DNA of 45,507 bases from contig JAQWEN010000001.1 in assembly GCA_028704885.1 (NCBI GenBank), positions 175,172 through 220,678 of the forward strand. Direction: 5' to 3'. The first letter of the stretch is position 1. The number at the start of each line of letters is the position of its first letter. Positions 1-45,507 of the stretch are shown piece after piece. The notes below the pieces were generated by a model, which worked only from the letters and a program-made list of their open reading frames with translations, was not told where the DNA came from and searched no databases. The position numbers were made by a program, and so were the translations under genes. The stretch is from Candidatus Shapirobacteria bacterium (GTDB lineage Bacteria > Patescibacteriota > Microgenomatia > UBA12405).

Positions 1-463
1 GGGTGATGTTTTGTTGGCTATAGTCAAAAATTTTTGTATTGGTGATTTTTTTTTGCAAAAGATTCGGATCTTTTTCGGTTTCTTTAAAATAGGCAATCAT
101 AACTGGAACCTTAATAAGACTGGCGGGAGAAAAATATTCATTAGCGTTAATACTGATCCAAGGTCCATTGTTTAAATCACGATAATAAATAGCTCCGAAA
201 CTAATTTTATGACTAGTAACTCCCTGATTGATGATAAATTCAATTTCTTTTTTTAGGGAGGTTAAGTTTTTATCTTGACTAATATTGGATTCTTCACATT
301 CAAGTAAAGGATTAATATATTGATAGTTGAAATTTTTGCGAATTTCTTTGGTAATTTTTTGATTAGTTTGGATGAAAATATAGGGAGAAGTAATAAGACC
401 GCCAATAAAGCTGAGCAAAACCAAAGATGAGGTAATAAAAGTTTTTTTAATTGGTAGATCCAT
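1..463 (-). CDS. Serine hydrolase, class A beta-lactamase-like (partial, runs off the left edge)
   Basis: Manual translation from ATG at 463: N-terminal hydrophobic segment, then YYRDLNNGPWISINANEYFSPASLIKVP with an SxxK motif (S-L-I-K at 121-110). Not in the ORF track because it is truncated. Confidence 0.75.
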   Translation of the reverse strand, partial: MDLPIKKTFITSSLVLLSFIGGLITSPYIFIQTNQKITKEIRKNFNYQYINPLLECEESNISQDKNLTSLKKEIEFIINQGVTSHKISFGAIYYRDLNNGPWISINANEYFSPASLIKVPVMIAYFKETEKDPNLLQKKITNTKIFDYSQQNIT

Positions 464-514
464 CAGTATAAATATAATAACATTTTAAAAGTACTTTTTG
501 TAGTAAAATAGCCT

Positions 515-2911
515 ATGGAAAATTTCAAGGAAATAGAAAATAAATGGAAGAAATTTTGGGAAGATAATGCCGGATTGTATCAAGCCAAGAATGATAGTGA
601 TAAAAAAAAGAAATATATTCTAGTGGAATTTCCTTATCCAAGTGGTAGTGGTTTACATGTAGGTCATGCTTTTAGTTTTACTGGTGGAGATGTGTATGCT
701 CGGTTTAAAAGAATGCAGGGAGAAAATGTGATGTTTCCGATGGGATGGGATGCTTTTGGATTGCCAACTGAAAACTATGCGATTAAGATGAAAAAAAAAC
801 CACAGCAAGTAACTAAGGAAAACACTGATATGTTTAGAAAACAAATGAAGGATTTGGCTTTTTCTTTTGATTGGAGTCGGGAAGTAAACACAACTGACCC
901 AAGTTACTATAAATGGACTCAATGGATTTTTATTCAATTATTTAATAAGGGTCTGGCTTATAAAAAAGAAATGCCAATTAATTGGTGTCCATCCTGCAAA
1001 ATTGGTTTGGCTAATGAAGAAGTGGTAGATGGAAAATGTGAGCGCTGCGGAGCGGAAGTGAGTCGAAGAAATATATCTCAATGGGTGGTTAAAATAACAG
1101 ACTATGCTGATAAATTAATTGAAGGTTTAAAGGAAACTAATTTTATAGATAAAGTTAAACAAGCACAGATTAATTGGATTGGAAAATCAGAAGGGGCGAA
1201 GATTAAATTTAAGATCTCAGATGTCAGTTCTCAGATTTCAGATCTGGAAGTGTTTACGACTAGACCAGATACATTGCCGGGAGTGACTTTTATGGTAGTA
1301 GCTCCAGAGCATCAATTAGTTGATCAGATTATCAGTTCGTCAGTTTTTCAGAAAGAAGAAATAGAAAATTATGTCAAAAATGCGAGAAAAAAGAGTGAGT
1401 TAGAAAGAACGGAACTTTCCAAAGATAAAACTGGAGTGTTCTCAGGATTATATGCCATCAATCCGGTTAACAATAAAGAAATCCCAATTTGGATAAGTGA
1501 TTTTGTCTTAGCCAGTTATGGAACTGGAGCAATTATGGCAGTGCCAGCTCATGATGAAAGAGACCATGCTTTTGCTAAAAAATTTGGGTTAACAATTGTG
1601 CCAGTGCTCAATAAGGAAGGTTGGGATTTTGAAAAAAAAGCTTTTACAGAAGTAGAAAAAGGGGAAGAATTTAATAAAATGTTAAATTGGGTTGAAGAAA
1701 AAGGTATTGGAGAGAGAACATCTTCGTATCATTTAAGAGATTGGATATTTTCAAGACAACATTATTGGGGTGAACCAATTCCAATGGTTAATTGTCCTAA
1801 ATGTGGCATGATTCCAGTCAAAGAAAGTGATTTACCAATTGTATTACCAGAAGTGGAGGCTTATGAACCAACTGATGACGGTCAAAGTCCTTTGTCGCAG
1901 ATGACTGATTGGGTTAACACGACTTGTCCAAAATGCGGCGGAGAAGCTAAGAGAGAAACTGATACGATGCCAAATTGGGCAGGTAGTGATTGGTACTTTT
2001 TGAGATATATTGATCCACATAATGATACAGTATTAGCTAGTCAAGAGTTAATGAAATACTGGAGTCCGGTTGACGTTTATATTGGTGGAGACGAGCATAA
2101 TGTGCTGCATTTGTTATATTCTCGATTTATTTATAAGTTTTTGTGGGATTTAGGTGTAGTACCAAAGGAATATCCAGAACCATATATTAAAAGATTGTCA
2201 CATGGAGTAATTTTGGGTCCTGATAATCAAAGAATGAGTAAATCGAAGGGTAATGTGATTGTGCCTGAGACAGTGGCGGATATTTATGGGGTTGATGTGG
2301 TGAGAATGTATTTAATGTTTATGGGGCCTTTTGATTCAACCATGGCTTGGAACGAAAAAACATTAATGGGAGTTAAAAGATATTTAGATAGGTTGGAAAA
2401 GTTTATAAATTCTCAGAAAGAGAATAATCTTGCTAGCAGTAAAGAAGTTAAAATGATAATAAATAAGCTAATTAATGGAGTTACCGAAGATTTAGAAGCT
2501 TTTAGATATAACACGGCTATTGCTAAAATGATGGAAGCGTTAAATAGCCTATCAGTTGGGCAGTCTATTAGTTTGTCAGATATTAAGACCTTAATAAAAT
2601 TACTGGCGCCATTTGCTCCATATATGGCTGAGGAATTATATAGTTTCTTTGAAAAGACATCGGTTCATGCGGCTTTATGGCCAGTGGCTGATCCAAAATT
2701 CCTAATAGGGGATGAAACTACTGTAATGGTATCGATTAATGGCAAGGTGAGAGATAAATTAATAATTAAGAATGAAGAATTAATAAATAAAGAAGAAATT
2801 TTAAGAAAAGCTAAAGGATTAGATAATATTAAAAAATGGATAGGTACGGGTGAGATAGTTAAAGAGGTATATGTACCAGGTAAAATGGTTAATTTGGTGA
2901 TAAAGTTATAG
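515..2911 (+). CDS. leuS: Leucine--tRNA ligase
   Basis: HIGH-like HVGH, KMSKS-like RMSKS, PMGWDAFGLPTEN and TTRPDT motifs, Zn-knuckle cysteines. Confidence 0.98.
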   Translation: MENFKEIENKWKKFWEDNAGLYQAKNDSDKKKKYILVEFPYPSGSGLHVGHAFSFTGGDVYARFKRMQGENVMFPMGWDAFGLPTENYAIKMKKKPQQVTKENTDMFRKQMKDLAFSFDWSREVNTTDPSYYKWTQWIFIQLFNKGLAYKKEMPINWCPSCKIGLANEEVVDGKCERCGAEVSRRNISQWVVKITDYADKLIEGLKETNFIDKVKQAQINWIGKSEGAKIKFKISDVSSQISDLEVFTTRPDTLPGVTFMVVAPEHQLVDQIISSSVFQKEEIENYVKNARKKSELERTELSKDKTGVFSGLYAINPVNNKEIPIWISDFVLASYGTGAIMAVPAHDERDHAFAKKFGLTIVPVLNKEGWDFEKKAFTEVEKGEEFNKMLNWVEEKGIGERTSSYHLRDWIFSRQHYWGEPIPMVNCPKCGMIPVKESDLPIVLPEVEAYEPTDDGQSPLSQMTDWVNTTCPKCGGEAKRETDTMPNWAGSDWYFLRYIDPHNDTVLASQELMKYWSPVDVYIGGDEHNVLHLLYSRFIYKFLWDLGVVPKEYPEPYIKRLSHGVILGPDNQRMSKSKGNVIVPETVADIYGVDVVRMYLMFMGPFDSTMAWNEKTLMGVKRYLDRLEKFINSQKENNLASSKEVKMIINKLINGVTEDLEAFRYNTAIAKMMEALNSLSVGQSISLSDIKTLIKLLAPFAPYMAEELYSFFEKTSVHAALWPVADPKFLIGDETTVMVSINGKVRDKLIIKNEELINKEEILRKAKGLDNIKKWIGTGEIVKEVYVPGKMVNLVIKL
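1212..1246 (+). repeat. Five heptamer units inside leuS
   Basis: AGATCTC AGATGTC AGTTCTC AGATTTC AGATCTG. The same core recurs at 8505 and 40714. Confidence 0.85.
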
Positions 2912-3020
2912 TTAAAGATATAGTTTAGTAAGTTTACTCAATATAATAGAGCAAAATATATCAAGCAGAAAGTAAAATTGACTGCTAATCAATATAAAAT
3001 TGGTTAAAAGATGGGAATAT

Positions 3021-4250
3021 ATGAATAAAATGAAAAGCTTTAAATTAAATAATGGAATCAGAGGGATAATCGTTCCAATGCCGGGTTTAAAGTCGGTAAC
3101 TATCGAGGTATTTTTAAAAATTGGTTCTAAATATGAAAATAAGGGTGAATTTGGTTTAAGTCACTTTTTGGAACACATGGCTTTCAAAGGAACAGAGAAA
3201 AGACCAACAGCTACAGATATAAATAGAGAAATTGACAGCAAAGGAGCCGGTTACAATGCTGGAACTGGGCACGAAATGACTTCTTATTATATAACTACGG
3301 TTAAAGAAAATGCTCCTTGGGCAATTGAATTAATTTCAGATATACTTTTCAATTCATTTTATGATGAAAAAGAGACGATAAAAGAGAGAGGAGTAATTAT
3401 GGAAGAAATCAAAATGTATCAAGATAATCCAATGATGGGATTAAGCGGTGAATTTACTAAGTTTTTATATGGGGGTTCTAAAATTGGCTGTTGGAATATA
3501 GCTGGCGAAGTGTCGGATATTAAAAATGTTGACCGAAAAACGATTGTTGATTATAGAAATAAATATATTAATCCAAAAGAAATAGTAGTGGTGGCTTGTG
3601 GAGACGTGGATAATGGGTTGGAAAAGGTAATTAGTGATAATTTTGGTGGTTTTTCTAAAGATGAATTAGGTTTACCTGAGGTGAAATTGGTTCTAAATAA
3701 AGAAAAGAACATGGTAATTAAAAAGGAATTGGAGCAAGGCCATTTTTGTATGGGTTTACCAGCTATAGGTTGGTCTGATAAACGAAAATATGCTTTAAAA
3801 TTATTAGATATAGCCTTGGATGGAAATAGTTCTTCTAGACTCTATACTAAAATTAGAGAGGAAAAAGCTTTGGCTTACTATGTGTCACCGGTGGGAGAGA
3901 TGTTTAAAGAGGGTGGTTATTGGGCAATTCAGTCGGGAGTGAATCTAGATAAGATAGAAGAGGCAATGGAAGTAGTAAGTAAAGAAATTGAAATCATAGC
4001 TAATTCCATTAAAGAAGATGAAATAAAGAGGGCTAAGGATTATCTTTTAGGTAAGATGAAGTTAGCAATGGACAAAACAGGCTTTGTTTCAGGATATGTG
4101 GGTCAGAAATTACTTTTGGAGAATAGTGAGGAGACATTAGAAGAGGAATTAAAAAAATATAGTGAAACTTCCTTAGAGGAAGTAAAGGATTTGGCCAAAG
4201 AGATATTTAAAAAGGAAGAAATTAGGACTTTAGTGTGTCATAACAGGTAA
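3021..4250 (+). CDS. M16 (pitrilysin/insulinase) family zinc peptidase
   Basis: HFLEHMAFKGT inverted zinc motif HxxEH, ERGVIMEEIKMY, SSRLYTKIREEKALAY. ATG at 3021 or 3030 is more likely than the TTG at 3000. Confidence 0.92.
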   Translation: MNKMKSFKLNNGIRGIIVPMPGLKSVTIEVFLKIGSKYENKGEFGLSHFLEHMAFKGTEKRPTATDINREIDSKGAGYNAGTGHEMTSYYITTVKENAPWAIELISDILFNSFYDEKETIKERGVIMEEIKMYQDNPMMGLSGEFTKFLYGGSKIGCWNIAGEVSDIKNVDRKTIVDYRNKYINPKEIVVVACGDVDNGLEKVISDNFGGFSKDELGLPEVKLVLNKEKNMVIKKELEQGHFCMGLPAIGWSDKRKYALKLLDIALDGNSSSRLYTKIREEKALAYYVSPVGEMFKEGGYWAIQSGVNLDKIEEAMEVVSKEIEIIANSIKEDEIKRAKDYLLGKMKLAMDKTGFVSGYVGQKLLLENSEETLEEELKKYSETSLEEVKDLAKEIFKKEEIRTLVCHNR

Positions 4251-4510
4251 ATATTATGACAATTAGCAATTGATTTCTTATCTGCTAAGATTATTTTCAT
4301 TTTATAATTGCTGGTTTTTTAGGCATTAAAAATATTTTTCGAGATATTAAAAAATATTTTTTAGAATGGTATTTTAGTATTTTTTGGGTAATTTTTAGAC
4401 TTGAAAATGATTTTAAATGATATATTAGATGTTTAGGTTGAAGGCTATTTTAAAGGATAAATTATCGATTTAAAAAGTTTAGTGATTTATTAATCTTATA
4501 ATGTATTTAA

Positions 4511-4676
4511 ATGCGGTAAATAAGCTGTATTAAAGTTATAAAAGATATATTTAGGTAGGTGTTTAATTTTATAGTAAATGCGGAGAATAAAATAATGAAA
4601 AATATCAGATGAATGTGCGGTGATTGTATAAAATAATGCGGAGAATATAATTATTAGCTTTAAATTATGCGGAGAA
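4511..4676 (+). repeat. Array of short direct repeats ATGCGGAGAA downstream of tRNA-Arg
   Basis: Exact copies at 4578, 4636 and 4667; variants ATGCGGTAAA at 4511 and GTGCGGTGAT at 4615, in an otherwise very AT-rich spacer. Confidence 0.6.
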
Positions 4677-4708
4677 AGGTGTGTAATCGGTCTAAAATGT
4701 ATGTTTTG

Positions 4709-4780
4709 TATCCCCACCAAGAATTGAACTTGGATTTACCACTTAGGAGGTGGTCGTTCTATCCGTTGAACTATGAGGAC
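4709..4780 (-). tRNA. tRNA-Arg (anticodon CCT)
   Basis: Reverse complement GTCCTCATAGTTCAACGGATAGAACGACCACCTCCTAAGTGGTAAATCCAAGTTCAATTCTTGGTGGGGATA folds as a cloverleaf; anticodon arm ACCAC-CTCCTAA-GTGGT; CCA not encoded. Confidence 0.93.
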
Positions 4781-4791
4781 ATATTAGTTTT

Positions 4792-4823
4792 TAGAACTTT
4801 AGAGCGTTAGAGCTTTAGGGTTT
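4792..4823 (+). repeat. Octamer tandem repeat (TAGAGCNT family) between the two tRNAs
   Basis: TAGAACTT TAGAGCGT TAGAGCTT TAGGGTTT; same family at 29667 and 30145. Confidence 0.75.
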
Positions 4824-4833
4824 TAAAAATTAG

Positions 4834-4907
4834 TCGGGGATACTGGATTCGAACCAGCAACCTCAGCGTCCCGAACGCTGCACGCTAGCCAATTGCGCCA
4901 ATCCCCG
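4834..4907 (-). tRNA. tRNA-Pro (anticodon CGG)
   Basis: Reverse complement CGGGGATTGGCGCAATTGGCTAGCGTGCAGCGTTCGGGACGCTGAGGTTGCTGGTTCGAATCCAGTATCCCCGA; anticodon arm CAGCG-TTCGGGA-CGCTG; GGTTCGAATCC T-arm. Confidence 0.95.
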
Positions 4908-5186
4908 AAAATAAAAGAACAAGTTAATTATAACTCATGATGTATAAAGTATATCTTTTACTTACTTTGATATTTTTACTGCTTTTCTATGGAAGTCTAT
5001 TTAGCAATATAAGTTTTAATTGCTAATGGCAAGAAAGAAAAGCTTTTATTGAAGACTATGGGGATAAATAAGAAAGGAATTAATATAAATGATGGTGGAT
5101 TACTTTTTAGTTAATTTAAGAACAAAATCAGAAATATAGGGATTAAAGACTTGACAGTTATTTTAAAAGACTTTAGACTGATTGAT

Positions 5187-5423
5187 ATGACAGATCATGA
5201 TAGAAATGTGAGAACCCTAATTTTATGTTTTGTGCTAGCAATAATGGCTTTATTACCTTTGAGAATTATAGAAGTTCGCCAGGATATACAAAGAGCATCT
5301 TCTACTCAAGTCTTAGGGGAAACGGTTCAACAAGAGTCTGTAGTGATATTGCCTAATGGGGAGTTGAATACTGACCAACTGAACTATGGTGATGAAATAA
5401 CGGAAAAAGATTTACTTTACTAA
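5187..5423 (+). CDS. Small single-pass membrane protein, unknown function
   Basis: One hydrophobic helix (TLILCFVLAIMALLPL). TTGACA(5151)-17 bp-TAGACT(5174) promoter just upstream favours ATG 5187 over the TTG at 5151. Confidence 0.6.
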   Translation: MTDHDRNVRTLILCFVLAIMALLPLRIIEVRQDIQRASSTQVLGETVQQESVVILPNGELNTDQLNYGDEITEKDLLY

Positions 5424-5440
5424 AAAAATAGCTTTGAATT

Positions 5441-6640
5441 TTACCTAATTGAGATAGAATAGAGATTCTCCTGGGCATTGCTGTAAGGGGCAATTAAAGT
5501 AACGATTTTACTGCCATCAAGCCAAGGATAAACTACATTTTTATTGAAATTACCAGCAAAAAGGGTAAGTTTATTAGTGTTGTCATATTCGACAGTTTGG
5601 ATTTTTTGGTCTTCAGTATAGATAAGATTGTAAGAATTAACCAACCAACTAAGATTTTGTAAGCTGGAATCGCCAATCCAGAAATTGGTATCGTCTTTAA
5701 TATCGTAAACATAATAATTATCTTTTTTAATGTCTCGGGATTGAATTTGGGTTGATTGAGCTGGAGGAGGAGAGATTAAATCCTTTTGAAGATTGGTGTC
5801 AATCTTGGCTAAATAAAGAAATTTGGTGTCATCATCACTAAAAAGAATATTCTTGGCTGAAGCAGTAGAAACGATAGCTTGGATTTCTTTAGGAATAAGA
5901 TTAAGTTTGGCTTTAATAATTTCCTCTTCTTGAATTTGCCATTCTTCTTTAATTAGGGTTAATTTTGGAGTAACGTCATATAAATTTTTATAATCAGTGG
6001 TGGCATCTAGATTAATAAGATAATTAGTATTATTACTGATATTTTTAGCTAAAATTTGTCGAGAATTAGGAGAAAAAGTAAATGTAAATTTAGACCAATC
6101 CAAGTTGGAGAGATTCGAACTTAATTGTCGGGCGATGTTTTTGGCTAAAAAATTGACATTATTGCTTAATTCAAGCAAATAAAGACCATTATCTTTAGTG
6201 GCTGAGGCTGAAGCAACAGAAAAAACAACTAGACTACCATCAGGACTGCCAGCTGGGTTAAGGGCGCCAGTTAAAGTTACAGGCTTAAGATCGGGAGCGG
6301 AACGGAATAATTGAGTATCGCTTTGATAAACTACCTCTTTTTTTATTTGAATATTTTTTTGCCAAGGTAAATAGCCATCTTTGACAATTTTAATAGTGTA
6401 TTCATCGGGGACAAGATTAATAGTGTCATCAGTAGCAGTAATTAGACGATCGTTAATATAGACAGAAGCGGCTTTGGGACGAGAAGTAGCAGAAATAATA
6501 CCAGTGGCTAAGAAACTTAATTTACCTTTGGTGGAGATTTTGTAACCTCTGGCAAAAAAAGAAATGGCAATAGTACCACCAATGATTAAAAGAACGACCA
6601 AAAAGATAATAGATAGGCTTTTTTTATCTGGAGTTGACAT
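5441..6640 (-). CDS. PEGA domain-containing membrane-anchored protein
   Basis: N-terminal TM helix; ATSRPKAASVYIND...YTIKIVKDGYLPWQKNIQI fits a PEGA domain; C-terminal propeller-like segments. Confidence 0.75.
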   Translation of the reverse strand: MSTPDKKSLSIIFLVVLLIIGGTIAISFFARGYKISTKGKLSFLATGIISATSRPKAASVYINDRLITATDDTINLVPDEYTIKIVKDGYLPWQKNIQIKKEVVYQSDTQLFRSAPDLKPVTLTGALNPAGSPDGSLVVFSVASASATKDNGLYLLELSNNVNFLAKNIARQLSSNLSNLDWSKFTFTFSPNSRQILAKNISNNTNYLINLDATTDYKNLYDVTPKLTLIKEEWQIQEEEIIKAKLNLIPKEIQAIVSTASAKNILFSDDDTKFLYLAKIDTNLQKDLISPPPAQSTQIQSRDIKKDNYYVYDIKDDTNFWIGDSSLQNLSWLVNSYNLIYTEDQKIQTVEYDNTNKLTLFAGNFNKNVVYPWLDGSKIVTLIAPYSNAQENLYSISIR

Positions 6641-6687
6641 GGTTATATTATAACTTAAATATGGGTCTATTAGGATATAATTGATTT

Positions 6688-7689
6688 ATGAATTTGTTTA
6701 AAAAGCTAGCAATTGATTTAGGGACAGCTAATAGTGTGGTTTGGGAAGCAGGAAAAGGGATTGTATTAAATGAACCAACAATTGTAGCCGTGGGAATTGA
6801 GGATAGAAAAGTATTAGCGGTAGGAAATGAAGCTAAAAAGATGTTGGGTAAAACCCCGGAATATATTGAAGTGATTCAACCATTGGAAGATGGAGTGATT
6901 GCTGATTATGAAGTAACCGAGGCGATGCTTCGTTATTTTATGAAGCAGGTAATGGGAAATAATTGGTTTATTGGTCCAGAGGTGATGGTCTGTGTGCCAG
7001 CGGGAGTGACTCAAGTGGAACAAAGAGCAGTAATAGATGCAACTTTATCAGCTGGGGCTAGAAAGGCCTATCTTATCGATGAACCTTTAGCAGCAGCAAT
7101 TGGGGCTAAAATCCCGGTGTCTGAAGCTTTTGGAAATATGATCGTTGATATTGGTGGTGGAGCAGCAGAAGCGGCAGTAATTGCTTTAGGAGGAGTGGTA
7201 ACTCATAAAAGTGTAAGAGTAGGGGGAAATAAACTTGATAAAGTAATTATGGATTTTTTAAAAAGGAAACATAGTTTAGTAATTGGTGATAATGCGGCGG
7301 AAGTGATTAAAATTCAGCTGGGAAGTGCGGTTAAGCCTAAAAAATTGGAAACAATGGAGATTAATGGCAGAGATTCGGTTTATGGATTGCCAAAAAATGT
7401 GACGATTAGTAACGATGAAGTTTATGAAGCTTTAAAACCAATTTTGGAATCGATAATTATGGTGATTAAAGATACTTTGGAAATTACTCCGCCAGAGTTG
7501 GTGGCGGATATTGTGGATCGAGGAATAGTTTTGAGTGGGGGATCGGCCCAATTAAGAGGTCTAAATATTTTGGTAACTCGAGAAATTGGGGTGTCGGCTC
7601 ATGTGGCAATTGAGCCACAATTTTGTGTGATTAGGGGAACAGGAATTGCAGTGGAAAATTTGGACATATATCAGCGAGCAATTAGGTGA
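6688..7689 (+). CDS. mreB: Rod shape-determining protein MreB/Mbl
   Basis: AIDLGTAN, PLEDGVIADY, EPLAAAIGA, DIGGGAAE, GIVLSGGSA. Confidence 0.93.
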   Translation: MNLFKKLAIDLGTANSVVWEAGKGIVLNEPTIVAVGIEDRKVLAVGNEAKKMLGKTPEYIEVIQPLEDGVIADYEVTEAMLRYFMKQVMGNNWFIGPEVMVCVPAGVTQVEQRAVIDATLSAGARKAYLIDEPLAAAIGAKIPVSEAFGNMIVDIGGGAAEAAVIALGGVVTHKSVRVGGNKLDKVIMDFLKRKHSLVIGDNAAEVIKIQLGSAVKPKKLETMEINGRDSVYGLPKNVTISNDEVYEALKPILESIIMVIKDTLEITPPELVADIVDRGIVLSGGSAQLRGLNILVTREIGVSAHVAIEPQFCVIRGTGIAVENLDIYQRAIR

Positions 7690-8036
7690 TATAGTTAAAA
7701 AATAAGGCTTATAAAAGTGTAATTTCTAGTTTATTTTTTCTGATTTTTTTATAGTTATGGGTTTAATTTTTAAAATTAAGATAATTAATAATTAAAAATT
7801 AATAATTAAGAATATTTTCCTTAAATAAGGAAATATAAAAGAGTAAAATATTTGTTCATATTATTAAATTTGGCCTTAAACTAATTATGATTATTTTGAC
7901 TTATAAGAGTAGAGTTTTAAAAGTGTGATATATTTAAAATAAATAACCTGTAAATTTTTGGTATAAGACGTAAATTTGACCAAAAAAATGATTTTTTTGA
8001 TGATAAAATTAATCAATAAGACTTATAAAATAAAAA

Positions 8037-8852
8037 ATGGAGCAAAAAAACAGCTTTGGAGCTAAAAAACGAGTAAGTTTTGATAAGGGTTTTATCCTTA
8101 CTTATTGGAAAATATTTAATATTTCACTATTTGGCAGAGGAATGAATGAAGTGCTAAAGATAGTCGAAGACTGGATTCAGTCTGAAGCTAAAAATAAATG
8201 GATAGCGACAGTTAATCCAGAGTTTGTAATGAAAGCCTTGGAAGATGATAATTTTCGACAGATTTTGAGTCAAACTGATTTGAATGTGGTGGATGGAGTA
8301 GGGTTACTTTGGGCCAGAGAAGTGGGTAATGGTAAGAACTGGTTTAAGGCAGGAATAGAAGTAATGATGGGAAAACATCGAGAAGGGTTGGTATCGGGGG
8401 CGGATTTGATGCCGGAATTATGTAAATTAGCTTTAAAAAAGGGATATAAAGTTTTCTTTTTAGGTGGATTTGGGGATAGAGCAGAAAGAACGGCGGAGTA
8501 TTTTAGATCTCAGATGTCAGATCTCAGATGTCAGTTTAGTGAAGGGGAACCGAAAATTAAGAATGAAGAGGTGTTAAAACAAATAAACAAATTTAAACCG
8601 GATATTTTGTTTGTGGCTTATGGAATGAAAAAACAAGAAGAATGGATTAAAAACAATAAAGATAAAGCTGACTTTGGGGTGGCAATTGGGGTAGGGAGAA
8701 GTTTTGACTATTATAGCGGGGATTTGAAGAGAGCACCAAAAATAATTAGAAAGATAGGAATGGAATGGTTATATTCACTTATAAAAGAACCAAAAAGACT
8801 TAAAAGACAGTTGGCGTTACCCAAATTTGTATGGAAGGTATTGATCAAATAA
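8037..8852 (+). CDS. WecB/TagA/CpsF family glycosyltransferase
   Basis: TVNPEF, VVDGVG, SGADL, PDILFVAYGMKKQEEW, GVGRSFDY, RAP, GMEWLYSLIKEPKR. Start position uncertain. Confidence 0.9.
   Translation: MEQKNSFGAKKRVSFDKGFILTYWKIFNISLFGRGMNEVLKIVEDWIQSEAKNKWIATVNPEFVMKALEDDNFRQILSQTDLNVVDGVGLLWAREVGNGKNWFKAGIEVMMGKHREGLVSGADLMPELCKLALKKGYKVFFLGGFGDRAERTAEYFRSQMSDLRCQFSEGEPKIKNEEVLKQINKFKPDILFVAYGMKKQEEWIKNNKDKADFGVAIGVGRSFDYYSGDLKRAPKIIRKIGMEWLYSLIKEPKRLKRQLALPKFVWKVLIK
8505..8534 (+). repeat. Heptamer repeat inside the WecB/TagA gene
   Basis: AGATCTCAGATGTC twice in perfect tandem, then AG; encodes RSQMSDLRCQ. Confidence 0.88.
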
Positions 8853-8870
8853 GTTTGTTATGTTGATGTT

Positions 8871-8910
8871 TGTCCTATAATCTTGACAGATTATTTTTTT
8901 GGGCTATAAT
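8871..8910 (+). promoter_or_regulatory. Sigma70-type promoter of orphan cassette A with TGTCCTATA box
   Basis: TTGACA 8883-8888, 16-bp spacer, TATAAT 8905-8910; box at 8871-8879. Confidence 0.75.
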
Positions 8911-9044
8911 CCGGGTGTTATTGTCGAAGCGACGATAATGGGCGAAGTTAGGTTAGGCACGCGTAAGCAAATGCACGATAAAAGCTAAGGCAAATGCAAG
9001 AAGCAGATAACAGTGCTAAGCACATTAAAAGGAGAGTGTAATTC

Positions 9045-9671
9045 ATGCATCATCTAAGGAAAGTCGCTGCAAAAATCGGATCACTTGACTTTAAAACGTG
9101 GGATAGAAGACGGGAATTTGCTGATTTGGTGGCAAAGTGCCGGGATGGTTATCAAGCCATATATCAGAACCCGAAGGGTAAATTATTCGAGATGGAGAAC
9201 TTTTTATTGGATGAAAACAGAACTGTCGGAAAATTAAACAGTGATGGATCGAAGATCTTTATTAAGGGTTGGATGAATGTCGTTAATGTTGACGGTTATT
9301 ATCAATTGTTTTCAATGAATGGGAATTTTGGTTTTTGTAATGGAAAAGGCAATCTTAGCCTCGAAGCTCACGCAAAAATCTGTAATAAAGCAAGATTAAA
9401 AGATCATCAGGGATTGATTCAATCATATCTGATTGATGACACAGAGAACGTGATCTACTTGGTGACAGAGTTTATTTTTTCCGGGAAACCTGAAGAACTG
9501 GACCTTTTCTATGGAACCAAAAAAATTCTTCTGGTCAAGGAGAGGCAGAAAGTTGGTTTTATTGATGATGGCAAATTATATGACGCCAATGAGATCAAGA
9601 AGATCTTTGGACCAACATCCATGTCGGCAATTATGATCAATCCTATGGCGGCAATGTATTTGTCAATTTGA
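9045..9671 (+). CDS. Orphan hypothetical protein (cassette A)
   Basis: 208-aa ORF with SD AAAAGGAG and its own promoter and terminator; no motif recognised. Confidence 0.75.
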   Translation: MHHLRKVAAKIGSLDFKTWDRRREFADLVAKCRDGYQAIYQNPKGKLFEMENFLLDENRTVGKLNSDGSKIFIKGWMNVVNVDGYYQLFSMNGNFGFCNGKGNLSLEAHAKICNKARLKDHQGLIQSYLIDDTENVIYLVTEFIFSGKPEELDLFYGTKKILLVKERQKVGFIDDGKLYDANEIKKIFGPTSMSAIMINPMAAMYLSI

Positions 9672-9691
9672 ATTATTCACTCGATCTTCCT

Positions 9692-9740
9692 AGAGCGTGG
9701 AACTATTTGCTTATAAAGCAAAATTCCACGCTCTTTTTTT
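9692..9740 (+). terminator. Two-tier intrinsic terminator
   Basis: AGAGCGTGGAA/TTCCACGCTCT outer stem, TTTGCTT/AAGCAAA inner stem, then a T run. Confidence 0.85.
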
Positions 9741-10529
9741 TCAAAATTTTCCAAGTAGTTTAATCTCAAGCTCAAATTGAAAACCGAGAATTTCTTGAGT
9801 TTTAGATTGAATTAGACTGATTAAGGCCAAATAATCTTTAGCAGTGGCGTGACCATTGTTGATAATAAAATTGCCATGTTTTGGGTTGATTTGCGCGTCG
9901 CCGATAGAATAACCTCGTAAATTTAGTTGTTGATCAATAATCATGCCGGCGGGGTCATGACCTTCTGGGTTTTTAAAAACAGAACCCAAAGAATTCATTA
10001 ATTGAACTTGAGATTTTTTTTGGATAATTTCGGAAACTTCAGCTTTGGCAGAAGTTGAGTTACCAGGGATTAATTTTAAAACAGTGGAAATAATAAAATC
10101 GTTGTATTTTTCAACTGAATCAACAAATTTGGAAAAATGATTTTTATTAACTCCGTGAATATCACCGATAATGGCACCACCAACAGTAGAAGGAATATAG
10201 GCAAATTCTTCAAGGCCGAGTAAATTGTGGTCGAGAGTGAAATTGATTAAAGAAGATAATTGAGTACCGGAAGAAACTTTTACCTTATTATCAGGTAGAA
10301 GTTCGATTTCTTCGGAGTCATTTTTGATGACCAGGCCGCGAATGCCAGAATCAGAAATTAAAACATTTGAACCATTGCCGAGGATGGTAATGGGTAAATT
10401 ATTATCTTGACCATATTTAATAGCGGCAATTAACTCCTCTGAATTTTTAGTGTGAATGAAAAAGTCAGCAGGACCACCGATTTTAACGGTGGTGTAAGGA
10501 GCAAGAAGAACGTTTTGTTGAATATCCAT
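9741..10529 (-). CDS. murB: UDP-N-acetylmuramate dehydrogenase (short form)
   Basis: LAPYTTVKIGGPAD, LGNGSNVLISDSGIRG, IPSTVGGA, SLGSVFKNP, HGNFIINNGHATAKD, FELEIK. Confidence 0.9.
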   Translation of the reverse strand: MDIQQNVLLAPYTTVKIGGPADFFIHTKNSEELIAAIKYGQDNNLPITILGNGSNVLISDSGIRGLVIKNDSEEIELLPDNKVKVSSGTQLSSLINFTLDHNLLGLEEFAYIPSTVGGAIIGDIHGVNKNHFSKFVDSVEKYNDFIISTVLKLIPGNSTSAKAEVSEIIQKKSQVQLMNSLGSVFKNPEGHDPAGMIIDQQLNLRGYSIGDAQINPKHGNFIINNGHATAKDYLALISLIQSKTQEILGFQFELEIKLLGKF

Positions 10530-10639
10530 AAGTGATTATAACCTAAACGAAAAATTGCAACTTCAAAATTCGTTTTTAGGTTTAAATAGTGGCTTATAAA
10601 ATAAATGTTTTTGAATAATAAAAAAATATGGGATGTTGA

Positions 10640-10648
10640 TGTGGATAA
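10640..10648 (-). promoter_or_regulatory. Single consensus DnaA box
   Basis: TGTGGATAA (TTATCCACA on the minus strand) in the murB-ruvC divergent spacer. One copy only, so function is unproven. Confidence 0.35.
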
Positions 10649-10705
10649 GTGGGTAAAATTGAAGATATCCTATATTTTTATTAGGCTGATTTGCTATCAT
10701 TAATT

Positions 10706-11182
10706 ATGATATTAGGAATTGATCCAGGCTTGGCTAACACCGGATGGGCGGTTTTAAGCGATGAAAAAAATTTAGTGGAGTGTGGATGTCTGAAAACTAA
10801 AATTAGCGATAGTTCAGCATTGAGGCTTGACCAAATTTATTGTGAGCTGGAAGGATTAATTAAAAAATATAAAGTCGAGGCGATGGCGATTGAAACCTTA
10901 TTTTTTGCTAAAAATGCCAAGTCAGCAATTAAAGTGGCTGAGGCAATTGGAGTGATTAAAATTTGCGGCCAAAAAAATAAAATTGAAGTAGTGGGATTTA
11001 CACCTCTTCAAGTAAAGATGGCGTTGGTGGGTTATGGTCGAGCCGAAAAAGAACAAGTGGAGATAATGGTTCGCAATTTTTTAGGTTTGGAAAAAAATAT
11101 TAGTCCAAGCCATGCATCGGACGCAGTAGCGGTGGCGCTGACTTATCTGTTTACTAATAAAAATTTGGCTGGTTTGATGTAG
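10706..11182 (+). CDS. ruvC: Crossover junction endodeoxyribonuclease RuvC
   Basis: ILGIDPGLANTGW, AIETLFFAKN, TPLQVKMALVGYGRAEKEQV, HASDAVAVA. Confidence 0.95.
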   Translation: MILGIDPGLANTGWAVLSDEKNLVECGCLKTKISDSSALRLDQIYCELEGLIKKYKVEAMAIETLFFAKNAKSAIKVAEAIGVIKICGQKNKIEVVGFTPLQVKMALVGYGRAEKEQVEIMVRNFLGLEKNISPSHASDAVAVALTYLFTNKNLAGLM

Positions 11183-11238
11183 TTTAGGGGGTATTAGATA
11201 GTCTTTGGGTTTTGTTTGGTTTAGTGTAAAATGGAGCT

Positions 11239-11811
11239 ATGATTTCGAGTCTAAAAGGAGAAATTTCAGCAATTGGTAATAATTTTGTAGAAATTGAAGT
11301 TCATGATGTCGGCTATTTAGTTTGGTGCGGATTGAATTTTTTAAAGAGAAGAAATGTGGGGGAGAAAATAAAAATTTACACTTACCAAGCAGTATCGGAA
11401 AATGATGTTGGTTTGTTTGGATTTGAAACAACCAATGAAGTTAACTTATTTAAAATGTTAATCTCGGTGTCTGGAGTTGGGCCGAAAACTGGAGCCCAAA
11501 TAATGGGTCAGGTGGATAGTGAAGAAATTATTAAAGCAATTGGAAATGCAGATGTTAAATTTTTTGAAAAGGTAAAAGGAATTGGTAAGAAAACAGCGCA
11601 AAGAATTATTATTGATTTGAAATCAAAAATTGGGGGATTGGGGGAATTGGACTTAAGTAAAGATGATGAAAAAATAGTCGAAGATGATTTGGCCCAAAGT
11701 TTAAAACAGTTGGGATTTGATCGAAAAGAAATTGAAAAAGTAGTAGCTAAACTACCAACCGAGCTAATTACCATTGAAGAAAAATTAGAATGGTGTTTGG
11801 GAAATATGTAG
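11239..11811 (+). CDS. ruvA: Holliday junction branch migration protein RuvA
   Basis: LFGF, LISVSGVGPKTG, VKGIGKKTAQRIIIDLK, LKQLGF. Confidence 0.95.
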   Translation: MISSLKGEISAIGNNFVEIEVHDVGYLVWCGLNFLKRRNVGEKIKIYTYQAVSENDVGLFGFETTNEVNLFKMLISVSGVGPKTGAQIMGQVDSEEIIKAIGNADVKFFEKVKGIGKKTAQRIIIDLKSKIGGLGELDLSKDDEKIVEDDLAQSLKQLGFDRKEIEKVVAKLPTELITIEEKLEWCLGNM

Positions 11812-11843
11812 TTAATTAAGAATTAAAAATTAATAATTTAATA

Positions 11844-12833
11844 ATGGATAAAAAAATTTTAGATCCCAAAATTGAAACAGAAGATAAAGTGGTGGAAAAA
11901 AGTTTACGTCCACAAAAACTGAATGAATTTATTGGACAGGAGAAACTAAAAGAACAATTAAAGATTTTTTTGGAAGCGGCTAAAACCCGAGGAGAAGCTT
12001 TGGATCATATTTTATTTTATGGTCCCCCAGGTCTAGGAAAAACGACTTTGGCATTTTTGATGGCCAGAGAAATGGGCAGTAATATTAAAATGACTTCTGG
12101 TCCAGCATTGACTAGAGCAGGAGATTTGGCCTCAATTTTGACGGGTCTTAAAAAGGGTGATTTTTTGTTTATTGACGAAATTCATCGATTAAATAAATTG
12201 GTCGAAGAAATGCTTTATAGTGCGATGGAAGATTTTGCTTTGGATATTGTCCTTGGTAAAGGACCATCAGCAAAAACTGTTAGGCTTAATTTGCAGAAAT
12301 TTACCTTAGTTGGGGCAACAACTAGAATTGGACTGATTTCAGGGCCAATGAGAGATCGATTTGGCTATGTTCAACAACTAGATTTTTATGATGATGAAGA
12401 TTTAAAAGAAATTATTGAAAGAACGGGAGAAGTTTTGAAAGTAAAGATAGAATCGGAAGCGGCTAAATCGATTTCGAAAAGGTCTCGAGGAACACCAAGA
12501 ATTGCTAACCGATTATTGCGACGAGTTCGCGATTATGCCCAGGTAAACCCTCTTTCGCATAAAGCTACAGATGGGCAAGCAATGATTACAGTTGAACATG
12601 TAGACAAGGCATTAAAGATGTTAGGGGTAGATGAAGATGGATTATCAGATGCTGATAGAAAATATTTGGAAATTATTGAAATACAGTATGGCGGCGGACC
12701 AGTGGGAGTGGAAAATATTGCGGCAGCATTGACTGAAGATGTGGGGACAATTACTGAAGTCTACGAACCATTTTTGATGAAAAAAGGATTAATAAAAAGA
12801 ACGCCAAAGGGCAGGGTTTTGACCAGACTTTAA
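11844..12833 (+). CDS. ruvB: Holliday junction branch migration helicase RuvB
   Basis: LRPQKLNEFIGQ, GPPGLGKTT, FIDEIHR, ATTRIG, SRGTPRIANRLLRRVRD, RTPKGR. Confidence 0.97.
   Translation: MDKKILDPKIETEDKVVEKSLRPQKLNEFIGQEKLKEQLKIFLEAAKTRGEALDHILFYGPPGLGKTTLAFLMAREMGSNIKMTSGPALTRAGDLASILTGLKKGDFLFIDEIHRLNKLVEEMLYSAMEDFALDIVLGKGPSAKTVRLNLQKFTLVGATTRIGLISGPMRDRFGYVQQLDFYDDEDLKEIIERTGEVLKVKIESEAAKSISKRSRGTPRIANRLLRRVRDYAQVNPLSHKATDGQAMITVEHVDKALKMLGVDEDGLSDADRKYLEIIEIQYGGGPVGVENIAAALTEDVGTITEVYEPFLMKKGLIKRTPKGRVLTRL
12548..12580 (+). repeat. Short palindromic insert in ruvB
   Basis: CCCTCTTTCGCATAAAGCTACAGATGGGCAAGC encodes PLSHKATDGQA in a loop that is normally shorter. Confidence 0.45.
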
Positions 12834-12835
12834 AT

Positions 12836-13093
12836 TTATTCGGTTTGGATTCCAAGTAACCAAAGCACGGCTTCTTTTCGGTAACGGCGATCACCACGGG
12901 CGTTAATGCGGATAGCTGGCAATTTGCCACGTTTACCCCATCTTTTAATGGTTAATTTGCTAACACGAAGCAAATCGGCAACTTCAGCGACGGTTAAAAG
13001 GTCGGGAAGATTGTCGATAGAGACTCCATTTATTTTTTTTGGGGCGGTTGGCTGTTTCACAAGTTTGTCTTGTGATTCGTTTTGATAGTCCAT
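12836..13093 (-). CDS. Excisionase-like helix-turn-helix (HTH_17/MerR-type) DNA-binding protein
   Basis: LLTVAEVADLLRVSKLTIKRWGKRGKLPAIRINARGDRRY. Confidence 0.8.
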   Translation of the reverse strand: MDYQNESQDKLVKQPTAPKKINGVSIDNLPDLLTVAEVADLLRVSKLTIKRWGKRGKLPAIRINARGDRRYRKEAVLWLLGIQTE

Positions 13094-13183
13094 TAGTTGG
13101 GTCCTTTTATATCGAAATAATGATTAACTATATTCAGTAAAACATATTGGATATTAGTGTGTCAATAATCAACTTTATTTTGT

Positions 13184-13272
13184 TTAAAATTTCTCGTCAC
13201 GGAATTTTTATGTAATCGGCGAATGTGCGTAGCACGTTCGATATTACAAAAAATTGTGACTTTAAAATTTTA
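13184..13272 (+). repeat. Long palindromic dispersed element, copy 1 of 3
   Basis: Core GAATGTGC-GTA-GCACGTTC at 13221-13239 inside outer stems GTCAC/GTGAC and AATTTTT/AAAAATT. Confidence 0.85.
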
Positions 13273-13290
13273 AAAATAATAAAAATAATT

Positions 13291-13344
13291 TCTCCCTTTG
13301 TTAAGGGGAGATGGTCCCGCTGCCGCGGGACCAGAGAGGATTTT
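13291..13344 (+). repeat. REP-like double hairpin
   Basis: TCTCCCTT-TGTT-AAGGGGAGA followed by perfect GGTCCCGC-TGCC-GCGGGACC, then AGAGAGGATTTT. Confidence 0.6.
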
Positions 13345-13362
13345 TTAGTGTAAAATGAACAT

Positions 13363-14352
13363 ATGGAATATAAAATTGGATTTTTTGGAGTGAAAAGTTG
13401 GGAAAGAGAAATAATTGAAAAAGAAATTATAAAATTGGATAGTTTTGGAATTGGAATTTTTGAAGATGAAGTTCAAGACAACCTAGAATTGGCTGATAAG
13501 TATGACATAATTTCTCCTTTTGTTTATTCAAAAATGGATAAGCAGGTATTGGATAAGTTGCCAAATTTAAAAATGATTGCCACCAGGTCAACTGGCTTTG
13601 ATCATATAGACATTGAAGAATGTAGAAAAAGAAAAATAGAAGTTTGTAATGTGCCGGTTTACGGGTCATCAACAGTAGCTGAATATGCAATTGCTTTAAT
13701 GTTGGCGATTACTAAAAAAATAGTTGAGGCTCATCAGTCGGTGGAGAATGGTGAGTTTAATCCGGAGGGTTTAACTGGAATTGATATCAATGGAAAAACA
13801 TTGGGTGTCATAGGTGTTGGAAACATCGGTCAAAATGTGGTGCACATCGCTAAAGCCTTGGGAATGAAAGTTTTAGGAGTGGACGCAAGATTAACTCCTG
13901 AAACGGCAAAAAAAATCGGTTGTAAAATTGTGGATTTAGAAACTTGTTTGAAGATGTCGGATATTATTACTTTACATGTGCCATCATTGCCGGAAACTTT
14001 TCATTTAATTAATAAAAAGAATATTAAACTGATGAAAAAGGGAAGTTATCTGGTAAATACTTCAAGAGGACCAGTAATTGAAACTGAGGCAATTGTGTGG
14101 GCTTTGAATAATAAAATTTTAACTGGAGCAGCTCTGGATGTAACTGAGGAAGAAAATTTATTGGAAAGTATGAGTGTGGTAATGAGTAAAAAAATTACTA
14201 AAGATGATTTACAGGAAGTGTTGAGTTTTCATATGCTGCGCGATCGGGATGATGTAATTTTTACACCTCATAATGCCTTTAATACTAAAGAAGCAATCGG
14301 CAGAATTGTGGAGACAACAGTGGAAAATATTAAGAAATTTATGGTAAAGTAA
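13363..14352 (+). CDS. D-isomer specific 2-hydroxyacid dehydrogenase (D-lactate dehydrogenase-like)
   Basis: ATRSTGFDHID, NVPVYG, GVIGVGNIG, TLHVP, NTSRG, ALDV, TPHNAFNT. Confidence 0.9.
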   Translation: MEYKIGFFGVKSWEREIIEKEIIKLDSFGIGIFEDEVQDNLELADKYDIISPFVYSKMDKQVLDKLPNLKMIATRSTGFDHIDIEECRKRKIEVCNVPVYGSSTVAEYAIALMLAITKKIVEAHQSVENGEFNPEGLTGIDINGKTLGVIGVGNIGQNVVHIAKALGMKVLGVDARLTPETAKKIGCKIVDLETCLKMSDIITLHVPSLPETFHLINKKNIKLMKKGSYLVNTSRGPVIETEAIVWALNNKILTGAALDVTEEENLLESMSVVMSKKITKDDLQEVLSFHMLRDRDDVIFTPHNAFNTKEAIGRIVETTVENIKKFMVK

Positions 14353-14357
14353 GCTTT

Positions 14358-15254
14358 ATGGAAATTGGAAGAGGAGAGTTTTTACCTAAAATAGCAGATC
14401 GACCAGCTGGAGTGGACATGAATCAATTTAAGGGTTTGAAAAATGAAGATACATTTAGTGAAAGATCAATTGCTTTTGATAAGAATAAAATTTTGGAAAA
14501 AAGAGAGGAATTCACAATAAATCACAGTGAAAATAGATTTGGTTATAAGGGTGGTGATGCTTTGGAATCGGTTTTGGATAAGTGGGCTAATTTAAGTGGC
14601 TGGTTTGGAGGAGAAAGTGTTTTGATTAAGGCTAGTGAATTTGAAGATTATTTTAATGGAGTTGATTTTTATTTGGAATTTAAGGGTCAAAATCAAGATG
14701 ATCTTAAAAAAAGAGTGATCTTGGCGATTGATGCAACTTCGGCAGTTGATAATAGTAAATTGATAGGCAAGATTGATTCAGCTGTTTATAAGGTAACAAC
14801 TCGAGGTGGAGTAGATATTAAATATTACAAATCGGCAATAGATGGATCGATGGGCTATTTAAAGGGAGCTATTCCAATAGTAATTGGAGTAGATCACAAT
14901 CATGCTGATGATTTTCAGATCCATGCTGGTGAAAATAATTTTTTCAGAAATCACCCGGATCAAGTAAGCTTTTTAGAAGAAATTAATTTGCAATTAGATT
15001 ATTATCTGACTTTGGAAATAGCAGATGAAATGAGAACTAAAATTGAAGAGGCAAAAAAAATAATGAGTCAAGTCTGGGAAGAAAAGAAAGGTTTAAAGAA
15101 AATAGTTGAAGATAAAACTGCCAGTGAATTAAATTATTATGTAGAAAACAAAACTAGGGAAAGAAAAATAATTTCGGAATCTAAAAGGGAAGAAATAAAA
15201 ACAGTGGGCAAAAAAGTGTCTTTGCCTTACGGAATTAAACCGACAAAAAAATAA
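14358..15254 (+). CDS. Hypothetical protein, possibly PD-(D/E)XK-like fold
   Basis: 298-aa ORF; EFEDYFNGVDFYLEF...LAIDAT has the spacing of a restriction-like core. Fold assignment is inference. Confidence 0.7.
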   Translation: MEIGRGEFLPKIADRPAGVDMNQFKGLKNEDTFSERSIAFDKNKILEKREEFTINHSENRFGYKGGDALESVLDKWANLSGWFGGESVLIKASEFEDYFNGVDFYLEFKGQNQDDLKKRVILAIDATSAVDNSKLIGKIDSAVYKVTTRGGVDIKYYKSAIDGSMGYLKGAIPIVIGVDHNHADDFQIHAGENNFFRNHPDQVSFLEEINLQLDYYLTLEIADEMRTKIEEAKKIMSQVWEEKKGLKKIVEDKTASELNYYVENKTRERKIISESKREEIKTVGKKVSLPYGIKPTKK

Positions 15255-15298
15255 AAAGCCCCAAACTGAGAAGATAAATCCTCTAAGAAGGGGGCTTT
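15255..15298 (-). terminator. Long-loop terminator shared by cassette B and the converging + gene
   Basis: AAAGCCCC (15255-15262)/GGGGCTTT (15291-15298), followed by a T run on the minus strand. Confidence 0.7.
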
Positions 15299-15323
15299 GA
15301 TGAATGAAAAAAAGAAAAGAGGT

Positions 15324-15677
15324 TCATTGTTGAATGAATATTCGGTAAAACCATTCAATGTTAGTCCAAGTGGCTCGATTATGCCAAATAAGAATATCAA
15401 GTTTTTTACTTAAAGTAAGGCATAAAACGCCAGTACCTTCATTCAAAACGAAATGATTTTCTTTATCAGCCATAAAAGCTTCACTTACCTCGTTCTCTTT
15501 AATAAATCGATATTGTTCTATCTTTTTGGAAAAGATAAAACTGGTTTGATTGTCGTCGGTTTTTAGATTAATAAATAAGCCGGTGAGGGAATCAGGAAGA
15601 GGTTTTTCATTTTTAATGAAGAAAATTAAAGGGCTGGGTGATTTTGGAATTGATCTAATTCCAATTACACAAGGCAC
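15324..15677 (-). CDS. Orphan hypothetical protein (cassette B)
   Basis: SD AAAGGAGG ahead of an in-frame GTG at 15677, preferred over the ATG at 15716; own promoter and terminator. Confidence 0.65.
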   Translation of the reverse strand: MPCVIGIRSIPKSPSPLIFFIKNEKPLPDSLTGLFINLKTDDNQTSFIFSKKIEQYRFIKENEVSEAFMADKENHFVLNEGTGVLCLTLSKKLDILIWHNRATWTNIEWFYRIFIQQ

Positions 15678-15739
15678 TTTAGTTTGCCTCCTTTCTTTAT
15701 ATAAGTAAAAGTACAAATACTTCGCTATTGAAGTTATTT

Positions 15740-15768
15740 ATTATACTATAGGATATAAAAAAAGTCAA
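15740..15768 (-). promoter_or_regulatory. Sigma70 promoter of cassette B with TATCCTATA in the spacer
   Basis: TTGACT-17 bp-TATAAT; box at 15747-15755. Confidence 0.85.
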
Positions 15769-15773
15769 GAAAA

Positions 15774-15814
15774 AGCCCTGATTGTTTTATTTTTGATTTA
15801 AAACAGCCAGGGCT
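15774..15814 (-). terminator. Two-tier terminator of cassette C
   Basis: AGCCCTG/CAGGGCT outer and TGTTTT/AAAACA inner stems; its T run leads directly into the -35 of cassette B. Confidence 0.75.
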
Positions 15815-15847
15815 GAGAAATGGATTGGAGGTAGCGGCGTGATTGAA

Positions 15848-16237
15848 TTATTCTTCCTCGAAGGTTGATTTTGGGTTTATCCTTCTGAGGATGAAATTTT
15901 TTTCGCCTGGGAGCAGTTGAGAAATAATAATGTTGTCAACATCGCTGTCAATTTCTTGATCTTTTTCTTTGATTCGTTTTTCTGTTAAATGAAAACATAT
16001 GGGGTTACAGATATCTTCATTCATGACGATAGTGGCGTATTGTTCATCTGTGGGAAAAAAAGTAAATTCTTGGCTTTTGACAAAGTGATATTCTTTCACT
16101 TTATTGGTGAATCTGATTTTGACTCCATTTTTAGTAAAATGAATGTCAAATATTCCAAACAGTGAGGTGTCTTTTTCAATAGCGCGTTCATAAAACACTC
16201 TATCAAATTCATCAAGGACCTGAAGAGCAATGCACAT
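15848..16237 (-). CDS. Orphan hypothetical protein (cassette C)
   Basis: 129-aa ORF with SD AGGAGG and its own promoter and terminator. Confidence 0.7.
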   Translation of the reverse strand: MCIALQVLDEFDRVFYERAIEKDTSLFGIFDIHFTKNGVKIRFTNKVKEYHFVKSQEFTFFPTDEQYATIVMNEDICNPICFHLTEKRIKEKDQEIDSDVDNIIISQLLPGEKNFILRRINPKSTFEEE

Positions 16238-16303
16238 AAAATAATTACCTCCTAATTTTTAATACCCATTATTGGGTGTTATTCGCTTTTGAATAACGTG
16301 GAT

Positions 16304-16332
16304 ATTATAACACTTATAGGATAGATTTGCAA
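16304..16332 (-). promoter_or_regulatory. Sigma70 promoter of cassette C with TATCCTATA in the spacer
   Basis: TTGCAA-17 bp-TATAAT with extended -10 TG; box at 16315-16323. Confidence 0.8.
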
Positions 16333-16354
16333 GCTAAATTGATATTTTATCGAA

Positions 16355-16822
16355 TTAATTTCGAGTGAAATCGTCTGCCAATCTAGTAATATCTTCTTCG
16401 GTGGATGGATCTAAAGGATCATGGTGAATCCAAATTTCAGCAACTACTCCGGCCTGATCTAAACCACAAAGCCGGTGAATTTCTTCGGTTTTAATAGTAA
16501 TGGTTTTTCCTGATTCAATAATTAATTCATCTTTATTGAGGACAATTTTAACCGGTCCATCGATAATATGCCATCTTTCTGAACGTTTATGATGGATTTG
16601 AAGGGAAAGTCTCTTGCCGGGCTCGACAAGGAGTATTTTGGGGCTAATAAATTGATTACCGGGATTAAAATCAGGAAAAAATAGTTTTAAAAAATTATTT
16701 AAAGAATCAGGAGAAATATGCCAAAAGGCGCCCCAGGGACGGTCAAGATCTTTGAAAGAAACCGAAAGCTGATTATCAACTAACCATTTTTCAGTTTTAT
16801 CGATCAGTTCTATTTTTGTCAT
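16355..16822 (-). CDS. Cupin protein, type II mannose-6-phosphate isomerase C-terminal-like
   Basis: RPWG, KILLVEPGKRLSLQIHHKRSERWHII, EEIHRL, DITRLADDFTR. Confidence 0.82.
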   Translation of the reverse strand: MTKIELIDKTEKWLVDNQLSVSFKDLDRPWGAFWHISPDSLNNFLKLFFPDFNPGNQFISPKILLVEPGKRLSLQIHHKRSERWHIIDGPVKIVLNKDELIIESGKTITIKTEEIHRLCGLDQAGVVAEIWIHHDPLDPSTEEDITRLADDFTRN

Positions 16823-16847
16823 TTTATTATTATATAATAATCAATAT

Positions 16848-17903
16848 ATGAAACCAGTAATAATCTGCGGGGGAATTGGCAGCAAGATGTGGCCAATGAG
16901 CCGAAGCACTATGCCAAAGCATTTTTTACCATTGGTTAATGGTAAATCTTTATTTCAATTAAATTGGGAAGCTTTGAGAAAAAGATTTAGCCCGGAAGAA
17001 ATATTTCTGCAAACTAATGAAGTTCAGGCTAAAATTGCTAAAGATTTAGTTTCAGAAATTGTCGAAGAGAATATTTTTGTGGAACCAGAAATGAGAAATC
17101 AAGGCCCGGCAACTGGATTTGCAGCAGCTCAATTGATTAAAAGAGGATTTGGAGATGAACCCTTTATTTTGGTTCAGGCAGATGTTTTAAGAGAACCGGA
17201 TGAAAAGTTCTTAGACATGATTGGGGAACAGGAAAAATTAGGTAAATCGACCGATAAATATATTACTGGGGGATTTATGCCTCAGTCAATAGTTAGGGGG
17301 GTAGATTATTTGGTTAAAGGAAATTTGGTAAGCGAAAATAATGGGGTGAAAATATTTGAAGTGGCTGATTATATTGATAGAAGCGAGGAAGAAAAAATTA
17401 AAGAATATTTGGGAACTGATAAATTGTTACTCCATGCTAATCATACTTCGATGACGTCAAATAATTTATTAAAAATGTATCAAAAATATAAACCGGAATG
17501 GTATGAACCATTAGTAGCGATTGCCAATAATGGCGAGGTAGTGAGTGAATATGCCAAAATGCCAAAGGCAGGAATCGAAGAGGTGACTAAATTGGTTTAT
17601 AAAAGCGGAGAAGCATTAGTAGTTGAATTGCCCTTTAATTGGGTTGATTTTGGGACTTGGGAATCGGTGGCTAATTATATGAAAGAAAAAGGAATGTATA
17701 AACCAGAAGATGTTTTAGAAATTGATGGTCAAGATAATTTTGTTTATAAAAAAGATAAAAAATACGTGGCTTTGATCGGAGTGGAAAATTTAGTGGTAAT
17801 AGATACTGGTGATGGACTTTTGATTACCAAAAAAGATCAAACTGGAAAAGTGGGGATGGTGGTCGATAAATTGAAAGAAGAAAACAGAGTGGAGTTGTTA
17901 TGA
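16848..17903 (+). CDS. Mannose-1-phosphate guanylyltransferase-like nucleotidyltransferase
   Basis: PVIICGGIGSKMWPMSRSTMPKHFL, EPEMRNQGPA, FNWVDFGTWESV, VALIGVENLVVIDTGDGLLI. Confidence 0.88.
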   Translation: MKPVIICGGIGSKMWPMSRSTMPKHFLPLVNGKSLFQLNWEALRKRFSPEEIFLQTNEVQAKIAKDLVSEIVEENIFVEPEMRNQGPATGFAAAQLIKRGFGDEPFILVQADVLREPDEKFLDMIGEQEKLGKSTDKYITGGFMPQSIVRGVDYLVKGNLVSENNGVKIFEVADYIDRSEEEKIKEYLGTDKLLLHANHTSMTSNNLLKMYQKYKPEWYEPLVAIANNGEVVSEYAKMPKAGIEEVTKLVYKSGEALVVELPFNWVDFGTWESVANYMKEKGMYKPEDVLEIDGQDNFVYKKDKKYVALIGVENLVVIDTGDGLLITKKDQTGKVGMVVDKLKEENRVELL

Positions 17904-18382
17904 AAAATGACGAGTTTTACATTAAAAAATGTATAGAATTGGCTGAATTGTCGGTTAAAAATGGTGAAGCACCGTTTGGAAGTTTGATTGTTAAAAACGG
18001 GAAGATAATTGTTAAAGTGACCAACGCTAATGAAAAAAAACATGATGTAACTAGTCATGCAGAAATAATGGCCATGAGAAAAGCGCAAAAAAAACTTAAG
18101 AGTAAAGATTTAAGTGATTGTGAAATTTATTCAAATTGTGAACCTTGCCCGATGTGTTCTTTTATGATGAGAGAATTACATTTCAAAAAAGTAGTTTTTG
18201 GGGTTAGATCGCCTAATATGGGTGGTCATAGTAAATGGAATGTTCTACAAGATAAAGGACTTTCTCAAATTAAACCTTATTTTAGTGATGAGCCGGAGGT
18301 GATTGGGGGAGTTTTGGAAAAAGAATGCAAAGAAACTTATACAAAAATTGGTTGGGGTGATTTTTTGGAAAAGATAAAATAA
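17900..18382 (+). CDS. Zinc-dependent nucleoside/nucleobase deaminase (TadA/guanine deaminase-like)
   Basis: GEAPFGSLIV, HAE, EPCPMC. Confidence 0.88.
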   Translation: MKNDEFYIKKCIELAELSVKNGEAPFGSLIVKNGKIIVKVTNANEKKHDVTSHAEIMAMRKAQKKLKSKDLSDCEIYSNCEPCPMCSFMMRELHFKKVVFGVRSPNMGGHSKWNVLQDKGLSQIKPYFSDEPEVIGGVLEKECKETYTKIGWGDFLEKIK

Positions 18383-18393
18383 AAAGGAACTAA

Positions 18394-18417
18394 AAAGCCC
18401 CGCAAAAGCGGGGCTTT
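18394..18417. terminator. Bidirectional intrinsic terminator after rplL
   Basis: AAAGCCCCGC-AAAA-GCGGGGCTTT. Confidence 0.9.
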
Positions 18418-18436
18418 AAGGTTTTAAAATAAAAAA

Positions 18437-18835
18437 TTATTTTAATTCAACTTGAGCACCAGCAGCTTCCAATTTTGTTTTAGCATCATTAGCAGCTTCT
18501 TTTTTCATGGTACCAAGATCAGCTGGACAGGCATCGACCATATCTTTAGCTTCTTTTAGACCAAGTTCTGGTTTGAATTCTCGGACAGCTTTGATGACGG
18601 CAATTTTATTGGCGCCAGCAGAGGTGATAATGACATCAAATTCAGTCTTTTCTTCTACAGGAGCAGCGGCAGTGGCAGCAGCACCGGTAGCAGCTACAGG
18701 AGCAGCAGCGACGGCTTTGACATCAAATTTTTCTTCAAGAGCTTTAACTAATTCGGAAAGCTCGAGAACTGAGAGTTCGGCAACAGAATCGAGTAATTTT
18801 TCGATTTTGGCACTTACTTTTTTATCTTCTGACAT
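18437..18835 (-). CDS. rplL: 50S ribosomal protein L7/L12
   Basis: [57 protein letters not shown]. Confidence 0.98.
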
Positions 18836-18875
18836 AAGTTTTTTAATTTTTAATTAATAATTTAATAAATAATAT

Positions 18876-19388
18876 TTATTTTTGTTTTTCAGAAATGGCT
18901 TTGAGGGTTAAAACCAATTGAGTTTGGTTAAAACGAAGGGCATAAGCCAATCTTTGGAGGGGATTTTTAAGTCCACCGACAAATTGAGCAATAAGAGTGC
19001 TTTTGGAAGGTAGAGTCAAAAAGCTTTTTAATTCATCGAGAGATAAAAGTTTTTGATCAAAAATACCGTATTTGAAAGCGGTTTTTTCTTTAGCTTTGTT
19101 GACTTTATCAATTTCTTTTAGAGGAGCAACTTCATCTTCATTACAGTAGGTAACGGCGGTTGGTCCAGTCAAAACTTCAGGTAATTTGATACCTAATTTT
19201 TCTAAAGCTCGGGTTAAAAGAGAATTTTTAACAACTTCAATTGAACCGCCAGTATTTTTAATGTTGGCACGAAGGTCAGTAGTGTCAGCGGCGTTTAAAC
19301 CTTGATATTGAACTAAAGCGACGGACTTAGCGGCACTAATTTTTTTAGCAACGTCTTCAACTTGATTGATTTTGATTTGAGTAGTCAT
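18876..19388 (-). CDS. rplJ: 50S ribosomal protein L10
   Basis: YQGL, VVKNSLLTRAL, LTGPTA, LPSKSTLIAQ; directly upstream of rplL. Confidence 0.95.
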   Translation of the reverse strand: MTTQIKINQVEDVAKKISAAKSVALVQYQGLNAADTTDLRANIKNTGGSIEVVKNSLLTRALEKLGIKLPEVLTGPTAVTYCNEDEVAPLKEIDKVNKAKEKTAFKYGIFDQKLLSLDELKSFLTLPSKSTLIAQFVGGLKNPLQRLAYALRFNQTQLVLTLKAISEKQK

Positions 19389-19439
19389 AGTTTTTTAATA
19401 TTAATTGTTTTACTCCGATAAATCGGAGTTTGATAAATA

Positions 19440-19473
19440 GGCAAAATTTGGCCCTACGGTTCAAATTTAGACC
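19440..19473 (+). repeat. Bipartite 34-bp element, copy 1
   Basis: GGCAAAATTTG-gccctacgg-TTCAAATTTAGACC; both arms identical at 44775-44808. Confidence 0.75.
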
Positions 19474-19479
19474 TATTTA

Positions 19480-19577
19480 ACAAAAAAAAGGCCTCGTCGA
19501 AGCGAGGCGCAAATAAAACAAAGTGAATTGTTTTGCCTCGGCGGGATTTATTTTTTATACCTGCTGTCTTCGGTTGA
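19480..19577 (-). promoter_or_regulatory. Ribosomal protein L10 leader with attenuator hairpin
   Basis: CCGAAGACAGCAGG...CCCGCCGAGG signature upstream of rplJ, then GCCTCG-CTTCGA-CGAGGC plus a T run; promoter TTTACA-17 bp-TATAAT at 19613-19585. Confidence 0.85.
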
Positions 19578-19689
19578 TGGGGGAATTATAAAGGATAAAT
19601 AGAAAAATGTAAATGCAGAGAATGAAAATGGCCTAAGGTTTATTGTTGTTGGTTCTTTACAAAAACAAAGCATTTTGTCAAAAATAGGC

Positions 19690-19714
19690 TAAAAGTCAAG
19701 ATTGTAGGATAGAA
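19690..19714 (-). repeat. 25-bp direct repeat, left of cassette D
   Basis: Minus strand TTCTATCCTACAATCTTGACTTTTA; 24/25 identical to 20359-20383. Confidence 0.85.
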
Positions 19715-19715
19715 A

Positions 19716-19754
19716 AACCCCGGGATTTATGCGTTTAAGGCGCAACCCGGGGTT
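19716..19754 (-). terminator. Two-tier terminator of cassette D
   Basis: AACCCCGGG/CCCGGGGTT outer and TGCG/CGCA inner stems, then TTTC. Confidence 0.75.
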
Positions 19755-19776
19755 GAGAAATGGAAAGGAGACTAGG

Positions 19777-20199
19777 CTAGACATTGAAAACAAAGCAGAC
19801 ATTTGCAGAAGGATAATTTGTTTTGAAGTTATTGTCCCTTTCTCCGTCAAAGAAGAAAATTTTACTACCTTTTTTGACGAATATTTTTGATTTGTCTGCT
19901 TTTTCGAGTTTAAAATCACCGTTGATTTTGAAGGTAGACTCTTTGTTTATGGTTAAAACTAATCTGCCACAATTGTCGGTGTTGATTATCGTACCATTGA
20001 TAATGGTTAATCCATTAACAAGTTCCGTGGTCACTGTGCCTTTGGTGATTTTGATCTCTCCTTTAACGATGTTTCCGTAAAAATCAGAGGGGAGAAGATA
20101 CCAATTGTCGTCGACTTTTTTAATGTCTATTTCAATTGTAGTTCTACCGATGGTTTTCTCATCATTTTCGTTTTTGACCAAAGCTTTGAATTGCAACAT
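19777..20199 (-). CDS. Orphan hypothetical protein (cassette D), beta-rich
   Basis: 140-aa ORF with SD AGAAAGGAG and its own promoter and terminator. Confidence 0.7.
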   Translation of the reverse strand: MLQFKALVKNENDEKTIGRTTIEIDIKKVDDNWYLLPSDFYGNIVKGEIKITKGTVTTELVNGLTIINGTIINTDNCGRLVLTINKESTFKINGDFKLEKADKSKIFVKKGSKIFFFDGERDNNFKTNYPSANVCFVFNV

Positions 20200-20339
20200 G
20201 TTTGTTGCTCCTTTCTATTTTAAGCCTTTTTGGCTTGGTTCACCATGTTTCTAAAAATACCTATACCTATCCACCGAGCATTAACTCATCTCCTTTCTTT
20301 TTTTTAAAGTACATTTTGCTTTGCGATTAAAGCAGGGGA

Positions 20340-20383
20340 ATTATAACATTATAGGGTATAAAAGTCAAGATTATAGGATAGAA
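20340..20383 (-). promoter_or_regulatory. Sigma70 promoter of cassette D with two boxes; contains the right 25-bp repeat
   Basis: TTGACT(20368-20363)-17 bp-TATAAT(20345-20340); TATCCTATA at 20372-20380 and TACCCTATA at 20350-20358. Confidence 0.85.
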
Positions 20384-20404
20384 CTTAGGAAGTTTTTGAC
20401 AAGA

Positions 20405-20453
20405 AAAACCCCGAAATGACTTTATAGATTACACTATAAGCGTTCGGGGTTTT
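20405..20453 (-). terminator. Two-tier terminator of cassette E/F
   Basis: AAAACCCCGAA/TTCGGGGTTTT outer and TTATAG/CTATAA inner stems. Confidence 0.8.
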
Positions 20454-20458
20454 GATCG

Positions 20459-20716
20459 TTATTCGCAATACATTTCTTCTTGAATGAAAATTTTTTGGAT
20501 GTCAGACATACTTATTTCGGTAGAATTATCATCCAAAAGATGAAAGCCATTAAGTTTTTTTATTTTGGGGAGATCCTTGATACGAACGGAAACATCGTAA
20601 TGGCTATTAGCGTATTCAATATATCTGAAACCAAGAGAATTGAGGATTTCCTTAGTTTCTGCGGCGACCAACGTCCTTAAATCGTCATCCATAAGCTGAA
20701 TTTGAATTTTTTTCAT
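20459..20716 (-). CDS. Orphan hypothetical protein (cassette E/F, gene 2)
   Basis: 85-aa ORF with SD AAAGGAGG, 19 bp after the previous stop. Confidence 0.65.
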   Translation of the reverse strand: MKKIQIQLMDDDLRTLVAAETKEILNSLGFRYIEYANSHYDVSVRIKDLPKIKKLNGFHLLDDNSTEISMSDIQKIFIQEEMYCE

Positions 20717-20735
20717 TTTTTAACAGCCTCCTTTA

Positions 20736-21389
20736 TTAGACGAGGTGTTTGAAGGGATGTTCGAAAAAAAGAACTAATTCAGGATGTCGATGTTTGACAT
20801 TTTTAGCAATAGATTCAATGGAATGTTTACTGGAGATTAGATTATTTCCTTGACCGATAAAAATTCGAGAATAAAACTCACTGGTAATGTCGGCGGCAAT
20901 ATATTTATTCAAAATAATTTTGTCCTTTAAATGAAGCAGATAAAAATTAGCTGGTACAGTAGTAACTTCAGAAATATCTTTAAGTGATGGATAATTTTTT
21001 GGATTAGTATGTTGATTAAGATCAAGACAGGTTTTAATATATTCAAAGTCAGATTGATGAAGATAAACTTTTCCAGGAAGGGTATTGTCAATAAAGTGAT
21101 TAATTTGGTTTTTGGAAATAACAGTTTTCATAGCTTGGTTATTTTCGTATAAGCGAATGTTTCTCTTTAAAAAAGGTTTTTCCTGTTCAATCTGATATAC
21201 TAATGTTCGGACAAGTTTTTCGTTTTTGGGATCGTATAAAAGAAAGAGATTGCCATTTTCCCTTTCAAAGGAAAGATAAAAACGCTGTTTTTCTTGATTA
21301 AGAAGATTGATCAAATCAGGTATCAAAATTTGATTGGTATACCTAACGAAAGTATTGATTGTTCCCTGACTGCTAATTGCATAAACCAT
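20736..21389 (-). CDS. Orphan hypothetical protein (cassette E/F, gene 1)
   Basis: 217-aa ORF with SD AAAGGAGG. Confidence 0.72.
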   Translation of the reverse strand: MVYAISSQGTINTFVRYTNQILIPDLINLLNQEKQRFYLSFERENGNLFLLYDPKNEKLVRTLVYQIEQEKPFLKRNIRLYENNQAMKTVISKNQINHFIDNTLPGKVYLHQSDFEYIKTCLDLNQHTNPKNYPSLKDISEVTTVPANFYLLHLKDKIILNKYIAADITSEFYSRIFIGQGNNLISSKHSIESIAKNVKHRHPELVLFFEHPFKHLV

Positions 21390-21493
21390 TTTTTTAAACT
21401 GCCTCCTTTTAAATGTGCGAATAGATTGTCAAAGGCCAGAAAAGAAAAATGAAACGCAGTTTTGTTTCTACTCCTTTCTTAATTACTGTCGGA

Positions 21494-21522
21494 ATTCTAT
21501 GGCAAAGATGGTAAAAAGTCAA
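21494..21522 (-). promoter_or_regulatory. Sigma70 promoter of cassette E/F
   Basis: TTGACT-17 bp-TAGAAT; no TATCCTATA box seen here. Confidence 0.7.
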
Positions 21523-21542
21523 TTTTTGGGTAAAATAAAGAA

Positions 21543-22589
21543 ATGAGAAAATTTTGGTGGCTAATATTAATTTTAATAGTAATCGGAATTAGTTATTGGT
21601 TTTTAAACAATAGAGAAATAGAGATAATTAATCCGTTAGTTAAAACTGAAAAAATAGAAAAAAATACTGGCTGGTTGGCTAAATATAATTTTGAAAACTT
21701 AAGAAAAAGAGAAAATAAAGCGTCGGAAATTAAAACAGTTGGTAAAGTATTGGTAGTAGAAGAGGCTAGAAAAGAATTAATTAAGAGAGGGGACTTGGAA
21801 GGAAAGAAATTTAATTTTGAAAGTAAAGCAATTAGTTTTGAATCGAACGGTAAAAAAATAAGTGGGATGATGAATATACCAATGACACCAATGAGTAATA
21901 AATTACCAACAATTATTATGATTAGAGGATTTGCCGAATCGGAAGGATATTTTATTGGATCTGGTAGTTGGAAAGCGGCCGATGAATTGGCGCGAAATGG
22001 ATTTATAACCATAAGTTTGGATTTTTTGGGATTTGGATTGTCTGACAGTGAATCGACTGATATTTTGGAGGCGAGATTTGAAAAACCAATGTCAGTTCTG
22101 GACTTAATTGAGTCAGTTAAAAGTTTAGATATAGTTGATAGTGAAAAAATTGGAATATGGGCACATAGTAATGGTGGTCAAATTGCGATTTCAGTTTTAG
22201 AAATTACCGGGCAAAGTTATCCGACGGTGTTGTGGGCACCAATGACCAATCCTTTTCCTAAAAGTGTTTTGGAAATGGTTGATGATCAAAGTGAAGGAAG
22301 TTTGAAGGTAAAACAAAGGATAGAAGAATTTGAAAAAGAATATGACAGTAAACTTTATTCGATTGATAATTTTTATGATTGGATAGAAGTACCAATATTA
22401 ATTCATCAAGGAACGGCTGATGTATGGTGTAAAGTTGAGTGGCAACAAGATTTACAGAAAAAGTTAAAAAAATTAGGAAAGGAGGTGATCTTGGATATTA
22501 AAGAAGGAAGTGACCATAATTTAAAACAGAGTTGGCAGGAAGTAATGGATGAAGATATCAAATTTTTTAAAGAAAAATTTGGAATTTAA
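21543..22589 (+). CDS. Membrane-anchored alpha/beta hydrolase (S9 peptidase/esterase-like)
   Basis: N-terminal anchor; nucleophile elbow WAHSNGG, IHQGTAD, SDHNL give a Ser-Asp-His triad. Confidence 0.85.
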   Translation: MRKFWWLILILIVIGISYWFLNNREIEIINPLVKTEKIEKNTGWLAKYNFENLRKRENKASEIKTVGKVLVVEEARKELIKRGDLEGKKFNFESKAISFESNGKKISGMMNIPMTPMSNKLPTIIMIRGFAESEGYFIGSGSWKAADELARNGFITISLDFLGFGLSDSESTDILEARFEKPMSVLDLIESVKSLDIVDSEKIGIWAHSNGGQIAISVLEITGQSYPTVLWAPMTNPFPKSVLEMVDDQSEGSLKVKQRIEEFEKEYDSKLYSIDNFYDWIEVPILIHQGTADVWCKVEWQQDLQKKLKKLGKEVILDIKEGSDHNLKQSWQEVMDEDIKFFKEKFGI

Positions 22590-22614
22590 AATAGGGTTTA
22601 TCAAAGGTTAAATT

Positions 22615-22633
22615 TAGGTTATAATAACCTATA
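22615..22633. promoter_or_regulatory. Palindromic operator candidate overlapping the -10 box
   Basis: TAGGTTA-TAA-TAACCTA perfect inverted repeat over TATAAT (22620-22625); right half reads TAACCTATA. Confidence 0.6.
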
Positions 22634-22659
22634 GATAATAATTATAATTTTTCTGTTTT

Positions 22660-23235
22660 ATGAAAATATATTTTATAGCATCTTCTCGATTAGTTGGAGC
22701 TAGTCCAAAACTTTATTCAAAAATGTATGCCTATTTGTCAACTCAAGGCAAAATGGTAAGTGATAAAGTGATGAAGTGGATAAAAACGGGAATTAAAGAT
22801 ATAAGTGGAGCACCGCTTAAATTTACAAAAGAAAATTATATTCAATCGTTAGATGCCGTTAAAAAAGCTGATATTGTGGTAATGGAAACTTCTGGTCATA
22901 GTATGTCGATGGGATATTTAATTGGTAAAGCCTTAGAAATGAATAAGCCAGTGATTGCTTTGCATGATATAGAACATATTCCAGCCTTTATTCAGGGTAT
23001 TAATGATCCAAAATTGATAATTTCAGAATATAAGGAAGGGGATGTGGAAGAAATTATGGAAAAAGCTTTAAAAAAGGCAAATAGTTTAATTGATGTTAGA
23101 TTTAATTTCTTTGTAAGTTCGAAAATATTAAATTATTTAGACTGGGTGTCACAGAAAAAAATGTTGCCAAGATCAGTATTTTTAAGAGACTTGATTGAAA
23201 AAGAGATAAAAAAGGATAAAGAATTTAAAATGTAA
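22660..23235 (+). CDS. Nucleoside 2-deoxyribosyltransferase-like domain fused to a C-terminal ribbon-helix-helix domain
   Basis: KIYFIAS...ADIVVMETSGHSMSMGYLIGKALEMNKPVIAL resembles the NDT fold; RFNFFVSSKILNYLDWVSQKKMLPRSVFLRDLIEKEI fits RHH/CopG. Confidence 0.7.
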   Translation: MKIYFIASSRLVGASPKLYSKMYAYLSTQGKMVSDKVMKWIKTGIKDISGAPLKFTKENYIQSLDAVKKADIVVMETSGHSMSMGYLIGKALEMNKPVIALHDIEHIPAFIQGINDPKLIISEYKEGDVEEIMEKALKKANSLIDVRFNFFVSSKILNYLDWVSQKKMLPRSVFLRDLIEKEIKKDKEFKM

Positions 23236-23237
23236 GA

Positions 23238-24314
23238 ATGAACATTTTTGATAGATGGAAAAAAGTTTACGAGTCGTTGAATTTGATCGAAATTAATGAA
23301 AGAAATTTGTTGAATAATTATGATTTTTTTGATAATTTGGGAAAAGAGCAAATATGGCCAGTGTTGAAATCAAATGCTTATGGACATGGAATTAGACAAA
23401 TTGCAGAAATTTTATTAAAAAGAGATTTTGAATATTTTGTGGTGGATGGTTATCAAGAGGTTTTGGAAATTAGAAAAATAACAAAAAGACCAGTTTTAAT
23501 GATTGGAACTATTTTGCCATCTAATTTTTCGAAAATAAAATGGAAAAATTTGGCAATAATGATTCAAGATAAAAGAACATTAATAGCTTTGGGAAAATTA
23601 AATAAACATATCAAAGTGCATCTAAAAGTGAATACGGGAATGAATAGACAGGGGATTGAGATCGTAGATCTTAGATCGTTGATTGGGGAAATAAAAAAAT
23701 ATCCAAAACTAGAACTAGAAGGAGTTTTTTCGCATTTGGCGGGAGTGAATGATAGTGAGCAAATAAAAAGATTTGAAGAAGTAATCAAAATAGTCGAAAA
23801 TAATGGAATAGAAATAAAATTTTTTCATTTGGCGGCGACGTCGGGGGTAGGAAAAATAAAAAATAAAAAAATTAATGCAGTAAGATTGGGAATTGGATTA
23901 TATGGAATAGGAAAAGGATTAAAACCGGTATTAAAACTAAAAAGTAAAATAACTAAAGTGAGGGAAATTGAAAAAGGGAAAAAGGTTAGTTATGGAGGGA
24001 CTTTTGTAGCGACAAAAAAGACAGTTGTTGGAGTGATTCCAGTGGGTTATTTTGAAGGACTAGATCGAAGATTGAGTAATAAAGGATTTGTTAAATACAA
24101 AAATAAATTTTATCCAATAGTTGGCCGGGTTTGTATGAATATGGCAATAGTTAATTTTGGGAAAGTTAGACCAAAATTATACGATGAAGTGGAGGTAATC
24201 AGTAATAATTCAAAAGACAAAAATTCAATTGAAAAAATGGCAGAAATTTGCGAAACGATACCTTATGATCTATTGGTGGAAATTAATTCATCGATTAGAA
24301 GAACGATAGTTTGA
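23238..24314 (+). CDS. alr: Alanine racemase
   Basis: VLKSNAYGHG (PLP lysine), HLKVNTGMNRQG, FSHLA, VRLGIGLYG, VSYGGTF, GRVCMN, TIPYDLL. Confidence 0.95.
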   Translation: MNIFDRWKKVYESLNLIEINERNLLNNYDFFDNLGKEQIWPVLKSNAYGHGIRQIAEILLKRDFEYFVVDGYQEVLEIRKITKRPVLMIGTILPSNFSKIKWKNLAIMIQDKRTLIALGKLNKHIKVHLKVNTGMNRQGIEIVDLRSLIGEIKKYPKLELEGVFSHLAGVNDSEQIKRFEEVIKIVENNGIEIKFFHLAATSGVGKIKNKKINAVRLGIGLYGIGKGLKPVLKLKSKITKVREIEKGKKVSYGGTFVATKKTVVGVIPVGYFEGLDRRLSNKGFVKYKNKFYPIVGRVCMNMAIVNFGKVRPKLYDEVEVISNNSKDKNSIEKMAEICETIPYDLLVEINSSIRRTIV

Positions 24315-24325
24315 TTTGGTTTTCA
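24301..24325 (+). repeat. Perfect 25-bp direct repeat, left copy (alr 3' end)
   Basis: GAACGATAGTTTGATTTGGTTTTCA, identical to 26894-26918. Confidence 0.95.
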
Positions 24326-24346
24326 TTTTTACTGTTATACTTTTTT

Positions 24347-26878
24347 ATGCCAGAGAAAAGTGGTGGAGAATTTTTAAATATCAAATATCCTGATTTACAA
24401 AAATCAGAACAAGTTCAAAAATCAGTTGAACAAAAGAAAATAAAAGAAGGAGTTAAAACACCTAATAACCCAAAAGATAGAAATGAAGTCTTATTGGAAA
24501 GATTTGAAAGAATCTTTGAAAATCCAGATGAAGAAACTAGAAAAAGAAATATCAATTTATTTACCGAAAAATTTTTGTATCCGGAAGTATTAATTGATAC
24601 AAATAATGTCCCTGAAAACTACTTTGAGTTACAAAAGAAGATTGCCAGAGAAAGAGGTCATGGAGATGTTGAATTTGATGATCGAACAAAAAAAGAAACA
24701 GGAAAAACTCTTTATGATGATCAGAAAAAATCGCTTGATGTTTGGATAAATTATTTAAGTGACAAAAATACTGATTATCCAACTTGGTTTAAATATTACA
24801 CTCTAAGAAGTGTCCTTAAAATGGGTAATTATGATAAAGAAAAACATGAGTTTGGAAAAAGAACTAAAAATACTACCAATATTTTCCCAGATCTAAACAG
24901 AGAAGCATTGTCTTATTCTTACGACACTTTATCTAAACATTATCTTAAAGGTGAAAAACACGATAATGATGAATTAAATAGAATTTTAGAATCAGCTAGA
25001 TTTGATAAGATTTACGCTTTTGCAATTGATAAGGCCACTCCAGTTTCTAAGGAAAACAAAGAAAAAACAGAAGGAGAATGGACTAAATACAATCAAGGTG
25101 ATGATGCCACTCCACTTTACGAATCACTTCAGGGTCATGGAACTAATTGGTGTACAGCAGGAGAGGAAACTGCCAGAAGACAACTTAAAGATGGTGATTT
25201 TTATGTTTATTACACTAAAGATGAAAACAATAGAAATACTATCCCAAGAATTGCCATTAGAATGGAAAATGGCCAAGTAGCTGAAGTTAGAGGTGTGGCT
25301 GATAAACATCAAAACCTAGAAGGTAGGATGACTGAGATTGCCAGAGAGAAGTATTCACAACTACCAGGTGGAGAAAAGTTTGATAAAAAAGATCAGGATA
25401 TGAAATTATTAACTTTGATTGATAAAAAAACTAAAGATAATCAGGATTTAACTAAAGAAGAACTTAAATTTCTCTATGAAATAGACAATAAAATTGAAGG
25501 GTTTGGATATCAAAAAGATCCAAGAATTGAAGAAATTAAAAATCAAAGAAATACAATATTAGATCTAAATTTTATTTTTGAAGGAGTAGAAGAATATTCT
25601 GGCAATCTTGATTTAAGGAATCTTCAATCAGCTGAAGGATTAGTCTTACCGGAAGAGGTTGGCGGTGATCTTCGTCTAGATCATCTTAAATCAGCCGAAG
25701 GGTTAGTTTTACCTAAAAAAATCGGAATATCTTTATTTTTATTAGAATTGAGTTCTAATGAAGGATTGGTTTTACCGAAAGAGATTAAAGGCAATCTTTT
25801 TTTAAACAATCTTATTTCAACTGAAGGATTGGCTCTACCGGAAGAAATTGGATGTGATTTTATATTAGGTAATCTTCAGTCAGCCGAAGGGTTAGTGTTC
25901 CCTAGAGAAATTGGAGGTAGTATTGATTTATCTAGTCTTAAATCAGCTGAGGGGTTAGTTTTACCAGAAAAAATTGGTGGTGATCTTCAATTACGCCGTC
26001 TTCAATCAGCCGAAGGATTGGTTTTACCTAAAGAAATTGGTGGTGATCTTCAATTAGGTAGTCTCCGTTCAGCCGAAGGGTTAGTGTTACCTAAAGAAGT
26101 TGGAGGTAGTCTTGATTTACATGGTCTTCAATCAGCCGAAGGGTTAGTTTTACCAGAAAAAATTAATGGTAATTTTTATCTACACGATCTCGAATCAGCT
26201 GAAGGATTAGTTTTACCTAAAGAAATTGGTGGTGATTTTTATTTAGGTAATCTTCGTTCAGCTGAAGGATTAGTGTTTCCTAAAGAAGTTGGAGGTAGTC
26301 TTGATTTAAATGGTCTTAAATCAGCTGAAGGATTAGTTTTACCAGAAAAAATTAATGGTAATTTTTATCTACACAATCTCGAATCAGCCGAAGGATTGGT
26401 TTTACCTAAAGAAATTGGTGGTGATCTTCAATTAGCTCGCCTTAAATCAGTAGAGGGACTGATGTTATCTGGTAAGATTGGAAATAATCTTCACTTAAAT
26501 AGTCTTCAATCAGCCGAAGGATTAGTTTTACCAGAAGAGATTAAAGGTAATCTTAATTTAGATAGTTTAGAATTAGCCGAAGGGTTAGTGTTCCCTAAAG
26601 AAATTGGTGGTGATCTTCGCTTAAATAGTCTTCAATCAGCTGAGGGATTAGTTTTGTCTAAAGAGATTGGAAAAAGTCTTTACTTAAATGGTCTTAAATC
26701 AGCTGAAGGATTAGTTTTACCAGAAAAAATTGGAGATAGTCTCACTGTAAATAATCTTAAATCTTTTGAAGGAATTAAAATATCAAAGAAATCGGTTTAT
26801 TTTGTTTGGTCATCCAATTTAGATCAGACTGAAAAGAATTATTTGGAGAAAAAATATCCGAGATTAATCTTTAATTAA
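24347..26878 (+). CDS. Large protein: unknown N-terminal domain plus about 18-19 22-aa leucine-rich-like repeats
   Basis: Likely start MPEKSGG at 24347, just after TGTTATACT (extended -10); repeat consensus L(Q/K)SAEGLVLP(E/K)(E/K)IGGxLxLxx. Confidence 0.85.
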   Translation: MPEKSGGEFLNIKYPDLQKSEQVQKSVEQKKIKEGVKTPNNPKDRNEVLLERFERIFENPDEETRKRNINLFTEKFLYPEVLIDTNNVPENYFELQKKIARERGHGDVEFDDRTKKETGKTLYDDQKKSLDVWINYLSDKNTDYPTWFKYYTLRSVLKMGNYDKEKHEFGKRTKNTTNIFPDLNREALSYSYDTLSKHYLKGEKHDNDELNRILESARFDKIYAFAIDKATPVSKENKEKTEGEWTKYNQGDDATPLYESLQGHGTNWCTAGEETARRQLKDGDFYVYYTKDENNRNTIPRIAIRMENGQVAEVRGVADKHQNLEGRMTEIAREKYSQLPGGEKFDKKDQDMKLLTLIDKKTKDNQDLTKEELKFLYEIDNKIEGFGYQKDPRIEEIKNQRNTILDLNFIFEGVEEYSGNLDLRNLQSAEGLVLPEEVGGDLRLDHLKSAEGLVLPKKIGISLFLLELSSNEGLVLPKEIKGNLFLNNLISTEGLALPEEIGCDFILGNLQSAEGLVFPREIGGSIDLSSLKSAEGLVLPEKIGGDLQLRRLQSAEGLVLPKEIGGDLQLGSLRSAEGLVLPKEVGGSLDLHGLQSAEGLVLPEKINGNFYLHDLESAEGLVLPKEIGGDFYLGNLRSAEGLVFPKEVGGSLDLNGLKSAEGLVLPEKINGNFYLHNLESAEGLVLPKEIGGDLQLARLKSVEGLMLSGKIGNNLHLNSLQSAEGLVLPEEIKGNLNLDSLELAEGLVFPKEIGGDLRLNSLQSAEGLVLSKEIGKSLYLNGLKSAEGLVLPEKIGDSLTVNNLKSFEGIKISKKSVYFVWSSNLDQTEKNYLEKKYPRLIFN
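25601..26790 (+). repeat. 66-bp coding tandem repeat array
   Basis: Recurrent TCAGC(T/C)GAAGG(A/G)TT(A/G)GTTTTACC at 66-bp period, with a near-identical three-unit duplication. Confidence 0.92.
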
Positions 26879-28083
26879 GCTAAATTAGCTTTTGAACGAT
26901 AGTTTGATTTGGTTTTCAGCCAAAATTTGGATTGGCGGCAGATTCTATAAACATCAGAAGGATTTTTGAGAATTGATTTGACTAATTCCTCTAAGAAAAT
27001 AGTATTTTGAGAACCTTTGACCAAAATGGTTTCGCAGCCAGTAATTGTTTCTTTTAAAAATTCGGCGGCAGTCCACCAATTGACAAATTTTTGAGTTTTA
27101 TCACCAAAATATTTAGAGGTTTCTGGACCGACAGAAATAATTAAATCAGCTGATTTTAAGGCTTGATCATAAATTTTTCGATGTTCTTCTGGGGTGGCAT
27201 CACCAAGTTCGCGCATGTCGCCTAAAACAGCGATTTTTTTACTTTTAAAACTAGATAAAAACTTGAGTAATTCAGAACAAGCAATGGGAGAAGAGTTGTA
27301 AGAACTATCGATAATAGTGGTATTTTTAATGCCTTCTAAAATTGAAGAGCGGGACGGGGGAAGAGAAAAATTATCTTGAATATTTTTAACAGCTTCGTTG
27401 TAGTTAATATTAAAAATTTGAGCCAAGCTGAGGGCGGCGCCGAAACTGACTTGGTAAATATCAGGAAGATAAAAATTATCAAATCTAATTTTGGTGGGAG
27501 TAAGATTAATAATATTTTTATTTTGAGTGTATTTTTTGACTAGTTTGTCTTGATTATTAATAATGGCGATTTTGGCTTGGTTAACTAATTTGGCTTTTTC
27601 CCCAGCAATTTGGTCGAGAGAGTTAAATTTGTCGAGATGAACTGGACTAACATTTAAAAAAATAGCAATATTAGGTTTAACAACAGATAAAAGATAATCC
27701 ATATTTTTTGGCCAAGAAGCAGAGTCAATGCCCATTTCTAGAATTAAAATATCGTAGGATTGCCAATTAATGAGGTATTTAAGAGGAGAAAGAATAAGCA
27801 TTTTAAACCAGGCAAAAAAATTATAGTCATTAAGTTTAAGACCCAAAATACTTAAAGGTAATCCAGATTCAGAATTGCAATTGTTATTAGTTTTAATTTT
27901 GTATTTTTTTGGGAAAACAGATTGACAGGCAATTAAAGCCGAACTTTTACCTGCCGAACCAGTAATACCAATGATGTCTAATTGCTTACCTTTAATTTTT
28001 TGAAGAAACTTGACTTTAGAAAGTTGGAGTTTAGCAAAAAAACGAAGGTAATAGAGAATAAAAAGCGATATTTTTTGTTTCAC
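26875..28083 (-). CDS. murF: Mur ligase, MurF-like
   Basis: IGITGSAGKSS, LILEMG, H-containing NVSPVH, IIDSSYNSSP, AVLGDMRELG, ILVKGSQ. Confidence 0.82.
   Translation of the reverse strand: MKQKISLFILYYLRFFAKLQLSKVKFLQKIKGKQLDIIGITGSAGKSSALIACQSVFPKKYKIKTNNNCNSESGLPLSILGLKLNDYNFFAWFKMLILSPLKYLINWQSYDILILEMGIDSASWPKNMDYLLSVVKPNIAIFLNVSPVHLDKFNSLDQIAGEKAKLVNQAKIAIINNQDKLVKKYTQNKNIINLTPTKIRFDNFYLPDIYQVSFGAALSLAQIFNINYNEAVKNIQDNFSLPPSRSSILEGIKNTTIIDSSYNSSPIACSELLKFLSSFKSKKIAVLGDMRELGDATPEEHRKIYDQALKSADLIISVGPETSKYFGDKTQKFVNWWTAAEFLKETITGCETILVKGSQNTIFLEELVKSILKNPSDVYRICRQSKFWLKTKSNYRSKANLA
26894..26918 (+). repeat. Perfect 25-bp direct repeat, right copy (murF 3' end)
   Basis: GAACGATAGTTTGATTTGGTTTTCA, identical to 24301-24325. 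Confidence 0.95.
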
Positions 28084-28096
28084 TGCTTATAGTTTA

Positions 28097-28861
28097 TCAA
28101 TGAAATTGATTTTTTGTCTTAAGTTCTTCTATTTTAGATTTGATGTCGTCAAGAATGTAATATTTTGAAGATTTAAGATTAGGAAAAGCTCTGATTAATC
28201 TTTTATATTTTTGAGTGAAGTGTTTAAAAATCTCATTTTGTTTTTCAATTATTTCATTTTTAAAATGATTTAGTTCCAATTGATCGATTTTCTGATTTTT
28301 TAGTTGATTAAATTTTTCCAAAATATTTTTGAAGCCATAGAGGGAAATAATAGTGAAGATAAAATCGGCTAGAAAATATAAGAAAAGGACTGATGATAAA
28401 TAAAATGAAGTTTTAGAAATAATTAAGGAAACAAATTGGCTAATCGACGAATGAATAAAATAGAATAAAAATAGGCTTAAGAATCCCCAATAAATAGAAA
28501 ATTTTAAACAAATTTTGCCATCAAAATTATATTTTTCATCAGAATAATCCCACCAAGTAGTTTTGAAAATTGATTCTAAAACAAATCCAGTAAAATACTC
28601 AAGAGAGGAGGTAACGATGATGGCACCAATAAAAAAGAGAAAAGGAGAGTAGGCGATTGGACTAAGTAAAATAATTAAAGAAAGAACTCCAAAACCGTAA
28701 ATAGGACAAAATGGACCGAAAAGAAAACCGCGATTGACAAATTTTTTAGATTGGTAGCTCATATAGAGAACTTCGAGAAGCCAACCCAAAAAAGAGTAAA
28801 TAGTGAAGTAAAGTATTAATTGAGATAAGTAAAAACTGTTGACCATAATTAAGTGTATCAA
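28097..28861 (-). CDS. Putative ABC-transporter permease-like membrane protein (CmpB/type IV family)
   Basis: YSFLGWLLE, FVNRGFLFGPFCPIYGFG, LEYFTG, WWDYS, GKICLKFSIYWG. Confidence 0.8.
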   Translation of the reverse strand: MIHLIMVNSFYLSQLILYFTIYSFLGWLLEVLYMSYQSKKFVNRGFLFGPFCPIYGFGVLSLIILLSPIAYSPFLFFIGAIIVTSSLEYFTGFVLESIFKTTWWDYSDEKYNFDGKICLKFSIYWGFLSLFLFYFIHSSISQFVSLIISKTSFYLSSVLFLYFLADFIFTIISLYGFKNILEKFNQLKNQKIDQLELNHFKNEIIEKQNEIFKHFTQKYKRLIRAFPNLKSSKYYILDDIKSKIEELKTKNQFH

Positions 28862-28865
28862 TAAA

Positions 28866-28887
28866 AATCCCCCTCGAAAGGGGGATT
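28866..28887 (-). terminator. Intrinsic terminator after rplA
   Basis: AATCCCCCT-TTCG-AGGGGGATT, then a T run on the minus strand. Confidence 0.85.
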
Positions 28888-28909
28888 AATTAATTCTTAA
28901 AGAAATTGA

Positions 28910-29662
28910 TTAGGCGGTAATTTTCACTTTAACACAAGGACCAATAGTGGCACAGAGAGCTAGTTTTCTAATTTTATTAGCCTTGACAACTTTAATTAAT
29001 TCTTCAATGTTGGCAATAATTTCTTCATCTTTTTGAGAAATTTTACCGACAACAGTGTGAACAACTGGAGCTTTTTTTTCAGTTTTTAAAATAGTTTTGG
29101 CAACTGAAAGTTTTTTAAGAGACTCTTCTGGTTTGTCGGTTAAAGTGCCATTTTTGGGATTTGGCATTAAACCTTTTGGACCTAAAGTTTTAGCTAAAGG
29201 CAAAAGCTTTGGCATGGTAGAAGGAGTGGCAATTAAAATATCAAAATTAATTTTGCCATCTTTAATTTCAGCTAAAATAGTGTCATTTAGAATGACAACT
29301 TTTTTACTGGCGGTTTCGAGATGAGGAAAATTGATTTCGCCAACGTTGCCGATATCTAAAACGGTAATATGAGCTTCAACCTTACCTTCAAATTTAGAAA
29401 GAGAAGTTTCTTTGACTAATTTGACAGCCTCTTTGAGGGCATAATATTTATTAATATCGATTTTAGCTTTGGCGGCTAAATATTTCTTAGATCGCTTTTT
29501 GGCGACTTTTTTTGTGGTTTCGGTAGTTTCTTCGACTTGACTGGTTTCAACAGTTTCGGTTTCAGTTACGGCCTTTTGAGTATCGTCAGTTTTGACAATC
29601 TCTTCCACTTTGGTTTGTTCTTTGGCTTTTTTAGCCTTGTTTTCTTGAGTGGTTTTGCTCAT
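28910..29662 (-). CDS. rplA: 50S ribosomal protein L1 with low-complexity N-terminal extension
   Basis: RSKKY, KFEGKVE, LGPKGLMPNPKNGT, GPCVK; follows rplK. Confidence 0.93.
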   Translation of the reverse strand: MSKTTQENKAKKAKEQTKVEEIVKTDDTQKAVTETETVETSQVEETTETTKKVAKKRSKKYLAAKAKIDINKYYALKEAVKLVKETSLSKFEGKVEAHITVLDIGNVGEINFPHLETASKKVVILNDTILAEIKDGKINFDILIATPSTMPKLLPLAKTLGPKGLMPNPKNGTLTDKPEESLKKLSVAKTILKTEKKAPVVHTVVGKISQKDEEIIANIEELIKVVKANKIRKLALCATIGPCVKVKITA

Positions 29663-29666
29663 AGTT

Positions 29667-29706
29667 TAGTGCGCTAGAACGTTAGAGCTCTAGAGCTTTA
29701 GTTAAT
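29667..29706 (+). repeat. Octamer tandem repeat in the rplK-rplA spacer
   Basis: TAGTGCGC TAGAACGT TAGAGCTC TAGAGCTT TAGTTAAT. Confidence 0.8.
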
Positions 29707-29712
29707 AAATAA

Positions 29713-30138
29713 TTAGTTAATAATTTCAACACCCATGGATTTGGCGGTGCCAATAACTGATCTTTTGGCAGCTTCTAAATCTTTAGTATTCAAATCAATG
29801 ATTTTAGCTTTGGCAATTTGTTCAACTTGAGCCATGGTTAATTTACCAACTTTTTCTTTGCCAGTGGTGGCAGCACCTTTAGTAACTCCGGTCATTTTTT
29901 TAATCATGTCGGAAACTGGAGGTTGTTTAAGAATAAATTCGAAAGAACGATCTTCGAAGATGGTAATAACAGAAGGGATAATAGATCCACGCATTTCTTT
30001 GGTTCTTTCATTGAATTCATTACAGAAATCCATGATCTTGATACCCTGAGGACCAAGAGCAGTACCAACTGGAGGGGCTGGATTAGCGCCGCCGGCAGGA
30101 AGAGTAAGTTTAACGATTGTTTTTATTTTTTTAGCCAT
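29713..30138 (-). CDS. rplK: 50S ribosomal protein L11
   Basis: AGGANPAPPVGTALG, FCNEFNERT, FEDRSFEF, GTAKSMG. Confidence 0.98.
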   Translation of the reverse strand: MAKKIKTIVKLTLPAGGANPAPPVGTALGPQGIKIMDFCNEFNERTKEMRGSIIPSVITIFEDRSFEFILKQPPVSDMIKKMTGVTKGAATTGKEKVGKLTMAQVEQIAKAKIIDLNTKDLEAAKRSVIGTAKSMGVEIIN

Positions 30139-30144
30139 TTTGTT

Positions 30145-30183
30145 TAGTTCGCTAAAGCGTTAGAACGCTAGAGCTTAGTTAAT
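30145..30183 (+). repeat. Octamer tandem repeat in the nusG-rplK spacer
   Basis: TAGTTCGC TAAAGCGT TAGAACGC TAGAGCT TAGTTAAT. Confidence 0.8.
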
Positions 30184-30188
30184 TAATA

Positions 30189-30785
30189 TTAAAGTTCTTT
30201 AGAAACCTGTAAGAAATCGAGCTCAACTGGAGTTTCACGCTCGAAGATGGAAATCAAAACTCTAATTTTACCTTTTTCTTGATCGATAGATTCAATGGTG
30301 CCGATGAAATCAGCAAAAGGTCCATTGGTAATTTTGACAACATCGCCAATGGTAAAAGGAGTTTGAAATTTTGGTTTGTCTTCTTCAGTGGTTTGAAGAA
30401 TTTGATCTACTTCTTTTTGAGAAATAGGAGATGGAGTATTTTCAATACCAATGAAACCGGTAACACCTTGAGTGGTACGAACAGTAATCCAGGCGTCATC
30501 ATCCATAACCATTTGAACTAAAACATAACCAGGGAAGGTTTTTTCTTGAGATTTAACTTTTTGACCACGACGAATAACCATTTTACTTTGAATTGGGACA
30601 ATAGCTTGAAAGATTTTATCTTCCAAACCCATGGTTTTAATTCTGGTTTTTAAAGCTTCGATGGCTTTGTATTCGTGACCAGAGTAGGTATTAATGACAT
30701 ACCAGGCAGCATCGATGCTGGGTTCAAAAGTGGAGAGTTTAAATAAAAACTCTTTTTTGTTAGTTTTTTCAGATGTTTTTGGCAT
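30189..30785 (-). CDS. nusG: Transcription termination/antitermination protein NusG
   Basis: WYVINTYSGHE, FPGYVLVQM, VRTTQGVTGFIG, KOW motif GPFADF, IFERETPVEL. Confidence 0.97.
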   Translation of the reverse strand: MPKTSEKTNKKEFLFKLSTFEPSIDAAWYVINTYSGHEYKAIEALKTRIKTMGLEDKIFQAIVPIQSKMVIRRGQKVKSQEKTFPGYVLVQMVMDDDAWITVRTTQGVTGFIGIENTPSPISQKEVDQILQTTEEDKPKFQTPFTIGDVVKITNGPFADFIGTIESIDQEKGKIRVLISIFERETPVELDFLQVSKEL

Positions 30786-30787
30786 AA

Positions 30788-31066
30788 TTATTTTTTAGTT
30801 GTTCCAGTGGTAGAAGCGACCGTTGGAAGAGGATTAATTGAAGGCTCGGCTACTTGTTCAACAGTAGTTGAAGCCTGATTTTTAAAATTGCCAATTAGGG
30901 CGAAAGAATTGGTAAATAGATAATCAAAACCTCCTAAAATTAGGGAGATTACAATTGAGATTGATATTACCACAATTGTAAGCTGAATTAAAGTATCTTT
31001 TTTGGGCCAAGAGATAGTTTGAAAAATTTCTCGGACCTCTTTTAAAAATTTAATGATTTTTTGCAT
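30788..31066 (-). CDS. secE: Preprotein translocase subunit SecE
   Basis: FLKEVREIFQTISWPKK, TM helix, GGFDYLF; upstream of nusG. Confidence 0.9.
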   Translation of the reverse strand: MQKIIKFLKEVREIFQTISWPKKDTLIQLTIVVISISIVISLILGGFDYLFTNSFALIGNFKNQASTTVEQVAEPSINPLPTVASTTGTTKK

Positions 31067-31139
31067 GAAAGTATTATATCAGTTGCTTTTGTTTTCCGCG
31101 GAATAACTGCATAACTGATTTTTGATATATTTTGTTGTA

Positions 31140-31194
31140 TTGACTCACTCTAGTGGTAGTAGGTATGATGGATGTCATCCACTAGAGATAGTGT
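31140..31194 (+). promoter_or_regulatory. nrdR-nrdJ promoter with two NrdR-box-like sites
   Basis: TTGACT(31140)-18 bp-TATGAT(31164); CCACTAGAGATAGTGT at 31179-31194 and ACTCTAGTGGTAGTAG at 31147-31162, 32 bp apart. Confidence 0.75.
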
Positions 31195-31222
31195 TTTATC
31201 AATTATAATAAATCTAACAAAA

Positions 31223-31672
31223 ATGTTGTGCCCATATTGTGGTTTTGATGAATCCAATGTCTTAGAAAGCAGAGAGGCAGAGGAAGGAAAGGTAACTAGA
31301 AGACGAAGAGAATGTTTAAAGTGCAAAAAAAGATTTACAACCTATGAAAGAGTGGGCAGTATTGATTTAAAAGTAATTAAAAAAAGTGGCAAAGTAGAAG
31401 ATTATTCCCGAGAAAAATTGGAAAAATGTATTGATAAAGCTTGTTGGAAGATGACTGGCGAAGAAAAAAGCGGCTTAATTGATGAAATTGAAATGAAATT
31501 GCTTAATTGGCCAAGTGTGGAAATTCCTTCAAAGGAAATAGGAATGATGATTTTGGAAAAATTGAAAAATATTGATCCGATGGCATATATTCGTTTTGCC
31601 ACGGTTTATTTAGATATAAATGAAGTTAATGATTTTGAAAAACTTATTAGTAATTTTAAAAATAAAAAATGA
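31223..31672 (+). CDS. nrdR: Transcriptional repressor NrdR
   Basis: MLCPYCG, VLESR, RRRRECLKCKKRFTTYER, ATP-cone, AYIRFATVY. True start 31223, not 31172. Confidence 0.96.
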   Translation: MLCPYCGFDESNVLESREAEEGKVTRRRRECLKCKKRFTTYERVGSIDLKVIKKSGKVEDYSREKLEKCIDKACWKMTGEEKSGLIDEIEMKLLNWPSVEIPSKEIGMMILEKLKNIDPMAYIRFATVYLDINEVNDFEKLISNFKNKK

Positions 31673-34137
31673 CAGATCTAAGCAGACAAAATATAAATGA
31701 GAGTGAATTGTTAGAACCAAGTCTTTCGACTAACGCTAAATATATTGCGGAAACCAGATATTCAAGAAAGGATGAAGACGGCAAATCTCTAGAAACAGTT
31801 AAAGATATTTTTTGGAGGGTGGCTAGTAATGTGGCTAAGGGTGATAAAAATTTTGGAGCTAATGATCAACAAATTAATGATCAGGCAAAATCTTTTTATC
31901 AATTATTTGCAGAACAGAAATTTTTACCAAATACTCCTTGTTTGGTGAATGCCGGAAAAGCTAAACAACAATTGTCAGCCTGTTTTGTGTTGCCAATTGA
32001 TGATTCGATGGAATCAATTTTGGAAACCATGACCAATATGGCTTTGATTCATAAAAGCGGTGGAGGAACCGGTTTTTCTTTTTCCAGACTTCGACCCAGC
32101 GGTGACTATATTAAATCGAGTGGTGGCACAACTGTTGGTCCGGTTAGTTTTATGCAGGCCTATAACGATGTAACGGCTCAAATTAAACAGGGTGGAGTCC
32201 GACGCGGAGCTAATATGGGGATGTTGTCAATTGATCATCCAGATGTTTTGAGATTTGCAGTGGCTAAATTGGACGAGTGGAGTCTGACTAACTTCAATAT
32301 TTCTTTGGCAGTGACGAATGCTTTTATGGAAAAGATAGAAGCTGATAAGAAGTTTGTGGCTGATGATTCAATTCCAGAAGAAGCAGTCGAGGAAGTTAGA
32401 ATGGCAGAACAAATTAGAAGTGCTGATGAAAGATTAAGAGAAGTAGAAATGGGAGTTAAAAAGATATATGAATGGGCCAAAGCAACTCAGATCGGCGAAG
32501 GTTATGATTTGATAAATCCAAGAACGGGAACTGCGTCAATGAAATTGAATGCTTATAAAGTGTTTAATTTAATTACTAGATTAGCTTGGCAATTTGGAGA
32601 TCCAGGTTTAGTTTTTATCGACAGAATGAATGATTCAAGTTCTAATCCAATTCCTAGTATCGGGAGAATTGAAGCAACTAATCCTTGTGGAGAACAACCA
32701 CTTTTGCCTTATGATGCCTGTAATTTAGGAAGTGTGAATTTAAGTAAATTTGTAGAAGGGAATGATATTAATTGGAATGAATTAAAAGAAACAATAAAAA
32801 TTGGAGTTCATTTTCTGGATAATGTAGTGGAAATTAATGAATTTCCGGTTCAAAAAATTAGAGATATGGTAACTAGCACTAGAAGAATTGGAGTGGGAGT
32901 GATGGGTTTTGCTGATGCTTTGTTTAAATTGGGAGTGAAATATGATTCGGAAGATGGAATTGCCTGGGCGGAGAAAATAATGAAATTTGTAACTGAATCG
33001 GCCAGAGAAGCAACTTCTGAATTAGGAGTAACTCGGGGAGCTTTTCCGTTATGGGACAAAAGTGTCTATTTTAATACTGGTTACAAACCAAGAAATATGG
33101 CTTTGACGACGATTGCTCCAACTGGAACGATCAGTATGCTGGCCGACACAAGTTCAGGAATTGAACCAGTGTTTTCTTTGGGTTATCAAAAAAACACAGT
33201 TGAAGGAAAAACGCTTTACAGTGTCAGTCCAGTTTTGGTTGAAGAATTAAAGAAGAGAAATATATACAGTGAAGAATTAATTGAAAAAATTGTTAAAAAT
33301 GGAGGAATTTTAAAAGGAATTGAGGAAGTTCCAGAGGATTTAAAGTCGCTTTTCATTACGGCTTTGGAAATTGATCCAGAATGGCATATCAGAATTCAGG
33401 CAGCTTTCCAAAAATATACTGATAATGCAGTATCAAAAACTATTAACTTGCCAGAGGATGCAACGGTTGATGATGTTAGAAAAGCTTATTTAAAATCTTA
33501 TTCCTTGGGAACTAAAGGGATTACTATTTATAGAAGCGGGTCTCGATCTTTTGAACCAATGCAAAAGGTTAAAACTAAGGAAGAAAAAGTTGAGGAAAAA
33601 GTAGTGGTTTTGCCACCAAAGAAAAAAGTAACACCAATAATGGCCAGGGGGGTGAGGCTGAAGAAAAAATGTGATTTGGGCAATGTTTATACTTCAATTT
33701 TTTACGAGGCTGGAGATGGCCCTGTGGAAGTCTTTGTAAATTTGGGTAAAAGCGGTGGTTTTATGTCGGGAGCAGCTGAAGCAACCGGTAGATTAGCATC
33801 TTTGGCATTGAAATATGGAGCCAGTTTGGGTGAAATTGCTGATGAAATGGTGGGTATAGCTTGTGGTCAAAAAGTTGGTTTGGGACCGGGAACTGTTTTA
33901 AGTATGTTTGATGCCGTGGGTAAATCACTTTTGGAAGTTTCTCGAGGTGAACAACTAGATATATTTGCTTGTGAAAAAGACACTATTGATACCAAGGCGA
34001 TTGAAAGTATTAGAGTAAAACAGGCTGACTTGGAAAGTAAAGCAATTTCTTGTCCTGACTGTGGTTCACCATTACGGGCTGAAGAAGGCTGTTTTAAATG
34101 TACTAATGAATTTTGTGGTTATAGTAAATGTTCATAA
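31669..34137 (+). CDS. nrdJ: Class II (adenosylcobalamin-dependent) ribonucleotide reductase with C-terminal zinc ribbon
   Basis: FLPNTPCLVNAG, LSACFV, GGGTG, QGGVRRGANMG, TNPCGEQ, RRIGVGVMG, TIAPTGTIS, KGITIYRSGSR, C-terminal CPDC...CFKC...C. No small-subunit gene nearby. Confidence 0.92.
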   Translation: MTDLSRQNINESELLEPSLSTNAKYIAETRYSRKDEDGKSLETVKDIFWRVASNVAKGDKNFGANDQQINDQAKSFYQLFAEQKFLPNTPCLVNAGKAKQQLSACFVLPIDDSMESILETMTNMALIHKSGGGTGFSFSRLRPSGDYIKSSGGTTVGPVSFMQAYNDVTAQIKQGGVRRGANMGMLSIDHPDVLRFAVAKLDEWSLTNFNISLAVTNAFMEKIEADKKFVADDSIPEEAVEEVRMAEQIRSADERLREVEMGVKKIYEWAKATQIGEGYDLINPRTGTASMKLNAYKVFNLITRLAWQFGDPGLVFIDRMNDSSSNPIPSIGRIEATNPCGEQPLLPYDACNLGSVNLSKFVEGNDINWNELKETIKIGVHFLDNVVEINEFPVQKIRDMVTSTRRIGVGVMGFADALFKLGVKYDSEDGIAWAEKIMKFVTESAREATSELGVTRGAFPLWDKSVYFNTGYKPRNMALTTIAPTGTISMLADTSSGIEPVFSLGYQKNTVEGKTLYSVSPVLVEELKKRNIYSEELIEKIVKNGGILKGIEEVPEDLKSLFITALEIDPEWHIRIQAAFQKYTDNAVSKTINLPEDATVDDVRKAYLKSYSLGTKGITIYRSGSRSFEPMQKVKTKEEKVEEKVVVLPPKKKVTPIMARGVRLKKKCDLGNVYTSIFYEAGDGPVEVFVNLGKSGGFMSGAAEATGRLASLALKYGASLGEIADEMVGIACGQKVGLGPGTVLSMFDAVGKSLLEVSRGEQLDIFACEKDTIDTKAIESIRVKQADLESKAISCPDCGSPLRAEEGCFKCTNEFCGYSKCS

Positions 34138-34143
34138 ATAAAT

Positions 34144-34641
34144 ATGAGTGAAAGAGGAGACAAAGGATTAACTTGTGGAGAATGTTTACTGGATGTAAGT
34201 AAAGATTCTCCATTTGTGAAGTCAGTGGGAGGAATTGATGAATTTCAAGCCAGATTAGGCTCAGTAAGAGTAGTTTTGGAAGATAAAAAAGAAAAACAAA
34301 GGATTAAAAAAATTGAAGAGGATTTAGTTGAAGTGATGGGTAGCTTATACACTGGTAATGATTGGAAAAATGGAAACAAAAGGATAGGAGAATTGGATGA
34401 AGATATAGTCGCTTATCAAGGAAGAGTTGGAGATTTGAATGGATTTTTAATTCCAGGAGAAAATGAAATTGAAGTGAGGCTTAATTTATGTAGAACGGCT
34501 TGTAGAGAGGCAGAAACAAGATTGGTGACTTTAAAATTGGCTAGAGAAGTAGAAGAGGATTTGGATTTTGATGAAAATATATTGAAATATTTCAATAGAA
34601 CTTCCAAATTTTTATATTTTATGTGGAGGTCAAAATTTTAG
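34144..34641 (+). CDS. PduO-type ATP:cob(I)alamin adenosyltransferase-like protein (divergent)
   Basis: GDKGLT...SKDSP...GGIDEFQARLG, LCRTACREAETRLV, KYFNRTSKFLY; adjacent to nrdJ. Confidence 0.78.
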   Translation: MSERGDKGLTCGECLLDVSKDSPFVKSVGGIDEFQARLGSVRVVLEDKKEKQRIKKIEEDLVEVMGSLYTGNDWKNGNKRIGELDEDIVAYQGRVGDLNGFLIPGENEIEVRLNLCRTACREAETRLVTLKLAREVEEDLDFDENILKYFNRTSKFLYFMWRSKF

Positions 34642-34649
34642 TGATAGAA

Positions 34650-34756
34650 TAAGTTATTAAAGGGGAACCAGGTTAGAATCCTGGGCTGTGCCGCAACCGT
34701 AAAGCCGGATAACCAAAACCCACCACAGGCGGGTTAACTTTCGAGCAAGAGTAAAT
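34650..34756 (+). ncRNA. Compact (class II-like) cobalamin riboswitch
   Basis: GTTAT/ATAAC closing stem; GGGAA; CCAGG-TTAGAAT-CCTGG T-loop hairpin; GCTG-TGCCG-CAAC; AAGCCGG. Hairpin ACTTT-CGAGCA-AGAGT (34737-34752) lies just before the ATG, and its loop can pair with TGCCG. Confidence 0.82.
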
Positions 34757-35698
34757 ATGAATCAAGAAAGAATAAAACAAGTTGGTTTTTCAGCAGAAAA
34801 AGAAGAGATCTTCTTAAGAAGATTGGATAATCGAAATAGAAGAGTTAACTTGGAACAAGAATTAAAAACTCAATTGGCCGAAGATTTTGGTTTGGTGGAA
34901 TTTACATTGAAATATAAGATTAATTCCGATGGGAAGATTGTAGATATAATTTCGGGTCAGGAAATAGTGGAATTGACTAGTCGGGGAGGGATTAAAGAAG
35001 AAACTGAATCAATTGGAAAAATAGAAGAAGGTTTAAAAAATAATCCAGAAAAAACTTTTATTCATTTTAGTCCTAAAAATGAAAATTTAGGTTATCCAAA
35101 CAATTGTGTCGATTTTTGGCGAGTAGTTGACGATGAAGTAGTTTGGAATCGAATGGTGGTGAAAAATAACTTTGAAGAAATGAATAAAACAAGACAGGTT
35201 TTATCAGGGGAAGAAAAAGTTGAAAATGAGATGGAAATTTTGAAATCACCAATTGGAGTTGAATTAAAATTGGCGGAAGTTTTTGATTTTTTTAGATTAA
35301 GTGAAGAAAAAAACATAACTGATTTAAATAAAATTGAGGCAGTGGTGGAAAAATATCTAGAGCAATTTGAGAATGAATTTGGAGAAAAATTAACTGAAGA
35401 TCAAGAATTGATTTTTAGATTGTATTCAATCTGCCATGAGGCCTCAAAAAGAGAGAGTGAACAGAGAATAATGAAAAGATCTGAATTGGAAATTTATATG
35501 TATGGAATAATGAAGGAAATAAAAGTGGAAAAGAGCTCTGGATGTGCAGCAACAACAACAGTGGGGTCTTTTGGAGAAAAGATTGGCTATTATGTTCTAT
35601 CTAATGGTGAAGTTAAGAAGGGAGTGGTTCCTGAAGGATTTAAAGAATGCAAAAAATGTGGTTGTTGGTATCAAGGTGAAAAATGTCCTTTTTGTTAA
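34757..35698 (+). CDS. Hypothetical protein with C-terminal zinc-ribbon-like Cys cluster
   Basis: 313-aa acidic ORF ending SSGC...CKKCGCWYQGEKCPFC. Confidence 0.8.
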   Translation: MNQERIKQVGFSAEKEEIFLRRLDNRNRRVNLEQELKTQLAEDFGLVEFTLKYKINSDGKIVDIISGQEIVELTSRGGIKEETESIGKIEEGLKNNPEKTFIHFSPKNENLGYPNNCVDFWRVVDDEVVWNRMVVKNNFEEMNKTRQVLSGEEKVENEMEILKSPIGVELKLAEVFDFFRLSEEKNITDLNKIEAVVEKYLEQFENEFGEKLTEDQELIFRLYSICHEASKRESEQRIMKRSELEIYMYGIMKEIKVEKSSGCAATTTVGSFGEKIGYYVLSNGEVKKGVVPEGFKECKKCGCWYQGEKCPFC

Positions 35699-35750
35699 TT
35701 GATAGTTTTTGATCTATAAGATGATATATTTGGATATATACATATAAAAT

Positions 35751-35966
35751 ATGGAAAAAATTAGATTTTCTTTTGATAATCTAAAAAATAAAGAATCAAG
35801 AGAAGAATTATTAAAAAAAGGAGTGGTGTGGGGTTTGGCGGTGGGGTTTGGAATATTGCCGCCTTTTTCTGTTTGTTTGGTTGATGATTTAGCAATAAGA
35901 AGGGAAAACTTAACAGATAAAGTAAACAAAGTTTTTAAAAATAATAGACGAGTCAATTTGGATTAA
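35751..35966 (+). CDS. Small hypothetical protein
   Basis: 71-aa ORF between two co-oriented genes; its stop overlaps the next start; one hydrophobic stretch. Confidence 0.5.
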   Translation: MEKIRFSFDNLKNKESREELLKKGVVWGLAVGFGILPPFSVCLVDDLAIRRENLTDKVNKVFKNNRRVNLD

Positions 35967-36691
35967 TGGTAAAATTAATTATGAAAGAAAACAATAATAA
36001 AGCTGTTGGAATTTTAATTCTAGTTATTATTGCGGCTTTTGTTTTACCGTGGAGAAATATTAATTGGGGTAAGATAAATTTTGGCGGGGAAACTGTGGTG
36101 GTTACTGGTGAATCAGAGACAAAACAAAAAAATGAAGTGGCTAGTTTTAGTGCTGGAGTAAATGTTATTAAGGAAAATAAAGAAGAAGCGATTGCTGAAG
36201 TTAATAAAAAGATTAGTGATTTAATAACTTCGGTCAAAGATTTTGGAATAGCGGAAGCTGATATCCAAACCCAAAGTGCGAATGTTTATGAACAACAAGA
36301 GACTGATAAAACAAAAAAGAATAATTGGATAGTTAACAATACAATAGAGATTACTTTAAGAGATGTATCAAAAGCTAATGAATTGATGGATTTGCTTAAT
36401 AAAAGTGGAGCTAATAATGTTTATGGACCTAGTTTTAGGATTGAAGATACAAAAACAGCCGAAAAAACTTTATATGAAGCTGCTATGACCGATGCCAAAG
36501 AAAGAGCGGAATTAATTGCCAAAGCGAGTGGTCGAAAATTAGGTAAAGTAATGAATGTGGTTGAAGGGAACAGTGGAGTCTCTTATTCATTATATAAAGC
36601 AGCTTTATCTTCTGGAGCTGGTGGAGCTGATTTACAAACTGGAACTTCAACGATTTCCAAAACATTAACCGTAACTTTTGAACTGAAATAA
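35966..36691 (+). CDS. SIMPL domain (DUF541) protein
   Basis: N-terminal anchor; VVVTGESE, GIAEADIQT, GANNVYGPSF, AAMTDAKERAELIAKASGRKLGKV. Confidence 0.85.
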   Translation: MVKLIMKENNNKAVGILILVIIAAFVLPWRNINWGKINFGGETVVVTGESETKQKNEVASFSAGVNVIKENKEEAIAEVNKKISDLITSVKDFGIAEADIQTQSANVYEQQETDKTKKNNWIVNNTIEITLRDVSKANELMDLLNKSGANNVYGPSFRIEDTKTAEKTLYEAAMTDAKERAELIAKASGRKLGKVMNVVEGNSGVSYSLYKAALSSGAGGADLQTGTSTISKTLTVTFELK

Positions 36692-36767
36692 TTTTGACCT
36701 AGTTTGTTTTAATTGATTTAAAAGGCGTGGTAGTTTAATCTGGTCTAGATTAGATTTTTAAACAAAA

Positions 36768-37496
36768 ATGGCTAAAAATGTTAAGTTAAAGGTAAGTTTA
36801 TTGAGTTATACGGCAAATCCAGAACAAAATATTGTGGCAGCAATTAGGCAATGTTACAGCCAGGTGGGAGCTAAGGAACTAAAAGAAAAGACTAATAAAG
36901 AAACTAGAGAAAGATTAATAAGACAGGTGATGGCTTCGGGACATACTTCAACTTTAGAACATGCCTCTTTTACTTTTGCAGTGGAAGGAGTAAGTCGAGT
37001 AACAGAAATTCAGTTGGTTAGACACAGAATTGGCTGTTCTTATTCAATTCAATCGGGGCGATATGTTAAAAGAGGTGAAGCTCAATATGTAATTCCACCA
37101 GTAATTTTAAATGGAGATAAAAAAGTTTTAAAGAAAGTTAAAAAGCATTTTGAAAATACTCAAAAACTTTACAATGAACTTCTTGATTTAGGGGTTAAGG
37201 CTGAAGATGCCAGATATTGCCAACCACAATCTTTAAAAACAAAAATTGTAGTGACAATGGATGCTAGAGCTTTATTACATTTTTTGACTTTAAGATGTTG
37301 TCGAAGAGCTCAGTGGGAAATACAAGCCTTGGCTGGGGAAATGTTAAAAGCGGTTAAGAAAAAAGCGCCAATTCTTTTCGAAAATGCTGGACCAAGCTGC
37401 GTTTCAACGGGGATATGTTATGAAGGAGATATGAGTTGTGGTCTTTGGAAAACAATTAAAGGGGCTGAGTTAAAAACAAGAATAAAAAATGAATAA
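36768..37496 (+). CDS. thyX: FAD-dependent thymidylate synthase
   Basis: GHTSTLEH, SRV...QLVRHRIGCSYSIQSGRYV, EDARY, RAQWEIQ. Confidence 0.95.
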   Translation: MAKNVKLKVSLLSYTANPEQNIVAAIRQCYSQVGAKELKEKTNKETRERLIRQVMASGHTSTLEHASFTFAVEGVSRVTEIQLVRHRIGCSYSIQSGRYVKRGEAQYVIPPVILNGDKKVLKKVKKHFENTQKLYNELLDLGVKAEDARYCQPQSLKTKIVVTMDARALLHFLTLRCCRRAQWEIQALAGEMLKAVKKKAPILFENAGPSCVSTGICYEGDMSCGLWKTIKGAELKTRIKNE

Positions 37497-38073
37497 AGAA
37501 GACAAATTTGTAGTTGTTTACGGAATGAATAATTTAGGAAAAACAACCATGGTTAATGGTTTGATTGATTTTTTAAAGTCAGAAGGTAAAGATGCTGTTT
37601 ACTTAAAATATCCAATTTATGATTTGGAACCAACTGGTCCGAGAATTAATCGTTATTTAAGAGAAGGAAATCCAGAAAATTTAACTCCAGCTACGGTTCA
37701 ACAAATTTATAGTGATAATAGAAGAGATTTTGAACCACAATTAGTAGAAATGATTAATCAAGGCAAATATATAATAGCTGAAGATTATGTAGGAACAGGA
37801 ATTGCTTGGGGAATGATTGGAGGAGCAAAAATTGAGGAAATGGAAAAAATAAATGAAGGGCTAAGAGTACCTGATTTATCAATTCTTTTAGATGGAGAGA
37901 GATTTTTGACTGGTATTGAATCAAATCATAAACATGAAGGTGCAACTGAATTGTGGCCAAAAGGTAGACAAATTCATTTAGATTTAGCAAAAAAATATGG
38001 TTGGGAAATAGTGAATGCCAACCAAAGTAAAGAAAATGTTTTAAAAGATGTTATTAAAATCTTAGTAAAATAA
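37489..38073 (+). CDS. tmk: Thymidylate kinase
   Basis: P-loop GMNNLGKTT, LKYP, DNRR, PDLSILLD; overlaps the thyX stop. Confidence 0.85.
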   Translation: MNKEDKFVVVYGMNNLGKTTMVNGLIDFLKSEGKDAVYLKYPIYDLEPTGPRINRYLREGNPENLTPATVQQIYSDNRRDFEPQLVEMINQGKYIIAEDYVGTGIAWGMIGGAKIEEMEKINEGLRVPDLSILLDGERFLTGIESNHKHEGATELWPKGRQIHLDLAKKYGWEIVNANQSKENVLKDVIKILVK

Positions 38074-38074
38074 T

Positions 38075-39034
38075 ATGAATGGAATTCAATTAATTGCAGG
38101 GACATCACATCCAAAATTGGCTCAGCAAATATCAAAAAAATTGAAATTACCATTAGTACCAACAACAATTAAAAAATTTGCTAACGGTGAGATTTATGTG
38201 AGATTAGGAAAAAAAGTAAGAGGAGATGATATTTTTATTATTCAAACCATGACTAATCCAGTAAATGACTGTTTAATGGAATTATTGATTTTAGTGGATG
38301 CTTTAAAAAGATCATCAGCCAGGAGAATTAATTTAATTTGTCCGCAGATGTGTTATTCCCGACAAGACAGAAGAACGCAATCTCATGAACCGATAACAGC
38401 TAAATTAGTGGCTAATTTAATTACTAAAGCGGGAGTGGATAGGTTGGTAACAGTGGATTTGCATGCTGATCAAATTCAGGGATTTTATGATATTCCAGTG
38501 GATCATTTAGTGGGATATCCATTAATGGCAAAGTATTTAGTTAAGAAAAAATATCAAGATATAGTGGTGGTGTCGCCGGATATGGGTGGGGTTAAACGAG
38601 CTAATAAAATGGCCGATTTGCTAGGAGCACCAATTGCTATTATCGATAAAATCAGACGAAAACATAATGAATGTGAAGTGGCTCATGTGGTAGGTGATGT
38701 TAAAGGTAAAACAGCAATTTTAGTTGACGATATGATTGATACTGGCGGTTCAATTTGTGCTGCTGCCGAAGTAGTTAAAAAGTATGGAGCTAAGGAAGTG
38801 ATTATTTGTGCTACTCATGCTTTATTAAACGGAAAAGCTAAAGAAAATTTGGAAAATTGCTCGGCTTCTAAAGTAATTTTTTTGGATTCAATTCCAATTT
38901 CTAAAGAAAATAAAATTCAAAAAATGAAAATAATTTCTTTGGCGCCACTTTTAAGTAAAATAATTTATAGAATTCACATGGAAAGGTCTTTGGGAGAACT
39001 ATTCAAATGGGAGGAACAAAGTAAATTGTTGTAA
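38075..39034 (+). CDS. prs: Ribose-phosphate pyrophosphokinase
   Basis: FANGE, NDCLMELL, YSRQDR, DLHADQIQGFYDIPVD, VSPDMGG, VDDMIDTGGS, ATHALL. Confidence 0.97.
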   Translation: MNGIQLIAGTSHPKLAQQISKKLKLPLVPTTIKKFANGEIYVRLGKKVRGDDIFIIQTMTNPVNDCLMELLILVDALKRSSARRINLICPQMCYSRQDRRTQSHEPITAKLVANLITKAGVDRLVTVDLHADQIQGFYDIPVDHLVGYPLMAKYLVKKKYQDIVVVSPDMGGVKRANKMADLLGAPIAIIDKIRRKHNECEVAHVVGDVKGKTAILVDDMIDTGGSICAAAEVVKKYGAKEVIICATHALLNGKAKENLENCSASKVIFLDSIPISKENKIQKMKIISLAPLLSKIIYRIHMERSLGELFKWEEQSKLL

Positions 39035-39101
39035 AATAATCCTATGAAATAGAAAATGTTGGGTAATTGGTTTTGAATTATTTATTTTTAAAAATATTTT
39101 T

Positions 39102-40259
39102 ATGGTAGATCAACAAATTAGAGATTTAATTAAAAAAGAAGAAGAAAGACAACAGAATTTAGTTCATTTAATTCCTAGTGAAAACTTTGCCTCGGATGAA
39201 GTTAGAATGGCACTAGGAAGCTGTTTAACCAATAAATATGCTGAAGGTTATCCAGGTCGAAGATATTATCAAGGCAATGAATTTGTGGATCAAATTGAAA
39301 ATTTGGCCATTGAAAGAGGAAAAAAAGTTTTAGGAGTGGAACATCTTAATGTCCAACCATATTCAGGAAGTCCAGCTAATAGTGCAGTCCAAATGGCACT
39401 TTTGGAACAGGGAGATAAAATCTGCGGATTAAAATTATCGGCTGGTGGTCATTTGACTCATGGGCATCCAAAAATTACTTTCTCGGGAAAATTTTTTGAA
39501 AGTGTCCAATATGATGTCGAAGAAGATGGTCGAATTGATTATGACAAATTGGAAGAATTGATATTAGCCGAAAAGCCAAAAATGATAATGGCAGGAACTA
39601 CAGCTTATCCTTATATTTTGGATTTTAAAAGATTTGGAGAAATTGCTGATAAAGTAGGCGCTTGGTTAGTGGCTGATATTTCTCATATTGCTGGATTAGT
39701 GGTGGGTGGAGTTCATCCAAGTCCAAATGAATATGTACATATAGTAACCTCGACAACTCATAAAAGCTTAAGAGGTCCAAGAGGAGCAGTGATTGGGGTA
39801 ACTAAAAAAGGATTAGAAAAGGATCCAGAATTGGCTAAAAAAATTGATAAGGCAGTGTTTCCAGGATTACAGGGCGGTCCTCATGAAAATCAGATTGCAG
39901 CTTTGGCAGTGGCTTTTGGAGAGTGTGATACTCAAGAATTTAAGGATTATGCGGCTCAAATAGTTAAAAATGCTAAAGCTTTGGCTGAATCTTTAAGAAA
40001 AAATGGATTAAAAGTTTTTGGAACTGAAAATCATTTGATGGTGGTGGAAGTTGGTTTTGAAAAAGGCAAAGATGCCGCAGTTAAACTTGAGGAAAATGGA
40101 ATTGTGGTGAATGCCAATACAATTCCTCATGATACGGCCAGCCCATTTAGACCATCGGGAATCAGAATTGGAACTCCAGCGATGACTACCAGAGGGTGGA
40201 AAGAGAAGGAATTTGAAGAACTTGGTAATAAAATTGCAGGGATAATAAAATCTATTTGA
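39102..40259 (+). CDS. glyA: Serine hydroxymethyltransferase
   Basis: LIPSENF, NKYAEGYPGRRYYQG, GGHLTHG, TSTTHKSLRGPRG, SGIRIGTPAMTTRG. Confidence 0.98.
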   Translation: MVDQQIRDLIKKEEERQQNLVHLIPSENFASDEVRMALGSCLTNKYAEGYPGRRYYQGNEFVDQIENLAIERGKKVLGVEHLNVQPYSGSPANSAVQMALLEQGDKICGLKLSAGGHLTHGHPKITFSGKFFESVQYDVEEDGRIDYDKLEELILAEKPKMIMAGTTAYPYILDFKRFGEIADKVGAWLVADISHIAGLVVGGVHPSPNEYVHIVTSTTHKSLRGPRGAVIGVTKKGLEKDPELAKKIDKAVFPGLQGGPHENQIAALAVAFGECDTQEFKDYAAQIVKNAKALAESLRKNGLKVFGTENHLMVVEVGFEKGKDAAVKLEENGIVVNANTIPHDTASPFRPSGIRIGTPAMTTRGWKEKEFEELGNKIAGIIKSI

Positions 40260-40260
40260 T

Positions 40261-40346
40261 TTAAATTTCTTGTCATAGAATTATTAATAATCGGCGAATG
40301 TGCGTCGCACGTTCGATATTATAAAAATTATGACTGCGAACTTTAA
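40261..40346 (+). repeat. Long palindromic dispersed element, copy 2 of 3
   Basis: Core GAATGTGC-GTC-GCACGTTC at 40296-40314; outer GTCATA/TATGAC. Confidence 0.85.
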
Positions 40347-40348
40347 AC

Positions 40349-40603
40349 TTATTTTTTGGTTTTCTTGAATTTTTTGCTTAAGAAAGCGAGGATTTTGCCG
40401 TTGTCGATGTCCCAACGACTGAGGAAGAAAATATAGACGATTTCAAATATGCCGACAGTATTTATAGTTAACAAGAGAATAAACCAGATAAGTTGTCTTT
40501 TATTAGCAGCTTTCCAAAGAGCAGCGCCTTTCCAAACTAAAGTCCAGATTAGAAGAATAAAATAAAATTGAGGTTGATTTAGGAGAGAAAGAAAGTTGTT
40601 CAT
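40349..40603 (-). CDS. DUF5652-like small membrane protein
   Basis: WTLVWKGAALWKAANKRQLIWFILLLTINTVGIFEIVYIF matches my recollection of this CPR-common family. Confidence 0.75.
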   Translation of the reverse strand: MNNFLSLLNQPQFYFILLIWTLVWKGAALWKAANKRQLIWFILLLTINTVGIFEIVYIFFLSRWDIDNGKILAFLSKKFKKTKK

Positions 40604-40624
40604 AATTGATTAATTATAACAAAT

Positions 40625-43348
40625 TTAATTTTTTCTTTTGAATATCCAGATGAAGGTAGGGATGAGGAGAGCAAAACCAAGAAATTCAAAGATTTGAGGC
40701 CAAAAGACAATGTAGATCTCAGATGTCAGTTTATCAGATCTCAGTTGGGGAAGCTGCCAGCCGTTGGCCCAGTTGTTGATTAAAACGTGGTTTTTTAAAA
40801 AGACTGGTTTAATACCTTTGAAATAAAAAGCGACCCAACCATTATTGTAATTTTCGGAAAAAATTAAAGTTTGATTTTGAAAATTATTAGGAATAGTCAT
40901 TTTGTAGAGGAAGGAAGAAATTTTATTATTTTGAGGATAAGTAACGGTTTGAGATGGAGGGTTAACTTCTTGATTCTTTATTTTGGAATAAAAATCTAAA
41001 TCGATTTTGTCGATGGTTATATTTTTGAGTTGGTTATGGGTTTGGTAATTTCCAAGAGAAATATTATCAATACTAATATCAAATCCGGAAAAATCATCCA
41101 TAGAAGGAACAAAAAAATAATCCCAAGCAAATTCCTTATTTTTACCAAGCTCCCCATAAACAACGCAAAGGTTATTGTAAATATTTTTGATACAAATTCG
41201 AAGCGGCATACCGGAAATATTTTTGGATTGGAAACCAATTTTAAGACCAATGCTGTGACTAACTTCTGGAAATTCAACAAAACTGCCAGTGTTTGAGTCT
41301 TGACTTAAATAATCAATTAAATCTGAATTTTTAGCTTTGTTCCAATCGATTAAACTGGCATTAAAATCGACCAATCTTTCGCCTTTAAAATTATTACTAT
41401 TAATAACTCTTTCGTCTTTATTTATTAATTGACGGAAAGGGTAACTAATACTGCTTTGATTTTGATTAGTGAAATAATCACCACTGTCAAAGTAGGCCTG
41501 ATCGTAAAAATTCCATTGATAAGAGGGGGTAATATTATTGTTGATTTGTTTGATTTTAATAATGCTGGAATTATGATTAATTTTATAAAAATAAAGGTGA
41601 TCAAAATTTTTTAAAAGAGTGATTTTATTTTCAATTTCGAGTTGTTTTAAAATATTTTCAATTTCACTTTTAAAAGTAACTTGGTCTTGGTTTTTTAGAG
41701 CAGAAGGGATAGAAGTAACATCCCAAAGAATGTAATTTAGATTGTATTTTTCGATAGTTTTTAAAAACTTGTCGGTGTCTTTGGTATAGAGGGTATAAAA
41801 AAGTTCTCGATAGGCTTCTTCGTTTTGAGTGCTCCAACGATCAAAATCGCGGTCGAGAATATTTTGTTTTAGGCCAAACCAAATAAAACCAGAACCTTGA
41901 TAACCCCAACTGTAATATTGCCAACCAGTAAAATTATTTAAAGGCAGGGGAAGAACTGTACCTTGAGGTTGAGTTTGAGAATATTGCCAAAGTTGAAAAT
42001 AAGAATCAGGAATTTTTACTTTCATATAGGGATGAATTAATTGACCTTGAAAGAAAGGAAAGCAAAATATTATTAAACTAGTGATAAAAATTAAAGAGAA
42101 AATAAAGTGAAATATTTTTTTGGTAAAAACAGTGAAAATTAAATTGAAAATGTTAGCTAAATAAATAGCCAGACTTAGAGAAAAAATAATTGATATTTTA
42201 GTAAAAATAAAACGAAAAGCCTCTTCGAGAATGGGAATTTTGATAAGTAAATCAAAAAACCAACTAAAAGGAGGAGTGTGATTAAGAAGCAAAATAAAAG
42301 GGATAAAAAATGTCGGCGAAAGAGCAATTAGAGTTTTGTTTTTTTGAATAAAAGCGGCAATTAAACCGGAAACAGCCAGAATAAAGACAATAAATCCAAT
42401 TAGCTCGATTTTAGGGGTTAAATGTTGGTTCCAGGTGGTAGTTAGATCTTCAAAATTGTGTTTTTGGTGATTGTAAATCTGCCAATTGAAATAGAAACCT
42501 TTAATAAGAGAAACATCTTGAATATAACCGGTTCGGCGGTTTTGAAGGCGGTACTCTTGGGAATAAAGGCGGTTAACTTTACTGTCTTCAGGAATAGAAC
42601 TGCTGGTTTTAATAAAATAAATATTGGGTAAAAGCCAAAAAGAATTAAGAACTAAAGTAAAGACTATTAAGGTAATTATTTTTTTAAAACAAAGTAAATT
42701 TCGGTTGAGAATGAAATAGAAGAAAAGAAAAATTAAATAAATACCAAAAAAAGCGTACCAAAGGTGGGCGGCGTAGGCTTGGGGAGTGGCGAGGAGAGTA
42801 AAAATAGAAAAGAAAAAGAGATCTGATTTATGATGACTTTGAAGATATTTGAGAGTAAAGAGAATAATAAAAGGAAGAAGAGCCCATTGAGTGGGGAACA
42901 TTTCGAAAGGAACATAAAATTGTTGGAGAGTGGAGAGATTAAAAATATAGAAAAGGGCGGCGAGAAAAGAAATAAGATTTATAAAAGGAGATTTGTTTTC
43001 TTTAAATAAAAATTTAATTAAAAAATAAATACCTAAGGGGCCGATAATGAAACAGAGAAAAATGTAGGAATAACGAAGAAAATTAAGTTTAAAAATGAAG
43101 CTGGTTAAAAAGAGAAAAATAACCCGGGGGAGATCGGCCATGTGAGAATGACCGGCAACAGCACCAAGGCCTTGTTCTTGACGCCAGACGCCGGAAAAAA
43201 GGCGAGAGAAATTAAGAGAGAAATTAAATTCGGGGTGAAGAGTGTCCCAACCGGTCAAAAAAGTGCCGGGAGTGTAGTTAAGAAAGCAGATTAGAACAGT
43301 GATTAGAATTAGAGTTAACGGAAATAAAATTTTTTTAAATTTAGACAC
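40625..43348 (-). CDS. Large polytopic membrane protein, GT-C/YfhO-like glycosyltransferase candidate
   Basis: About a dozen TM segments; GWDTLHPEF luminal loop, RDFDRW, C-terminal FSENYNNGW and HVLINNWANGW; GTG start. Confidence 0.7.
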   Translation of the reverse strand: MSKFKKILFPLTLILITVLICFLNYTPGTFLTGWDTLHPEFNFSLNFSRLFSGVWRQEQGLGAVAGHSHMADLPRVIFLFLTSFIFKLNFLRYSYIFLCFIIGPLGIYFLIKFLFKENKSPFINLISFLAALFYIFNLSTLQQFYVPFEMFPTQWALLPFIILFTLKYLQSHHKSDLFFFSIFTLLATPQAYAAHLWYAFFGIYLIFLFFYFILNRNLLCFKKIITLIVFTLVLNSFWLLPNIYFIKTSSSIPEDSKVNRLYSQEYRLQNRRTGYIQDVSLIKGFYFNWQIYNHQKHNFEDLTTTWNQHLTPKIELIGFIVFILAVSGLIAAFIQKNKTLIALSPTFFIPFILLLNHTPPFSWFFDLLIKIPILEEAFRFIFTKISIIFSLSLAIYLANIFNLIFTVFTKKIFHFIFSLIFITSLIIFCFPFFQGQLIHPYMKVKIPDSYFQLWQYSQTQPQGTVLPLPLNNFTGWQYYSWGYQGSGFIWFGLKQNILDRDFDRWSTQNEEAYRELFYTLYTKDTDKFLKTIEKYNLNYILWDVTSIPSALKNQDQVTFKSEIENILKQLEIENKITLLKNFDHLYFYKINHNSSIIKIKQINNNITPSYQWNFYDQAYFDSGDYFTNQNQSSISYPFRQLINKDERVINSNNFKGERLVDFNASLIDWNKAKNSDLIDYLSQDSNTGSFVEFPEVSHSIGLKIGFQSKNISGMPLRICIKNIYNNLCVVYGELGKNKEFAWDYFFVPSMDDFSGFDISIDNISLGNYQTHNQLKNITIDKIDLDFYSKIKNQEVNPPSQTVTYPQNNKISSFLYKMTIPNNFQNQTLIFSENYNNGWVAFYFKGIKPVFLKNHVLINNWANGWQLPQLRSDKLTSEIYIVFWPQIFEFLGFALLIPTFIWIFKRKN
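40714..40746 (+). repeat. Heptamer repeat inside the 907-aa membrane protein gene (antisense to its reading frame)
   Basis: AGATCTC AGATGTC AGTTTATC AGATCTC AGTT. Confidence 0.82.
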
Positions 43349-43372
43349 TGATTAATGATAGCAAAAAAGAGA

Positions 43373-43438
43373 AAAGGCCGGGGTTTGTATGAGTTTTGAT
43401 CGTGAGATCAAAGTTGTCATACAAACCTACCGGCCTTT
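43373..43438 (-). terminator. Three-tier 66-nt hairpin terminator of cassette G
   Basis: AAAGGCCGG/CCGGCCTTT, GGTTTGTATGA/TCATACAAACC and TTTGATC/GATCAAA stems, then a T-rich tail on the minus strand. Confidence 0.85.
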
Positions 43439-43472
43439 AATTAAAGTTAACTTGTGTTAACTTGGGTAGTTG

Positions 43473-45507: not shown

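Follow-up and report, generated by a model that had tools for sequence, protein, structure and literature searches.

A strongly conserved DNPH1-like/ribbon-helix-helix fusion protein of Shapirobacteria, probably a ligand-sensing gene regulator

In NikR, a ribbon-helix-helix (RHH) domain and a ligand- or ion-binding, oligomerising domain are joined in one chain, and the occupancy of the ligand site controls binding to the operator. PutA, described as a 'trigger enzyme', has an enzyme and an RHH domain in one polypeptide and couples proline oxidation to transcription. The RHH regulators of the CopG/Arc/MetJ type mostly stand alone or carry the RHH at the N-terminus, and in MetJ the ligand, SAM, binds to the RHH dimer itself. 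NrdR is a widely conserved small repressor built from a Zn-ribbon and an ATP-cone, in which nucleotide occupancy sets DNA binding, and its boxes and target genes are known. DNPH1/Rcl is a 2'-deoxynucleoside 5'-phosphate N-hydrolase with the NDT fold (PF05014 clan).

We analysed a stretch of 45,507 nucleotides from a Candidatus Shapirobacteria bacterium (assembly GCA_028704885.1, contig JAQWEN010000001.1, positions 175,172 to 220,678 of the forward strand), hereafter the window, which includes a gene for a fusion of a DNPH1-like domain with an RHH domain. No description of such a fusion was found in the literature searched. Like DNPH1/Rcl, whose fold it has and with which it can be aligned over residues 3-136, the protein carries the Tyr, the phosphate loop Ser-x-Arg, Asp71, Ser81 and the G-Y motif, but Leu87 replaces the catalytic Glu, Pro108 aligns by eye with the Ser contributed by the partner subunit, and the RHH is a C-terminal addition. 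With NikR it shares the predicted logic of an RHH fused to a ligand-binding domain; however, NikR has its RHH at the N-terminus and an ACT-like metal-binding sensor, whereas here the RHH is C-terminal and the sensor has the NDT fold, and beyond the RHH the two sequences are unrelated. For those relatives that retain the Glu, which may be both catalysts and regulators, the closest analogue is PutA, although it is a large protein with flavoenzyme domains and an N-terminal RHH; the protein of the window, unlike PutA, could only sense, because the catalytic residue is lost. The likeness to CopG, Arc and MetJ lies in the C-terminal 50 aa, which in relatives match RHH_1 and RHH_3, and in a candidate operator made of short phased repeats, but here the RHH follows a distinct sensor domain of 137 aa. 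With NrdR the analogy is functional only, since the folds of both domains are unrelated. The features of the locus are collected in Table 1.

Table 1. Features of the fusion-gene locus, in window coordinates
Feature	Position	Strand	Basis
Membrane-anchored alpha/beta hydrolase, co-directional upstream neighbour	21543..22589	+	Pfam S9 / Hydrolase_4 / Abhydrolase_1
Half-site-like words AGGGTTT (22593-22599) and AAGGTTA (22604-22610), phased with TAGGTTA (22615)	22593..22610	+	
Best sigma-70-like promoter: TTATCA (22598-22603), 16 nt, TATAAT (22620-22625); G at -14, extended -10 type	22598..22625	+	
Perfect 17-bp palindrome TAGGTTATAATAACCTA, 8-1-8 = TAGGTTAT-A-ATAACCTA, over the -10; candidate operator or chance	22615..22631	.	
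Right-arm block TA[A/C/G]CCTATAG-(A/C)TAATAATTATAAT, conserved in the 7 closest species; holds the box-like 9-mer	22625..22648	+	
DNPH1-like/RHH fusion gene	22660..23235	+	191 aa; ORF list
DNPH1/Rcl-like (NDT-fold) domain, residues 1-137; pseudoenzyme, putative ligand-binding	22660..23070	+	phmmer, AF2, Foldseek
Leu87 codon TTA, at the position of the DNPH1 catalytic nucleophile Glu	22918..22920	+	HMMER alignment GYELG/GYLIG
RHH domain, residues 141-191; strand D-V-R-F-N-F-F-V, helices 154-165 and 173-190	23080..23232	+	family profiles, model
Alanine racemase (alr), begins 3 nt past the fusion-gene stop	23238..24314	+	Pfam, TIGR00492
MurF-like Mur ligase, most conserved neighbour, convergent	26875..28083	-	Mur_ligase_M/C

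The initial annotation of this DNA had described a protein of 191 aa with an NDT-like N-terminus and an RHH-like C-terminus, and this two-domain architecture is confirmed. We found 625 homologues, nearly all of 190-191 aa, and the 343 clusters obtained at 50% identity (E<=1e-10) are mostly two-domain and full-length. Some homologue contigs bear titles such as 'Gammaproteobacteria' or 'Methanoperedens' in NCBI, and many share the same CPR neighbours; contigs with such titles are likely mis-labelled or mis-binned MAGs.

The N-terminal domain matches DNPH1/Rcl structures in a phmmer search of the PDB (4fyh, E 2e-8). Its AlphaFold (AF2) model has a pLDDT of about 90 and, when compared with DNPH1 chains in Foldseek, gives an E-value of 3.5e-8 and a target-normalised TM of about 0.8, so that the structural check suggested at the outset identifies the fold as that of DNPH1. 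The Pfam NDT model PF05014 (Nuc_deoxyrib_tr) stays below its gathering threshold (12.7 versus 28.8 bits), and the NCBIfam models give no match to the fusion protein. The conserved residues of the domain are Y4, S8, R10, D71, E76, S81 and G85; among 34 close orthologues Y4, S8, R10 and S81 are invariant and D71 is at least 90% conserved. S8, R10, S81 and D71 align with the residues that hold the 5'-phosphate and the sugar in DNPH1, and they are kept in the clade that has lost the Glu. The binding pocket is not fully conserved, because the position of the second phosphate-binding Ser of DNPH1, which comes from the partner subunit, is taken by Pro108 when aligned by eye.

The HMMER alignment pairs 'GVGYELG' of DNPH1 with 'SMGYLIG', and therefore places Leu87 at the catalytic Glu, in agreement with the MGYL first noticed there. 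Position 87 is L or I in all 34 close orthologues, but 23 of 55 distant representatives have E there; 'G-H-E' is retained by about 40% of the wider family, and the loss is thus not family-wide. In the tree, all 62 hydrophobic-type proteins, with L/I/V or another non-Glu residue at the nucleophile position, fall in a single clade (95/74 support) nested in Glu-type grades, and only two changes of the Glu/hydrophobic label are needed. A comparison of 93 family proteins reveals that S-x-R is retained in the Glu-less type, whereas the Arg is often missing from the Glu type; both types occupy the same genomic slot. The Glu-bearing relatives are therefore basal and the Glu was lost once, in one ancient clade, and the inactive form has since been maintained under strong constraint with its phosphate-binding residues intact. 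A single loss followed by such constraint makes a ligand-sensing RHH regulator the best reading of the protein.

For the C-terminal RHH, the sequence matches come from relatives. The 51-aa C-terminal segment of the window protein alone has no match among the Pfam RHH models, whereas in 35 family segments RHH_3 matches 19 and RHH_1 matches 10, with best E-values of 1.4e-5 and 1.9e-6. When a family profile is searched against the PDB, CopG repressors rank first and in the correct register, with weak E-values (0.04-0.09). The model consists of an extended segment followed by two helices, and the topology is strand-helix-helix with the alternating hydrophobic and polar residues V-R-F-N-F-F-V in the strand. 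The pLDDT of this region in the monomer is only 57-70, and the strand itself is left unmodelled (pLDDT <50), as would be expected for an obligate dimer. In 55 representatives with 27-48% identity to the query, conservation is 90% or more at R147, F148 and N149 and R176 never varies, and the outward-facing Arg-x-Asn-x-Phe strand is almost invariant in the family. In addition, a conserved P-(R/K)-(S/A) precedes helix 2 and corresponds to the phosphate-contact motif at the N-terminus of that helix.

Of the 33 genomes of the same genus 32 carry the fusion gene, and across the order 96 of 121 do; within its taxonomic family it is a near-universal core gene, usually in single copy. Its place is always the one between rplJ and rplA in a split ribosomal-protein cluster, in the order hydrolase > fusion gene > <murF. 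The hydrolase is found in 48 of 80 loci (same strand and upstream in 46), and the MurF-like ligase, whose best NCBIfam match is murF but under its cut-off, in 65 of 80 (opposite strand and downstream in 62). As this arrangement is convergent, the synteny with murF and alr may reflect frozen gene order only. Three genomes (G037, G049 and G061) have the syntenic slot contiguous but without the fusion gene, and no copy elsewhere. We considered an assembly artefact, as two of the contigs end 1-2 kb past the slot, and rejected it, as rplJ to murF is contiguous, with other genes, in all three.

Taken together, we read the protein as a one-component transcription factor in which a catalytically dead nucleotide-binding sensor of the DNPH1/Rcl type is fused to a C-terminal RHH output, and give this reading a probability of about 0.6. 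Dimers would form through the RHH ribbon and probably at the DNPH1-like dimer interface as well, which would result in a NikR-like assembly with two DNA-binding heads; a nucleoside-5'-monophosphate-like ligand, bound without being hydrolysed, would then change the affinity for DNA. Of the nucleotide-sensing repressor proposed initially, the architecture, the loss of the nucleophile and the idea of a ligand sensor are retained, and the silencing of orphan cassettes is not.

A separate question is whether the gene has an operator of its own. The palindrome noted earlier over the -10 is indeed perfect, with the 8-1-8 structure given in Table 1, and the related half-sites, said to lie at steps of about 11 bp, follow at exactly 11 bp. 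The right arm, TAACCTATA at 22625, is identical in 8 of 9 positions to the TATCCTATA box discussed below. The dyad and repeats of the supposed operator do overlap the promoter of the gene, but the case for an operator is weak and the dyad is not conserved at orthologous promoters. We weighed the explanation that there is no operator at all, the sequence being a chance-perfected extended -10 next to a conserved transcription-start and leader sequence, with constitutive expression; we give this close to an even chance.

Much of the upstream comparison agrees with the absence of an operator. A generic extended -10 makes up the left arm, (A)GGTTATAAT: murB, glyS, a GNAT gene, an epimerase, a tRNA and others have it in their promoters, and GGTTATAAT recurs at other leaderless or short-leader genes. 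The TRTAG/GGT upstream of TAnAAT is a lineage-wide -16/-14 element that also occurs at unrelated strong promoters. With arms of >=7, two or more G/C in each arm and a spacer of 0-5, about 17 perfect inverted repeats are expected in 57.7 kb of shuffled intergenic DNA, or roughly one per window. The palindrome is perfect in this genome only and is 5-6/8 symmetric in six close relatives (L005, L006, L007 and L010 among them). The block is absent from four sister species (L009, L012-L014), where a minimal promoter lies inside the 3' end of the hydrolase gene; the proteins there are 72-75% identical and retain the R-F-N-F-F strand, L009 differing solely at the next residue (V152I). No Shine-Dalgarno sequence was found upstream of the fusion gene. 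Many orthologues have a strong conserved promoter 5-7 nt before the ATG, which implies a leaderless mRNA; in this genome the distance is 11 nt, measured from a second TATAAT at 22643-22648.

Three observations argue against pure chance. Three GGTT words phased by 11 bp with an inverted AACC are rare, with a local chance of about 1e-4 before the choice of core is corrected for; seven species conserve the right-arm block but not the flanking intergenic DNA; and RHH regulators commonly autoregulate. The box-like 9-mer of this block is present in L005, L006, L007, L010, L015 and L020. L005 and L015 keep the distal GGGTT, at an unchanged distance, but not the middle copy, and arrays of three GGTT phased by 10-12 bp number 3 in the genome versus 1.6 expected. 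GGTT between the -10 and the ATG is eightfold enriched over control genes, but this is a lead only, because just 13 of 74 related loci have it. If the protein has a target site in this genome, the best candidate is the array of phased GGTT/AACC words at the promoter of the fusion gene, a proposal that we make tentatively and consider doubtful.

Wider searches for an operator returned promoter elements. Across 73 loci and the paralogues, nothing common was found beyond the extended -10, despite the invariant reading head. When 61 upstream regions were anchored on the -10, only the extended -10 (T-R-T-R-G) appeared, with no -35 and no dyad, and a family-wide operator was rejected. The motif T[AG]TAGTAnAAT seemed gene-specific (19 of 27 copies), but its remaining copies lie at unrelated strong TTGACA promoters and it is therefore a general promoter element. 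A peptidoglycan regulon, suggested by the TAGGTTATAAT common with murB, was discarded as well, since the other genes with GGTTATAAT-N5-7-ATG encode GNAT, GlyRS, an epimerase and a protein of no assigned function. The upstream regions of paralogues have no common motif, and several paralogues are simply translationally coupled.

We consider it unlikely that the protein is no transcription factor at all, in the sense that the family would comprise nucleotide or nucleoside N-glycosidases or transferases that use the RHH for oligomerisation or tethering, and the Leu87 clade would be a derivative without activity that serves structure or scaffolding. The 'G-H-E' forms, which have the Glu, are ancestral and share the slot, no common operator was found, and a paralogue beside a radical-SAM enzyme in L078 suggests metabolism. 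Paralogues within one genome carry an identical R-F-N-F-F strand; such invariance is unusual for sequence-specific regulators, so that the partner of the strand could be something other than DNA, or DNA bound non-specifically. Nevertheless, the RHH signature has the classic outward Arg and Asn and the P-R/K-S phosphate-contact motif of helix 2, and PutA exemplifies regulators that combine an enzyme with an RHH. Moreover, the proteins of the Leu87 clade have lost the nucleophile and are still 60-83% identical across species, which argues for selection on something other than catalysis.

The one-component regulator that we prefer can be extended to a more ambitious scheme, which we regard as a long shot. 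The passage from trigger enzyme to pseudoenzyme sensor may have given the Shapirobacteria a lineage-wide global regulator: ancestral Glu forms would be DNA-bound (d)NMP or nucleoside N-glycosidases that couple nucleotide turnover to transcription, and the Leu87 clade, fixed in the core genome between rplA and rplJ and next to murF, alr and ddl, would read the salvaged nucleotide pool of auxotrophic episymbionts and set the expression of growth-related genes (those for cell-wall precursors and ribosomal genes) by way of a conserved, unrecognised operator.

Less probable still is the model of the initial annotation, in which the protein represses itself through the palindrome and silences orphan cassettes through the TATCCTATA box until a nucleotide signal appears; we judge it very improbable. 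Besides the 8/9 likeness of the right arm, the genome has 13 exact boxes, 10 of them intergenic and 5 of them in the window near promoters, a variable cassette slot adjoins the fusion gene in several genomes, and 15 of 73 loci have box-like 9-mers (<=1 mismatch) in the 120 nt before the orthologue, versus about 2 expected. Box-bearing promoters of the window lie at 15747, 16315 and 20372. This enrichment, however, reduces to about two independent events and the gene's own TATAGTATAAT extended -10 read on the opposite strand. One-mismatch variants in the window are at chance level (15 versus 14.6 expected). In 24 genomes the box counts equal those of a reversed-pattern control, with similar ratios where the protein is present (158/144) and where it is absent (43/35). 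The motif also persists without the family, the very outcome that the initial annotation had named as a refutation of its model: in G049 and G061, which have lost the fusion gene, exact boxes flank a single xer gene, and G037 has the same clustered spacing. Finally, the cassette ORFs are unique to this genome (0-1 of 80 loci), whereas the regulator is an ancient, invariant protein. A better explanation of the box is that it belongs to promoter cores, its TATAA/TATAG end overlapping elements of the -10 or extended -10 kind, and/or that it is a site tied to the one xer recombinase locus. In genus g3, inverted TATCCTATAAT-N10-ATTATAGGATA pairs adjoin xer. The genome of the window has only direct copies near xer, and no inverted pair was found anywhere in it; a dif-like Xer site is a lead and no conclusion. 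For the TATCCTATA box and the orphan cassettes a different explanation is needed, such as promoter modules or xer-linked sites, and they should not be annotated as the regulon of the fusion protein.

HicB antitoxins have C-terminal RHH domains, and the locus has a variable gene slot near it. It is nonetheless extremely improbable that the protein is a defence or toxin-antitoxin-like module, with an NDT-like effector and the RHH as antitoxin or regulator part, as neither the fusion protein nor its neighbours match a defence system in PADLOC, the gene is a near-universal, single-copy core gene in a fixed slot and not in a defence island, its conserved partners are housekeeping genes only, and the catalytic residue is lost; the defence setting suggested at first is accordingly dropped, although a passage of one published account (PMC11204291) places NDT/SLOG-like folds in defence systems such as Thoeris ThsA.

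The fusion protein is thus a small, strongly conserved core protein of the Shapirobacteria, CPR bacteria with tiny genomes, and it probably regulates genes in response to a ligand. Recognisable transcription factors are very few in CPR/Patescibacteria, which lack de novo nucleotide synthesis and in which genetics is not yet feasible. If the proposed role is true, the protein would be a testable handle on how these bacteria sense the nucleotide supply derived from their hosts. DNPH1/NDT would then be a new sensor fold among one-component regulators, and the family would offer a clean natural example of the change from an enzyme to a receptor.

The fusion protein, encoded in a Candidatus Shapirobacteria (CPR/Patescibacteria) assembly of 0.78 Mb and 32% G+C, aligns over residues 3-136 with the structures of mammalian DNPH1/Rcl (E 2e-8). 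An AlphaFold2 model with 34 orthologues as input averages a pLDDT of 82, with about 90 for the N-domain, and Foldseek matched it to DNPH1 chains (E 3.5e-8, target-normalised TM-score about 0.8), which confirms the NDT-like N-terminal region proposed in the initial annotation; the Pfam NDT model gave only a sub-threshold match, and no NCBIfam model matched. The DNPH1 motif S-x-x-V-G-Y-E-L-G reads S-M-S-M-G-Y-L-I-G in the alignment, which places Leu87 at the position of the nucleophile Glu, a replacement already suspected from the sequence, and the Tyr, the Ser-x-Arg phosphate loop, Asp71 and Ser81 are kept.

The protein's own 51-aa C-terminal segment gave no match to RHH models, and of 35 homologous segments 19 matched RHH_3 (best E 1.4e-5) and 10 matched RHH_1 (best E 1.9e-6). 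When a profile of the segment was compared with the PDB, CopG repressors came out on top in the correct strand-helix-helix register, with weak E values of 0.04-0.09. The model contains helices 154-165 and 173-190 after a strand that is left unmodelled, as expected when an obligate-dimer fold is predicted as a monomer. In this strand, D-V-R-F-N-F-F-V, hydrophobic residues face inward and Arg, Asn and Phe outward; among representatives only 27-48% identical to the query, conservation reaches at least 90% at R147, F148 and N149, and R176 never varies. The relatives' matches, the profile and the two-helix model point to a predicted RHH tail, as first proposed.

Of the operator that the gene was said to carry, the perfect palindrome over the -10 and the 11-bp steps stand: the best sigma-70-like match, TTATCA-16-TATAAT, has its -10 at the TATAAT under the palindrome, and GGTT cores at 22595, 22606 and 22617 are spaced by exactly 11 bp and followed by an inverted AACC; such phased triplets number only 3 genome-wide, with 1.6 expected by chance. 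Against this, shuffled intergenic DNA is expected to hold ~17 perfect inverted repeats per 57.7 kb (arms of at least 7, at least 2 G/C per arm), roughly one per window. As an extended -10 with a G at -14, the left arm, (A)GGTTATAAT, is generic: murB, glyS, a GNAT and an epimerase have it 5-7 nt ahead of their ATG, and it also precedes a tRNA. Six others of the 15 closest orthologues keep the block TTAaGtTATAcTAcCCTATAG-N-TAATAATTATAAT, with only 5-6 of 8 pairs symmetric; it is absent from the loci L009 and L012-L014, where a minimal promoter lies within the hydrolase 3' end, and three have yet another upstream arrangement. Conserved family-wide is a TAnAAT box at a distance (5-7 nt to the ATG) that implies a leaderless mRNA, with T-R-T-R-G ahead of it, an element also present at unrelated strong promoters, and the upstream regions of fusion paralogues revealed no shared operator. 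These observations are what a purely promoter-derived symmetry would give, with the 11-bp phasing and the inverted AACC on the other side, and we regard autoregulation through this site as rather unlikely.

Many genes in this genome seem to have no leader or almost none, with an extended -10 of the type GGT-TATAAT or TRTAG-TAnAAT 5-7 nt before the ATG and without a Shine-Dalgarno (murB at 9741-10529, glyS, the GNAT and the epimerase are examples); such a promoter precedes fusion orthologues in ~29/61 loci. Four orthologue loci (L021, L025, L027, L032) have a stem-loop GTCCC-loop-GGGAC with compensatory changes, followed by AAAGGGTTT, 25-45 nt ahead of the orthologue's -10. This structure probably terminates the upstream gene, and it accounts for the recurrent 'AGGGTTT' word there.

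Close homologues (n=625) are nearly all 190-191 aa long and belong to Shapirobacteria or Woesebacteria wherever a name is given. A HMMER sweep yielded 838 clusters at 50% identity, of which 343 have E<=1e-10 and are mostly full-length two-domain proteins. The gene, usually single-copy, is near-universal in the taxonomic family, being present in 32 of 33 same-genus genomes and in most of the family, and the architecture is patchy across the phylum. Loss of the Glu is not a trait of the whole family, as the equivalent of position 87 is Glu in 23/55 distant representatives and, over 80 species loci, in 30/93 proteins. Two types can be distinguished: 'S-x-R ... G-Y-[L/I/V]', the type of the window's protein, and 'G-H-E', in which the Arg is often missing. 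Maximum likelihood places the Glu type at the base of the tree as a paraphyletic group, with the 62 hydrophobic-type proteins all nested in a single clade (support 95/74), and two changes of the Glu/hydrophobic label suffice, which indicates a single ancient inactivation, after which the proteins were long retained at 60-83% identity. On sequence grounds, such a history appears to mark a pseudoenzyme maintained for its binding; a less likely rival account is that the protein is a non-regulatory derivative of an enzyme.

In some genomes 3-4 paralogues of the fusion stand in tandem (L059 1991-3740, L076 3221-5570, L078 2759-5570, L073, L053), all with the R-F-N-(F/L/M)-(F/L) strand and some translationally coupled; one copy in L078 and a radical-SAM gene (MTNLPV...CNLRCKICY) are oriented divergently, and L017 holds a Leu-type copy and a Glu-type copy separated by 1.7 kb. 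Record titles of L007-L011, L053, L054, L073 and others read 'uncultured Gammaproteobacteria', 'Methanoperedens', 'Methylococcaceae' or 'Limisphaerales'; such contigs with a CPR-type gene probably reflect wrong labels or wrong binning of MAGs and not horizontal spread.

The protein had also been proposed to silence a regulon of orphan cassettes through the 9-mer box TATCCTATA. The box occurs 13 times genome-wide (about 6.5 expected), 10 times in intergenic DNA, and five copies lie inside the window beside -35 elements or within promoter spacers. At its 3' end, TATAA/TATAG, the box shares bases with -10 or extended -10 cores, and in reverse complement it looks like the TATAG-TAnAAT promoters of the lineage. 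In favour of the regulon there is a single observation: 15/73 loci have a box-like 9-mer in the 120 nt upstream of the orthologue, with about 2 hits expected. This enrichment comes down to some two independent events, together with the extended -10 of the gene itself on the opposite strand. Against the regulon, one-mismatch variants in the window, the palindrome's included, are at chance level (15 vs 14.6), and across 24 genomes box counts equal their built-in reversed-pattern control, both with the fusion protein (158 vs 144) and without it (43 vs 35), with no difference between the groups. Moreover, in three genomes of a subclade of genus g3 (G037 on a 534-kb contig, G049, G061) the rplJ-to-murF interval is contiguous, a ~100-aa ORF and a HAD-like gene replace hydrolase and fusion, and no fusion copy was found elsewhere; exact boxes nevertheless persist on both sides of the single Xer-like recombinase gene in G049 and G061, and G037 has the same clustered spacing. 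The regulon is therefore contradicted by both counts and co-occurrence, and a motif that persists where the family is missing is an outcome that the initial annotation itself had named as refuting it. The swap, in a region otherwise frozen, resembles a clean gene replacement; at the loci L088 (G049), L089 (G061) and L090 (G037) the ~100-aa ORF reads MKKE(I/T)V... and the HAD-like phosphatase has (I/V)FDFDGT(V/L)ADTF.

In the window's genome, three direct TCCTATAAT/TATCCTATAG copies lie ~600 bp upstream of the only xer gene, a Xer-like tyrosine recombinase, and two ACCCTATAGT copies follow it closely. In genus-g3 genomes, xer is preceded by a dif-like inverted pair, TATCCTATAAT-N10-ATTATAGGATA, and followed by two direct copies; the window's genome has no inverted box pair. 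The recombinase may use the box as its site, and the 'cassettes' may be modules flanked by Xer sites.

Both fusion types occupy the same slot, alpha/beta hydrolase (+), fusion gene (+), MurF-like ligase (-), inside an insertion that separates secE-nusG-rplKA from rplJL (80 loci: rplJ 51, hydrolase 48, Mur ligase 65, rplA 47), often adjoined by Alr or Ddl genes. The locus is core genome, not a defence island, and no PADLOC model matched the protein or its neighbours, which argues against a defence/TA module despite the NDT-like fold.

The 'orphan cassette' ORFs have counterparts in 0-1 of 80 loci, and their slot is a variable hotspot, since relatives L001 and L003 hold other small ORFs there. 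The repeat protein has a counterpart in 0/80 related loci, and the deaminase-family gene, a further nucleotide-salvage gene near the fusion, is conserved in only 3/80.

Coordinates of the features discussed (window positions unless marked; G000 C1, the window's genome)
Feature	Position	Strand	Remarks
Leaderless-type extended -10 sites	10527-10545; 22617-22625; G000 C1:516906, 385489, 325932	-; +; 	
dCMP/cytidine deaminase-family gene	17900-18382	+	PF00383, E 1e-24; immediately before rplL
Three small ORFs	19777-21389	-	140, 85 and 217 aa, between rplJ and hydrolase; the 217-aa ORF has a weak ABC-3C 'Middle Component 1' match (PF20289, E 0.0015, below threshold)
Perfect 8-1-8 palindrome TAGGTTATAATAACCTA	22615-22631		covers TATAAT 22620-22625
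Fusion ORF	22660..23235	+	191 aa, ORF listing
Repeat protein	24311-26878	+	855 aa, roughly 23-residue 'SAEGLVLPKEIGG(D/S)L' repeats, between alr and murF
xer-flanking box-type repeats	G000 C1:269699-269747 and 271300-271475		outside window; also at relatives' loci L085, L086, L087

We propose that the fusion protein would act as a one-component regulator. Its RHH ribbons would form dimers, and a NikR-like bridge between two such dimers may be made by the DNPH1-like domains, whose counterparts in DNPH1 are dimeric. A ligand resembling a nucleoside 5'-monophosphate would be bound, uncleaved, and modulate DNA binding. The combination of an RHH with a ligand domain is shared with NikR, MetJ and PutA, from which this logic is known. 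No Pfam or NCBIfam model covers the fusion protein above threshold, and full-text literature searches gave no description of an NDT/DNPH1-RHH fusion; the novelty lies in the fold used as sensor, in the order of the domains and in the passage from enzyme to receptor.

Follow-up and report, generated by a model that had tools for sequence, protein, structure and literature searches.

The elements e14 and phage 21 in icd are integrative elements which bring along an additional copy of the 3' end of the gene they target and encode their own integrase. Campbell-type insertion-duplication proceeds by a single homologous crossover of a non-replicating circle, as with suicide plasmids, and the insertion sequences of the IS1202 group make very long target duplications of about 24-29 bp. 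CIMEs are by definition devoid of integration and transfer genes and have kept both attL and attR, as described in the context of streptococcal ICEs and IMEs (Guedon et al. 2017, PMC5704250). Finally, the minimal mobile elements of Neisseria (Saunders and Snyder 2002; as summarised in PMC3787668) represent variable whole-gene content between conserved flanking genes. They are not defined by flanking duplications.

The organism studied here is a tiny uncultured bacterium, Candidatus Shapirobacteria. The window, which means the whole stretch of DNA that was analysed, comprises 45,507 nt, and its features at the locus of interest are the following:

22660-23235, plus strand: up191, a conserved gene of 191 aa without Pfam match
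23238-24314, plus strand: alr (alanine racemase; TIGR00492, E=1.5e-78)
24301-24325, plus strand: left 25-bp repeat copy, consisting of 14 nt from the end of alr, TGA stop included, and the 11 nt that follow
24326-24346, plus strand: cassette leader of 21 nt, with the extended -10-like TGTTATACT at 24333-24341, six nt ahead of the ATG
24347-26878, plus strand: cargo gene, encoding a protein of 843 aa
25604-26763, plus strand: 63-nt tandem unit in 18.4 copies with a higher-order period of 189 nt, encoding a solenoid
26875-28083, minus strand: murF (UDP-MurNAc-tripeptide--D-Ala-D-Ala ligase; Mur_ligase_M/C, TIGR01143)
26877-26891, no strand assigned: small hairpin AAGCTAAATTAGCTT, overlapping the stop codon of the cargo gene
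26894-26918, plus strand: right 25-bp repeat copy, which on the minus strand encodes the murF residues L-K-T-K-S-N-Y-R-S

A one-gene unit, composed of a -10-type promoter motif, an ORF and 15 nt beyond it, sits inside the tail-to-tail overlap of alr and murF. The overlap segment is now doubled, with one copy on each side of the unit; the end of alr is kept, and so is murF minus its last few codons. Thus, the locus is a clear small mobile cassette, though not an unprecedented one.

The perfect direct repeats at the alr/murF overlap, on which the original prediction was based, were confirmed. The two copies of GAACGATAGTTTGATTTGGTTTTCA are identical over 25 bp, are spaced by 2,593 bp and enclose 2,568 bp with one real gene. 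With up to three mismatches allowed, the sequence has two matches in the window, compared to zero expected from 100 shuffles, and in the whole 779-kb genome it matches at these two positions alone. The left copy holds the last four sense codons of alr and its TGA stop, and its 11 nt beyond the stop correspond to murF antisense coding sequence in the empty site. The right copy extends leftward in a degenerate form (ATTAG-CTTTT-GAACG... compared to ATTAG-AA-GAACG...); therefore the original duplication probably comprised at least 31 nt. When the flanks are joined in silico, alr is intact (...RRTIV-stop) and murF ends with ...KTKSNYRSSNR-stop instead of ...KTKSNYRSKANLA-stop, in line with the short murF end YRSSNR that had been foreseen for the removal of the insert. 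Likewise as proposed, the murF frame now ends within the insert, which supplies its final five codons and its stop. These codons lie in the hairpin spacer at 26877-26891, whose minus strand encodes K-A-N-L-A-stop as the new end of murF. Between the two ends of the insert, TTTTTACTG... and ...TTAGCTTTT, there is no inverted match, and an inverted-repeat scan revealed nothing there. As with e14 and phage 21, the target gene is whole after the insertion and a second copy of its end is located beyond the insert. However, the duplicated piece serves here two genes on opposite strands, and murF still gains a new tail.

The single-copy alr/murF junction that was predicted from the repeats is present exactly in the congeneric genome G009 and in an independent JGI metagenome contig, with a murF end of ...YRSSN-stop. 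Since this empty junction exists in a genome of the same genus and in an independent contig, a true insertion is confirmed. The genome under study is metagenome-assembled, and an assembly error at the short repeat, placing the gene wrongly between alr and murF, could in principle mimic such an insertion. We consider this extremely improbable, because the gene order up191-alr-LRR-murF recurs in a relative, in two independent assemblies (L102/L103), the 25-nt repeat pair occurs nowhere else in the genome, a complete murF frame ends inside the insert, and the contig is 735 kb long.

In most congeners up191 abuts murF tail to tail, and therefore up191/murF marks the ancestral junction. Its content varies: it is empty in most congeners, harbours a HAD-like gene in G013 and G017, alr in G009 and an alr remnant in G008, and contains alr plus the LRR gene in the studied genome (G000) and in L102. 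The alr gene at 23238-24314 is the sole alr of this genome and shares only about 36% identity with the alr located upstream of murF in other congeners, and thus alr itself is an earlier arrival at the up191/murF junction. Around these earlier arrivals (alr in G009 and G000, the HAD-like gene in G013 and G017) no repeats above chance were detected; ACGATAGTTTGA, a match of 12 nt close to both ends of the G009 alr, was dropped, as it lies within conserved coding sequence. This variable content resembles the minimal mobile elements as they are summarised in PMC3787668. The alr tracts shared by L102 and G009 and the presence of ComEC, a competence gene, may hint at homologous exchange as well. What differs from the minimal mobile elements is that a doubled piece of the target encloses the LRR insert.

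From the perfect identity of the two copies it had been concluded that the event is recent. This was not supported. The ENA contig L102, which belongs to a relative with approximately 19% divergence, carries an orthologous LRR gene at the identical site, where the repeat has decayed. Because it is common to such a diverged genome, the insertion event is old or recurrent. The identity between G000 and L102 is 81.5% for the insert, 80.8% for alr and 83.7% for murF. The cassette has the same left edge in both, 21 nt ahead of the ATG, and the right junction of G000 equals the L102-type junction plus small indels. On the other hand, the L102 repeat is degenerate (17/21) and trimmed differently: relative to the alr stop, the duplication spans -14 to +11 in G000 and about -21 to 0 in L102, and the hairpin at 26877-26891 is missing from the L102 allele. 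In the right repeat copy, 1 of the 25 positions differs in G009 and L102, and judging from this comparison it is selection on murF that maintains the right copy.

The G000 copy could also be independent and recent, and that of L102 older and separate, with 7-11 nt between the two insertion points; the overlap would then have served as a landing site more than once. The difference between the two junctions and the contrast of a perfect to a 17/21 repeat are in line with this, and G009, whose site is empty, is nearer to L102 in its alr and murF than G000 is, so that the distribution of the insert conflicts with the tree. We nevertheless regard two separate arrivals as rather doubtful: the insert is diverged like its flanks, the left edge is shared, the right junction of G000 can be derived from the L102 type by small indels, and the conflict with the tree is explained equally well if G009 lost the cassette, be it through recombination between the repeats or through transformation with an empty allele. 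A scan of public contigs with a 21-mer of the repeat detected only G009-type empty sites and one chance match; neither a circle junction nor a second G000-type copy was found.

The cargo gene starts at the ATG at 24347 and not at the TTG at 24311 within the repeat, as revealed by comparison of homologues. The motif TTGCTATACTTTTTT-ATG is common to the cargo gene and its close homologues at other loci, and the extended -10 was assigned by eye and by conservation only; a consensus promoter scan ahead of the gene found no canonical -35/-10. The cargo transcript is predicted to be leaderless. An own -10-type motif, a hairpin of only 15 nt after the stop, and the absence of an array and of an IntI-type gene nearby distinguish the unit from an integron cassette.

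Residues 1-420 of the cargo protein form a conserved domain (AF2 pLDDT 86), for which the fold search gave nothing below E=1 and for which no PDB match was found in sequence or fold. The C-terminal part was modelled as an LRR-fold solenoid with 18 repeats of 21 aa (AF2 pLDDT 93.6), and the repeats are thus predicted to adopt an LRR-type curved beta-solenoid fold. The top PDB matches of the model are Leptospira LRR proteins, YopM and TLR8, with Foldseek probabilities of up to 1.0 and low TM-scores of 0.2-0.5, which are probably due to a differing curvature. The best fold matches belong to the short-repeat bacterial LRR proteins (Leptospira LIC11098/LIC10831 and the YopM/IpaH class). Unlike these, the cargo protein matched none of the Pfam LRR families even at E<=10, has no signal peptide, and its solenoid is fused to the 420-aa domain without PDB relative. 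The repeat copy number differs among the homologues (502-843 aa). The family has approximately 3,400 members, found so far in Patescibacteria only, and searches for its function with Pfam, NCBIfam, PADLOC and a PDB profile search yielded nothing. The cargo protein, whose solenoid varies rapidly, is a plausible candidate for recognising a host or a phage.

In agreement with the expectation that homologous LRR-type genes elsewhere might be flanked by direct repeats, members of the same gene family were found downstream of uppS in two further genomes, where a 63-nt copy of the end of uppS (56/63 and 58/63) brackets them. The repeat copies represent two natural uppS alleles, the order of which is swapped between the two genomes. 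At this locus, the cassette and the upstream side are 88-96% identical and the downstream flank 76%. The swapped tails were considered as proof of an imported copy and this was dropped, as two identical copies followed by allele recombination would give the same picture. Around 15 other cargo homologues from the same genus and the same class no repeats were detected, with the exception of uppS and L102; some other homologues adjoin tRNA 3' ends. Further, a three-gene cassette is located behind miaB in the genome studied here, flanked by perfect copies of a 38-bp repeat. A weak match behind the G010 miaB turned out to be the end of yceG and not a miaB copy. The 25-bp and the 38-bp repeats both begin 2 nt before ACGAT, which is too weak for a shared motif.

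Together, these loci show a recurring architecture in the genus: a cassette just behind a stop codon, with a 21-63-nt copy of the end of that gene on the far side. The flanking duplications of the cargo family comprise 25 nt, approximately 21 nt or 63 nt, depending on the locus or genome. The cassette edges are tight on one ORF, with 21 nt ahead of its start codon and 0-15 nt past its stop, and at three of four junctions the repeat ends at the stop codon or one nt before it. Homologous cassettes at other loci lack the alr/murF segment, and an XRE cassette in G006 lacks the miaB segment.

Direct repeats of this size at a gene 3' end, together with an element that supplies or preserves the gene end, are the classical signature of site-specific integration. 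The unit could accordingly be the decayed, CIME-like rest or a satellite of a larger element or phage, integrated by a recombinase encoded elsewhere, and the repeats would then be attL and attR copying the alr/murF junction. The occupation of the same site in two diverged genomes and the location of other homologues beside tRNA 3' ends, which are classical integration sites, also speak for it. The likeness to CIMEs consists in a perfect 25-bp repeat spanning the ends of alr and murF and in a single ORF without own integration and transfer genes. As originally stated, no recombinase is encoded inside: the Pfam, NCBIfam and PADLOC searches detected no recombinase domain in the cargo protein, and no transposase domain was found. 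However, a search of the PF00589/PF00239 type revealed in the genome and genus (MAGs) neither a related integrase-bearing element nor a cognate integrase. Moreover, unlike a CIME, the unit is a single ORF with nearly no non-coding DNA, and it targets the overlap shared by two convergent essential genes, not the end of a single gene. G000 has one PF00589 gene and no PF00239 (serine recombinase) gene, and the 38 congeners (MAGs) have essentially two syntenic core Xer-type tyrosine recombinases only, none of which lies beside murF, uppS or miaB; beyond these two, no candidate for an integrase acting in trans was found in the genus. The repeats at the three sites have unequal lengths and no shared motif, and edges so tight on one ORF would demand a repeated and very precise decay. 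An integrase acting in trans thus seems to us unlikely. Xer/dif-type integration (IMEX) was rejected, because the three repeat sequences are mutually unrelated.

The absence of the alr/murF and miaB segments from relatives of the cassettes elsewhere suggests that the repeats are derived from the target. Such a duplication could have arisen de novo, upon entry of the cassette without prior homology, either by joining at a break with long staggered ends followed by fill-in, or by a template switch at a fork, in which the gene is copied from elsewhere and synthesis returns 25-60 nt behind the point of departure. Later the cassette would have spread from strain to strain by ordinary recombination of the flanks. 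The perfect copies in G000 and at miaB are in line with this, the variable repeat length (21-63 nt) suits a non-enzymatic stagger, and this is the sole model covering the first arrival at a new site. On the other side, we know of no prokaryotic process which makes duplications of 25-63 nt without a transposase. The duplication here is similar in length to that of the IS1202 group; what sets the locus apart from such transposons is the lack of a transposase and of terminal inverted repeats, and a duplication length that is not fixed. In addition, the differing natural alleles in the uppS copies would require extra recombination steps, and repeats ending at a stop codon or one nt before it resemble a carried gene end more than a random stagger. 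Taken together, we see in a de novo duplication a possible but not a probable origin.

The explanation that we favour, tentatively and well aware that it may prove wrong, is that the general homologous recombination of the host moves the cassette after DNA uptake, using the short repeats and no dedicated enzyme. The competence system would take up DNA bearing the cassette and a short copy of the end of the target, and this copy would recombine with the resident gene end. This could happen by a Campbell-type single crossover of a circularised piece or, equally, by a double crossover in which the upstream gene provides one, long arm and the short repeat the second. By each route a homologous segment would come to lie on both sides, and the repeats would later permit loss, re-gain and allele shuffling. 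The locus shares with Campbell-type insertion-duplication the product geometry, with the insert between direct copies of the shared segment, the dispensability of a dedicated enzyme and the reversibility through the repeats. It differs in that the shared segment has only 25-63 nt and that a natural source for such a circle is not known.

Several observations argue for host recombination. Insertion and empty site are both documented, the site is also occupied in L102/L103, where the insert has diverged as much as its flanks, and small indels apart the right junction of G000 is of the L102 type. Repeat sequence and repeat length vary from site to site (25 nt; 17/21; 63 nt; 38 nt), so that no common recognition motif is evident. 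Recombinases are absent from the cassette and few in genome and genus. The alr of L102 and G009 shares tracts of 96-100% identity over a background of 89%, which together with the uppS allele swap indicates active recombination, and the gene for the ComEC channel is present (competence). Against it, a length of 25-31 nt lies at the lower limit for RecA-dependent exchange. The model leaves unexplained how the alr/murF segment was first linked to the cassette; since cassettes at other loci lack the alr/murF or miaB segment, this first linkage of address and cargo needs another, illegitimate event. Further, the MAGs may lack a mobile element encoding the cognate integrase, and the perfect G000 copies, including 11 non-coding nt, are unexpected for an old insertion unless they were homogenised or re-created.

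Based on these observations, it is tempting to speculate about an enzyme-free exchange of addressed cassettes in Shapirobacteria, perhaps in the CPR generally, although as a general scheme we consider it unlikely. Self-promoted gene(s) linked to a 20-60-nt copy of a housekeeping 3' end would be inserted after uptake through the competence machinery by RecA-dependent insertion-duplication behind the resident gene, with the copy serving as a homology arm that travels along; the repeats would allow excision, loss and allele shuffling, and convergent junctions (alr/murF, uppS, miaB/yceG, tRNA ends) would act as integrase-free docks.

The locus is of importance for several reasons. The genomes of CPR bacteria are tiny and nearly devoid of recognisable mobile-element machinery, and even so close relatives differ markedly in their accessory genes. 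Here, a base-precise pair of states before and after the gain of one gene is available, and an insertion within the overlap of two essential genes was tolerated with the overlap being duplicated. Together, the alr/murF, uppS and miaB cases point to a repeatable gene gain without a cassette-encoded recombinase. If transformation and short-homology recombination prove to be responsible, this would explain gene flux across a large part of the bacterial tree, and the short-homology route would suggest a simple design of genetic tools for such organisms (Patescibacteria/CPR).

The 25-mer GAACGATAGTTTGATTTGGTTTTCA is present in two copies, at 24301-24325 and 26894-26918, which are spaced by 2,593 bp and bracket an 843-aa LRR-fold gene inserted at the overlap of alr and murF. 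The genes of the locus are:

22660-23235: up191, a conserved 191-aa gene upstream of alr
23238-24314, plus strand: alr, alanine racemase (TIGR00492, E=1.5e-78), whose 3' end including the stop codon is the left repeat copy
24347-26878, plus strand: the LRR gene
26875-28083, minus strand: murF (Mur-ligase M and C domains, TIGR01143), whose 3' coding sequence is the right repeat copy

With up to three mismatches allowed, no third copy of the 25-mer was found in the window, and 100 shuffles gave none; the whole 779-kb, three-contig genome (G000) contains no further copies. When the flanks were joined in silico with a script, alr was unchanged and murF became a 400-aa gene product ending in ...KTKSNYRSSNR*; the present one has 402 aa and ends in ...KTKSNYRSKANLA*. 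At this in-silico junction, the original prediction was right in all details on the repeat, on alr and murF, and on the ends expected at an empty site. An 855-aa ORF starting with a TTG inside the repeat was rejected as an artefact; the homologues all start at the ATG at 24347 (M-x-E-x-x-G-G-x-F...).

All genomes compared are MAGs. In most of the 24 same-genus genomes (congeners), up191 meets murF directly, tail to tail. The congener G009 has up191 followed by alr and a convergent murF; the latter two overlap by 21 nt, the junction reads ...AGAAGAACGATAGTTTGATTTGGTTTTTATCC... with one copy of the 25-mer (24/25 identical), and the murF product ends in ...KTKSNYRSSN*. The same junction is found in L068, an independent JGI metagenome contig, so that the predicted single-copy empty site exists in both. 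Judged from these sequences, the LRR gene is a real insertion. Its surroundings, the up191/murF junction, are also a hotspot: G013 and G017 have a HAD-like gene there, G008 has an internally deleted remnant of alr, and G000 has alr and the LRR gene. A run of N is located exactly at this junction, just after up191, in G016 (contig C28, locus L007). At this site alr itself is an earlier arrival, since the G000 gene is ~36% identical to the alr located upstream of murF in most congeners and is the only alr in G000 (window 23238-24314; loci L006, L010, L011, L019, L021 and L022). An essential gene seems to have been replaced by a distant homologue at a different position.

The insert is almost entirely gene, with 21 nt before the ATG and 15 nt after the stop codon, and its ends have no terminal inverted repeats. 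The leader (24326-24346) contains TGTTATACT, an extended -10-like motif. The sequence TTGCTATACTTTTTT directly preceding the ATG is conserved in the leaders of L102 (an ENA contig of a relative), L104, L107 and L060, including homologues at other loci. Together with the lack of a Shine-Dalgarno sequence, this suggests that genes of the family may have an extended -10 promoter giving leaderless mRNAs, with transcription beginning at the ATG or immediately beside it. A consensus promoter scan before the gene revealed no canonical promoter.

As predicted, no recombinase is encoded inside the insert: the LRR protein has no match in Pfam, NCBIfam or PADLOC. Conservation of its residues 1-420 extends to ~3,400 Patescibacteria proteins, W268-C269, D284, R301 and E313 being invariant. 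This part corresponds to a predicted mixed alpha/beta domain (pLDDT 86, confident), for which neither a sequence nor a fold search detected a relative in the PDB. The remainder comprises 18.4 copies of a 63-nt unit and is predicted to form a solenoid (pLDDT 94), with Leptospira LRR proteins, YopM and TLR8 as the best structural matches. Thus, the designation "LRR-like" holds at the level of the fold, but not at that of LRR sequence models, none of which matches. Between 25619 and 26731 the 63-nt repeats show a 189-nt (three-unit) period at 78% identity, and the array harbours several perfect internal duplicates of 48-57 nt, which argues for its recent expansion through unequal recombination. 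The length of the homologues varies between 502 and 843 aa. The family was found in only 12 of the 401 genomes sampled from the class and hence represents an accessory gene.

The closest homologue, P0002, is 81% identical over the N-terminal domain and is encoded on the 53-kb contig L102, in the same gene order as in G000 (up191-alr-LRR-murF); a second assembly of this relative, L103, has identical junctions. Nucleotide identity between G000 and L102 is 81.5% for the N-terminal part of the LRR gene, 80.8% for alr and 83.7% for the 3' part of murF, showing that insert and flanks diverged equally. At the left junction of L102 the 21-nt leader directly follows the alr stop, the 11 nt TTTGGTTTTCA being absent. 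At the right junction the stop of the LRR gene and the former murF stop overlap, with TTAGAAGAACGATAGTTTGATTTGG... coming next, and thus murF has kept its ancestral tail ...YRSSN*. The repeat copies of L102 match at 17/21 positions. The right junction reads TAA-GCTAAA-TTAG-CTTTT-GAACG... in G000 and TAA-TTAG-AA-GAACG... in L102; by this alignment, the former corresponds to the L102 type with small indels added, from which a hairpin and the new murF tail arise. In the simplest history, a segment of at least 31 nt (TTAGAAGAACGATAGTTTGATTTGGTTTTCA) would have been duplicated once, long ago, and trimmed later in a different way in each lineage.

In alr and murF, the empty G009 is closer to L102 (89%, with mosaic tracts of 96-100%) than either is to G000, which implies that G009 lost the insert, that it was gained twice, or that alleles were exchanged by recombination. 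The alr genes of L102 and G009 (locus L064) form a mosaic with stretches of 96-100% identity in a background of ~75-89%, which we read as direct evidence for recent homologous exchange between these lineages. It had been proposed that the perfect identity of the repeats in G000 indicates a recent event. This does not follow, since L102 has the same site occupied at equal divergence and the right copy, which differs at only 1/25 positions in G009 and in L102, is clearly held by selection on murF. The perfect copies in G000, of which the left one comprises 11 non-coding nt, exceed what we would expect after such divergence, and the repeat may have been re-created or homogenised. The insertion is not demonstrably recent.

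Similar architectures exist at other sites. A genome-wide scan of G000 for direct repeats revealed one other unique pair bracketing genes, a perfect 38-bp repeat. Two metagenome contigs, L104 and L117, have a gene of the LRR family directly behind uppS, flanked by a 63-nt repeat which duplicates the end of uppS including the stop. The window itself contains the proposed "cassette D", the repeat of which was confirmed in the sequence. The positions are:

G000:C1:625817 and 627189 (to 627226; locus L083 2318-3727): 38-bp direct repeat duplicating the end of a MiaB-like gene
L104 3905-3967 and 5908-5970; L117 ~961-1024 and 2698-2760: 63-nt copies of the uppS end
window 19690-19714 and 20359-20383: 24/25-identical direct repeat TAAAAGTCAAGATT(G/A)TAGGATAGAA of "cassette D", bracketing a 140-aa minus-strand ORF
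G000:C1 ~63-117 kb and 625-635 kb; L104 5975-6090; L078: GC-rich hairpin repeats (e.g. ACCCTCCCTTGAAAAGGGAGGG, GACATCTCCCCTTAACAAAGGGAGAA) of a palindromic element family, scattered just after stop codons

The 38-bp repeat flanks a 1.37-kb cassette with an XRE-type regulator gene and two small ORFs. G018 and G042 have the miaB site in its empty state; in G006, two unrelated genes enclose a homologous XRE-type cassette, which lacks both the repeat and any miaB sequence. The uppS copies are identical at 56/63 and 58/63 positions (alignment scores 91-101, shuffle maximum 27). Their last 13 nt correspond to two natural uppS alleles (...RLGK* and ...RMGK*), the order of which is swapped between L104 and L117; cassette and upstream side are 88-96% identical, whereas the downstream flank is 76% identical. 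Judged by the swapped tails and this contrast, the uppS repeats were evidently involved in recombination with further alleles. A 16-nt indel in the leader lies beside the swapped tails. The expectation that LRR homologues elsewhere are flanked by direct repeats was thus confirmed behind uppS, but not for 15 other homologues examined in the genus and class, which have no detectable flanking repeat; they are located at tRNA 3' ends, in the miaB/yceG interval (G010, L118), behind def and at other sites.

In these cases the target was duplicated upon insertion of a cassette without an enzyme. The mechanism, like the number of events (one or two), is something we infer. A classical transposon is disfavoured, as there are no inverted ends and no fixed duplication length: the flanking repeats differ between sites in sequence and in length (~21, 25, 38 and 63 nt). 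That their sequences are unrelated is also evidence against Xer/dif-type capture. Tentatively, we favour host homologous recombination on the short repeat. A circularised piece could integrate by a Campbell-type single crossover; alternatively, a double crossover could take place, for which the upstream gene would provide the long arm and the short repeat the other one. With either form, the shared segment would remain on both sides, and the structure would be able to propagate itself between strains and could also be reversed. A gene for the competence channel ComEC is present. The weak point is the origin of the first linkage, which would need an illegitimate step, since relatives of both cassettes are found elsewhere without the target segment. 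Such a step would be supplied by the main rival, de novo duplication by a staggered break or template switching; we nevertheless consider it unlikely, because we know of no transposase-free process creating duplications of 25-63 nt.

It is rather improbable that the cassettes originated by the action of an integrase in trans, as in cis-mobilizable elements (CIMEs). Genome-wide searches, which covered two recombinase families, detected in the genus little more than two syntenic Xer-type tyrosine recombinases; none is located near the alr/murF, miaB or uppS sites. Nearly every congener has both (~315 aa and ~292 aa). G000 shows the first only; the second may have been lost, or may be encoded in the missing ~8% of the genome. 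No serine recombinase was found in G000. The differing repeats also speak against a common integrase, but this origin, although weakened, retains some probability since MAGs may miss the element encoding the enzyme.

Recombinase-less islets bounded by repeats which copy a gene 3' end are already known as CIMEs (PMC5704250). In contrast to these, the insertion described here took place where two convergent essential cell-wall genes overlap, and both genes make use of the duplicated segment. Further, the unit is a minimal one with essentially a single ORF, a cognate integrase was not found anywhere in the genus (two recombinase families searched in MAGs), and the same cargo family shows the repeat architecture at two different genes. 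The alr/murF insertion does not define a new category, but represents a clean and well-documented case.

Follow-up and report, generated by a model that had tools for sequence, protein, structure and literature searches.

A compact cobalamin riboswitch, intra-operonic between pduO and the gene of an orphan protein, in a Shapirobacteria genome whose sole detected ribonucleotide reductase is NrdJ

Class-II cobalamin riboswitches of the env8HyCbl type (RF01689, clan CL00101; PMC5028336, PMC6158498) have a four-way-junction core without a P6 extension and repress translation through a regulatory P13 hairpin at the translation start, whose loop L13 forms a kissing loop with L5 of the aptamer. Such kissing loops require at least one unpaired L13 nucleotide (PMC5028336), and selectivity for AdoCbl versus MeCbl or HyCbl, which depends on J1/3 and J6/3, cannot be predicted from the sequence (PMC6158498). 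We analyzed a 45,507-nt stretch of the genome of a Candidatus Shapirobacteria bacterium (hereafter, the window, whose numbering is used throughout), in which an element of this type precedes the gene for a 313-aa orphan protein (hereafter, X313). In common with the described riboswitches, it has a four-way-junction core lacking the P6 extension, loops L4 and L6, a B12 box and an L5-L13 kissing loop with an unpaired L13 base, and it is predicted to repress translation likewise. It differs in having one bulged base (A, C or U) where the described systems have two purines and an A-G pair, in the lack of a recognizable Shine-Dalgarno sequence in L13 or P13 (the genome barely uses such sequences), in the structured 15-nt J1/13 hairpin of this copy, and in a P1 closing helix that appears weak, with the window copy under the RF01689 cut-off. 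The element here is also intra-operonic and, as originally predicted, begins ~10 nt past the stop codon of pduO.

With regard to the target, B12-independent isozymes are reportedly classic targets of B12 riboswitches, and nrdDG and nrdAB genes run by such riboswitches in nrdJ genomes follow the same regulatory logic, with the same aptamer in sister genomes of this bacterium: expression would be limited to B12 scarcity, in cells whose other reductase depends on AdoCbl. X313 differs from their products in lacking an RNR domain, a glycyl-radical motif and an activase partner. As a hypothesised working analogy only, we also considered CblC/MMACHC, CblD and BtuM, with which X313 might have in common an incoming corrinoid, a possible Cys or His cobalt ligand (the cobalt is reportedly Cys-ligated in BtuM) and hand-over to a PduO-type adenosyltransferase. 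X313 differs from them in being a soluble protein with a Cys4 ribbon, and no sequence or fold similarity to them was detected (Foldseek against the PDB, nothing at E < 0.06). A last comparison is with the pair DUF4430 and DUF6580, which lies beside nrdJ-pduO, next to pduO, in a sister genome without X313 and is a riboswitch target in another family (L099); the pair is unrelated to X313 in sequence, is membrane-bound or secreted, and occurs with X in a few genomes. DUF4430 is the C-terminal domain of transcobalamin and intrinsic factor (PMC4350170).

The RNA is of a known kind and, although very compact, an ordinary representative of a thoroughly studied class of riboswitches; that it is a genuine cobalamin riboswitch is close to certain. 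Its core extends from ~34653 to 34716 and the whole switch, P13 included, from 34653 to 34752 (+ strand). The covariance-model search proposed with the original prediction (cmscan) returned RF00174 above its cut-off (33.1 against 31.5 bits; 34610-34741), with an E-value of 8e-5 for the entire window and 7e-7 for a 401-nt stretch. The RF01689 (AdoCbl-II) match, comprising P3, J3/4, P4/L4, P5/L5, P6 and J6/3 (34653-34720, + strand), reached 32.8 bits, below the curated cut-off of 36.5. Of 18 genome loci, 8 passed this cut-off, as did several family loci (38-52 bits), and 11 were above the cut-off of RF01689 or RF00174; orthologous loci scored 32-52 bits on one or the other model. The RF01689 shortfall of the window copy goes together with its L4 variant, UUAGAAU, and its weak P1.

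Within the core, J3/4 (GGAA, 34664-34667) is followed by P4 (CCAGG/CCUGG, 34668-34672 with 34680-34684), which closes the T-loop-like L4 and is paired in 95.5% of cells, with compensatory changes in three of its five pairs. P5 (U34687-A34695 and G34688-C34694) closes L5 (UGCCG, 34689-34693), which forms the aptamer side of the kissing loop, and is 100% paired (UA in 15 and AU in 7 sequences). P6 is a minimal CCG/CGG helix of 3 bp (34697-34699 with 34706-34708) with a 6-nt loop, likewise 100% paired, its middle pair being CG in 11 and GC in 11 sequences. A B12-box-like segment, AGCCGGAUAACC, also belongs to the core. The 84-nt peripheral region of the RF00174 model is reduced to 20 nt here, and the peripheral P6 extension is absent, in agreement with the compact aptamer described in the original prediction. 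Some orthologues have a longer P6 (L003, L006, L016 and L029).

A covariance model built from 22 homologue loci (R1) scored 66.3 bits over 34641-34759 of the window and matched 54 of 59 searched sources, once in each. In the 22-sequence alignment, pairing held in 89% of cells (80% in shuffles), and changes on both sides affected 50 cells (19 in shuffles), a number reached in 0 of 500 shuffles; the paired columns also outscored all slid controls. P4, P6 and the L5-L13 pairing were recovered by RNAalifold unprompted. Both conservation and covariation were observed across the aligned sequences for helices P4, P5, P6 and P13 and for the L5-L13 kissing loop. As for the closing helix P1/P3 and the J1/3 T-loop, P3 as drawn is paired in only 58% of cells; the Rfam P1 assignments include several non-canonical pairs, and the 5' flank is AU-rich. 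The RF00174 placement of P1 and P2 in the coding end of pduO (34610-34650) was rejected because its pairs are mostly non-canonical and the aptamer of the relatives begins downstream of the stop codon. We also did not adopt a conserved P1 (AAAG/CUUU) that would compete with P13, as it is found in the window and L001 and lacking in most sequences. The minimum-free-energy fold of the leader was no better than shuffles (z -0.28), which is uninformative for an RNA with tertiary structure.

The P13 hairpin (ACUUU/AGAGU, 34737-34752, + strand) ends 4 nt ahead of the ATG at 34757 and displays L13 (CGAGCA, 34742-34747) with A34744 unpaired. Compensatory changes affect all five P13 pairs across families, and pairing is kept between families by the variants CUUU/AAAG, CUUC/GAAG, CUUA/UAAG, UCC/GGA, UCU/AGA and CCGA/UCGG. 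The five pairs between L5 and L13 (UGCCG with CG[A]GCA) are 99-100% kept; the combinations are UGCCG/CGAGCA (n = 43), GGCCG/CG(A/C)GCC (n = 5) and UACCG/CGAGUA (n = 2), the last two being compensatory double changes of two kinds. Together with the RNAalifold result, these natural changes bear out the predicted hairpin 4 nt before the start codon and the pairing of its loop with the aptamer loop. The linker hairpin that had been described as AACCC/GGGTT was also recovered: it spans 34717-34735, with a structured J1/13 portion (CCCACC-ACA-GGCGGG, 34719-34733, + strand) that contains one A-C mismatch and folds at -8.5 kcal/mol alone, and it is found, like P13, in the minimum-free-energy fold. It is missing from most loci; elsewhere the site holds CCCGCC/GGCGGG (L057), CCCAC(U)/(G)GUGGG (L025) or unrelated hairpins (L076 and L077).

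The 3' strand of P13 was dropped as a Shine-Dalgarno sequence because such sequences are not enriched genome-wide, where upstream regions are enriched in TATAA, not GGAGG, and AAGAG and GAAAG are depleted; the 3' end of the 16S rRNA was not found in the assembly. In a genome without this enrichment, the predicted occlusion of the ribosome-binding site rests on geometry rather than on a sequestered Shine-Dalgarno sequence. The marginal Rfam scores and the weak P1 could be taken to indicate a decayed or non-regulatory aptamer relic, and a terminator-like hairpin with a U-run following the same aptamer in other families (L094, L096, L098 and L108) could point to another mechanism, such as transcription termination, Rho or an ON switch. 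Such explanations are very improbable, however, as the core is constant across 57 distinct sequences with compensatory changes, the + strand here has no terminator-like site, and P13 lies 0-5 nt from the AUG in all compact members. We conclude that the element probably works as a translational OFF switch through its kissing loop.

The riboswitch sits within a predicted nrdR-nrdJ-pduO-X313 transcript, all four genes being on the + strand. The first gene, nrdR (31172-31672), encodes a repressor with a Zn-ribbon and an ATP-cone (Pfam PF22811 and PF03477), and is preceded by the top promoter-like site in the region (31140-31169). It is followed by nrdJ (31669-34137; TIGR02504, 670 bits), whose product is a class II, AdoCbl-dependent ribonucleotide reductase with a Cys-rich tail at its C-terminus, by the gene for a PduO-type cob(I)alamin adenosyltransferase (34144-34641, stop codon 34639-34641; PF01923, E 7e-29), and by the putatively regulated X313 gene (34757-35698). 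No promoter-like or terminator-like site was found on the + strand of the pduO-X313 interval. NrdJ is the sole RNR detected in the 0.78-Mb genome, in which neither NrdD nor NrdB was found; the genome also encodes three B12-radical-SAM genes in addition to pduO. No FecCD, DUF6580 or DUF4430 uptake genes were detected in the genome, and the element is its only cobalamin riboswitch.

X313 has 90 homologues (41-83% identity), which without exception come from Shapirobacteria or other CPR bacteria. The original description of the target as a 313-aa protein with a terminal four-Cys ribbon and no recognizable family held: no relatives were found in Pfam, NCBIfam, PHROG, PDB-sequence (profile) or Foldseek searches. 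AF2 models were obtained with pLDDT of 85 and 89, the latter confident; in a comparison of the N-terminal domain with PAS/GAF-like ligand-binding folds, the best Foldseek matches were PYP, PAS and bacteriophytochrome structures (E 0.15-0.7, target-normalised TM 0.4-0.5); two Foldseek runs against the PDB gave only insignificant PAS-like matches (E ≥ 0.06). Neither X313 nor 31 relatives matched an RNR barrel, glycyl-radical or ferritin-like domain in Pfam, NCBIfam or the PDB, and X313 had no match to known corrinoid binders or processors (PF02310, CblC, BtuF and DUF4430) in Pfam, the PDB profile search or Foldseek against the PDB.

The superfamily is fast-evolving and occurs in many families of the class Microgenomatia; its hallmarks are a (W/H)xSP...Y motif, a Cys4 ribbon and a Gly-rich loop whose invariant Cys is His in one subclade. 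According to hhalign, its types A and B are homologous (probability 99.3%, E 9e-21). The Cys of the Gly-rich loop (SxGC; Cys263, codon 35543-35545, + strand) is invariant in A1 and A3 and is His in the type-B subclade; type B has HG-x-SN where other families have CG-x-SN, so that Cys and His are swapped in the same context. The candidate C-terminal ribbon, CKKCGCWYQGEKCPFC (35648-35695, + strand), comprises two CxxC knuckles (C298-x2-C301...C310-x2-C313), with C298, C301 and C310 invariant and C313 nearly so. The model has short strands there, and Pfam zinc-ribbon families matched X313 below threshold only (E 0.006-0.03).

The element or its L5 motif was found upstream of all X313 homologue loci that retain upstream sequence (63 of 63). 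The order nrdR-nrdJ-pduO-riboswitch-X was present in 18 of 18 genome loci, and the same synteny recurs in 9-10 divergent family members. Homologues lacking the element and B12 enzymes, which would have spoken against the original prediction, were not encountered, the element being always present and nrdJ and pduO always adjacent. Among 17 loci sampled from other families, at least 10 have a superfamily member behind the riboswitch, such members being the commonest target; one such locus (family f28) is ordered riboswitch-pduO-X. Larger proteins behind the element in other families, from L095 (609 aa), L096, L107 (630 aa) and L112 (778 aa), and a 648-aa ORF at L110 could not be assigned as homologues (E > 0.1) and were not counted. 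Literature searches did not find the pair of riboswitch and X313 gene in CPR/Patescibacteria. X313 is probably linked in function to B12 or to RNR supply.

The strict gene order beside nrdJ-pduO across family f1, the presence of NrdJ in all 22 X-positive family genomes and the CxxC...CxxC ribbons that end both NrdJ and X313 could indicate an accessory specific to NrdJ or PduO, such as a cofactor-loading chaperone or a thiol or metal reductant for the Cys-rich tail of NrdJ, needed more when the cofactor is limiting. We consider such an accessory improbable. The riboswitch, present in 224 of 401 Microgenomatia genomes, also occurs in 28 genomes of the class without NrdJ, where its targets are mostly uncharacterised (large proteins at L095 and L107, the two such loci examined); moreover, X313 has no P-loop or thioredoxin-like motif, and the expression of a maintenance factor should follow that of NrdJ and not be anti-correlated with B12.

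The original prediction had suggested either scavenging or a B12-independent back-up of NrdJ as the role of X313. For the latter, X313 would serve dNTP supply or salvage in the niche of NrdDG and be made when NrdJ lacks its cofactor, and the B12-independent isozymes mentioned above provide the classical precedent. In agreement with this, the same riboswitch precedes nrdD-nrdG in congeneric sister genomes (G054 and six others), and X and NrdD are mutually exclusive among the 27 scorable family genomes, NrdD being present in none of the 22 X-positive genomes and in 3 of the 5 X-negative ones (p about 0.003 by Fisher's test, uncorrected and ignoring phylogeny). This exclusion is predicted equally by the back-up role and by scavenging, however, as genomes with NrdDG may have no more need of a B12 scavenger. 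Signatures of an RNR, a kinase, a deoxyribosyltransferase or another nucleotide enzyme were also not seen in X313 (Pfam, NCBIfam and PDB), its lone invariant non-ribbon Cys can be His, as would be unusual for a catalytic nucleophile, and the co-operonic pduO behind the riboswitch in family f28 fits salvage over bypass. We consider a back-up role unlikely. The comparative data tie X313 to the problem of NrdJ as sole reductase and do not separate scavenging from back-up. A strict replacement of X313 by DUF6580 was also rejected: X313 is not a simple substitute for this putative importer, since the two co-occur in two to three genomes (G145, G211 and G250).

Corrinoid capture or processing is the most likely specific role of X313, although we assign it with considerable reservation. 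On the whole, we lean towards a functional minimal class-II riboswitch that gates X313, a candidate corrinoid-handling protein. By the env8 paradigm, a bound corrinoid would bridge L5 (UGCCG) and L13 and lock the otherwise marginal P13 hairpin (-1.5 kcal/mol on its own) near the AUG, so that the 30S subunit would be unable to load and X313 alone would be off, with the upstream nrdJ and pduO staying on. X313 would then be made when B12 is scarce, and would be confined to genomes whose sole ribonucleotide reductase is the AdoCbl-dependent NrdJ. As a cytoplasmic protein that captures or processes corrinoids, it may ligate cobalt through the invariant Cys of the Gly-rich loop (His in one subclade), perhaps assisted by its Cys4 metal module, and would feed PduO and NrdJ. 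More tentatively, the superfamily could be a previously unrecognised, Patescibacteria-specific cytoplasmic corrinoid handler with a new fold, a Cys/His cobalt ligand and a Cys4 module, which traps or processes B12 (dealkylation, decyanation or reduction) and passes it to PduO.

The value of the riboswitch lies in pointing to its target, and transporters and salvage enzymes have repeatedly been discovered through riboswitch regulons. In this genome, the sole RNR needs adenosylcobalamin, no known B12 importer was found, and the single B12 switch probably governs one protein for which no fold match was found. As a common riboswitch target in the class, X313 may well have a B12-related function not described before, and the riboswitch, which within one genus is followed either by X313 or by nrdDG, provides a natural comparative experiment. 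The family offers a testable entry to how ultra-small, host-dependent bacteria acquire B12 or cope without it. If X313 is indeed a corrinoid handler, this would explain how an essential AdoCbl-dependent reductase is supplied without a known importer or a CblC-like protein.

The predicted cobalamin riboswitch was recognised by cmscan, which matched RF00174 (Cobalamin) at 34610–34741 with 33.1 bits against a cut-off of 31.5, only 20 nt of the window copy standing for the 84 model positions of the peripheral segment. The short class-II model RF01689 (AdoCbl-II) matched 34653–34720 with 32.8 bits, under its cut-off of 36.5. All elements of the compact aptamer in the original prediction could be located between the stop codon of the pduO-like gene (34639–34641) and the ATG (34757) of X313, the 313-aa protein gene at 34757–35698. 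Read from the sequence, these are J3/4 (GGAA, 34664–34667), P4 (CCAGG/CCUGG, 34668–34672 with 34680–34684), P5 (U34687–A34695 and G34688–C34694) enclosing L5 (UGCCG, 34689–34693), a minimal P6 (CCG/CGG, 34697–34699 with 34706–34708), a linker hairpin (CCCACC-ACA-GGCGGG, 34719–34733), and the P13 hairpin (ACUUU-CGAGCA-AGAGU, 34737–34752), which ends 4 nt 5' of the AUG; both hairpins are in the MFE fold. A terminator scan flagged the minus-strand reading of the linker hairpin (34717–34735; stem and T-rich tail), which looks incidental because no converging gene lies there. Elsewhere in the window, Rfam models matched only two tRNA genes (4709–4780 and 4834–4907) and a ribosomal protein L10 leader (19474–19591; 49.7 bits), all on the minus strand.

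Conservation was profiled in 18 genome and 47 metagenome loci. The L5 motif C[UA]G[UG][GA]CCGC[AU]AC occurred once, immediately 5' of the X313 homologue, in 63 of the 65; in the other two the sequence ends at the gene start. RF01689 or RF00174 was called at the Rfam cut-off in 11 of the 18 genome loci, and R1, a covariance model that we made from 22 compact copies, detected the riboswitch in 54 of 59 searched sources. In the 22-sequence alignment, 89.4% of cells were paired in the drawn structure (80.4% in shuffles), with 50 double-sided changes versus 18.9 in shuffles, a number reached by 0 of 500 shuffles, and all slid controls scored below the drawn structure. Pairing was found in 100% of cells for P5 (UA 15, AU 7) and P6 (CG 11, GC 11), 99% for the kissing loop, 95.5% for P4 (three compensatory pairs), 88% for P13, and just 58% for the P3/P1 closing helix as drawn. 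The window RNA is a real class-II cobalamin riboswitch, and we infer that it responds to ligand.

Some copies (L003, L006, L016, L029, L037) have a P6 lengthened by 30–70 nt together with an additional 5' hairpin and match RF00174, not RF01689, and L004 and L058 have a hairpin inserted in L4. Given such peripheral variation among orthologous copies, the class-I/class-II distinction is fluid within one gene family. The public gene calls for three homologues (P0002, P0085, P0120) run over the RNA element, their N-terminal "extensions" (e.g., GEIPKLCRNGYSPNLEAFEQKY) being in-frame translation of the riboswitch.

The predicted pairing of L5 with CGAGCA in L13, the loop of P13, is borne out by compensatory double changes and by RNAalifold, which without structure input predicted P4, P6, and the bulged L5-L13 pairing. 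In 57 distinct sequences of the riboswitch, L5 and L13 were combined as UGCCG/CGAGCA (n = 43), GGCCG/CG(A/C)GCC (n = 5), UGCCG/CG(C/U)GCA (n = 5), UACCG/CGAGUA (n = 2), and UGCCG/CGAGCU with a terminal U-U mismatch (one real case; a second pattern match was a mis-called site within a P6 extension). Two separate positions therefore co-change on both strands, and the third L13 base is an unpaired, variable nucleotide. This agrees with the rule for these riboswitches that the L5-L13 helix always has at least one unpaired L13 nucleotide, giving a ligand-dependent interaction (PMC5028336). The loop CGAGCA stays constant while the P13 stems diverge between lineages (CUUU/AAAG, CUUC/GAAG, CUUA/UAAG, CUUG/CAAG, UCC/GGA, UCU/AGA, CCGA/UCGG), ending 0–5 nt from the AUG. 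Compensatory changes occur at all five P13 pairs; as this set was chosen for a foldable stem, the evidence is the pair diversity only, not the percentage paired. In isolation P13 reaches only −1.5 kcal/mol, a marginal stability that suits the requirement of a switch. The linker hairpin in J1/13 is optional, missing from most loci, present in covarying versions at L025, L055, and L057, and replaced by unrelated hairpins at L076 and L077. Since docking slows when the J1/13 linker is long (PMC5028336), holding its ends together by a hairpin would be a sensible accommodation. The element is most likely a translational OFF switch acting through the L5-L13 kissing loop.

The riboswitch follows nrdR (31172–31672), nrdJ (31669–34137), and pduO (34144–34641), and X313 is followed by a 71-aa ORF, a SIMPL/DUF541 gene, thyX, tmk, and prs; the order nrdR-nrdJ-pduO-riboswitch-X was kept in 18 of 18 genome loci. 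The top promoter-like site of the region lies immediately 5' of nrdR, and no promoter-like or terminator-like site was found on the plus strand between pduO and X313 (scan counts at chance level), weakly suggesting that the riboswitch lies within the operon, where it would uncouple X313 alone. The 71-aa ORF (35751–35966, hydrophobic middle) lies in a 268-nt gap between X313 and the SIMPL gene (35699–35965), the corresponding interval in relatives being only about 60–150 nt, and had no tblastn match in the 18 loci; the stretch may be inserted DNA or a small gene confined to this lineage. The nrdJ match of some relatives was split in two by a gap or additional segment (L010, 815–2413 and 2514–3125; G098, C3:9271–11850), which could reflect an insertion or intein-like element, or else a break in the assembly.

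The window's own genome (779 kb, completeness 92%) has exactly one cobalamin riboswitch. NrdD, NrdB, a FecCD/BtuC permease, DUF6580, and DUF4430 were looked for and not found. B12 therefore looks essential to this organism, and no recognised importer of it was found among the uptake genes covered (FecCD/BtuC, DUF6580, DUF4430). Three tandem B12-binding radical-SAM paralogues (486–520 aa) lie outside the window at C1:437779–442352, adjoining a glycosyltransferase-like gene, and are further B12 consumers. TATAA-type −10 boxes (e.g., 31140–31169 before nrdR) were overrepresented about 6-fold in the −18 to −5 region upstream of 498 long ORFs of this genome, of which only 2.6% had GGAGG upstream, suggesting that many mRNAs are leaderless or very short-leadered.

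X313 indeed lacks a recognisable family: searches of Pfam, NCBIfam, PHROGs, and PDB profiles were empty save for sub-threshold zinc-ribbon matches, and Foldseek against the PDB gave no match under E 0.06, the weak recurrent ones being to PAS, PYP, and phytochrome domains. Its 90 homologues (41–83% identity) are all from Candidatus Shapirobacteria where the source is named, and exhaustive phmmer found only 47 relatives among 1.8 billion cluster representatives. Two confident AlphaFold models (pLDDT 85.4 and 89.2, pTM 0.77) show an N-terminal alpha/beta domain, a helical middle, and a C-terminal beta-rich part ending in a ribbon. E16, E42, C263, C298, C301, and C310 are invariant, and S105-P106, Y113, D119, W121, R132, and R221 nearly so. 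Some homologues (P0100, P0101, P0106, P0109, P0112, P0116, P0123; also L076 and L078) carry a genuine extra N-terminal segment, in which a hydrophobic stretch of 14 residues (~LAxxLVxxGxVG) is conserved and precedes a KLLxAP motif; this segment may be a membrane anchor or docking peptide; the window X313 has no such hydrophobic extension.

In family genomes apparently without X313, the same riboswitch is followed, where X313 would lie, by genes for proteins of 280–350 aa. These proteins share with X313 only a (W)xSP...Y.EGR motif, a GxHG loop, and the ribbon, and profile-profile comparison showed them to be homologous (269 columns, probability 99.3%, E 9e-21). In a sample of 401 genomes from across the class Microgenomatia, R1 matched 224, nearly always once per genome. 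At 17 R1 loci from other families, a superfamily member was downstream in at least 10 (L097, L098, L101, L102, L104, L105, L106, L109, L113, and L108, the last ordered riboswitch-pduO-X), nrdD-nrdG in one (L094), DUF4430/DUF6580-like genes in one or two (L099; L110 by short motif match only), and larger proteins with no established relation to X313 in four. No Pfam family was found in any of the superfamily members from other families. Their loop reads C-G-x-S-N versus H-G-x-S-N in the His-bearing subclade, so Cys and His interchange in an identical context, which would be characteristic of a residue ligating metal or cobalt and not of a catalytic nucleophile.

Across the 401 genomes, NrdJ was present in 196 and absent in 28 of those with the riboswitch, and present in 127 and absent in 50 of those without (odds ratio 2.8, p 1e-4, kinship ignored). 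Of the 27 family genomes open to scoring, the 22 with X313 all had NrdJ and none had NrdD, and the five without it had both (G054), NrdD only (G172, G198), or neither (G311, G345). X313 is thus confined, among these 27, to genomes with NrdJ as sole reductase. In G054, a congeneric sister species without X313, the sole cobalamin riboswitch lies 5' of nrdD-nrdG (L094, C9:36800–41500, with a terminator-like hairpin), an arrangement of nrdD seen in six further genomes of that genus and not in other genera; X313 and the B12-independent reductase therefore share a regulatory niche. This swap and the exclusion of X313 and NrdD are what a B12-independent back-up function for X313 would explain, yet the protein is without any enzymatic signature, and we regard that role as unlikely. 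Tentatively, we favour a role in which X313 captures or processes corrinoids for use by PduO and NrdJ, because its gene is constantly linked to pduO and in one family is co-transcribed with it behind the riboswitch, because the protein combines the Cys/His loop with a Cys4 module, because no importer or processor was found in its genome, and because a DUF4430 and DUF6580 membrane gene pair near nrdJ-pduO in G054 (L069, C6:35000–40100) replaces X313 next to pduO, DUF4430 being annotated as transcobalamin-like (PMC4350170). The riboswitch-X313 pairing was not described in any paper found in a literature search. The RNA adds one more member to an established riboswitch class; the protein behind it belongs to an uncharacterised superfamily that spans the class Microgenomatia.
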